Shown here: piece by piece, positions 1 through 39,368 of the stretch | How positions within the stretch are numbered: the stretch's first letter is position 1 | Layout of the letters: each line of letters opens with the position of its first letter | Virus record (IMG/VR): IMGVR_UViG_3300016657_000025 | Location: 1-39,368 of that record | Length of the DNA: 39,368 bases | Source of the DNA: a virus | Taxonomy: Duplodnaviria > Caudoviricetes | Direction: 5' to 3' (one strand) | Translations under genes and position numbers: made by a program | Notes under the pieces: generated by a model | The model's database searches: none | Told to the model about the DNA's origin: nothing | The model's input: only the letters and a program-made list of their open reading frames with translations

Positions 1-1245
1 GCCAGCATCGTGTTCGACGCGGCCAAGGGCTTCATCGAACGGATGCCCACGGAACTTGCGGCCGTCTACGATGTCAACAAGGCTCTGATAAGCAAGGTCG
101 GTGACAGCCAGTCCATGTTCAAGGCATTGAGCCGCGACAACAAAAAGACCGGCGACGGTAAGAACCCGTCATGCGCGATCATCGACGAGGGTGCGGCCAT
201 CGTGGACCGTAACTCGATTGAAGTTATCTTCTCGGGCATGGTGGCCCGTAAGAACCCGCTGCGTGTCTATATCACCACGGCCTCATTCACCAAAGACACG
301 AAGTTCTATGAGGACATGCAGATGGTTGAGACCATGCTGCGTGGTGAGGCTGAGGACAACCCGCGCTGGTTTGGTTTGCTGTACGGGCTTGACCCTGAGG
401 ACGACTGGGCGGACCCCGAGGTCTGGGCCAAAGCCAACCCCATGCACGGTATCAGTGTGTTCAGCGAGGCCATCGCAGCCCGCGCAGCCGAGGCCAAGCA
501 CAAGCCAGCCGCGCTTAACGAGTTTCTGTGCAAAACGCTCAACGTGTTCGTGTCGGCCAATTCGGCTTGGGTGGACCGGTCGTACTGGGACAAAGTGGCT
601 GGCGCCACAACCAGCCGCGAACCGGAGGCTGTCTTTATCGGCTTCGACTTGGCCAGCACACGGGACTTGAACGCTATTTGCACGCTCAAACGGTACGCAG
701 AGGATGACTTTGAGGCCGAGTTCATGTACTTCCTGCCCGAGGCCGGGTTTGAACTTATCCCCAAGCACTACCAAGACGTTTTCCGGCTGGCGCAGTCTTC
801 CGGCATCCTCCATCTCACGGAGGGCAACGTCATGGATAACAACGAGATTTATGCCTACATAACTCGTCAGCACCAAAAGTACCAACACGTCATCAAGGAA
901 ATCGGGTACGATTCCTATAACGCTGCAAGCCTTGTGTCCAAGCTGTACGAGGATCAGCTACCCGTCAAGAAAGTCGGCCAAGGCATGGCGGTTCTGAGCA
1001 ACCCCAGCAAGCATGTCGAAAAACTTATCCTTGCGGGCCAAATAAAACACGACGGCAATCCATTCACGGGCTGGCAGTTGGGTAACTGCGAAGTCTATGA
1101 GGACGTTCAAGGCAACATCAAAGTGCGCAAGAACGAAGCGGACAAAGCGGCCAAGGTTGACGGTATCGTGGCCCTTATAATCGCCATGCACTGCGCACTC
1201 GACAATCCTGTCGCGTCCGACTCATACGGTTTCAGAGAATTTTGA
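1..1245 (+). CDS. terL: Terminase large subunit (5'-truncated by the window edge)
   Basis: Frame is open from base 1. Walker B-like AIIDEG, ITTA coupling motif, RNase H-like nuclease motifs GFDLA and KVDGIVA. Directly upstream of the portal gene. Confidence 0.95.
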   Translation, partial: ASIVFDAAKGFIERMPTELAAVYDVNKALISKVGDSQSMFKALSRDNKKTGDGKNPSCAIIDEGAAIVDRNSIEVIFSGMVARKNPLRVYITTASFTKDTKFYEDMQMVETMLRGEAEDNPRWFGLLYGLDPEDDWADPEVWAKANPMHGISVFSEAIAARAAEAKHKPAALNEFLCKTLNVFVSANSAWVDRSYWDKVAGATTSREPEAVFIGFDLASTRDLNAICTLKRYAEDDFEAEFMYFLPEAGFELIPKHYQDVFRLAQSSGILHLTEGNVMDNNEIYAYITRQHQKYQHVIKEIGYDSYNAASLVSKLYEDQLPVKKVGQGMAVLSNPSKHVEKLILAGQIKHDGNPFTGWQLGNCEVYEDVQGNIKVRKNEADKAAKVDGIVALIIAMHCALDNPVASDSYGFREF

Positions 1246-1254
1246 GGGGTTAAC

Positions 1255-2691
1255 ATGGACATTTACAACAAGGATAAGTACGCAGCGCAGAGTACTGACC
1301 CGAAAACGAAGAAAACTTCGACCGAAAGCAACACGCTTTTTGGCCAAACGGCGCTCGGTAACAACATCATTCGGCAAGCCGGTTCCGATAAAAACATCGC
1401 CGGTTCACAGCTTCTCTACGTCACCACCTCCGCTTCGTCCGAATCTGGCCGCATCGTGGATATGTCCACGCTGTCGCGCAACAGCACCGTTATGACTTGC
1501 GTGGCCCTTAAAGCCCGCGTGCTGGCGCAGTTGCCCATCAAGATCATGTTTGAGACCGATACGGGCGCCGTGGTCGATGCCTGCACGGACAAGAGCGTCG
1601 ATGACCGCAACCGCACCAAGGCTCGGGCGGTGTACAACCTCCTGAACAACCCCAACAAGTTTCAGTCAGCCTATGAGTTCTGGGTGCAATGGCTGCTGTG
1701 GTACGACCTGTCCGGCGAAGCCTTCACGGTGTTCTGGCGCAAAGACCGCAAGTCGATCACGCAGACCCCGTTGGAGATGTACCTGCTGGACAGCACGCTC
1801 ATCACCGCCCAGATCACTGCGGGACGTTATCCGACGTACCGGCTGGCCACGCCATCCTACGGCTTCTCCAAAGACGAACCGTTGCAGCCCCATGAGGTCG
1901 TGCATGCCAAGGAACTGGCGTGGCAGGGCTCTGCGGGCTTCAACAAGGGCATTCTGGCCACCACGCTGGTGGGCATCGACCAAGACCTCGACCTGTACGC
2001 CAGCTTTGTCCTGCAAAACGGTGCCAAGCCCACGGGCATGTTCTACACGGATGCCGTTATCCCAGACTCCAAGTACAAAGAGATCGCGGCCCGCATTAAA
2101 AACGCTTGGGCCAACATGGTCGGATCGCGCACAACCGACGCCAGCAAACCGGGCCAAGGTATCTTGCTCGACAACGGCCTGAAGTACGAATCGCTCAAGA
2201 TGCTGACCATGCAGGATACGGATGCGGCCAAGCTGAAAGAGCAAACCATGGTGCGTATCGCCGCACTGTTTGGCGTGCCGCATCAACTGGTCAACATCGG
2301 CCAGACCAAGTTCAACAACACGCAGACACTGCTGGACGAGTTCTACAAGTCCACCATGCTTCCTGTCGTCATCAATGCCCAGCAGAAGTTCGGCACCGCG
2401 TTGCTCGACGGCTTCCCGCGCCTGAGCATTCACTTTCAGACGGACGAGTTCCTGAAGGGCGCCCCGCTTGACCAGATGAATTACGCCACCGCAGGCGTTA
2501 AAAACGGTATACTGACGCCAAACGAGGCCCGTGCGTACTTGGGCAACCCCAAGCACGACGACCCCGAAGCGGACAAACTCAAAGACCCCAAGGGCGGCCC
2601 GGACGGCATCCCGGGGCAGTCCCCCCAAGACACAGGCGGCGGGGGCAACAAAGACACTATCGGGCGCACTGGCCGTGACGGTAGCGCCTGA
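1255..2691 (+). CDS. Portal protein, HK97 family
   Basis: Motifs LLNNPNKFQSAYEF, NGAKPTG, RIAALFGVP and GILTPNEARAYLG; GAGGGG RBS; position after terL. Confidence 0.95.
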   Translation: MDIYNKDKYAAQSTDPKTKKTSTESNTLFGQTALGNNIIRQAGSDKNIAGSQLLYVTTSASSESGRIVDMSTLSRNSTVMTCVALKARVLAQLPIKIMFETDTGAVVDACTDKSVDDRNRTKARAVYNLLNNPNKFQSAYEFWVQWLLWYDLSGEAFTVFWRKDRKSITQTPLEMYLLDSTLITAQITAGRYPTYRLATPSYGFSKDEPLQPHEVVHAKELAWQGSAGFNKGILATTLVGIDQDLDLYASFVLQNGAKPTGMFYTDAVIPDSKYKEIAARIKNAWANMVGSRTTDASKPGQGILLDNGLKYESLKMLTMQDTDAAKLKEQTMVRIAALFGVPHQLVNIGQTKFNNTQTLLDEFYKSTMLPVVINAQQKFGTALLDGFPRLSIHFQTDEFLKGAPLDQMNYATAGVKNGILTPNEARAYLGNPKHDDPEADKLKDPKGGPDGIPGQSPQDTGGGGNKDTIGRTGRDGSA

Positions 2692-2752
2692 CCCCTACAC
2701 CACACGACAAAATCGCGCTTAAAATGTGGGCATTAACACGCAGGGGCTACCC

Positions 2753-3556
2753 ATGACCAAGAATGTGAGAATCGTTTGCGAAGCCAAAGTGTCGCTCGGC
2801 CAAGACGCCGACGAAGGCCAGCAACCGACTGGAGTTATTGAGGCCACCTGGACTACGTGGGGCGCCCGCGAAGGTGCCGATGGCCGCAAGTTCTTCTACA
2901 AGCCCGAGGGCTTTGCCCAATGGGCCGACGAGTTCAAAAAGTCGGGTCGTCCGTTGCCCATGTTCGTCAACCATGAAGGCCAACAGGTGCCCGTGGGCGA
3001 GTGGACCGGGCTGGAGATGGATGACAACGGCATGTCCGGCACCGGCCGCATCTTCATGAACACAACGGCAGGCCGAGACCTGTACACGGTCATGAAAGAA
3101 AGCCCCAAGATGTTCGGGGGCGTTTCTGTTGGCGCATACGCCGATGAGTACCAGTGGGTCACGAAAGAGGGCGATGTCTTCCCCGCTGGCTCTGCTGACG
3201 TGTGGGACGAAGGCTACTTCCAGATCACCAAGGGCGGTCTGCGCGAGGTCTCTGTCGTTATGTACCCGAACAACACCAAGGCCGAGATCAGCAAGCTGGA
3301 GTTTTTCCGGCCTGACGGTTCGGCCGATCTCAAGGTCATTGAGCGAGCCCTGCGTGACGCAGGACTTGCCAAGGAAGACGCGAAACTAGCCGCGTCTGTT
3401 CTCAAGGGCGTTGTCGCGCAGCGGGATGTTGCCGCCAGTGCCCCTGAAACCAACTCCGCGAAGCGGGATGCTGATACGGACGCGGCTCAAGCGGCCGAGT
3501 TGTTGCGCGAACTCGAAAAGCGCGAACTCTTGGCTGAAATCTCAAAGCGTTTTTAA
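2753..3556 (+). CDS. Prohead maturation protease (HK97 gp4-like)
   Basis: Motifs PMFVNH..PVGEW, GVSVG and LREVSVVMYPNN..AEI; lies between portal and capsid. ATG at 2753 follows CAGGGG. Confidence 0.9.
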   Translation: MTKNVRIVCEAKVSLGQDADEGQQPTGVIEATWTTWGAREGADGRKFFYKPEGFAQWADEFKKSGRPLPMFVNHEGQQVPVGEWTGLEMDDNGMSGTGRIFMNTTAGRDLYTVMKESPKMFGGVSVGAYADEYQWVTKEGDVFPAGSADVWDEGYFQITKGGLREVSVVMYPNNTKAEISKLEFFRPDGSADLKVIERALRDAGLAKEDAKLAASVLKGVVAQRDVAASAPETNSAKRDADTDAAQAAELLRELEKRELLAEISKRF

Positions 3557-3566
3557 GGAAACCATC

Positions 3567-4949
3567 ATGTTGAAAGAAGTTATCGAAAAACTGGACGGCA
3601 TCAAAGCCGCCAGCGAAGCCCAGATCGCTGAAGCCAAGGTTCACGCCGAAGCCAAAGCCGCTGAAGCCAAAGAGGCTGCTGTCTCCGCTATCGAGGCCGT
3701 CAAGGTCGAGATGCAAGAGACCGTCAAGGCTCTGGAAGCCAAAGTGGCTGAGATCGGCGCCCCTGCCATCGTCAAAATCGAAAAGTCTGTTCGCGCCGAT
3801 GTGAACAAGCACGTCAAAGAGCAACTGCGCGACATCGCCAACGGCTCCAAGACCCAGTTTGAACGCGAGTTCAAGATGTTCGCTGACGAGTCCGAGTACA
3901 ACGCCTACATGGCTGAATCCTCGGCTCTGACCGCTGGCGGCGACGGCAAGGGTGGTCGTACCGCCTACGATCCGACCTTCGTTGCTCTGCGTCTGGCCAA
4001 CCCGCTGCGCGGCATCTCTCGCGTCGTGACCACTGAAGGCTCCAGCTATCAGTTCCGCGTGAAGACCGGCAACGCTGGCGCTCAGTGGGGCTACCCGGTG
4101 CAGAACAACGGCACCCCCACGACCGAAGACACTTCGATCTGGCAAGTGGTGCTCAAGGACGTGAACGCCCAGTTCCCGATCCGTACCGCCGCGCTGGACG
4201 ACATCGACGGTCTGGAAGCCAACGTGGTTGACGACATGCTGATGGAGTTCGCCCAGGTCGAAGCCCAGTCCATGATCGCCAACAACGACCAGACCGGCAG
4301 CGGCACCACCGTGTCCACTGGCGGCGCAGACGGCCTGCGTGGTCTGGACCAGTACGGCGGCGCAAACGCTACCTACACTGGCGGCACCGTGTCCACCGCA
4401 GCTTTTGGCTCCAGCGGCACCGGCTCCAGTTCTGGTCTGCACTCGCTGGCCACCTATGACCAGTTGACCACCAACGCCAACACGGTGGGCGCCAACAACA
4501 TCTCGTACAAAGACGTTGTGAACCTCATCTACAGCCTGCCGCAGCAGTACTGGACTGCTGACGCCAAGTTCATGATCAGCCCGATTCTGCTGCAAGCGAT
4601 TCGCGGTCTGACCGATGACCAGAAGCGTCCTGTCTACATCGACGGTCTGGCCCGCAACGACGGTATCGTCGGCCAACTGCTGGGCTTCGATGTGGTCGTC
4701 AACAAGTACATGGATGCACCTTCGCAACTGGCAACCGGCGCCGCTGGCACCGTGAGCAAGTACCCCATGTTCTTCGCTGACTGGAGCCGCTTCCACACCA
4801 TCGTTGACCGCCTGAACATGATCATGCGTCGTTATGATCAGACCCAGCCCGGTTACATCACCTTCTACGGTGAGAAGCGTCTGGCCACTTCCGTTCGTGA
4901 CCCGAACGCTGGTGTGCGTTATCGCTCGACTGGTACGGCTGCGGCCTAA
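3567..4949 (+). CDS. Major capsid protein (HK97 fold) with N-terminal coiled-coil scaffold (delta-like) domain
   Basis: TAAGGAA RBS before ATG 3567. About 115 aa of Ala/Glu/Lys-rich N-terminus, then capsid motifs (NPLR, LLGFDVVVN, FFADWS, FYGEKR). Strongly biased codon usage; terminator follows. Confidence 0.93.
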   Translation: MLKEVIEKLDGIKAASEAQIAEAKVHAEAKAAEAKEAAVSAIEAVKVEMQETVKALEAKVAEIGAPAIVKIEKSVRADVNKHVKEQLRDIANGSKTQFEREFKMFADESEYNAYMAESSALTAGGDGKGGRTAYDPTFVALRLANPLRGISRVVTTEGSSYQFRVKTGNAGAQWGYPVQNNGTPTTEDTSIWQVVLKDVNAQFPIRTAALDDIDGLEANVVDDMLMEFAQVEAQSMIANNDQTGSGTTVSTGGADGLRGLDQYGGANATYTGGTVSTAAFGSSGTGSSSGLHSLATYDQLTTNANTVGANNISYKDVVNLIYSLPQQYWTADAKFMISPILLQAIRGLTDDQKRPVYIDGLARNDGIVGQLLGFDVVVNKYMDAPSQLATGAAGTVSKYPMFFADWSRFHTIVDRLNMIMRRYDQTQPGYITFYGEKRLATSVRDPNAGVRYRSTGTAAA

Positions 4950-4955
4950 GTCCGG

Positions 4956-4980
4956 AGGGGGCTTCGGCCCCCTTTGTTTT
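4956..4980 (+). terminator. Intrinsic terminator between the two capsid genes
   Basis: AGGGGGC-TTCG-GCCCCCT hairpin followed by TTGTTTT. Confidence 0.88.
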
Positions 4981-4999
4981 AACTCCTAGAGACTCGACC

Positions 5000-6016
5000 A
5001 TGAAAACCAACGAACTTATCCTCAACGGCGTGAAGACGGCTCTGACCGAGGGCAAAGCAACCATTGACCTTAAAGAGCAGTCGAACATCACCTGCAGCGG
5101 CTCTGGCGTTGGCGGTCGAGTCCTCTTTGACGATGCTTTCGCTGCTGCGCGATACATCAACCCTTTCCGCCAAGGCTCCCGCCAGATCGTGCTCACGGAC
5201 TCGGATGCCCAGTTCGTGGCCAAGACCGGCAACGCGGCCAATGCCACTAACCCTTGGGGCTACACGGTGAGTCCCAACAGCGGTTCCCCGAATATCGACA
5301 CTTCGATCTGGCAATTGCCGGTTCGTGTTGTCTCCGCACAAATTCCCTTGCGCACTGCCGTGCTGTCCGACGTGAACGCGCTGGACACTACCATCGTCGA
5401 TGACCTCATGGCCGAGTTCAGCCAGCTTGAAGCTGCATCCATGGCCCTGAACGACGATCAGGCCGGGTCCACCACGGTGGCCACGGGCGCCACCTCCGGC
5501 CTGCGCGGCTTGGCCACTTACGCGGGCGGCACCAGCGCCGCATTCGGCACCAGCGGCACGGGCCTGACCAACGGTATCCACACCATCAAGACCGTGGCCA
5601 AAGCAGGCGCTACCATCGCCTACGACGACATCGTGAACGTGGTCGGCGCACTGCCCGCCCAGTACTGGGCAATGCCGGGTACGGCATGGCACATTCACCC
5701 CGACATGATCACGGCCTTGCGTGCCCTGAAAGTGCCCACGACCGGCATCCCCTTCTTCCTTGAAGTCGGTGACGAGGACGGCGGTGCAGTGGCCTTCCTG
5801 TTCGGCTTCCCCGTGGTCCCCAACCCGTACCTCGACATCAATGTGGCGCCGATGTACTTGGCCAACTGGCCCCGGTTCATGACCATCGGGGACTTCCCGG
5901 AGATCAAGCTGCAACGCATGGAGCAGACGCAGCCAGGCTTCATCAACCTGTACGGCGAGAAGCGCGTGGTGTCCACCGTGCGTGACGTGTTTGCAGGCAT
6001 CAGGTTCACCGTCTAA
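5000..6016 (+). CDS. Second capsid-fold protein, paralogue of the major capsid protein without the long N-terminal scaffold
   Basis: Colinear similarity to 3567..4949: GGR, NP.R, KTGNA, WGY, DTSIWQ, GLRGL, LP.QYW, QTQPG.I..YGEKR....VRD..AG.R. Confidence 0.9.
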   Translation: MKTNELILNGVKTALTEGKATIDLKEQSNITCSGSGVGGRVLFDDAFAAARYINPFRQGSRQIVLTDSDAQFVAKTGNAANATNPWGYTVSPNSGSPNIDTSIWQLPVRVVSAQIPLRTAVLSDVNALDTTIVDDLMAEFSQLEAASMALNDDQAGSTTVATGATSGLRGLATYAGGTSAAFGTSGTGLTNGIHTIKTVAKAGATIAYDDIVNVVGALPAQYWAMPGTAWHIHPDMITALRALKVPTTGIPFFLEVGDEDGGAVAFLFGFPVVPNPYLDINVAPMYLANWPRFMTIGDFPEIKLQRMEQTQPGFINLYGEKRVVSTVRDVFAGIRFTV

Positions 6017-6024
6017 GGATCGCC

Positions 6025-6678
6025 ATGAGCGCCATTGACTCCGTGATGTTGCCGAGTGACCTCGGCCCGACACGAAACCCGTTCAACTATGAGCGAATCG
6101 AACTCATCGACCGCGATGTGTCAACGGCGTGGCTGACCCAAGACGAAGTTCAAAACCAACTGAACTTATTTGGTGATGACAGTCAAGCGGCTTATCTCGG
6201 GCCGCTTGAACTGGCTGTCCGAATGGCCATTGAGGACTATCTGGGCGCGTCCTTCGTGAGCGAAGCGTACCGTGTGTACTACTCGCTCAATTCGCTCTAC
6301 GGTAACCCGCTTGCGCTGGACATCCCCAGCACCCTCAACGGCACACCGACCATCACGAAGGTGGCCTACTATGCGAGTGGCATGCCCCCGACCGAAACGG
6401 TGCTCGACCCCAGCGTCTACTTTTACGACCTGTCGGGCAACCGTGTCGTTATCAGTTCGATGCCGGATGAGGTCAACACCAGCGTGACCAACCCTATCTG
6501 GGTCGAGTACACCCTTGGCGCCAACCCCATGGCCGCTTACCCGGTCATCAAGCAAGCCGGACTGCTGCTGCTGACTCACCTGTACAACAACAGATCGCAA
6601 ACCACGTCCAAAGCACAGGTCGTTATCCCTTGGGGTATCGACATGCTGCTGAGGCCGTACAAACCGCTGGTGCTGTGA
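6025..6678 (+). CDS. Head-tail connector/adaptor (HK97 gp6-like, long form)
   Basis: C-terminal IKQAGLLLLTHLYNNR...IPWGIDMLLRPY pattern; position after capsid genes. Confidence 0.85.
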   Translation: MSAIDSVMLPSDLGPTRNPFNYERIELIDRDVSTAWLTQDEVQNQLNLFGDDSQAAYLGPLELAVRMAIEDYLGASFVSEAYRVYYSLNSLYGNPLALDIPSTLNGTPTITKVAYYASGMPPTETVLDPSVYFYDLSGNRVVISSMPDEVNTSVTNPIWVEYTLGANPMAAYPVIKQAGLLLLTHLYNNRSQTTSKAQVVIPWGIDMLLRPYKPLVL

Positions 6679-6679
6679 C

Positions 6680-7024
6680 ATGGCCATCGAACGGTACGAG
6701 AACGTAGCAGTCAACACGCTAAGTTTCGGCGTGGACACGCTCGGAGACTACACCGTTACCGAAACGCTGTGGTTTAATACCCGGGCGCGTGTGCGCGACG
6801 TTAAAAACAATCTTGAGATTGACGCTAAATACCGCGTGTATCAAGACCTCGTTAATTTAACGTTCAACTACACGCCCAACATGAAACAGATCGTCGATCA
6901 CCAGAACCTGTACTCGCTTACGTGGCGCGGCAACGACTGGCGTATCACGGATGTCATGGAATCGAATGACCGCATGAGCGTTACGCTGCTGTGCTACCGT
7001 AACGACCCCAACACCAAGGTTTAA
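6680..7024 (+). CDS. Head closure / head-tail joining protein (SPP1 gp16-like)
   Basis: 114 aa with DTLG..W..RARV and W.G.DWRITDV..LLC patterns; synteny. Confidence 0.7.
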   Translation: MAIERYENVAVNTLSFGVDTLGDYTVTETLWFNTRARVRDVKNNLEIDAKYRVYQDLVNLTFNYTPNMKQIVDHQNLYSLTWRGNDWRITDVMESNDRMSVTLLCYRNDPNTKV

Positions 7025-7026
7025 AG

Positions 7027-7434
7027 ATGGCCACGCAGCAAAATCCACGCGATTACGCCACGGCCATCCAAGCCAAGTTGGTCGAGGTCATGGGTGCGAT
7101 ACCGGTGTATGCGCTCATGAACCGCAATTACGCCACGCAGCCCAAGTTCGTTACGTGGCAACTGCGCAATATCCACCAGCCGGTTTATACCGGCCCAGTG
7201 CAAGCGGTGAAGGGCATCGACCGCCCTACCTTTCAGATCAGCCTGTTCGCCCAGAACAGTGCCGATGTGCTGGGTATGTCCAATACGGTTCTGCAAGCCC
7301 TGCATGGCTTTACCGGCATGTACGGCACTTTGTACGTTACCAAGACCGATGTGCAATGGCTCTACCACTCGTATGACGATAAGTTGGGCCTCCACCAAGT
7401 CTTTTTAGACGCTACAATCGACATACCGACATGA
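7027..7434 (+). CDS. Tail terminator/completion protein
   Basis: 135 aa with P.FVTW and FQISLFA patterns; immediately upstream of the tail tube genes. Confidence 0.7.
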   Translation: MATQQNPRDYATAIQAKLVEVMGAIPVYALMNRNYATQPKFVTWQLRNIHQPVYTGPVQAVKGIDRPTFQISLFAQNSADVLGMSNTVLQALHGFTGMYGTLYVTKTDVQWLYHSYDDKLGLHQVFLDATIDIPT

Positions 7435-7472
7435 CAAGACACGCTGTCTTTAACCCGCTATAAGGAACCAAC

Positions 7473-7967
7473 ATGGCACTCCCAGCAAAAGTTTTACCCG
7501 GTTTTTCAGCCGCCCTGTACATGCAGCCTTCGGCCAGCCCCACGGCACTGACCACGGCAGCGTTGTCTACTTACGCCACCGTGTCGGCACTGGCCATTTC
7601 TGCCAACCAACTCAACGTCGAAGCCATCCCGGCTTTCGGCCAAGATGATGCAGTCGCATCGTTCACCGTTGCCGGTTCGCGCCAGTCGGACAAAATCCCG
7701 ACTCAAGCCGCCCCGACCAGCATGACGATTACGGCACCTTGGAATCCCAGCGATGCCAACCTGCTGCTGATTCGTGGTGACGCCCAATCTGGCACCGTGG
7801 ACCGCACGTTCATCATCACGGCCACTGACGGCACTGGTACTGTGTACTACGCCTTCAACGCCCGCGTGGGTGAATTCAAGATTGACGCGCAGCCAGGCGC
7901 CGAAGCCAAGGCCGTGTTCACGATCCATCCCCGTGGCAACCAGTACGGCTGGAGCAACACGCCGTAA
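7473..7967 (+). CDS. Tail tube protein, copy 1
   Basis: TAAGGAACC RBS; 164 aa beta-rich protein; lies between tail terminator and chaperones. Confidence 0.75.
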   Translation: MALPAKVLPGFSAALYMQPSASPTALTTAALSTYATVSALAISANQLNVEAIPAFGQDDAVASFTVAGSRQSDKIPTQAAPTSMTITAPWNPSDANLLLIRGDAQSGTVDRTFIITATDGTGTVYYAFNARVGEFKIDAQPGAEAKAVFTIHPRGNQYGWSNTP

Positions 7968-8002
7968 TAGGCGTAACGACAACTCAACTCTAAGGAACAG
8001 TC

Positions 8003-8521
8003 ATGGCCGCACCATCGAAAATCCTACCCGGCTTTGCCGCATCGCTCTGGATGCAAACCGGCGCCAGCCCGGTTGCCTTCACGACCGCCAACCTGTCCGT
8101 CTGGACAGGCCAAGTTGCCACCATCGTGGGCACCGCCGCCAACGGCACGGGCGCAGCAGGTACGCAACTCAACGTCGAGGCGGTTCCCGCTTTCGGCCAA
8201 GACGATGCAGTCGCGTCGTTCTCGATTGCTGGTTCGCGCCAGTCGGACAAAATCCCGACCCAAGCCGCACCTACCAGCATGACCATCACCGCGCCGTGGA
8301 ATCCCAGCGATGCGGCCCTGTTGCAGATTCGCGCAGACGCCGCAGCCGGGACCGTGGATCGCACTTTCGTGGTGGCCGCTGTCGATGGCACCACCACGGT
8401 GGCCTACGCCTTCAACGGCCGTGTGGGCGAGTTCAAGATTGACGCGCAACCCGGTGCTGAAGCCAAGTGCGTGTTCACTATCCACCCCCGGGGCAACCAA
8501 TACGGCTGGAGCAACACATGA
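8003..8521 (+). CDS. Tail tube protein, copy 2 (close paralogue)
   Basis: TAAGGAAC RBS. Shares QLNVEA.PAFGQDDAVASF, GSRQSDKIPTQAAPTSMTITAPWNPSDA, VGEFKIDAQPGAEAK and HPRGNQYGWSNT with copy 1. Confidence 0.75.
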   Translation: MAAPSKILPGFAASLWMQTGASPVAFTTANLSVWTGQVATIVGTAANGTGAAGTQLNVEAVPAFGQDDAVASFSIAGSRQSDKIPTQAAPTSMTITAPWNPSDAALLQIRADAAAGTVDRTFVVAAVDGTTTVAYAFNGRVGEFKIDAQPGAEAKCVFTIHPRGNQYGWSNT

Positions 8522-8730
8522 ACGTAAAAGACGCAGTAGCGGAGTTGACCTCCACGTACCGCGCCTTGGACGATGTGGCGCGAAGCCTGCCGGTAGATGC
8601 CAACGAGGTCGCCGCAGCATTGGCCGGGGCGGACCCCGATTCGGCAGAAGCGGTGGCCTTACGGGCCTTGGCCAAGTTCAACCCAGTGGTCAAACCGGCC
8701 AAGACCAAACAGGTCGAAGTTAAAGACTGA
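8518..8730 (+). CDS. Hypothetical protein (70 aa), translationally coupled to tail tube copy 2
   Basis: ATGA start/stop overlap at 8518-8521; phage-like codon usage; terminator follows. Confidence 0.75.
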   Translation: MNVKDAVAELTSTYRALDDVARSLPVDANEVAAALAGADPDSAEAVALRALAKFNPVVKPAKTKQVEVKD

Positions 8731-8733
8731 AAG

Positions 8734-8754
8734 AAGCCCCTTCGGGGGCTTTTT
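8734..8754 (+). terminator. Intrinsic terminator after the tail tube cluster
   Basis: AAGCCCC-TTCG-GGGGCTT hairpin followed by a T run. Confidence 0.88.
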
Positions 8755-8768
8755 CACATGGACACGAT

Positions 8769-9008
8769 ATGAGCACTCCGCATGAAATAAAATCCGAGAA
8801 TGATCTGCTGAACTATCTCCGAGACCGCATGATGTCCGGGGACAGCAACTGGTTCAGCTTCCCGGAGCAAAGACTCACGGGCATTGCGTTGGCCCATGAG
8901 ATCGCCGCACGACACGCCGATAAGTTCACGCCTGAGCAAGTCGTCGAGTATGTGGTGAAACTCAACAACGCCATTTATCTCAACATGATGCGGAGCAACA
9001 AGAGATGA
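8769..9008 (+). CDS. Hypothetical protein (79 aa)
   Basis: Fills the gap and overlaps the next gene by ATGA. Confidence 0.7.
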   Translation: MSTPHEIKSENDLLNYLRDRMMSGDSNWFSFPEQRLTGIALAHEIAARHADKFTPEQVVEYVVKLNNAIYLNMMRSNKR

Positions 9009-9475
9009 CACGATTCAGCAAAGCGATGGGCGACAAGTACGAAAGCGCAGTAGCCCAGATTCGCACCAAGACATTCACCTACGGCGGCTTTGACTTTAAA
9101 GTCCGCCTGCCTTTATCTGCCGAGGCCGAAGCGATGTACAAACGCATCGCAGAGGTTGACGAAGAAAGCCTCAAGGCCCGCGTAAGCAAGATGACCGAAT
9201 CGCTGCGGGCTGATCCGCCCGAGGGCGTTGAAGTCACTGACACGGACGTTATCGTAGACGGCCGGTCTACCCGCGAAGTGGCCATGTCCATCATGCTGAT
9301 GGAAAACCGGATCACGGAATACTTCCGTCTGCTGGTCCCGGTCGAAGGCACGTTTGACGACATCACATACGCAGAGATCGAGGAAGAATTTCCTCTGCCC
9401 GTGCAACTGGAGATGCTGGACGCTATCGTCGAAGCCATTCAGCCCGGGTATAAGGACGCCCGAAAAAACTCGTAA
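9005..9475 (+). CDS. Tail assembly chaperone (gpG-like)
   Basis: Lies between tail tube and tape measure; ends CGA AAA AAC TCG TAA, which contains a slippery heptamer. Confidence 0.8.
   Translation: MTRFSKAMGDKYESAVAQIRTKTFTYGGFDFKVRLPLSAEAEAMYKRIAEVDEESLKARVSKMTESLRADPPEGVEVTDTDVIVDGRSTREVAMSIMLMENRITEYFRLLVPVEGTFDDITYAEIEEEFPLPVQLEMLDAIVEAIQPGYKDARKNS
9463..9469 (+). other. Programmed -1 ribosomal frameshift site (A AAA AAC)
   Basis: X XXY YYZ heptamer in the correct phase. The -1 frame is open (KLVRDVHQQARAYVWAHGG...) and continuous with ORF 9505..9822. Confidence 0.85.
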
Positions 9476-9822
9476 GGGACGTTCACCAGCAAGCCCGCGC
9501 TTATGTGTGGGCTCATGGTGGATGTCCCGACGACATCCCCACGGTCGATATGCGCAATATCGAGATCATGCTGAGCGATGGGGCCATAGGGAATAAAGCC
9601 ATCTTGCTTGCCCTGAGCACCCTGACAACGGGCAACCTCAACTCCAAGTTGAAGCAGGGCCAGACGCCGTTTACAATTCGTACAGTGCTCCCGTCAACGC
9701 ATGAATACATCATTCCGCCACTGACCGACGAAGAACAAGCCGCGCAGACCAATCGCAGCCTCTTGACGTTCATGGCCACGGCCCCGGGAGCCCCGGCATC
9801 ATTTACGGAGAAGCTGACATGA
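9467..9822 (+). CDS. Frameshift extension of the tail chaperone (gpT-like part of gpGT)
   Basis: Open -1 frame from the slippery site to TGA at 9822; no convincing RBS/ATG of its own. Confidence 0.75.
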
Positions 9823-10301
9823 TCATCACCAAGGTGGAAGGACTGGAAGACCTGGAGTCGGCCCTTTCCGCCTTGGCTGATGGCTGGCGATCCGATCTGG
9901 TCATGCGAAACACCGTGACCAAGGCGGCAAAACGGGCCATGGAGCCCGTTGCGGCCGATGTGGTGGCCTCTGCCCCCTACGACGAAGAAAACACCGGCCC
10001 TATCCACCTGCGGGACACGGTGAGACTCGACGCCCGCACACCCTCCGCGAAAGACTACGAATCGTCGATGGTCAACCAGTCCGACATCGTTATCGCCATG
10101 GTGTCTGTGAAAAAGAGCGCGGTGTCGTTGTCGCAAGAGTTCGGCAATGCTGTCACCCCGGCGCACCCATATCTTCGCAATTCACTGGCCCGCAATTACG
10201 ACCGAGTTGTGGCCACGTTTAAGTCCGAACTTGAATCGTTAATACTGGCATACGCACCCAAGCTGGCCAAGCAAAAGAAACGGAGCAGCACAAATGGCTA
10301 A
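9819..10301 (+). CDS. HK97 gp10-like tail/neck component
   Basis: Motifs VEGLEDLESAL, A.KRAMEPV..D...AP, HLRD and QEFG....PAHPYLR. Confidence 0.8.
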   Translation: MIITKVEGLEDLESALSALADGWRSDLVMRNTVTKAAKRAMEPVAADVVASAPYDEENTGPIHLRDTVRLDARTPSAKDYESSMVNQSDIVIAMVSVKKSAVSLSQEFGNAVTPAHPYLRNSLARNYDRVVATFKSELESLILAYAPKLAKQKKRSSTNG

Positions 10302-12708
10302 CCAATTACTGGCACGGCTGGGCATTGTCCTTGGCGTAGATTCCGCTGAACTTGTTACGGGGCTTAACGCCGCCAAAGAAAAGTTCACGGGCTTTACCAA
10401 AGAGGTACAGAGGCAGTCCAACGAAGCCGCCAAGATGACCATGGCCCTCAAGATGGCCACGGAGTCTTATGGCAAAACCCTCACGGCAGTTGAGAAGGTC
10501 GAGATGGAGTTGACGCACGGTCGGCTGGCCGGTGCGAAGATTTCTGACGTGCAACTCAAACTGCTGCGCGATCAGGCCAAGGCATACGACGCCGTGGCCG
10601 CTGCGGCAGCCAAAGCGAACACAGCGCGAGGCAAGGGCATGCGGGCTGATCTGCAAGCCGCGTTGGCCTACCAGACAACGGACGTTATCACGGGCCTTGC
10701 AGGCGGACAGAATCCGTTCATGGTGTTGTTGCAGCAGGGTGGTCAACTGCGTGACCAGTTCGGTGGCTTTAAGCCCATGTTTGAGGGCATCGCATCCGTT
10801 CTTACTGCCGCCCGTGTTGCAGCAGCCGGGTTTGCTGGGGCGCTGGCCACGTTGGGCTACGCCATGTACAAAGGCGCTGAAGAACAAAAGGCGTTTAACA
10901 ACATGCTGGTGCTGACTGGCGGTTACCTGAACATGACCGAAGCCAGCTTCACTGCATTGTCAGTGTCTATCGGAAATAAGTACCACACGTCGATAAGTGA
11001 CGTGCGGGGCGCCATGCAGCAGTTGGCATCTACCGGCCAATTCACCTCCGCTACTCTATCTTCGGTCACGGGCCTTGTGGCGCGTATGTCTCGTCTGACC
11101 GGCGAATCGGCTGCAACGATTGCCACTTCTCTGATCCCGGCGCTGGACGGGTCCGCATCCTCGGCCAAGAAACTCAACGACCAATACCATTTCCTGACGG
11201 TTGAGCAGTACACGCATATCCGCCAGTTGGCCGCGCAGGGCAAGCAACAGGAGTCGATCCTGTACACAACGGAACTGCTGACCAAGAGCCTCAACCGCCA
11301 GACCAGCGAAGCCGGTTTGTTGGAAAAGGCATGGCGGGGTATTACCGGGGCCATGGGCGAGTTCTGGCAGAGCCTCAAGGATGTGGGCAAGACGCCTGAC
11401 CTTGAACAGCAAGTGCGCGTGGCTTGGAATGCGGTGGGTATTGCCGCACGACGCGCCGAAAGCGAAAACGCCACGGCCCTCGACAAGCAAATGCTGCAAC
11501 AGGCGCAGGACCGGTATGAGAAGGTCGTGGCTGCGCTGCGTGAGCATGAGGCCGAGAAACAGCGCACAGCCAAAGAGGCAGCGGACAACCAACGAAAAAT
11601 CGACTACCAAGCGTCTGGTCGGGCCGCAAAAGACCGGCAATTGCGTTATCAAGCCGAGGACTTCGACGAAGCCGCACGGGCCGCAGCGCGAATCCAATCG
11701 CTCGACAAGATCAGCGCCATCGAAGAAAAGCGCGTTAAAGACCGTGACGCCGCCATCCGTGCGTCCAAGCGGGCCAACGAGGATGAGGACTTCGCGCACA
11801 CGGCTGAACGCGCCAAAACGCTTGCTGCGCAACTCCGGTCCATCGACGCCGCAGCCGCCCGGGAAAAGATGGAGGTGTACGCGAGTGCCCGCGAGGCGTA
11901 TCGCACTCAGGCGCAGGCCCAGCAGGATGAAGTGGACCGCGAGAAAGAGCGCATCGCGTTTTATCGTGAGCACCTGTTCTTGCAAGGCACTGATCTTGAA
12001 ATCGCGCTTACCCGCCTGAAGACGGAACAGGAGATTCAGGCCATTTACGACAAAAAGGACAGTGGCCTCAAAGCCGATAAAGACGCAGCGGCTGAACGGC
12101 TGCGTGCGATTCAGGCACAGCGGGAAGCCAACATTCAGGCAGGTGTCGAACTCAAGATGCTGCAAGACATGAATACCGCCGTGTATAACAACATGAGCAG
12201 CGCCCTTGAAAACTTTGTGCGCACCGGCAAGCTGTCCTTCAAGGACTTTGCCCGCAGCGTTATCCAAGACCTTATCGCCATCGCCATGAAGGCGCAAATG
12301 ATGAGCCTGTTCAAGGGGTTCAACTTTTTCAACTCCGTGCCTACGGCGGCAACGGCGGCCGTGGCCTCGTCCATGGGCGGTGATTCGCTGGATAACATGC
12401 TGCAACTCACCGGAGCGTTTGGTACTGCCCAGCGTGCAAACGGCGGCTCCGTGACTGGCGGCTCAACTTATCTGGTGGGCGAGAACGGCCCTGAGTTGTT
12501 CACGTCCAATACCTCGGGTACGATCATCCCCAATGGCCAGGTCGGGGCTGCACTGAGCGCCCCGTCCGGGCCGGTCTTCAATGGCCCCTACATCGCCAAT
12601 CTGAGCGCCATCGACACGCAGTCCGGCATCCAGTTCTTGGCCAAAAATAAACAAGCCGTGTGGGCGGCAAGCCAGTCAGCCCAACGCGCACTGCCAGCGA
12701 GTCGTTAA
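10294..12708 (+). CDS. Tape measure protein (lambda-like)
   Basis: 804 aa helical protein with YQTTDVITGLAGGQNPFMVLLQQGGQLRD, TGKLSFKDFARSVI and YLVGENGPELF motifs. Confidence 0.95.
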   Translation: MANQLLARLGIVLGVDSAELVTGLNAAKEKFTGFTKEVQRQSNEAAKMTMALKMATESYGKTLTAVEKVEMELTHGRLAGAKISDVQLKLLRDQAKAYDAVAAAAAKANTARGKGMRADLQAALAYQTTDVITGLAGGQNPFMVLLQQGGQLRDQFGGFKPMFEGIASVLTAARVAAAGFAGALATLGYAMYKGAEEQKAFNNMLVLTGGYLNMTEASFTALSVSIGNKYHTSISDVRGAMQQLASTGQFTSATLSSVTGLVARMSRLTGESAATIATSLIPALDGSASSAKKLNDQYHFLTVEQYTHIRQLAAQGKQQESILYTTELLTKSLNRQTSEAGLLEKAWRGITGAMGEFWQSLKDVGKTPDLEQQVRVAWNAVGIAARRAESENATALDKQMLQQAQDRYEKVVAALREHEAEKQRTAKEAADNQRKIDYQASGRAAKDRQLRYQAEDFDEAARAAARIQSLDKISAIEEKRVKDRDAAIRASKRANEDEDFAHTAERAKTLAAQLRSIDAAAAREKMEVYASAREAYRTQAQAQQDEVDREKERIAFYREHLFLQGTDLEIALTRLKTEQEIQAIYDKKDSGLKADKDAAAERLRAIQAQREANIQAGVELKMLQDMNTAVYNNMSSALENFVRTGKLSFKDFARSVIQDLIAIAMKAQMMSLFKGFNFFNSVPTAATAAVASSMGGDSLDNMLQLTGAFGTAQRANGGSVTGGSTYLVGENGPELFTSNTSGTIIPNGQVGAALSAPSGPVFNGPYIANLSAIDTQSGIQFLAKNKQAVWAASQSAQRALPASR

Positions 12709-12710
12709 CC

Positions 12711-13391
12711 ATGAGCCTGCAAACCATTCTGTCCATCTCCGAGTCGGTCGGAATTAACGACCAACGGTTCGTCGGCCAGACAATCAGCCGCAACCAGAAG
12801 ATCGTCACATCCGAACAACTCACGGTCGTACCGTTTGCTTTCGAGATGCGGCCCATGAACTACCTGCTGTACAGCCAGAATCGTGATGTGCTCAACCAGT
12901 TGCGCATTAACGACAAGGCGCTGGAGCAATACCTTAACTTCGGCTCTACCGGCTGGCTCAACTACATCAAGTATCAAGGCGATATGAGTGAGGTGCAGAT
13001 CGCCGCATGCCAGTGGGACATTACCAGCGCCAACAAGAATCTGGTGTTGGGGAGTCTGCCCGCCATCTCATCTACCGCGTACATTGTGCGGGCCGGAGAC
13101 TTCGTGCAGGTGGGTCGGTACGCCTACATCGCCACGGCAGATGTTCAGCGGGGCGCAGGCGCCACAGTAGTGATCCCGGTACACCGCAACCTGATCGACG
13201 CCCTGACGGCCCCTGTAGCGGCAGTAATGGGCCAATACGGCACCACGGTGAGCATGGGCGGCTCTACATACACAGGTGTGACCTTCCCCGTCATCCTTCG
13301 GGCCTATCCGACATACACTCTGGTGCCCATGACCAACGATTCATTTATCCAGTGGTCTGGTCCCTTCCAAGCCTTTGAGTCTGTTCTTTAA
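12711..13391 (+). CDS. Probable distal tail protein
   Basis: First gene after tape measure; 226 aa beta-rich; contains AGDFVQVG. The function call rests on position. Confidence 0.55.
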   Translation: MSLQTILSISESVGINDQRFVGQTISRNQKIVTSEQLTVVPFAFEMRPMNYLLYSQNRDVLNQLRINDKALEQYLNFGSTGWLNYIKYQGDMSEVQIAACQWDITSANKNLVLGSLPAISSTAYIVRAGDFVQVGRYAYIATADVQRGAGATVVIPVHRNLIDALTAPVAAVMGQYGTTVSMGGSTYTGVTFPVILRAYPTYTLVPMTNDSFIQWSGPFQAFESVL

Positions 13392-13403
13392 TCGGAGTTA
13401 TCC

Positions 13404-14315
13404 ATGTCTGTGCCAAACACTTTCAACCTTGCCACAGGGGCCATTCCTCTATCGCAGCTTGACGCCAACTTTGCGTATTACGACGCGGCATTTCAGATCG
13501 ACGCAACGGCCATGCGCGTCACCAAGGACTTGCTACTGCTGGATCGCGTAACGCCCACAAAAATTGCGGACTTTGATGCGTCGGCTATTACTGCGGGCAC
13601 AACCCGTACATACACACTGCCGAACTCGTCTGGTACGTTTGCTCTTATCGGGCTTGCCCAGACTTGGAGCGCCACGCAGACCTTCGCCGCCGTTGTTCTT
13701 AACAGCACGGTAACGTCCGGCAACATCGCTTTCACGCTGTCGGGTACTACGTCCAACCTGTCACTCAACGCAGGACAGACTACAGGCACGATTACGATTG
13801 GCGGTACTGCGGCAACCGGCACCATCACAATCGGCCAATCAACTGCGGCCCAAACGCTCAACATCGCCACGGGCGCAACGGCAAACGCCGTTACCAAGAC
13901 GATCAATATCGGCACAGATGGTGTGTCGGGTTCCATCACCAACATTAACTTGGGCTCGGCAGTTGTAGGCGCCACCGGCAAGATCGCTCTACAAGGCGAT
14001 TGGACTTCCACATATGGGTTCGGCGCATGGCCACCCATCACCGTTAACGCCGCCACTTACACGGTTCTCAACACCACCTACTCGCTGATTTTTACGACAA
14101 CGACTTGCACGGTTACACTACCGTCCGCGTCAACGTATAACGGTCGTATGCTGATGGTGAAAAACGTCACAGCTACAGCCGTTAACTCCAATGCGTCAAA
14201 CGTGGTCCCGCTGGGCTCGACCACCGCAGGTACAGCAATCTTGGCCGCTACGGCTGGTAAGTTCGCGCTGCTACAGTCTAACGGCACGAACTGGATTGTT
14301 ATGATGGCCAACTGA
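13404..14315 (+). CDS. Fibre-like virion protein (Thr/Gly/Ala-rich beta repeats)
   Basis: GGAG RBS; N-terminal IPLSQLDANF, repeated TITIG/TINIG strands, C-terminal TVTLPSA...SNGTNW domain. Confidence 0.6.
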   Translation: MSVPNTFNLATGAIPLSQLDANFAYYDAAFQIDATAMRVTKDLLLLDRVTPTKIADFDASAITAGTTRTYTLPNSSGTFALIGLAQTWSATQTFAAVVLNSTVTSGNIAFTLSGTTSNLSLNAGQTTGTITIGGTAATGTITIGQSTAAQTLNIATGATANAVTKTINIGTDGVSGSITNINLGSAVVGATGKIALQGDWTSTYGFGAWPPITVNAATYTVLNTTYSLIFTTTTCTVTLPSASTYNGRMLMVKNVTATAVNSNASNVVPLGSTTAGTAILAATAGKFALLQSNGTNWIVMMAN

Positions 14316-14316
14316 T

Positions 14317-15012
14317 ATGAACAACATAAAGTTCAACCAGACAATCGTAGACTGGATAAACAACTCCGGACAACCCGTCCTGTGGCAAAACGGTTCCAGC
14401 CAGTTCGTAAACTGGTTATCAGACGCCCAAGCCGACAACAGCATCCGGTATGCGGACTTTATCCGCATCACCACGGGCGCGGATACATACCGGTTCACGA
14501 CGGCCCCCGCCAACATGACGGTATCTGCCGTAGACGCAAACGCTTTCGACGCCGTGGGCGTCCTCATCAAGGTCGGGGAAGCCCAACGCGACATCAAGTC
14601 AACGGCCAACGAAACCACCATCACCATGACTGGTATCGACACAGCGATGCTTGGCTGGGTGCTGGGGCAGAACGTCAAGGGCGCGAAGATCGAGATGTGG
14701 CACGGGTTCTTTAACCCGGATGGCTCGTTGATAACGTCGGGAGGCACTGGCGGTCTGTATCAGTTCTTCAACGGCTTTATCAACTCGTTTTCCATCTCTG
14801 AGCAATGGATGGAGGATGCCCGGTCATATGTCGGTACGATCACGGTAAGTGCCGCGTCCGTTCAACTCATCCTGCAAAACCGTACTGCGGGCAGGTACAC
14901 GAACAACAACTCATGGCAGTTCTTCAACGCAGGTGATACCTCCATGAACCGTGTCGGCTTTATCGAGACCATCAACTACCAGTTCGGTCAAAATGCGCCC
15001 CCGAATTCGTGA
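14317..15012 (+). CDS. Probable baseplate hub / minor tail protein
   Basis: Position upstream of the tail tip protein; YRFTT, ITMTGID and FFNGFI patterns typical of siphovirus hub proteins. Confidence 0.55.
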   Translation: MNNIKFNQTIVDWINNSGQPVLWQNGSSQFVNWLSDAQADNSIRYADFIRITTGADTYRFTTAPANMTVSAVDANAFDAVGVLIKVGEAQRDIKSTANETTITMTGIDTAMLGWVLGQNVKGAKIEMWHGFFNPDGSLITSGGTGGLYQFFNGFINSFSISEQWMEDARSYVGTITVSAASVQLILQNRTAGRYTNNNSWQFFNAGDTSMNRVGFIETINYQFGQNAPPNS

Positions 15013-15445
15013 CGCTTCGCCGTTTGATATTCCCGTGCTGCTGGACATGCTCCGGCAGTACCGGAGTCAGACGCCGTTGCCGTTTCTGGGCGAAGCTGAC
15101 GACGCGGTACACATCACACGGCTGCTGACGGGGGTCATGGCCGGTAAAGGTCTGGTGCTGGTGTCAGAGGCCGATGGCGTGAACGGCATGCTGGTCGCGG
15201 GCATCGCCCCCAGCCTGTGGGCGCCGGACAAGCTGGTGATGACTGAATGGGCTTACTGGGTGAACCCCGAAGCCAGGGGCACCAGCGCCGGATACAGGCT
15301 GCTGCGGGCCTACGCAGAGCACGGTCAAGCCCTAAAAGCACAGGGCCGCATAGAAGCCTTCCTGATCAGTAAAATGGTCAACAGCCCGGATCTGAAGTAC
15401 GACAGGTTCGGTTTCACAAAACTTGAAGAATTTTGGGTGGCCTGA
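14993..15445 (+). CDS. GNAT-fold acetyltransferase-like protein
   Basis: IRDASPFDIPVLL start, YWVNPEARGTSAGYRLL (acetyl-CoA-binding motif A) and YDRFGF. Confidence 0.75.
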   Translation: MRPRIRDASPFDIPVLLDMLRQYRSQTPLPFLGEADDAVHITRLLTGVMAGKGLVLVSEADGVNGMLVAGIAPSLWAPDKLVMTEWAYWVNPEARGTSAGYRLLRAYAEHGQALKAQGRIEAFLISKMVNSPDLKYDRFGFTKLEEFWVA

Positions 15446-15446
15446 T

Positions 15447-18400
15447 ATGCCGGGTTCTCTAATTGCAGCCGCTTTGGTCGAAGGTGGTTTTATCGCGGCG
15501 GGTTTTGCAGCCACCGCCACGGCCTTTGCCATCAACATGGTGGCGTCGTCCATTGTCAGCAAAGCACTGGCCCCGGACTCCCCCAACATGGGCGCCACAG
15601 CAGATAGCCCCAACCCGGGAAGCCGCGCCCAAGTGCCACCGGCTGGCGACAACAAAATCCCGGTCGTGTATGGGTCTGCCTACTTGGGTGGCATCGTCAC
15701 CGATCTCAGTATCGCATCTGATAACCAGACGCTGTACTACGTGCTGGCGCTGGCGGAAGTTACAAACTCAGAGTCTGGTGGTACTCCTGACACGTACACG
15801 TTCGGTGAAGTCTACTGGGGCGGAAAGCTGGTCAACTTTAACGCCAACGGATACTCCGTCGATAGTCTTACTGACCAATCCACGGGTGCAGTTGATACGT
15901 CCGTTGCGGGCAAAATGGAAGTCTACCTGTACAGCAACGGGTCCAACAACCCGGCCAATTCGTCCGTTTCGGCAATTACCGTTATGTCGGCTCCGGGCTT
16001 GACCTACCAATGGGACTCGACGAAATTGATGAGCAACTGCGCGTTCGCCATCATCAAGCTGACGTACAGTCAAAGCGCAAACCTGACAGGCATTCAGCAA
16101 ACCCGGTTTAAGGTAACGAACAGCCGTTCGGCCCCGGGCGATTGCCTGTATGACTACCTCACGTCCAGCCGCTATGGAGCCGCTATTCCGGCCGCGCAGG
16201 TGGATACGGCATCGCTCACGGCGCTCAACGTCTATTCTGCCCAGAGCTTAAACTACACCACTTATAACGGGGTCTACACCAGTCAGACGCGTTTCCGTTT
16301 CGACGGCACGGTTGATACCGCGCAGCCGGTGATGTCCAACTTGCAACTTATGGCCGCGTGCTGTGACTGCCTGCTGAAATACAACGAGATACAAGGCACT
16401 TGGGGCGTTATCGTTCAAACGCCGTCTGTGTCTGTCGTTATGGACATCAACAACTCCAATATGGTGTCGGGCATAACAATCACACCCACGGACATCTCAG
16501 CCAGCTATAACATAGCCGAAGTTAAATTCCCGGATGGCTCGTCTAATGATACGTTCAATTCGGCAACGTTTGACTTGGCCGTGCTTTACCCGGCGCTGCT
16601 GTACCCGAACGAACCGGTCAATAAACAAACGATCAGCTTGCCGCTGGTTAACGATAGCGTTCGTGCCCAGTACTTGGCCAACCGGTTTCTCAAAGCCGCC
16701 CGCGAAGACCTCAATATCCAAGTCGAGATCAACTACACGGGTTTGCAGCTTGAAGCTGGAGATGTCGTTACCGTAACGAACGCGAACTATGGGTGGGTCG
16801 CAAAGCAGTTCCGTATCAACAAAATCGTCGAGAAGTTTGCCGACGACGGCTCCGTAACCGCAGCTTTGAATCTCATGGAGTTCAACGCCGATGTGTACAG
16901 CGATGTAAGCATCACCCAGTTCTCGCCCGCGCCAAACACGGGTATAGGCTCCCCCACAGCTTTTGGCACTCTAATCGCCCCCGTTATCGTTAACCTGCAA
17001 CCCAGTATTACCAATCCATCTTTTGGCGTGGCTGTCACTGCGGCCAGTTCCGGCATCACGCAATATGCTGAAATCTGGTATTCGGCCTACGCCAACCCAA
17101 CGGACGCACAACGCATCTTCGCGGGCACCACGGCAGTGAATCCGGGTGGCAATCCGTACACGCCCGGCGCCAGCATGGGCACGGTCACGCTGTCCAATAT
17201 CCCGAGTGGCGACTGGTACTTCGCCGTCCGGATGGTTAACGCACTGGGCTCCAGCCAGTTCTCGCCGTCGTCTACCGTGCTGCGGTGGCGCCCCACTACC
17301 TTCCAATACACAAGCCGTTATCTGGTGGTGGCTTATGCAACGGCCGCAGACGGATCCACAGGCTTCTCCGCGTCGCCAACCAATGCCACCTACTATGGCC
17401 TGTTGAACTCGGACGTGTCGAACTTCTCCAACACGCCATCGGACTACACCTGGTATCTGGCGCCGACAGCTTTTGGTACATCGGCGTATCTGCTGTACAG
17501 CAACCGCACCGGCCGTAAGTTCAGCTTCTCTACGGGCTTTGCTGCGTATGCAGCGGGCACTGCGCGTTTCGTGCCTACCCAAACGACGATCTATGACCCG
17601 TCAATCTGGTCTGGGTTGCCGAATGGTGTCAACTACATCGACCTTGACGCACGCACTGGGCAGTTGATCGAGACCGGCACAACCAACACCGGAGCCGGGG
17701 AAATCGCCATTACCAATAACGCCAACGGCAAAGTGGTTGCATCGCTGGACCCGTTGTTGGCAACTCAGTTTGGCCCGGGTGTTACGCAGATAAGCGGTTC
17801 TGCTGCAACCATCACCATCGACGTGTATGGCCGCGTGCTGGGCTTTGTTTCTCCCGATGGTTTTTACTACACCCGGTACGACGCCACGGCCACCGCTGGC
17901 CAGACCGTGTTTACGCCCACAGCCCGCCAAGCTGGGTATATCACGGGCATGGACTTCGTGTTCCGCAATGGCATGCTGCTGGACACGTCGGAATACACGG
18001 AGACCAGCACTACCGTTACGCTGGGTACAGGCGCGTTGGTAAACGACCGCATAACGATTCTGTCGTTGCGTGCCGTAAACCAAGGCGTCACATATGCCAG
18101 CCAGAACATAACCGTTCAGACCGTGGCGTCGAACGTCGTTACCTACAGTTCCGGTAGCCCGCCATACCAGAACATCGTTGCTGGTGACATTCATACTTTC
18201 GCCAACACCGGCACCCCCACGCAATACACCGTGCAAGCGTATAACGCGGCCACGCGGCAAATAACGTACACGGCGTCGGTGACTGGCGTATCAGCGGGCG
18301 CCACGATCTATCAGTACCGGTCAAATGGATTGAGCTACAGGCCGTTCAGCCGTTGGACTACGACGCTGACTAGCGCGTCTTCGTACACACCGACAACATG

Positions 18401-18779
18401 GGCCATCAACAGCGGATATGAGAAATTGTTCTTGAACGGGCTGGGTGTTAACGATCAAGACTACGATCTGGTGTCGGGGGCCATAACCAACTTCCCCAGT
18501 GCGGCCACGGGCTTGCTCACCATCATCCAGTTCAATCAGAACAATCAGGCTACGCCTGTCGGTGGCCCTACCAGCGTTACGACGAGCACGGTCACGGGAC
18601 AGTCCACGTATGCGTTCAATTACGACGCCAACGCGTTTGAACTGTATTACAACGGTCCCCTGCAAGTGGCCGGAACCGATTACACTACGGCAACGGGGTC
18701 GTACACGCTGGCCGCAGCGCCCGGGTCTACGACGGCCATCCTCCAGCAAAATACTTATAACCGCACAGGTGCAGCATGA
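15447..18779 (+). CDS. Tail tip / central fibre protein (gpJ-like)
   Basis: IPVVYG, P.DCLYDYLTSSRYGA and LEAGDVVTVT..YGW..K.FRI motifs, an FN3-like segment, and C-terminal repeats. ATG at 15447. Confidence 0.85.
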   Translation: MPGSLIAAALVEGGFIAAGFAATATAFAINMVASSIVSKALAPDSPNMGATADSPNPGSRAQVPPAGDNKIPVVYGSAYLGGIVTDLSIASDNQTLYYVLALAEVTNSESGGTPDTYTFGEVYWGGKLVNFNANGYSVDSLTDQSTGAVDTSVAGKMEVYLYSNGSNNPANSSVSAITVMSAPGLTYQWDSTKLMSNCAFAIIKLTYSQSANLTGIQQTRFKVTNSRSAPGDCLYDYLTSSRYGAAIPAAQVDTASLTALNVYSAQSLNYTTYNGVYTSQTRFRFDGTVDTAQPVMSNLQLMAACCDCLLKYNEIQGTWGVIVQTPSVSVVMDINNSNMVSGITITPTDISASYNIAEVKFPDGSSNDTFNSATFDLAVLYPALLYPNEPVNKQTISLPLVNDSVRAQYLANRFLKAAREDLNIQVEINYTGLQLEAGDVVTVTNANYGWVAKQFRINKIVEKFADDGSVTAALNLMEFNADVYSDVSITQFSPAPNTGIGSPTAFGTLIAPVIVNLQPSITNPSFGVAVTAASSGITQYAEIWYSAYANPTDAQRIFAGTTAVNPGGNPYTPGASMGTVTLSNIPSGDWYFAVRMVNALGSSQFSPSSTVLRWRPTTFQYTSRYLVVAYATAADGSTGFSASPTNATYYGLLNSDVSNFSNTPSDYTWYLAPTAFGTSAYLLYSNRTGRKFSFSTGFAAYAAGTARFVPTQTTIYDPSIWSGLPNGVNYIDLDARTGQLIETGTTNTGAGEIAITNNANGKVVASLDPLLATQFGPGVTQISGSAATITIDVYGRVLGFVSPDGFYYTRYDATATAGQTVFTPTARQAGYITGMDFVFRNGMLLDTSEYTETSTTVTLGTGALVNDRITILSLRAVNQGVTYASQNITVQTVASNVVTYSSGSPPYQNIVAGDIHTFANTGTPTQYTVQAYNAATRQITYTASVTGVSAGATIYQYRSNGLSYRPFSRWTTTLTSASSYTPTTWAINSGYEKLFLNGLGVNDQDYDLVSGAITNFPSAATGLLTIIQFNQNNQATPVGGPTSVTTSTVTGQSTYAFNYDANAFELYYNGPLQVAGTDYTTATGSYTLAAAPGSTTAILQQNTYNRTGAA

Positions 18780-19660
18780 CACAAGCGTTCAATCTGGCTT
18801 TACTGGCCAATAACGTCAATACCTCGGGGCAGCTTAACGCCGCAACGGGTTTGTATAACGCCACTCCAGTGGCCAATGGCGGTACTGGCGCAGCTACCCT
18901 TACGGCTAACAACCTGTTAGTGGGTAACGGCACGTCTGCCGTGGCGTTTATCGCCCCGGGCACAAACGGAAATACGCTGGTCAGCAATGGAACCGTATGG
19001 CAGTCGATCGCGGCCCCCTACGCAGGCAGCAAAGGCCAAGTATTTACGTCCAGTGGAACATTTACTGTACCTACCGGCGTTACTGCGGTCAAAGTCACTG
19101 TGGTGGGTGGTGGCGGTAACGGGGGTGCAGGCAGCGCCAGCACAAGTTCTCCCGGGGGTGGTGGTGGTGGCGGTGTTGCTATCCGATATATCACTGGCCT
19201 TACACCGGGTAATACCGTGGCGGTAACTGTCGGGAGTGTGGGCGGCACATCCTCTTTTGGGGCGTATTGTTCAGCCACTGGCGGTGTTACACCGGCTTTG
19301 AATGGATTAGGGGGTGCAGGCGGTACAGCTACTGGTGGCGATATAAACCTTTCAGGGGGTACAGGAGGCGAAGGTTACTCAAACGTGGTGAATGGATATT
19401 GGCTGTACGCAGGGTCTTCCGGCGGGGGTTCCGGTGCAGGCGGCAAAGCTATGTCGGGGTCTCAGACAGACCAAATACTTTCTTTTATTAACTATCCAGC
19501 CTCCGGGCAAGCGGGTGTTTTTGGCAGCGGAGCATACGGAAAAAACACGGCCGGTGCGGGTATTGCGGCAACGGGATACGGTAACGGTGGCGGCGGCGCT
19601 TTAGGGGGAGCATACGCTGGCGGGGCGGGTACGCCCGGAATTGTTGTTGTGGAGTGGTAA
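18776..19660 (+). CDS. Glycine-rich tail fibre / receptor-binding candidate
   Basis: PVANGGTGA fibre motif, FTSSGTFTVPTGVT.VKVTVVGGGG, and GIVVVEW C-terminus; ATGA overlap with the tip gene. Confidence 0.7.
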   Translation: MTQAFNLALLANNVNTSGQLNAATGLYNATPVANGGTGAATLTANNLLVGNGTSAVAFIAPGTNGNTLVSNGTVWQSIAAPYAGSKGQVFTSSGTFTVPTGVTAVKVTVVGGGGNGGAGSASTSSPGGGGGGGVAIRYITGLTPGNTVAVTVGSVGGTSSFGAYCSATGGVTPALNGLGGAGGTATGGDINLSGGTGGEGYSNVVNGYWLYAGSSGGGSGAGGKAMSGSQTDQILSFINYPASGQAGVFGSGAYGKNTAGAGIAATGYGNGGGGALGGAYAGGAGTPGIVVVEW

Positions 19661-19662
19661 AC

Positions 19663-19926
19663 ATGAAAAAAGCATTGATTTCACCAAACGAATCTGTCTC
19701 CTACATTTCTTCTTGGAGTCTCGTCGGGGATGTGTATAGGCCCATTTTCACTGTAGTTGGCGAAAGGGTAGCAGAGGTTGCAGATCAAGAATTTGAAGTT
19801 GCATTACCGCTATTTTGGACAGCTTGTGCTGACGAAACTACCACCAGCGATTACTACTACGACGCGGCCAGCCAACGGATACTCCCTGTACCTACGCCTG
19901 CACCTTACCCGGCCATTGTGGGGTGA
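19663..19926 (+). CDS. Hypothetical protein, possible fibre chaperone
   Basis: GGAG upstream; follows the fibre gene and shares its AT-richer composition. Confidence 0.6.
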   Translation: MKKALISPNESVSYISSWSLVGDVYRPIFTVVGERVAEVADQEFEVALPLFWTACADETTTSDYYYDAASQRILPVPTPAPYPAIVG

Positions 19927-19982
19927 CAATACGCCGACACGGTTACAATACCGAGAACCCAACCCCCGCCAAAGGACCGGCC

Positions 19983-20342
19983 ATGATCGGATCATTTATT
20001 GCTGTCCTGTTCCTGTGCCGTGAATTGGCGCACCGCGAACATCTCCGAACCACCAGTTACGCCCAGCACATGGCCTTGGCGGCTTTCTACGAAGGCATCG
20101 TTGAACTGGCGGATTCTCTGGCCGAGATGTACCAAGGCCGTCATGGTGTCATCGCCAATATCCCGCTTATGCCTGCTGGCCAAACCGGCAACATCATTGA
20201 TGCGCTGGCCAAGTATCTCCAGTGGATCGAAGATAACAGGTACGAGGCTGTGGCGAAAACCGATACAGCTTTGCAAAACCAGATTGACGAGGTTGTGTCG
20301 TTATACCTGACAACGCTGTATAAACTCCGCACGCTGAAATAA
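19983..20342 (+). CDS. Dps/ferritin-like four-helix protein (DUF5856-like)
   Basis: AAGGA RBS; AHREH..T.SYAQHMAL..FY..I.ELADSLAE.YQG and LQNQIDEV...TLYKL. Confidence 0.7.
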   Translation: MIGSFIAVLFLCRELAHREHLRTTSYAQHMALAAFYEGIVELADSLAEMYQGRHGVIANIPLMPAGQTGNIIDALAKYLQWIEDNRYEAVAKTDTALQNQIDEVVSLYLTTLYKLRTLK

Positions 20343-20352
20343 GGGGACAAGC

Positions 20353-21036
20353 ATGACGGCTCAACGCGAACGCCACATCTTCCGGTCAGCCTATAACGCC
20401 AATGCGGGCACGACACCGGCCACCGTCTGGCCAAAGAACACGCTGTACGTGTTCCCCACGGCGGCCTCCAAGATGACCCTGTACAGCACTGCCGCTGACT
20501 TCGGCCAGCTTGTGCTTATCGAGGGTCTGGATGCCAACTACGTCGAGCAGAGCGAAGTCTTGCCTCTGGCTGGTCAAACCGGTTCGCTCACGGCCCTGTC
20601 CTACCTGCGCATCAACAACATGACCGTGTTGTCGGACAGCCCCCAAGGCAACATCTCGCTGGGCACAGGGACCGCTACAGGAGGCATCCCGGCCAACACC
20701 TACGGCTACATCGCGGCAGGCGACAACAACGACTCCACGGGCGTTTATACCGTGCCCGCAGGCTGGACACTGAACCTGATGATGGGTTCCATCTCGGCCG
20801 GGGGCTCTACCGGCTCCCAAGCCGTCACCGCAGACTTTCGCAGCGGGCTGGCCGGTGTCGATTATTTGACAGCCAAAATCGTACTGGCCAATTCTTTCCA
20901 GCCCTACCCGTACAACCCGGAGCTTGAGATACCGTCCAAGACCGATGTGTACGTCAACGCCTACACCTCGTCGAACACGGCCCTTGTGGCAACCACGTTC
21001 AACGGCACCCTCAATAAAAACTCACTCGCAGGTTGA
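20353..21036 (+). CDS. Hypothetical beta-rich protein, possibly virion-associated
   Basis: AAGGGG RBS; 227 aa; contains LIEGLDANY and SYLRIN; typical codon usage. Confidence 0.65.
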   Translation: MTAQRERHIFRSAYNANAGTTPATVWPKNTLYVFPTAASKMTLYSTAADFGQLVLIEGLDANYVEQSEVLPLAGQTGSLTALSYLRINNMTVLSDSPQGNISLGTGTATGGIPANTYGYIAAGDNNDSTGVYTVPAGWTLNLMMGSISAGGSTGSQAVTADFRSGLAGVDYLTAKIVLANSFQPYPYNPELEIPSKTDVYVNAYTSSNTALVATTFNGTLNKNSLAG

Positions 21037-21038
21037 AC

Positions 21039-21254
21039 ATGGCTCCTGAGCACTCTGACACTGTTGCTGTGGCCGCCACAAAGGCCGTACCCCCTGTCAC
21101 CGTTTCGCTGGCCACCATCATGGGTATGCAGGTGAGCGAATTGGTCTTGTGGGCCACGCTGATCTACACCGTGTTGCTCATCGCCAAAACCGCATACCAG
21201 TTTTATCAGGCTATCAAGGCTTCCCGAAAGGTGGTGCCGTATGTCAGCGAATGA
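21039..21254 (+). CDS. Small membrane protein, holin/antiholin candidate
   Basis: Hydrophobic LVLWATLIYTVLLIA segment with a basic C-terminus; first gene of the lysis cassette. Confidence 0.6.
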   Translation: MAPEHSDTVAVAATKAVPPVTVSLATIMGMQVSELVLWATLIYTVLLIAKTAYQFYQAIKASRKVVPYVSE

Positions 21255-21633
21255 CCCCGTAACCGCTGCGCTCAATCTGGGGCTGGCCGTCGTCGATCGG
21301 CTTTTTCCCAACCCGCAGGAAGCGGCCAATGCCAAGCTGAAACTTATCGAGATGCAGCAAACCGGCGAACTGGCGCACCTCACGGCTTCGGCCCAAGTCA
21401 TCACGGCTGAAGCCAATTCCCAGTCTTGGATCACCCGTAGCTGGCGTCCCATCCTTATGCTGACCTTCGGCGCCCTGATCGTGGCCAGGTGGCTGGGCTG
21501 GACATCCCCGGGCCTGACGGAGGCCGAATACCTCAAGCTGTGGGACATCGTTGAACTGGGCATTGGGGGGTACACCATCGGCCGCAGCGTCGAAACGGTG
21601 GCCACCACGGTCTCGCAGGCGCTCAAGAAATGA
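21241..21633 (+). CDS. Holin (GTA-type 3TM-like family)
   Basis: DRLFP.P, EA.S.SW...WRP, transmembrane segments and LGIGGY..GRS.E; adjacent to the endolysin. Confidence 0.8.
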   Translation: MSANDPVTAALNLGLAVVDRLFPNPQEAANAKLKLIEMQQTGELAHLTASAQVITAEANSQSWITRSWRPILMLTFGALIVARWLGWTSPGLTEAEYLKLWDIVELGIGGYTIGRSVETVATTVSQALKK

Positions 21634-22115
21634 CCCAACTGACCCCGCACTTTACGCTCGACGAGTTCACCCGGTCGGACTACGCCCGCGCTCACGGCAT
21701 TGACAATACACTGCCGGATGACCTGCTGGAGACCGCACGATCCACCGCCCAGATGCTTGAACGGATCAGAACACTCCTGAGCACGATTTCCGGCAAGGAC
21801 GTACCTATCCGCGTATCCAGTGCTTGGAGGTGCTTGGCGCTCGATCTGGCCATACGCAAGCGGGCAAAACCGGGGGATCACTCCAAGATGCTGGCCGTGG
21901 ACTTCACCGCTCCAGCTTTTGGCACCCCGTTTCAGATCGCCAAGACCTTGGCCCCGGCCATCTCGACCATCGGGATCGGCCAGTTGATCTACGAGCACCC
22001 TGTCCCGGGCAGAGAGTGGGTTCATGTGTCCAGCCGCATGCCCGATAAGGTCATGAACCGGGTCATCACGATCTCTCCTGACGGCCCGATGCTGGGCATT
22101 CAGCCCCCGGCCTGA
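21630..22115 (+). CDS. Endolysin, peptidase M15A family
   Basis: LTPHFTLDEF..S, VSSAWRC..L, H....AVDF, QLIYE and WVHVS zinc-peptidase motifs. Confidence 0.9.
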   Translation: MTQLTPHFTLDEFTRSDYARAHGIDNTLPDDLLETARSTAQMLERIRTLLSTISGKDVPIRVSSAWRCLALDLAIRKRAKPGDHSKMLAVDFTAPAFGTPFQIAKTLAPAISTIGIGQLIYEHPVPGREWVHVSSRMPDKVMNRVITISPDGPMLGIQPPA

Positions 22116-22414
22116 CCTTTCTCCTGCGCCACCATGCGCTCACCAAAGAACACGACCTTCTCAGCGTCGTATAGGCCGTCTTTGTAGCCCTCTTTGGCTT
22201 TGCCCAGCGTCCGGGCGGCACAGCGCCGCCATATCGCCTTGAACGCATTTCCTTCGGCAAAGGTCATTCCCAGTGCTTCAATGATGTCGTTGCATTCGGC
22301 TGAATATGGCGGCAAGTCTTTCGACGTGGGCCTGTCAATCCACACACGGTAATAACTCACACTCTTTCCGGTGTATTCGGGTTTCGGTGTAAGTGATGGG
22401 CGTGAATGTTCCAT
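22100..22414 (-). CDS. DUF3310-like protein (T7 gp1.7 / SaV-related family)
   Basis: ECNDIIEALGMTFAEGNAFKAIWR...DAEKVVFF; AAAGGAG RBS. Confidence 0.7.
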   Translation of the reverse strand: MEHSRPSLTPKPEYTGKSVSYYRVWIDRPTSKDLPPYSAECNDIIEALGMTFAEGNAFKAIWRRCAARTLGKAKEGYKDGLYDAEKVVFFGERMVAQEKGQAGG

Positions 22415-22415
22415 C

Positions 22416-22991
22416 TCATTCTCCTTTCAAAATGTGCTTGTAGCTGTCGATAAACGCTTTGCTCCATGACGTGTGCGTACCCGTTTCAGGGAACTGGCCG
22501 GGGCCCATCTGTCGATAAAAGAAATCGCGGATGGTGAAGCTGTCGTAACCGGCTGCACACAGGCGCTGGCCAAGCGGTCCATACCATTCGTCGAGTTTCT
22601 GGATAGCAGCCAGTTGATATCCAACGACCATGCCGTCCGTGGGGCAGTTGTAGTAATGCTTGGGATCGTCGCGCCACTCAGACAACGGTGGAACATACAC
22701 ATGCCCAAACCGTTTGAGCAGACGGTTCATGTACATCCAAAGTCCATGCTGGCCAAACTGCGTGATGCGCGAAGGCTCCGTGCTCAGTCGCTTCTCGTAC
22801 AACTCACAATGCCCGTTGATAAAAATAACGCTACGACGACCAGCCATGCAGCAGGCCATAAAGATGCGCTCACGCACTTCTTCCCAGTTGTCGTCAACGA
22901 TATGTGCTGTCTTGAAGTCGCCAATGGGGCTGATAACTTCCACCGCTTTTGTGCCATGCGGCAGTAGCTGAACAATCAATGCGTCTTTCAT
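22416..22991 (-). CDS. Hypothetical protein (191 aa)
   Basis: ATGA overlap with the helicase stop; fills the operon gap. Confidence 0.7.
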   Translation of the reverse strand: MKDALIVQLLPHGTKAVEVISPIGDFKTAHIVDDNWEEVRERIFMACCMAGRRSVIFINGHCELYEKRLSTEPSRITQFGQHGLWMYMNRLLKRFGHVYVPPLSEWRDDPKHYYNCPTDGMVVGYQLAAIQKLDEWYGPLGQRLCAAGYDSFTIRDFFYRQMGPGQFPETGTHTSWSKAFIDSYKHILKGE

Positions 22992-24403
22992 TTCAGTAAC
23001 TCCTGTGCTTCTCGATAGTCTTTCAACAGTTTGATCATGCGCCGTTCGTTGGTCTGGCGCTCACGCTGCACGGCCAGCATGACCTCATCAACGGTGTCAC
23101 GCGCCGCGATGTACTTGTACATAACGTGGTCACGCAATCCGACCTGCCGGGACGCGCCGATACGCTCTTTGACCTGTGCATAGGCCTCGCGGCCCCACAG
23201 CATGGAATAAAACACCAGCGTGTTACCACCCGTTTGCAGGTTCAACCCGTGCCCGCCGCTTTGTGGGTGAACGAACATCACCGGGTATTTACCGGCATTC
23301 CAGTCTTCCTGCATCTGGTCAAACTTCTTACCCTTAACGCCTGTGATGTTCGGAGCCTTCGGGAAAGCCTTTTGCAGTTGCTCCAGATCGGGCTTGAACC
23401 AGTAGGCCACCAGCACGTTACCGGACACGCCGTCAATGATCTCTTTTAAGGCTTCGATCTTGGCGTCATGCGTGACGTGCGTTATTCGTGCGCCCTTGTC
23501 GTCTTCAAGATAGATTTTGCCGTTGGCCATCTGCCAGCACTTGGACGATAACGACGCAGCCGACAAGGCTTCGGTGGAACCTGCCGACAACTCCAGGAAC
23601 ATTTCCTTTTCGAGGTCTTGATACATCTTGCGGGCTTTGGGCGGCAGATCAACCCATACGGTTTCCTCGATAACTTCTGGCAACTCCAGCCAGTCCTCGG
23701 CCCGCATAGTCAGCACGATGTCCGAGATGAGCGCCGTTATCTTTTCGGCCGCGTCTTCATCGGGTGTGTAGCCGTAGCCCATGTACCCGGACGGGCTGAA
23801 GAACCGACTGCGGAAACGGTCCACCTGCTGGCCAAGCCGCTGGCCCTCATCAAGGATGTAGATTTGCGCCCACAAGTCGAGCAGACTTTTCGGGGCCGGT
23901 GTGCCCGTGGCGATGTAACGGCGCTTGAACTTTTTAACGTGCCAACGCAGGACACCGAACCGGGTTTTCGCGGCAGGCGTCTTGAACATGCTGGACTCGT
24001 CGATCAGCAGCACGTCATACGGCCAGTCGTCTTTCTTCTTGTGTTTGGCCTTGAGCGTGTGCAGCAGCCAGTACAGTTGCTCGACGTTAATGATATGAAT
24101 CTGGGCGTTCGATTGCAGGGCCAGCAGGCGTGCCCGTTCATCACCCATGATGAGTTTGAACGTCATGCCGCGCAGGTGTGCCCATTTCTTGGCCTCCTGA
24201 CGCCACACGCCTTGTGCCGGACGCAGCGGGGCCACCAGCAGCACCCGCTTTATCTTGCCTTCGTCGAACAGGTCTTTCAGGGCCGTGAGAAAGCTGACAG
24301 TCTTGCCGAGGCCCATGTCGAGAAACAACCCGGCTTGCGGGTGGGACTTAATAAAGTCTACGGCGCGAGTCTGGTACTTGCGCAGGTCTTTTCGGAATAA
24401 CAC
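22988..24403 (-). CDS. SNF2-type superfamily 2 helicase
   Basis: LFLDMGLGKT (Walker A), IDESS (Walker B), ATGTP and HPQSGGHGLNLQ; GTG start behind GAAAGGAAC. Confidence 0.93.
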   Translation of the reverse strand: MLFRKDLRKYQTRAVDFIKSHPQAGLFLDMGLGKTVSFLTALKDLFDEGKIKRVLLVAPLRPAQGVWRQEAKKWAHLRGMTFKLIMGDERARLLALQSNAQIHIINVEQLYWLLHTLKAKHKKKDDWPYDVLLIDESSMFKTPAAKTRFGVLRWHVKKFKRRYIATGTPAPKSLLDLWAQIYILDEGQRLGQQVDRFRSRFFSPSGYMGYGYTPDEDAAEKITALISDIVLTMRAEDWLELPEVIEETVWVDLPPKARKMYQDLEKEMFLELSAGSTEALSAASLSSKCWQMANGKIYLEDDKGARITHVTHDAKIEALKEIIDGVSGNVLVAYWFKPDLEQLQKAFPKAPNITGVKGKKFDQMQEDWNAGKYPVMFVHPQSGGHGLNLQTGGNTLVFYSMLWGREAYAQVKERIGASRQVGLRDHVMYKYIAARDTVDEVMLAVQRERQTNERRMIKLLKDYREAQELLK

Positions 24404-24413
24404 TGGGTTCCTT

Positions 24414-24725
24414 TCACTGAACGGGTTTTATCTTATCACAAATAAAAACCGAGTCCACATCTTTTTTCGTCAGACAGACAAAGACCTTAAAGCCCAACTT
24501 ACGCAACATACCGTGTATGCGCTCTTGCAGGGGCTCAAACTTGCCGCCCTTGGGCCGCTTGAACTCGATAAAGATAACGACGCCCCCGGGCAACAGGCAA
24601 AGCCGGTCTGGCCAGCCCCGCATGAAACGCAACTTGATGGCGTGACCGCCAAGACCCTTGACGGTCTTGACGCCATAGTCCTCGATAACGCTTTCTCGCG
24701 TCAGTCTTTCTTGTACCGGTCGCAC
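24414..24725 (-). CDS. VRR-NUC domain nuclease
   Basis: RESVIE, GWPDRLCLLPGG..IFIEFKRP.G...PLQ. Probable GTG start at 24725 behind AAGGG; the start is uncertain. Confidence 0.85.
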   Translation of the reverse strand: MRPVQERLTRESVIEDYGVKTVKGLGGHAIKLRFMRGWPDRLCLLPGGVVIFIEFKRPKGGKFEPLQERIHGMLRKLGFKVFVCLTKKDVDSVFICDKIKPVQ

Positions 24726-26680
24726 ACAAAACCCTTTGCAGCCAACGGCGCACCATCCAGCCAGTCCGGCAGATCGCACACCAGCAATTCCAGTTCCTTG
24801 ATATTGCCCGTGCCCTTGTCGCGCAGTGTGATGATTTCGTCATGCACCGTGCCGATAACCGGGTACTCGGCTTTCTCGGCGTTGTACATGCCCTCCATCA
24901 TCCCATCGCGGGCCACGGCCTGAATGATGTTCTCGATGAGCTTGCCGCCGTAGGTCTTTTCGCGCACCCATTTGCCTCTGTACTCCGTGGCGAAGCTGAC
25001 CTCATAGGCAGGCTTGTCGTAACGCATGACCGGCACAGCGCGGGCGTATGGATAACGCAACTCACGGCCTGATGGCAGCTTGACGCACAGCCAATGGCTG
25101 CGCATGTAGAACTCGCACTTCAATCCGCGTGTGACATGCCCCGGATTGCGGATGGCCTGCACCACCAGCGTTTCCACAGTCTTCCAACTCGCCACGATGT
25201 TGGGATGCTCTTTACGATAAGTACGAACAGCGGACATGGCAAATTCGGGCTCGATGACCAGACCCAAGTTGGCGCAGTAGTCCACGAACTTTGTGCCGCC
25301 AAGACCATAGCCGCAACCCAGCACCAAGTTTTTACCGATCCGGCGTTGCTCGTCCGATACGTCCTCGTACCTGATCTTCCACAGCTTCGCGGCCATGACC
25401 TTGTACACGTCGAGGCCGTTGCGGTAGGCTTCTAGGATTTCGTTCTCGCCGGTCAGCCATGCCAACAGTCGGGCTTCAATGGCCGTGTAGTCAACGACAT
25501 AAAACTCTTTACCTTCGGGCGCCTTGATAAAACCGCGCATGCACTGGCTGATCATGTCAACCGGGTCGGTGTACAGCAGTGTCAGAACATCGGCTTTATC
25601 TTCAGCAGTAAAGTCGTTACCGAGGATGTCGAAAATCTGATCGCGTTGCCAGTCCTTGAGCATACCCCGAATAAAGTTGTGGGGCTGCACCAAACGGCCA
25701 GAGTATCGCGCCGTATGCGCACCGAGGTAGAGGAACCCGCCCTGCACAACCCAATCGTCCGGGTCGGCACACCTGGACATGGCCAACAGCTTTTTCGTGC
25801 TGGCCTTGCTGGACGAGATGCGCAGTTCCAGCAGGCGCCGGGTCTTCGGGTCCAAGTCGTGCTCTTTGAGCACCGTGCGTACTGTCTCTGCCCGCAGATT
25901 GGCCAGGTCAATGCCTTGGGCCTCAAAGTGCTCCAGCAGCTTGGCCACCTGCGTGGCTTTAATACCTCCGGTGAGTTCGGCAACCTCGGCAGCATTGCGT
26001 TGCTCCAGCACGTCGAGCACGGCCATGGTCTTGCGCACCAACGGAATGTCAATAGGCAGGCCACGGTCGTTCATGTGCATGTCGAGCCTGAAGAACATCT
26101 GTTCGCGCTTGCGCAGGTCCGGTAATGCAGCGTCCAAGGCCATCTCACCGTACACGTCGTCACGGCAGTACTGGATGAACTTCTGGAATTCCTCTGGCCG
26201 GTCTTGCGGCATGACCCGCGTGCTGGCGTCTTTCTTTGTGGGCTTGCGCGGCACGCTGAAAATCTTGATAAGTCGTGTGCCCTCGGGGTTTTTCTTTACC
26301 TCGCAGCCAGCGGCATGCAGGGCTTTATCGAGGGATCGGGGCAGGCCGGACGCTGCGGCTTTGGCGGCAGTGCAGACCCATTGCTTTTTGTCGATATCGG
26401 GAATCTCGGGGTGTTGCCGTTTCAATGCGTGTTGCCACACCAGACGTTCAAAGTTGGCATTATGCGCGCCGATCTTGCCGCCCTGCCGGATATACAGCAT
26501 CAACGCTTCGGGCGGGGATTCCCCCAACGGCAACCATGTACGTACACCGTGCAACCCGGGCAACCAGTAGCAGGCGATAAGGACTTCGGTGGAGGGATGG
26601 CGGGCATACCGGTGTGTCCCTACCTTGCGTATGTCGATGGTGCTGAAAGTTTCAAAGTCAAGGTGTGCGATATTGGACAT
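24701..26680 (-). CDS. DNA polymerase, family A, with 3'-5' exonuclease domain
   Basis: LDFET (ExoI), AHNANFER (ExoII), YCRDD (ExoIII), DYTAIEAR (motif A), RRIGKNLVLGCGYG (motif B), TVHDE (motif C). Confidence 0.95.
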   Translation of the reverse strand: MSNIAHLDFETFSTIDIRKVGTHRYARHPSTEVLIACYWLPGLHGVRTWLPLGESPPEALMLYIRQGGKIGAHNANFERLVWQHALKRQHPEIPDIDKKQWVCTAAKAAASGLPRSLDKALHAAGCEVKKNPEGTRLIKIFSVPRKPTKKDASTRVMPQDRPEEFQKFIQYCRDDVYGEMALDAALPDLRKREQMFFRLDMHMNDRGLPIDIPLVRKTMAVLDVLEQRNAAEVAELTGGIKATQVAKLLEHFEAQGIDLANLRAETVRTVLKEHDLDPKTRRLLELRISSSKASTKKLLAMSRCADPDDWVVQGGFLYLGAHTARYSGRLVQPHNFIRGMLKDWQRDQIFDILGNDFTAEDKADVLTLLYTDPVDMISQCMRGFIKAPEGKEFYVVDYTAIEARLLAWLTGENEILEAYRNGLDVYKVMAAKLWKIRYEDVSDEQRRIGKNLVLGCGYGLGGTKFVDYCANLGLVIEPEFAMSAVRTYRKEHPNIVASWKTVETLVVQAIRNPGHVTRGLKCEFYMRSHWLCVKLPSGRELRYPYARAVPVMRYDKPAYEVSFATEYRGKWVREKTYGGKLIENIIQAVARDGMMEGMYNAEKAEYPVIGTVHDEIITLRDKGTGNIKELELLVCDLPDWLDGAPLAAKGFVCDRYKKD

Positions 26681-26694
26681 GGGAGCCTCCGGGC

Positions 26695-26730
26695 AAATAA
26701 AAACCCCCGAACCTTGACAGGAACGGGGGC
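26695..26730 (-). terminator. Intrinsic terminator between the histone-like gene and the polymerase
   Basis: Minus strand GCCCCCG-tt-CCT-gtca-AGG-tt-CGGGGGT followed by TTTTATTT. Confidence 0.75.
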
Positions 26731-26745
26731 TGGCGCTGGGTCCGG

Positions 26746-27285
26746 TCAGACCGGGTGAGCGAACATGCCGTGCTTGCGGCTGGTGCCCGGGACGAGTTTG
26801 ATCGTACCGGCACGCTCCATACCGTACAGCACGCGGCGCAGCTTGCGGCTGTGGATTTCCAGCTTGGCGGCCAGGTCACGACTGTTGGTGGGCTTGCGCA
26901 CCAGTTGCTTGATGCGCTTGCTCAGGGCTTCGCGCTCACCGTCAGCGAAGACGATGAACTCTTGAGGCCGTGTGGTCGTCTTGGCCGGAGCCTTGGCAAC
27001 GGGCTTTGCAGCCACTTTCTTGGCGGGCGCAGAGGTAGCCTTGGCCGGGGCTTTTTTCGCAGCCACAGGCTTGGATTTGGCCTTGGCTGGGGCTTTCTTG
27101 GCCGGAGCCTTTGCAGCGGGCTTGGCCTTGGCAGCGGGCTTGGCCTTGGCAGCGGGTTTGGCCTTCGCGGGGGCTTTCTTGGCCGCAGGCTTGGCCTTGG
27201 CGGCGGGCTTGGCCTCGGCCGCAGGCTTCTCGGCTTTGGTGCCTTCCAGTTCGCCCAGCAGGTCGTCGATGTCAGTGTTGCTCAT
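26746..27285 (-). CDS. Histone H1-like Lys/Ala/Pro-rich protein with C-terminal winged-HTH-like domain
   Basis: Repeated AAKAKP/AAKKAP units, then NSRDLAAKLEIHSRKLRRVLYGMERAGTIKL. Confidence 0.75.
   Translation of the reverse strand: MSNTDIDDLLGELEGTKAEKPAAEAKPAAKAKPAAKKAPAKAKPAAKAKPAAKAKPAAKAPAKKAPAKAKSKPVAAKKAPAKATSAPAKKVAAKPVAKAPAKTTTRPQEFIVFADGEREALSKRIKQLVRKPTNSRDLAAKLEIHSRKLRRVLYGMERAGTIKLVPGTSRKHGMFAHPV
27040..27232 (-). repeat. Degenerate 15-18 bp coding repeats (AAKAKP/AKKAP)
   Basis: GGCTTGGCCTTGGC recurs on the plus strand within the histone-like gene. Confidence 0.8.
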
Positions 27286-27311
27286 GTGATGTCTTTCGTG
27301 TGGTTTGTGGA

Positions 27312-27929
27312 TTACAGGAGGTCGTCATCGTCCTCATCGTCGTCCTCGCGGGCTTTGCCCTTGGCCTTCGATTTGGATTTGGACTTGGATGCGCCGAAGT
27401 CGTCTTCAGCATTGGGGTTGCCCGCCAGACGCTCACCGTCACCGAGTTTCTGGATGTTCACCAGACCAAAAGCAACGCCCTTGGACTCGTTGTCGTATGC
27501 AAACGCTTTGCAGGACACACGGCATTTAACGCCCGAATAAAACTCGCTCTTGTCCATGATCGGATCGGCGTTCTCGTCCACGATGCCGGGACGATCGGTC
27601 GATTTGAAGCTGACGAAGGTGCCGGGCTCCGTGAACGGGTAGCCGTTTTCTTCGTATTCCTCGTTGTCGCGGAAAGGCCAGTTGTACTTGCCCTTTTTCA
27701 CACCGGCCGCAAAGTCCGGGCCGAAACGCTCGATGCCAACGGCTTTCGCTGCGGCCTTCAGTTCGGACAGGTCTGCGTCTTCGTCGAAACACAGGACAAG
27801 CGAGTATTTCGGATCGCCAACGGGCTCACCTTTTTTGTTCGTCCGGGCCTTGGGGCTGTGAACGGTAACGAAACAGGCGGTGCCTTCGGGGGTATGGAGT
27901 CGGGATGCTTTCGATTTGGTAGTAGCCAT
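27312..27929 (-). CDS. Single-stranded DNA-binding protein, DUF2815 family
   Basis: PKYSL, P.RD, RPGIVD, FYSG..CR and GVAFGLVNIQKLGDGERL; acidic C-terminal tail EDDDEDDDDLL. Confidence 0.88.
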   Translation of the reverse strand: MATTKSKASRLHTPEGTACFVTVHSPKARTNKKGEPVGDPKYSLVLCFDEDADLSELKAAAKAVGIERFGPDFAAGVKKGKYNWPFRDNEEYEENGYPFTEPGTFVSFKSTDRPGIVDENADPIMDKSEFYSGVKCRVSCKAFAYDNESKGVAFGLVNIQKLGDGERLAGNPNAEDDFGASKSKSKSKAKGKAREDDDEDDDDLL

Positions 27930-27981
27930 TTGATTCTCTCAGTTCGGTTATGTTCAATCGGTTCGATTGGTCGTGTGGGTT

Positions 27982-29112
27982 TTAAACGAGTTTTGCGATG
28001 GTCGGTTTCCTTTCTCCACGGGTGATAAGTTTGTCGAGTTTGGTCTTCGGCTTGGGCTCACCGCGCTTTACCGCAGGGATAACGCCCTTGGACGTTAAAA
28101 CCTTTTCGGCCTCGCTGGGCGATATGAGGGTCACACTATAACGCTCTTTTGCCGTTAAGCCAAGGTCTGCCAAAACTTTATTTGCTTTTTCTTCATCTTC
28201 CCACTTGCGGTGGGGTGTGGAGAAGTCCTTTTCGTAGCCCGGAATCTCAACCCCCGCGTGGGCCAGTTCAATCGCCCGTGCCGTCACAGCCTTACCAATG
28301 GCCGTGATGCGCTCAAGGGCGTCTAAAACCTTTGCGATTTGCGCGGGGGATAGAGACTTTGGGTCGGACACAGCAAACTCCTTTTTGGCGCCTTCCATAA
28401 CGGTCGTGTACTGGGCTTCGCAGTTGCCATCTGCGTAACAGTACTGGCAATGGTCCCCGGCAACCCTGGGCGCTTTGCCACTGAAGATGACGGGAATGAT
28501 CGGGATGACCTTTTTCTCCAGCCATGCCGTCAGTTGTGCGTCATTGACGCTGGCCTCGTTGATCGGCTTGCGCTTGCGGGCACGCGGCTGGCACACCACC
28601 TTGCGGTAGTTGCGGGCCTTGCCTGCCTCACGTCGATACCCGATCAGGTATAGCAAGAGTTGTGTGTTGTCCTTAACGTCAACGGTGATGCCGATGCCGT
28701 GTTTGTAGTCGAACGCCACAATCTCTTTGGGCCTGTTGTCGATGATCACGTCAGCCGTGCCGAAACCAGTACCCGGTTCAACGCCAATCGACGCGCTGTA
28801 ATGAACGGTGTGTTCGATGAACAGCTTGGCTTGAGGGTTCGTGGCCATGTAGCCCCGAATCCAGTCCAGCGCGTGGCCTACCCCGTTGACCATATCGTCG
28901 TCAATCGGGAAATGCTTCGGGTGCAACTTTTTCCCGAGGTAGCCTTCAGGCTGGTCATTCAGGATAAGACACACCTCCAGCAAGCCGTGTGCGCTGGTGC
29001 CTTCAATCGAGTACTTGTTTTCTTCGTAAGGCTTGTTTTTATTGGCCTCAATACTTCCCGGGCAGGCAAGCCACCGATGGGAAGCACTGGGGCTCAATAC
29101 GGCGTGTTTCAT
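27982..29112 (-). CDS. DUF2800 family Cas4-like PD-(D/E)XK nuclease
   Basis: HAVLSPSASHRWLACPGS, EGTSAH, FGTAD, DYKHG.G, NTQL..Y and GDHCQYC....C. ATG at 29112 overlaps the upstream stop. Confidence 0.9.
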   Translation of the reverse strand: MKHAVLSPSASHRWLACPGSIEANKNKPYEENKYSIEGTSAHGLLEVCLILNDQPEGYLGKKLHPKHFPIDDDMVNGVGHALDWIRGYMATNPQAKLFIEHTVHYSASIGVEPGTGFGTADVIIDNRPKEIVAFDYKHGIGITVDVKDNTQLLLYLIGYRREAGKARNYRKVVCQPRARKRKPINEASVNDAQLTAWLEKKVIPIIPVIFSGKAPRVAGDHCQYCYADGNCEAQYTTVMEGAKKEFAVSDPKSLSPAQIAKVLDALERITAIGKAVTARAIELAHAGVEIPGYEKDFSTPHRKWEDEEKANKVLADLGLTAKERYSVTLISPSEAEKVLTSKGVIPAVKRGEPKPKTKLDKLITRGERKPTIAKLV

Positions 29113-29315
29113 TCGCCGCAAACCTCGCGCTGCACGTTGAGCATGGCCAGCGCCACCGATTTACCCGCGTTGGCCAGTGCCACGGGGTCAACGGTAACGC
29201 CAAACGGGATACTGCCCATGATGCCGTTCATGGCGAAAGAGAACGCCAGTTTGAACTCATCGTGCTGGTCTTTCGGCAGCGGGAACATATCGGTTTGAGT
29301 GTTTTCTTGTGTCAT
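29109..29315 (-). CDS. Hypothetical protein (68 aa)
   Basis: GGA RBS; ATGA coupling to the DUF2800 gene. Confidence 0.7.
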   Translation of the reverse strand: MTQENTQTDMFPLPKDQHDEFKLAFSFAMNGIMGSIPFGVTVDPVALANAGKSVALAMLNVQREVCGE

Positions 29316-29343
29316 GGTTTTATCCGGTTGAGTTGAATGGGTA

Positions 29344-29409
29344 GGCCGAAAACTGTCCCAGTGGCCGGTCCCCCGGGAACCCCCAGAGGCACTGCGCCAG
29401 CTTTCGGCC
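29344..29409 (-). promoter_or_regulatory. Long intergenic RNA stem-loop (no U tract)
   Basis: 12-bp basal stem GGCCGAAAGCUG/CAGUUUUCGGCC, 3x3 internal loop, CAGUG/CACUG, apical GGUUCC/GGGACC. The G-U pairs favour the minus strand. Confidence 0.6.
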
Positions 29410-29416
29410 CGAAACC

Positions 29417-30001
29417 TTAGATCAGGTCGTCGTCCTCGCCCTCGCCGCCTTCAAGGGCTGCGCCAACGGCGTCGATCGCCTCTTGATACTGGTCTTCGTC
29501 GAGTTCGCTGACCTTGGCGACGCCCAAGTCCTTGAGCACCTTCTTGGCCAGTGCCTTGTCGGCTTCGATGAGTTCCTTGAACTTGGCCGTCACGTCGTCC
29601 AGGCTCGGGCCTTTCTTGGCGCGGGGCTTGCGGGTCTTTTTCTCGGGTTCCGGTGCTTCCGGTTCGGCGGCCATGAAGCCTTCGATGTTCTCCAGCAGTT
29701 CGTTGTACTGGGACTCATCGACATCACCCAGCTTGCCTGCGCCAACGGTGGCCAGTGCTTCGACCATCTTGTCCTTGCCGTGCTTGTCCATCAAGCCTTT
29801 GAGGGCGGTGCGCACGTCGTCTTCGGTGGGCTCGTCCTTAGGTACGGACTTTGACTTGGCGGCAGGTTTTGCAGCAGCCTTTGATGCTCCTGCGCTCTTT
29901 CCTGCCTTATCGCCATCAACCAGAAACATGGTGGACAGGGCCATAAAGGCTTCGCCAATGATCGTGAGTTGTTCTGCAATCGCTTTGTTGTCTTGTGACA
30001 T
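29417..30001 (-). CDS. Acidic protein with two copies of a small helical domain, of a type often found upstream of DUF2800 genes
   Basis: AAGGAACC RBS before ATG 30001. Repeated unit DDV......L....G..K....DE.QY.E; ends EDDDLI. Confidence 0.75.
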   Translation of the reverse strand: MSQDNKAIAEQLTIIGEAFMALSTMFLVDGDKAGKSAGASKAAAKPAAKSKSVPKDEPTEDDVRTALKGLMDKHGKDKMVEALATVGAGKLGDVDESQYNELLENIEGFMAAEPEAPEPEKKTRKPRAKKGPSLDDVTAKFKELIEADKALAKKVLKDLGVAKVSELDEDQYQEAIDAVGAALEGGEGEDDDLI

Positions 30002-30064
30002 TTCGGTTCCTTGTGAAGTTACCACCCTATGTCCGGGGTGGCTGCGGTTGTCTTTCGACGATTC

Positions 30065-30406
30065 TTATTTAACGACGATGGCGAGTATACACGCAATAAA
30101 GATAAAACTTACCACACCGCGATAAATAAAATTAGGAGTTACCCTGACTTTATTTTTGCGCTCGGCTTCTTTTTGCTTGACATACAGCAACGCCGGGTCC
30201 GAGTACTCCGGGCCGTAGAGCTTTTCAACCCAACTGGTGTACGGACAAGGCCTGAAAGTCCGGATGTCCTGAAGCCTTTGATACGTGCAGCCGATCTCTT
30301 TGTAGCGGACGTTGGCCAGCATACGTGTCTGTGGCCGTGGAGCGTCATGCGCGATAAAACGGTCCAAGACTTTTACGGGCGTGATGTCCTTAAACTCGCT
30401 CATCAT
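30065..30406 (-). CDS. Hypothetical protein with C-terminal hydrophobic segment
   Basis: GGAG RBS and ATGA overlap with the upstream stop; the 3' end runs through an AT-rich, promoter-like stretch. Confidence 0.55.
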   Translation of the reverse strand: MMSEFKDITPVKVLDRFIAHDAPRPQTRMLANVRYKEIGCTYQRLQDIRTFRPCPYTSWVEKLYGPEYSDPALLYVKQKEAERKNKVRVTPNFIYRGVVSFIFIACILAIVVK

Positions 30407-30528
30407 TTGCTCCGGTAGATGTATTCGGCAATGAACCACACAACGAGGGCGCCAAACACACCGTCAGCAACGGCAATAAGCGCCCAGCCGATCAGGCGGT
30501 CACGGTGCCTCTCGATGATCTTATTCAC
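30403..30528 (-). CDS. Small membrane peptide (41 aa)
   Basis: GTG start behind AGGGGA; hydrophobic LIGWALIAVADGVFGALVVWFIA; overlaps both neighbours. Confidence 0.55.
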   Translation of the reverse strand: MNKIIERHRDRLIGWALIAVADGVFGALVVWFIAEYIYRSK

Positions 30529-30763
30529 GGATGATTCCCCTGTTGGCCAAATAGACCTGAAGCTGGCGCAGGCCACCGACACGTTGTCCGTCGATAAAGA
30601 CCTGCGGCATTTGGCGCACGTCTGGCCACATGGCTTTGAACGCCTCCATCGTGCCCTCTTTGTCGGCATCGACGGTTGAGAACGGCAGGCCCAGTGCGGT
30701 GAGATTGCGCTTGGCGCTCTCGCAGTCGGGGCAGTTGGCTTTGGTAAAGACGGTGATGTTCAT
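30521..30763 (-). CDS. Glutaredoxin (NrdH/Grx-like)
   Basis: VFTKANCPDC active site; RQMPQVFIDGQRVGG. Confidence 0.92.
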   Translation of the reverse strand: MNITVFTKANCPDCESAKRNLTALGLPFSTVDADKEGTMEAFKAMWPDVRQMPQVFIDGQRVGGLRQLQVYLANRGIIRE

Positions 30764-30765
30764 CG

Positions 30766-31218
30766 TTATCTTTCAATGGAGTGGTAAGGGGAACAGGGAA
30801 GCCATACCGTTTTGTACGGGCTGGCCGGGATACGAATCTTACGCTCAACCGGCGCCGCTTTTTGCTTGGGCGGCACGGCCTCCGGCGCAGGTTCTTCGGG
30901 CAGTTCCCTGCGGTATCTGTGGTAGGCCCGGGGCTTCTTGTCCTTGGCGCCTTTGGTGCGGCCACGCGGCTTTTCCACGTAGGCCAGAAAGGCCAGGTAC
31001 TCTTTCTCGTCAACGGCCCAGACGCCGACGTTGCGACTATTGATAACCCGAATTCCGACACGGTGAACCCCCCATCGCTTGTACCAGTGCAGGGCACGCA
31101 GGGTACGCGATACTGAGTCTGCGGTAAGGCCCAAGGCTTGGCCAATCGTTGCCGTATCCAGCGGGCCATATTTGCGCAGGTAATTGACCACGCGGTCTTG
31201 TACGCTGTATGCGCTCAT
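30766..31218 (-). CDS. Winged-HTH DNA-binding protein with basic AT-hook-like segment
   Basis: RVVNYLRKYGPLDTATIGQALGLTADSVSRTLRAL and KPRGRTKGAKDKKPR. Confidence 0.65.
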   Translation of the reverse strand: MSAYSVQDRVVNYLRKYGPLDTATIGQALGLTADSVSRTLRALHWYKRWGVHRVGIRVINSRNVGVWAVDEKEYLAFLAYVEKPRGRTKGAKDKKPRAYHRYRRELPEEPAPEAVPPKQKAAPVERKIRIPASPYKTVWLPCSPYHSIER

Positions 31219-31475
31219 GCGTCACCCTTGATGCCGTGGGCGGCGATGTACTCAGGGATAAGCACCTCAATGTGCAACAGACGATCTTTTGCGCCATCAA
31301 CGCAACGTTTCCACGTTGCAAGCTGATGCTCTGCCATCTTTCGCCCTTTTTCGGTTTTGGCCTCCGCTACACGGGATTGGTATTTCTTCACCTCCTCCGT
31401 GTAGTAGCCAATGGCGCTGAGATGCTCATGCTTTCGACGGTAGAGACCGTCCAAGAATTTCATGCTGATAGTCAT
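31215..31475 (-). CDS. Hypothetical protein (86 aa)
   Basis: AAGGAG RBS; ATGA overlaps at both ends. Confidence 0.7.
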   Translation of the reverse strand: MTISMKFLDGLYRRKHEHLSAIGYYTEEVKKYQSRVAEAKTEKGRKMAEHQLATWKRCVDGAKDRLLHIEVLIPEYIAAHGIKGDA

Positions 31476-32275
31476 GTGTTTTTCTCCTTGAGTTTGGCTT
31501 CGATGGCTCGGCTGATTGCTTTCAAAGCAAACCGAGTTGATGCCGTGGTGTGCTCGGCAAACCCGCAAGCGGCCCCAATGTCCTCATCCGTGAGCCCCAC
31601 CCACGGCTTGCTTGCTGGTGGGGATGTGTAGAGTGGAACGGCCGCAGCGCTCATGTCTGCGCTCATGGCGTCCATGTACTCAGGTTTCCAAACTAAATGC
31701 GGGCCATGCTTGCTGCCGTCAAACTTGATTCCTTCAAACATCCACGCCACCGGCTCCTGTTGCTGTGCCTTTTCGTAAGCCATCAGCCGCTTTTCCTGAT
31801 CGTGCATGGCCCCAATAGCGCGATCAAAGAATGTCCCGTCTTTGATCCAACCACGGATTGCCTCCTGCGTTTCTGGACGCAAGTGTGATAGGTCTGGATG
31901 CTGCTGTGCCGGCTGCTGAACATAATCCGGGTCGGTCTTGCCTTCGCATGGTTCGCAAGGCAACCCGCAAGCCCCGCGCTTTTCTCCGCATACTCCAATT
32001 TTTTGCTGTGCTGGCTGTGGGGATGTGACAACAGCTTCTTTGCACATACTTAGGCATTTAGCCCAGCCTTCTGCATAGCCGTCTTCAAACAGCACGGGCG
32101 ACTGCCCTTTACTCGGAGGCATTGTCGGCCACGCCACCGTCTGCTGCGCTTTGAGGCGTTCGTTTTCTTCGTGCAGTCGGCGCAGTTCGGTGGCGGCTTC
32201 AAAAGATGTGCGCGAACGCTCAGGGGCGGCGCGAAGCTCATCAGCCAGCCACAGGGCTTCGGGCTGTGTGCTCAT
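31472..32275 (-). CDS. Hypothetical mosaic phage protein (267 aa)
   Basis: GGAG RBS; modules separated by QPAQQ linkers; EPVAW and PLYTSPP..WVGLTDEDI motifs. Confidence 0.75.
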   Translation of the reverse strand: MSTQPEALWLADELRAAPERSRTSFEAATELRRLHEENERLKAQQTVAWPTMPPSKGQSPVLFEDGYAEGWAKCLSMCKEAVVTSPQPAQQKIGVCGEKRGACGLPCEPCEGKTDPDYVQQPAQQHPDLSHLRPETQEAIRGWIKDGTFFDRAIGAMHDQEKRLMAYEKAQQQEPVAWMFEGIKFDGSKHGPHLVWKPEYMDAMSADMSAAAVPLYTSPPASKPWVGLTDEDIGAACGFAEHTTASTRFALKAISRAIEAKLKEKNT

Positions 32276-32544
32276 GCTTGCTCTCCTGTTGCTTTGCCGA
32301 TGGCAGCGCGGGCTACCACTTGCGCGTCACCAGCAAAGTGTGTGTTGCGCGGATCGGCAATACGCTCCAGCGCCTCCACCAAATACTTCATGGACTCGGG
32401 CGCAACGCCTGCATTGAACAGTTGCTCACGGGCTTTCTCTTGCATTTGCGCTTCCTTGAGGGTTTCAAGCGCAGATTTTGCCCAGCCGTCCTCAATAGAG
32501 GTGATGGCGCTTTCGATCAGTTCGAGTGTGGTTTGTGTGGTCAT
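32272..32544 (-). CDS. Hypothetical protein (90 aa)
   Basis: GAAAGGA RBS; ATGA coupling. Confidence 0.75.
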   Translation of the reverse strand: MTTQTTLELIESAITSIEDGWAKSALETLKEAQMQEKAREQLFNAGVAPESMKYLVEALERIADPRNTHFAGDAQVVARAAIGKATGEQA

Positions 32545-32568
32545 GGTGTTTCCTTTCGGTGGTTAAAA

Positions 32569-32865
32569 TCAGTGTGGTTCGTTGTGTACCCAGACTTCGT
32601 TGCCGGTGTCTGGGTCTTTGTAGTCAAGGATCGGATGGCACCAGCAGTTCTCGCTGGCTTCGTGTTCGCGTGGCTGCTGCTGCTGCGCTGGCTGCTCGGC
32701 CAGTGCTTCGCGGATGGCGGTGATGGCGCGTTCAACTTTTCCAGTTGTGCTTTGTTCTGCCGGAATCCTCGGACCACCAAACACAGTTGTCAGCGGCTCC
32801 ATATATCCGTGATAACTTTCCAACGCCTCCAGCGCCAGCTTCAACGTCTCGTCTTCCTTGCTCAT
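32569..32865 (-). CDS. Hypothetical protein (98 aa)
   Basis: ATG at 32865 overlaps the upstream stop; LKLALEALE...AITAIREALAEQP, then a H....CWCHP...WVHN tail. Confidence 0.7.
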   Translation of the reverse strand: MSKEDETLKLALEALESYHGYMEPLTTVFGGPRIPAEQSTTGKVERAITAIREALAEQPAQQQQPREHEASENCWCHPILDYKDPDTGNEVWVHNEPH

Positions 32866-33080
32866 GTTGAAACCTTTGCCTTGACGGACAGCACCGTGTC
32901 CGGGTAAAGCTGCTGCACCGCCCAGATAACTTTCCGGATTGAAGGCGGGCGGCATTCGACTTCCTGCATGTCGAAGTCCACGGAGTCTTTGACTGCGCCC
33001 TCGACGTTATCGTGGCGTGACCAGACAAACCGGCACACCTCTGTCGTGCCAGCAGTCATCGTTATTAGTACCTTATACAT
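32862..33080 (-). CDS. Hypothetical protein (72 aa)
   Basis: GGGAG RBS before ATG 33080; overlaps both neighbours. Confidence 0.6.
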   Translation of the reverse strand: MYKVLITMTAGTTEVCRFVWSRHDNVEGAVKDSVDFDMQEVECRPPSIRKVIWAVQQLYPDTVLSVKAKVST

Positions 33081-33381
33081 TCTGCGACTCCCGGTAAATC
33101 CGAGACAGTTCAAGCATGAGAAGTTCAAGCGGGTTGCGCTCGATGTCATGCTCCCACATATATAGAACATATAGTCTGTCGCCCCAGTGCACATACGTCC
33201 GTAAGTACCGATAATCGGTGACTCGGAATACCGCCGATGGGTCAGGGCCGTTGTTGTCGAGCACACTTTGCAATGGCTGTGGTGCAGCGACTTTGATGAC
33301 AGGGGTGATTTGTACATCGACCGCAAACCGCTGGCCGCTGAGTGGGCCACCGATTAGCAGTACTGATTCGGTCAAGTTCAT
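33073..33381 (-). CDS. Hypothetical protein (102 aa), first gene of the leftward operon
   Basis: GAAAGGAAC RBS; N-terminal LIGGPLSG motif. Confidence 0.7.
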   Translation of the reverse strand: MNLTESVLLIGGPLSGQRFAVDVQITPVIKVAAPQPLQSVLDNNGPDPSAVFRVTDYRYLRTYVHWGDRLYVLYMWEHDIERNPLELLMLELSRIYRESQNV

Positions 33382-33409
33382 TTAAGTTCCTTTCACTGAA
33401 CGAGGCTCG

Positions 33410-33459
33410 ACTATACGATAAAACCCAGATAAAAACCACCCTGTTACAAATTTTTATCG
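33410..33459 (-). promoter_or_regulatory. Candidate leftward promoter with GATAAAA boxes
   Basis: TATAGT (-10-like) at 33415-33410, no canonical -35, and three GATAAAA boxes (two direct, one inverted) upstream. Confidence 0.45.
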
Positions 33460-33466
33460 ACCAGAC

Positions 33467-33491
33467 AAAAAAGAACCCGCCGAAGCGGGTT
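33467..33491 (-). terminator. Intrinsic terminator of the candidate small RNA
   Basis: AACCCGC-TTCG-GCGGGTT-C-TTTTTT on the minus strand. Confidence 0.88.
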
Positions 33492-33586
33492 GTGAGGATG
33501 AGTCTTCCAATCAAGGTGTGCGCCAATCGCCAAGGCCAACAGGAGTGTGAAAGGAACCTTGGAGACAGCCCTGACGACTGACGCAC
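33467..33586 (-). ncRNA. Candidate ~120-nt small RNA with a 21-bp stem and an anti-Shine-Dalgarno loop
   Basis: Promoter and terminator bracket it. 33586-33566 pairs with 33538-33518 without a mismatch using six G-U pairs, which works only on the minus strand. Loop sequence is UCUCCAAGGUUCCUUUCACACUCCUGU. Confidence 0.72.
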
Positions 33587-33593
33587 GGGGGCC

Positions 33594-33602
33594 ATCATAC
33601 CA
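33594..33602 (-). promoter_or_regulatory. Extended -10 promoter (TGgTATGAT) for the candidate small RNA
   Basis: Near-match to TGnTATAAT, with 7 nt between it and the first base of the stem. Confidence 0.6.
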
Positions 33603-33679
33603 CCAATACCGTAAGACTGCACCGCATCTTTCTGTGGCAGAATGTCCGTCCTACTATAAAGACCGGAGTGTGAAAACCC

Positions 33680-35890
33680 ATGACCAGTAATCCCTTCAGC
33701 TACGTCACATCGGGTGGCGTGGTCAACAAGCGCGTCAAGTCCTCAGATAACGACGCAACGCTTAAAGACCTTTACGACCGTTTCAACAAGCCGCTGCAAC
33801 TCGACCTCACGGCCATCGAGTACCACAACGGCGACAAGCAACTGCGCTACGGCGTCAAAAAGGCTCTGCCGTACTTCGTCGGCGGTGAGTTCTCAGACCA
33901 CAAGCGCAGCGACGAGTCCATCAAGACCCGAACGCTCATCACCCTCGACATCGAGCAATCCGACATCGCTGGCGCAGCCCCTCCCCCGCCGCAGGAGATC
34001 GCGGCCAAGCTGGAAGAACTCGGCGGCTGCGGCTGGGTCTACACCTCCATCTCCCATACGCCAGACCGCCCGCGATACCGTGTCGTCCTGCCCCTTGGCA
34101 AGCCCATAGAGCGCAGCAACGAGTACGACATGGGTGAAGCCCTCAAAGCCTCCACGCTGGCCGCTGCGAAGAAGCTGGGCATAGAACAGTGGTGCGCTCC
34201 TGAGTCCTACGTGCTGTCGCAGGCCATGTTCCTGCCGACCATGCTCAAGGGCATGTCCTTCTATCAGGAGTTTGTTGAGGGCAAAGTCTGGAGTCGCGTG
34301 GTCAAGAAAGCGCCTGCCGATATTCCGGACGAGATCGAGATGCCGGACAAGCCCAAGAAGGATGGGCCAGCGGACATCCCGGATGAGCGCCCGGACTTTA
34401 TCTTGCAAGCCATCAAGGCCGCTGGGCTTTATCTCAAGCCCAACAAGCGCCACCCCGGCATGCACTTCATCACATGCCCCTTCTCAGACGAACACGGACT
34501 GGTCAATGAAACACAAACGGTTTACTACGAGGCTCACTTTGACGGCAACCCGAAAGCTGCGGTCAAGTGCTTTGATACTGTGCCTGATGTTGACGGCAAG
34601 CCTCATCTCACCATCGCCTCACTGGTTAGGTATCTTAAAGACGCCGGCCACATCACGGAGGATCAGCAGGCCGAGGCGGGTGTCTTGGACGATCCCGATG
34701 CTTTCGATAAGCTGGCCGACATTGGACAACTACTGGACACACAGCCTGTACCGCGTGAGTGGGCAATCGAGAAGTTTGCGCCAGTCGGGAAGGTGACTGT
34801 GCTGGCAGGCCCGGGCGGGGTGTCCAAGTCCATGATGATGCTGCACGTTTTGACTTATGCGGCGATGGGGCAGGCGTGGGCAGGCTTCAAGCCCGAGGGC
34901 GTTCTTAAATCCCTGTATGTGAGTTATGAAGACGACAAGCAAGAACTTCACAAGCGAATCAACACCCTCGCCAATGAGCTTAGGAATGTTGATGACGGAA
35001 CTTTTGACATGCTGTATGACGTGGATTCGTCGATTCGTCGTAATCTGCGTGTGTACGCTGCTGACGATAACGCTGCTGCATGGCTTTTGGCGGTAAAGCC
35101 GGACAGGTATTCGCCTGCACAAAGGACGCAAAGGGTTGAGTGGCTTATCGACTACGTGAAGTCGCGGGGCATCAAGCTGCTGTGCCTGGACCCCGCTGTA
35201 TACACGCACCAGTTAGCCGAGAACGATGTGGCTGACATGGCCGAGTACATGCGGATACTGACGCAGATTGCCAAGCACGCAGGCTGCGCGGTGGTCGTGC
35301 TGCACCACATGAACAAGGGCGGTGCAAACTCGTCGCTGGATGATGTGACAAGCGGGTCGCTGAGGGGTGCTTCGTCGTTCAGTGATAACGCTCGTTCGGT
35401 CATGACGGTTGTGAGCATGCCCATTCACGATGCTCCGACTTACGGCTTGCCGAGTGACCATGATACGGTTAGTCGTTATCTTGTGGCCAAGCACACAAAG
35501 CACAACTACTCGGGCTCCATGGGCGTGCAGGTGTTTGAGCGCAAAGGCGCATTGCTGATACCCCGCGCGGATGTGGTTCGCCTGAGCGCCGAGGAAGCGC
35601 AGGAAGCGCGTGAGCAGCAAAAGCGTGAGGCCGCACAGCGCAAGATGCTCATGCTGGTGCCAAGGGCTCTGGAAATCCTGTCTGAGGCCAACCAGCCCGT
35701 TTCCCAGAACTTCGTGGGCCATGAGATGAATGCCAAGCCCCAAGTCGTCAAAGAGGTTTTGCAGTGGTGCGTCGATCAGGACTATGTGGAGATGTCCGAA
35801 GGCCCGAATCGCAGCCGTTTGCATGAACTCAACAAAAACGGGCGCGCATACCTGAAATTGCTCAAAAAAGAGGCAAAAAATGGTCTTTAA
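33680..35890 (+). CDS. Primase-helicase (AEP-like primase, AAA_25/RepA-type helicase, C-terminal winged-helix-like domain)
   Basis: TLDIE and YTSISHTPDRPRYRVVLPL (primase); CPF..EH...KCF; GPGGVSKS (Walker A); LCLDP; HHMNKG; LRGASSF..NARS. Confidence 0.88.
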   Translation: MTSNPFSYVTSGGVVNKRVKSSDNDATLKDLYDRFNKPLQLDLTAIEYHNGDKQLRYGVKKALPYFVGGEFSDHKRSDESIKTRTLITLDIEQSDIAGAAPPPPQEIAAKLEELGGCGWVYTSISHTPDRPRYRVVLPLGKPIERSNEYDMGEALKASTLAAAKKLGIEQWCAPESYVLSQAMFLPTMLKGMSFYQEFVEGKVWSRVVKKAPADIPDEIEMPDKPKKDGPADIPDERPDFILQAIKAAGLYLKPNKRHPGMHFITCPFSDEHGLVNETQTVYYEAHFDGNPKAAVKCFDTVPDVDGKPHLTIASLVRYLKDAGHITEDQQAEAGVLDDPDAFDKLADIGQLLDTQPVPREWAIEKFAPVGKVTVLAGPGGVSKSMMMLHVLTYAAMGQAWAGFKPEGVLKSLYVSYEDDKQELHKRINTLANELRNVDDGTFDMLYDVDSSIRRNLRVYAADDNAAAWLLAVKPDRYSPAQRTQRVEWLIDYVKSRGIKLLCLDPAVYTHQLAENDVADMAEYMRILTQIAKHAGCAVVVLHHMNKGGANSSLDDVTSGSLRGASSFSDNARSVMTVVSMPIHDAPTYGLPSDHDTVSRYLVAKHTKHNYSGSMGVQVFERKGALLIPRADVVRLSAEEAQEAREQQKREAAQRKMLMLVPRALEILSEANQPVSQNFVGHEMNAKPQVVKEVLQWCVDQDYVEMSEGPNRSRLHELNKNGRAYLKLLKKEAKNGL

Positions 35891-35905
35891 AAGGCCCAAA
35901 AATCA

Positions 35906-36157
35906 GGTGCTACCGGGTGCTACCCGGGTGCTACCAGTAGCACTTGGTAGCACCTGAAGTGGTGGTGGTGCTACCAACATCCCTTTAGGGGGATTGGTAG
36001 AACCACCCACGGCCCGAAAACCACGTAACCATGCGGGTTGCAGGTGATACCGGACGGTCTGGTAGCACTTGGTAGCACCGGAGAAAATAAGTTCCACGGT
36101 AGCACTCGAAAAACAGGGCAAAAACGGACCCTTTAACGACAACGATTTGGTAGCACC
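35906..36157. repeat. Iteron array (GGTGCTACC / GGTAGCAC[C/T]), probable replication origin
   Basis: About 12 copies of a 9-mer in both orientations directly after the primase-helicase stop. Confidence 0.8.
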
Positions 36158-36171
36158 TGAAAGGATCAGAA

Positions 36172-36624
36172 ATGCCGTCAGTACCGGACCATCGAATTTG
36201 CAGTATTTTGGGCTGCAAGAACCCAAAAACGTTTCGCAGCGGGTATTGCGTGGAGCATGGCGGTGGCCCTACGGATAAAACCCGTGAGAACGCCAAGCTG
36301 TACAACTCAGCCAAGTGGAAGGCAACCCGGGAACAACAGAGGTCACTGCACCCGCTGTGTGCCCGGTGCCTGTGCGAAGGGCGCGTTACGCAAACGGCGC
36401 ATATCGACCACGTATTCCCACATCGCCGCGATCAGGGCAGATTCATGGCCAATCTGTTTCAAGGGCTGTGCCATAGCTGTCATACCCTCAAGACGATTGA
36501 GGAGAGCAAGGGCGTTATCCAGCACTGGACGGCCAATGGTTTGGTCGAGTACGTGGAAGCGGATTACGGCTACGTGATGACGACAAAAAATTTGTCAGAG
36601 AAATTCCCCGGCGATCAGAAATAA
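36172..36624 (+). CDS. HNH endonuclease (HK97 gp74-like, packaging-associated)
   Basis: LYNSAKW, HPLCARC, IDHVFPH and QGLCHSCHTLKT; GAAAGGA RBS. Confidence 0.9.
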   Translation: MPSVPDHRICSILGCKNPKTFRSGYCVEHGGGPTDKTRENAKLYNSAKWKATREQQRSLHPLCARCLCEGRVTQTAHIDHVFPHRRDQGRFMANLFQGLCHSCHTLKTIEESKGVIQHWTANGLVEYVEADYGYVMTTKNLSEKFPGDQK

Positions 36625-36710
36625 AAACCTCTGTGGAATTGGAAAGATGGTTTTAAATTTTTTCAAAAAATCCCGGGTGGGGGGTCGGCCCCCTATGGGA
36701 TATTAACTGA

Positions 36711-36810
36711 GTACCGAAGTACTACACGACCGCCGAATGGCGTACCGCCGTACTACAGAACTACACCCGCCAGTACTACCGGCCCGCCAGTCTGAAAACC
36801 AGAGTAGTAC
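36711..36810. repeat. GTACTAC/GTACCG repeat cluster
   Basis: GTACTAC at 36719, 36750 and 36773; inverted copy at 36804; GTACCG at 36711 and 36742. Confidence 0.65.
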
Positions 36811-37070
36811 AGTTCAATGCCGGATCGCTGGCGCTGCCGGCCGTTTTTGGCCCGACCCGATAAAACCCCCTACAAGGCCTGAAAGCATTTGACCGTGCCT
36901 TACCCCTTACCCGCGATAAAAACCCGCCAAAAGCCCGATAAAGCGCCCCGCCGTGGTTTTTATCCATGGCCCGGGATTTATCGCCAGTCGCACAAATAAA
37001 ACCCGGACTGTTACAATTTCAGCGTTAAAGCAACACCAGACACTCGGGTTTTATGTTGCTGCCCATGTAC

Positions 37071-37141
37071 TGGCGAACCATTGGCGAACCATTGGCGAAC
37101 CATTGGCGAACCATTGGCGAACCATTGGCGAACCATTGGCG
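37071..37141. repeat. Perfect 11-bp tandem repeat (TGGCGAACCAT) x6 plus 5 nt
   Basis: Copies start at 37071, 37082, 37093, 37104, 37115 and 37126; partial copy at 37137. Confidence 0.95.
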
Positions 37142-37159
37142 GGCCTTGTCTGGAAACGC

Positions 37160-37209
37160 AAAAAAGCCTAGGGGCCTTATCCGTTTCCAGACAAGGCCCC
37201 TAGGCTTTT
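37160..37209 (-). terminator. Terminator for the leftward small-gene cassette (possibly bidirectional)
   Basis: 17-bp inverted repeat 37162-37178 / 37193-37209 with T6 on the minus side and T4 on the plus side. Confidence 0.7.
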
Positions 37210-37250
37210 CCCGTTTTACGCCTGGGGTTAGGCGGTAGATTGTGCGTGTG

Positions 37251-37385
37251 TCAGTCTATGCGAACCGACCAAACCGGGGTCTCACCGAATTGCCCTAACC
37301 AGACAGTCCTCTTTATGGGCTTTGCGGTCAGTCCGGCGTTACGGATAAAGCGCATAGCTTCGCGGTAAGTTAGAAAATTCTTCAT
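37251..37385 (-). CDS. Hypothetical protein (44 aa)
   Basis: AAAGGGGG RBS before ATG 37385; abuts the upstream stop. Confidence 0.6.
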   Translation of the reverse strand: MKNFLTYREAMRFIRNAGLTAKPIKRTVWLGQFGETPVWSVRID

Positions 37386-37386
37386 G

Positions 37387-37569
37387 TTATGCCCCCTTTG
37401 CCAGTCGGTTAAAGGCTTTAAGGTACCCGCACGCCATACGGTATGAGTCGCACCGCATGCGGTCCAGAATCTGCCCATTTGGCCCGCGACATATCACAAT
37501 GTACATGCCCGAGACTGGCATGCGCTCAAATATAGTGCATGCGCCGTTTTTAAATTCTCTGATCTTCAT
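37387..37569 (-). CDS. Hypothetical protein (60 aa)
   Basis: GGAGG RBS; tight packing with neighbours. Confidence 0.7.
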   Translation of the reverse strand: MKIREFKNGACTIFERMPVSGMYIVICRGPNGQILDRMRCDSYRMACGYLKAFNRLAKGA

Positions 37570-37572
37570 GGT

Positions 37573-37770
37573 TCAATCCTCCAACAGATCAAAATAGTCC
37601 CCGATACGGGCATCGTTTTCCAAGTTATCGGTTTCGGCTTCCAGTGTTGTCGCGTCGTTATCCTGAAACCACAGGGACCGGCCCGTTGACTGTTCCGTTA
37701 TTTCGTATGCCCAGCCGTTACCGTGTGACGTTATGAGATAGGCGCCCGTTGTAGAGGTGTATTGCATCAT
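37573..37770 (-). CDS. Hypothetical protein (~65 aa)
   Basis: ATGATG start; ends 3 nt before the next gene. Confidence 0.6.
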   Translation of the reverse strand: MMQYTSTTGAYLITSHGNGWAYEITEQSTGRSLWFQDNDATTLEAETDNLENDARIGDYFDLLED

Positions 37771-37858
37771 GGCTTCATGTTCCAAAAGTAAAAAACAAAA
37801 GGCGCCGCGATAAGCGCGACACACACGGCAATATCCAGCAGTTCCCAGGTTTTAGTTT

Positions 37859-38203
37859 TCATGCTGCGAGATCCTTTGGAACTTCCACTTCATCACCTAG
37901 CTTGCTGGCCACGTAGCAGCGCATGGCCGCGATCAGGGGTGTTGTGCCGAATTCCTCAAAATTTTGCCAAGTATGGCCGCCAAAGTATTTACAAATTCGA
38001 GCAGATTGTCCGCTCCATGTGATCCTATTACGCTCAATGATCGGGCCACCTTGTGCCCAGTCGGTAGAGTAATTGGTAGGGGGGAATTCATGTCCAATGC
38101 CGTTGTATTCGGTTACGGCTCTGTAATCATCCCCTTCACACTTCGCCACCGCCCAATCAAGAGCGGCGCCTGTCAGTTCGCTGGTTTTAATTTTGGCTTT
38201 CAT
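37859..38203 (-). CDS. DUF2591 / NinX-like phage protein
   Basis: ELTGAALDWAVA, YSTDWAQGGPIIER and TPLIAAMRCYVASKLGDEV. Confidence 0.8.
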   Translation of the reverse strand: MKAKIKTSELTGAALDWAVAKCEGDDYRAVTEYNGIGHEFPPTNYSTDWAQGGPIIERNRITWSGQSARICKYFGGHTWQNFEEFGTTPLIAAMRCYVASKLGDEVEVPKDLAA

Positions 38204-38207
38204 GGTG

Positions 38208-38891
38208 TTATTCCGCCGTCCAGTATTCGCGCACTTGGTCCATGGTGCAAAGGGTTTTCAGGTTCGCCCCTTGGCAGTCTGTGTGGTGGCTCAGGTGCTG
38301 CGCAACACCTGCCCCGGTTTTTGCGTAGCCCTCAAGGGGGCGGTTAGACCGTGAATGCCGGGTTATGTCCCGGCGGTACTGGGGCACCGGGGCCAGACTA
38401 TGCGCAAGGCGGGTTTTTTGGCGGGCTTTGTTGCCCCAGTCATACCCGCCAGATTCAAAAGACAGTTCCACAATGTCGCCATTCAAGTCGCGGATAAAGA
38501 ATGACACGGTGCCGCCGCTTGACTGGTACCGTAACGCCCTTTCACAGCTAATAACGGCGACACCCTCCGCCCCTTGTATCGCGTCCACCCAGTCCCGGGT
38601 TTCGGGCCGCACCGGATACATGCCCGCATAACGTCCTTTCCATGCGAAAACGGGGAGCGCATGGGCTTGCATAAAGTCGAGCACGGCGGACATGTCCAGA
38701 ACATGCAGCGCGAAGTGCCTCACCCCGTACAGCTTCCCGTGCACCATGTGCAAGGACGCGCCGGGGATATCGGGCAAAGCCTCAGCGGCTTTCTGCTCGG
38801 CTCGCAGTTTCTCTATTTCCTTAGCGTGCTTAGCGGCAAGGGCGGCTAACTGGGCTTCGCGGGTGTCTTGTGTTTGGGCGGCGCTATTCAT
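38208..38891 (-). CDS. Hypothetical protein (~227 aa)
   Basis: AAAGGAG RBS spacing favours ATG 38891; N-terminal coiled coil. Confidence 0.7.
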   Translation of the reverse strand: MNSAAQTQDTREAQLAALAAKHAKEIEKLRAEQKAAEALPDIPGASLHMVHGKLYGVRHFALHVLDMSAVLDFMQAHALPVFAWKGRYAGMYPVRPETRDWVDAIQGAEGVAVISCERALRYQSSGGTVSFFIRDLNGDIVELSFESGGYDWGNKARQKTRLAHSLAPVPQYRRDITRHSRSNRPLEGYAKTGAGVAQHLSHHTDCQGANLKTLCTMDQVREYWTAE

Positions 38892-38915
38892 GGTCATCTC
38901 CTTTGAAGTGAATGG

Positions 38916-39014
38916 TTAGATTGTGGCGATAGCGCAAGCAAACATCGTTATTGTCATGAGCCCGATCAGTGCAAAGCATGCACCCAGGGCGATAGTTTCA
39001 AGTTTGTTAAGCAT
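38916..39014 (-). CDS. Small hydrophobic peptide (32 aa, MLNKLETIALGACFALIGLMTITMFACAIATI), not in the ORF track
   Basis: TGAAAGGAAC RBS; lies downstream of a candidate promoter; single transmembrane segment. Confidence 0.6.
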   Translation of the reverse strand: MLNKLETIALGACFALIGLMTITMFACAIATI

Positions 39015-39058
39015 GTTCAGTTCCTTTCAAGTTAGCCGCACTGCGCAGCATGGCCTCT

Positions 39059-39086
39059 AGTGTATCGGGTTTGTCGTTATTTCCAA
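39059..39086 (-). promoter_or_regulatory. Candidate sigma70 promoter for the leftward cassette
   Basis: TTGGAA-N16-TACACT, about 45 nt upstream of the 39014 start. Confidence 0.5.
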
Positions 39087-39368
39087 ACCCCCCGCACGCC
39101 CTTAACGACACTGACCGGCCACGGGTTGACGATTCCAGGCATGCGCTGCCCTCGACCCCCAGAAAACCCCGGTTTTGTCGTTTCCGCCTTAGTTATGCAC
39201 ATGCACGCCATGCGCCGATAACGACACACAAGCCCATGCACCGCGATAACGACACGCTAGGCGCGATAACGCCCTGAGCACGTACTCCCCTACCTGAAAG
39301 CGCGATCGCGCCTTGTTCGGGCGTTAATCGGCTTTAATGACTTAAAATAAAACCTTGTCGTTAAAAAG

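Follow-up and report, generated by a model that had tools for sequence, protein, structure and literature searches.

The c4 RNA of phages P1 and P7 and the CI RNA of P4 are phage antisense RNAs that act in trans on phage transcripts by means of short unpaired regions. They are processed, multi-arm (three-arm) RNAs that lie inside the operon they control. The chromosomally encoded bacterial RNAs RNAIII, RsaE, LhrC and the cuckoo RNAs use unpaired CU motifs to cover the Shine-Dalgarno (SD) sites of several mRNAs. C4 RNA is represented in Rfam as RF01695 (PMC2864571). Two further phage sRNAs act in trans: VpdS of phage VP882 on phage and host mRNAs, and PreS of lambda on a host replication gene. 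Both are Hfq-dependent and come from temperate phages; the part of the source drawn on here describes no private tag at the ribosome-binding site (RBS), and does not present PreS as an RBS-blocking repressor of a group of genes (PMC12197685). The start-associated sequence (SAS) of Cluster K mycobacteriophages is an extended RBS tag, private to the phage and going beyond 16S pairing, that precedes non-structural genes; the portion of the paper that deals with its reader leaves open whether this is RNA or protein (PMC3203893).

We have analyzed a stretch of viral DNA of 39,368 nucleotides (the window), a complete 39.4-kb tailed-phage record in which a minus-strand RNA gene stands divergently upstream of a primase-helicase gene (Table 1). 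We consider it probable that this conserved gene encodes a trans-acting sRNA of about 120 nt whose loop covers RBS tags of early and replication genes and thereby represses them, with a second arm that in many relatives is predicted to be host-directed. The unit works like a multi-target anti-RBS sRNA, and is not a member of the C4/CI class. Like c4 and CI it is predicted to act in trans through unpaired regions, and some leaders in the family have a duplicated site with alternative pairing. It differs from them in being a single hairpin with promoter and terminator signals of its own, in having many predicted RBS targets rather than one operon, and in that its carriers appear to be lytic. A search with the Rfam C4 model, at E ≤ 1 for the window and at the gathering threshold for 14 related loci, gave no match. 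With VpdS and PreS the unit would share the character of a trans-acting phage sRNA, whereas those RNAs belong to temperate phages (PMC12197685). Compared with the SAS, the sequence and the host are different, and here a candidate reader RNA co-varies with the tags. The CU-rich-loop bacterial sRNAs are alike in placing a CU motif over SD sites; the present unit is without an Rfam match, and its arms are predicted to act on its own virus and on a host nucleoid gene. Antisense RNAs encoded in cis (sar, OOP, plasmid ctRNA) were considered and rejected, as the RNA starts near 33587 and does not overlap the primase site at 33665-33675. In a survey of 10,006 candidate structured RNAs (Fremin et al., 2023), the loop sequence is not in the supplementary tables searched, sequence archives aside (PMC10690425). 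No paper on this RNA was found in the literature searched, which was the open literature without the sequence supplements of Fremin et al.

Table 1. Coordinates of the RNA unit, the divergent primase gene and the predicted target sites in the window
Feature	Position	Strand	Remarks
Extended -10, TGgTATGAT	33594..33602	-	Stem starts 7-8 nt downstream
Predicted sRNA gene, about 121 nt	33467..33587	-	No ATG ORF inside, no conserved frame
Stem P1, 5' arm	33566..33586	-	21 bp, uninterrupted, with 33538-33518
27-nt loop (arm 1)	33539..33565	-	17-nt core at 33558-33542, unpaired P 0.99
Stem P1, 3' arm	33518..33538	-	Pairs with 33586-33566
3' linker (arm 2)	33492..33517	-	Shortened form of the relatives' motif predicted to pair with host H1-like mRNA
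Intrinsic terminator, UUCG hairpin and U-run	33467..33491	-	Hairpin 33491-33474
Primase-helicase gene (RepA-like, AAA_25)	33680..35890	+	47% identity to P26218 RepA; divergent from RNA gene
Predicted target, primase-helicase RBS	33665..33675	+	11-nt match
Predicted target, first gene of leftward early operon (33381)	33386..33396	-	11-nt match
Predicted target, SNF2 helicase RBS	24406..24417	-	12-nt match; site not conserved in relatives
Predicted target, 32-codon first ORF of right-hand cassette (39014)	39020..39029	-	10-nt match
Weaker site before gene 22991	22999..23006	-	8 nt, other half of loop
Weak site before gene 30001	30005..30012	-	8 nt; -1.5 kcal/mol; orthologues co-vary with loop

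The -10 element, the 21-bp stem with its six G-U pairs, the 27-nt loop and the UUCG terminator are all present base for base as the original prediction had described them. The minus strand had been proposed as the RNA strand, and it folds with z = -2.32 (4 of 200 shuffles), compared with z = -0.32 for the opposite strand (75 of 200); among 28 copies of the unit the RNA strand has the lower fold in 26. The promoter was not listed by a scan for consensus promoters because it has no canonical -35 element. An own promoter, an intrinsic terminator and the lack of a conserved ORF are signals of the sRNA type at the level of sequence, and no frame for a small protein is conserved across the copies. 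Rfam gave no match to the unit, and only an unrelated one (E = 0.25) elsewhere in the window. A single run examined for expression yielded read-length contigs only, one of them at 33397-33547.

In the window the structural arm is of siphovirus type, and the replication arm, which runs leftward, encodes an SNF2 helicase, VRR-NUC, DNA polymerase A, SSB and an exonuclease. The primase-helicase is 57% identical to the homologue of the Manatee Spring phage. As this relative and Rhodoferax phage P26218 point to the Comamonadaceae, the host of the window phage probably belongs to that family. In two control phages, KL1 and JWX, the slot before the divergent primase is filled by a small ORF, for which the KL1 annotation is that of a regulator; in the window the same slot is taken by the RNA unit. 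No protein repressor had been recognized earlier, and indeed neither an integrase nor a repressor family was found among the 64 ORFs of the window, but there is a weak HTH signal at 30766-31218 (E about 0.02). The ORF at 19923-20342 falls in a PHROG labelled transcriptional regulator (DUF5856).

The module of RNA, primase and replication genes is common to the siphovirus-type window and to P22-like podoviruses (P26218 and the Manatee Spring phage), and therefore travels independently of the virion genes. Nine GGTAGC/GCTACC repeats directly downstream of the primase, at 35909-36149, are likely to be an iteron origin. Relatives have repeats of their own in two places, the divergent promoter region and downstream of the primase, hinting at autoregulation of the primase. 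Satellite-like elements are found in two Hydrogenophaga genomes (L051, 7153-14246, with a tyrosine integrase; L052, 7800-14449, adjoining a tRNA-like stretch). Each has small HTH genes, a capsid gene, a primase of the same family as that of the phages and a homologue of the phage LAPVV protein (see below), and they are candidate parasites of the window's phage family. In most relatives the RNA promoter is preceded, at a distance of 5-33 nt, by a TACC-N3-GGTA palindrome (upstream of the -10 in L004-L008, L013, L030-L037, L042 and L045), which recurs in the satellites (about 9365 in L051 and about 9335 in L052); it is decayed in the clade of the window.

Thirty-three related phage loci that have DNA upstream of the primase were examined, and in 33 of 33 the RNA unit is present there. 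These include P26218, whose copy is interrupted by the ends of its record and whose genome paper, in the part seen, lists 0 RNA genes (PMC4657236). The loci came from primase and loop searches together with two GenBank phages. Thirty of them (28 distinct sequences) were analyzed, while L001, L044 and L046 were viewed and left out as duplicates; L041, L043, L047 and L048, whose contigs are equal in length to those of loci already included, and L050, without upstream DNA, are outside the 33. L025 contains the 17-mer without stem or terminator, and was dropped as a chance occurrence. Of the 28 distinct copies, 17 have the same 17-nt loop core (two of them were retrieved through this pattern only) and 26 have a GG(U/C)UCC seed. 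Among 46 viral loci of the wider family that have both motifs, stem and terminator were present in only two, those in which this primase lies close to the RNA; the linker motif occurred at 120 loci, and none but the one already known fitted the unit.

The stems themselves diverge, and the pairing is kept. Relatives have an xAxxxT hexamer at the spacing found in the window, and the first pair of the stem lies at +7/+8 in 18 of 26 copies. With the left arm anchored on the promoter, at least 10 of the 11 outer pairs are canonical in 25 of 25 copies, as against 146 of 516 cross-clade pairings, and each position has several pair types. Pairing with the arm's own partner gives -20.8 kcal/mol and with other partners -13.0 kcal/mol, the own partner being the best in 11 of 19 cases. 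Sequence-only alignment (MAFFT with RNAalifold) failed to recover the stem across divergent copies; the covariation therefore rests on the structure-anchored counts, and for the same reason no covariance model was built. In 20 of 26 copies the loop core is free of pairing (P ≥ 0.79), and the seed is predicted to be paired in 6 of 26.

What does the loop address? The four matches of 10-12 nt listed in Table 1 are exact and lie where the original prediction had placed them, as do those of 8 nt before genes 30001, 32544, 22414 and 7473; there are two further 8-nt matches, before gene 22991 and the HNH gene 36172. Among 52 start regions of the window, runs of at least 10 nt occur in four and runs of at least 8 nt in ten. 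The regions belong to hand-picked ORFs (26 structural and 26 other, terminase omitted) with starts taken by SD score, and include ORF 39014, of only 32 codons, because it had been named in the prediction. When opening energies are considered, the best seven of the 52 are those of SNF2, 33381, the primase, 22991, 39014, 22414 and 32544, all non-structural. The TGA within the SNF2 site doubles as the stop codon of the upstream ORF. The ESM Atlas provided no name for two of the target proteins.

The host 16S tail, GAUCACCUCCUUUCU in five of five genomes, accounts for GAAAGGA only, these seven matching bases being an ordinary SD. The matches go beyond such composition: among 2000 loops shuffled around a constant 16S-like UCCUUUC, 3 reached the sum of the top four matches and 0 the count of runs of at least 8 nt. 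The longer TGAAAGGAAC stands before starts 18 times in seven phages with the canonical loop and 0 times in five control phages; the corresponding numbers for plain GAAAGGA are 38 and 12. A stretch of 17 nt, CGTTCAGTGAAAGGAAC, is common to the sites of SNF2 and of the first early gene (24406-24422 and 33386-33402); it exceeds the loop match, and the shared part can form a small hairpin.

In phages where the loop is altered, orthologous genes carry altered tags. The loop of G009, UUUCGCGAG, is opposite CUCGCGAAAGGAACC over 15 nt, that of G008 is opposite ACACCACUCAGGA over 13 nt, and CCCGUGCAA is common to the loops and primase leaders of L006 and L008. From 33 query families, 14 had orthologues in four variant-loop genomes, none of them structural. 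Four of these 14 conserved early-gene families prefer their own loop (median p ≤ 0.013): the ParB-like protein, the orthologue of 30001, a thymidylate-synthase-like protein and a small Lys/Ala-rich protein, LAPVV. In these four, loop and target RBSs co-vary. Of the remaining ten one is borderline (p = 0.058), the primase has p = 0.175, and eight are at 0.33-0.97. SNF2 is among the last (p = 0.90), and so does not hold up as a conserved target. Since most families have no preference for their own loop, the co-variation is not a genome-wide effect of composition, and the co-varying bases sit outside the 16S match.

With more loop types, in permutation tests of families picked after inspection, LAPVV gave 1-2 of 720 permutations and the ParB-like protein 2 of 120; the result for the primase depends on the set, with 56-1146 of 40320 for eight loop types and p = 0.175 for five. 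The primase leader of the P26218 clade has no loop match, and targets of the canonical loop frequently bind other loop types too. In the window three of the four co-varying families are absent, and the fourth (30001) has the weak site of Table 1. A conserved, unpaired seed with compensatory change in its targets, which would mark the unit as an sRNA, is what these genomes present.

We turn now to the 3' linker, in which a loose pattern finds a CU-rich motif after the stem in 21 of 24 copies. The motif had no enrichment of phage targets over controls. Its complement occurs before ATG codons in hosts, and 7 of 30 fetched sites are the start of a gene for a Lys/Ala-rich, histone-H1-like protein that matches hist_H1_lk_Burk (NF038053) with E about 1e-15, below the curated cut-off. 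The gene is present in 90 of 121 family genomes with a conserved leader, and by hand comparison 59 of 137 genome-wide 13-mer sites are the H1-like leader. This predicted pairing of the linker with a host start, found in many relatives, is new. The helices are of 24 bp (L033), 17 bp (L013), 12 bp (L003, at the start codon) and 11 bp (L040 and L011). They fall by lineage into three registers: the SD and upstream (L033, L013), the SD and start codon (the P26218 clade) and the first codons (L003, L040). The host leaders (L159-L188) are strongly conserved and contain a palindrome, CTTGATCAAG, suggesting that a host regulator also acts there.

This host arm was found after the fact. For 13 copies that were not used for the motif, averaged, the H1-like start ranks 1 of 326 in G011 and 1 of 295 in G018, against a background of only 400 kb per host; the margins are thin (z = -1.44 versus -1.21, and -1.51 versus -1.47), and other subsets rank 1-4. 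An earlier ranking that ended at the start codon gave clear support for L013 and L033 only. We put the chance that a host-directed arm is real for the family at about even, and consider it low for the window's own copy. From the linker of the window the middle part of the motif has been lost; the z scores of this linker on the H1-like start are +0.4 and +1.2, and 0 of 401 genomes has a leader that fits it; the linkers of L031, L032, L037 and L004 are likewise weak. The window linker would pair over 17 bp (-30.3 kcal/mol) with the RBS of a CheY-like response regulator (L461, 1470-1863, in genome G086), beating all 619 background starts. From the gene order we take this gene to be pilH. The site is found in 1 of 30 leaders examined and a search for a spacer-like link between G086 and the phage found none, so that the regulator is a lead only.

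Transcription, pairing in vivo, repression and its timing are what we infer from these features. A host sigma-70 promoter would make the sRNA from the start of infection, and the stem at its 5' end and the terminator would give it a long life, leading to its build-up. The accumulated sRNA would turn down the primase and the operon-leading genes as a group, in a delayed negative feedback. One half of the loop, GGUUCCUUUCA, would read the GAAAGGAAC tag, and the other, CACACUCCU, would read GGAGUGU sites such as that of the primase leader. In many relatives the 3' linker would also pair with the start region of the mRNA for the host H1-like nucleoid protein, an mRNA that the shortened linker of the window copy does not favor. 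A more far-reaching version, to which we give somewhat less than an even chance, is that a single two-armed sRNA replaces a protein repressor in a lytic phage. Its first arm would act on the early RBSs of the phage, and its second on the H1-like mRNA, freeing DNA for replication. The second arm would be re-aimed between lineages, possibly at the pilus response regulator in that of the window.

The original prediction was of a trans-acting repressor that might confer RNA-based immunity or time replication, or else of an RNA that imitates the 16S anti-SD and also hits host mRNAs. A conserved, structured RNA with a loop addressed to the RBSs of its own phage has stood up, and repression with its timing would follow from it; lysogenic immunity and host-wide mimicry have not. 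If already present, the RNA could keep early genes silent in a related phage or satellite that arrives second, or give immunity in an unintegrated carrier state. Clades whose stems are unrelated have one and the same loop core, and cross-protection would be the consequence; there is a ParB-like protein in relatives, and Hydrogenophaga satellites with the same primase family exist. Nevertheless, we think exclusion of this kind unlikely. P26218 is described as lytic (PMC4657236), one satellite integrase, run as a query against 11 genomes, gave no match, and the window is without the ParB-like gene. A GTDB scan found no prophage, its two loci (from 18 candidate stretches) being the Hydrogenophaga satellite-like elements, which are without an RNA unit upstream of the primase. 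With P26218 lytic and the GTDB loci only satellites, we prefer feedback during lytic growth to immunity. It is very improbable that the RNA activates the tagged genes by opening leader structures or recruiting ribosomes, as most sites overlap the SD itself. The ParB-like leaders of G002, G005, P26218 and L030 do contain a second copy of the tag, without an ORF and paired to an anti-SD element, and structure switching may therefore be in play. However, in co-folds of G002 and L030 the anti-SD element, once released, closes the true RBS, corresponding to repression, and the other leaders have no such switch. These co-folds are indicative only, since binding by a loop is beyond what RNAcofold models.

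Slighter still is the chance that the RNA is a general anti-SD mimic that damps host translation, the phage matches being a by-product of strong SDs. UCCUUUC is part of the host 16S tail, and most copies have two CU-rich unpaired stretches, but the co-varying bases fall outside the 16S match. In 151 host genomes the 12-nt tag was found 14 times, less often than its reversed control (28, by hand count), and before unrelated genes. Although TGAAAGGAAC precedes 32 ATGs in 41 host genomes (168.6 Mb), no recurrent target was found there beyond a glutaredoxin-like trio, and 23 ORFs behind loop-tag sites contained 0 homologous pairs. We give the same small weight to a DNA element, a hairpin origin or operator with the repeated tags as protein-binding sites. 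The unit adjoins the primase promoter region, which in relatives has palindromes and iteron-like repeats. Against this, the G-U pairs lie on one strand, the spacing from the -10 is fixed and there is a terminator; the tags are oriented antisense at start codons, and the iteron-like repeats of the window are elsewhere (35909-36149).

To our knowledge, very few sRNAs of lytic phages have a known function, and we know of no reader identified since 2011 for phage-private RBS tags like the Cluster K SAS. At this locus a candidate reader can be seen together with its tags and the compensatory changes in them. The cultured pair of P26218 and Rhodoferax IMCC26218 makes the control of early genes as a group by one RNA directly testable. 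If the second arm is true, a phage RNA would be directed at host chromatin, which would suggest that a poorly studied nucleoid protein of the Burkholderiales plays a part in phage infection.
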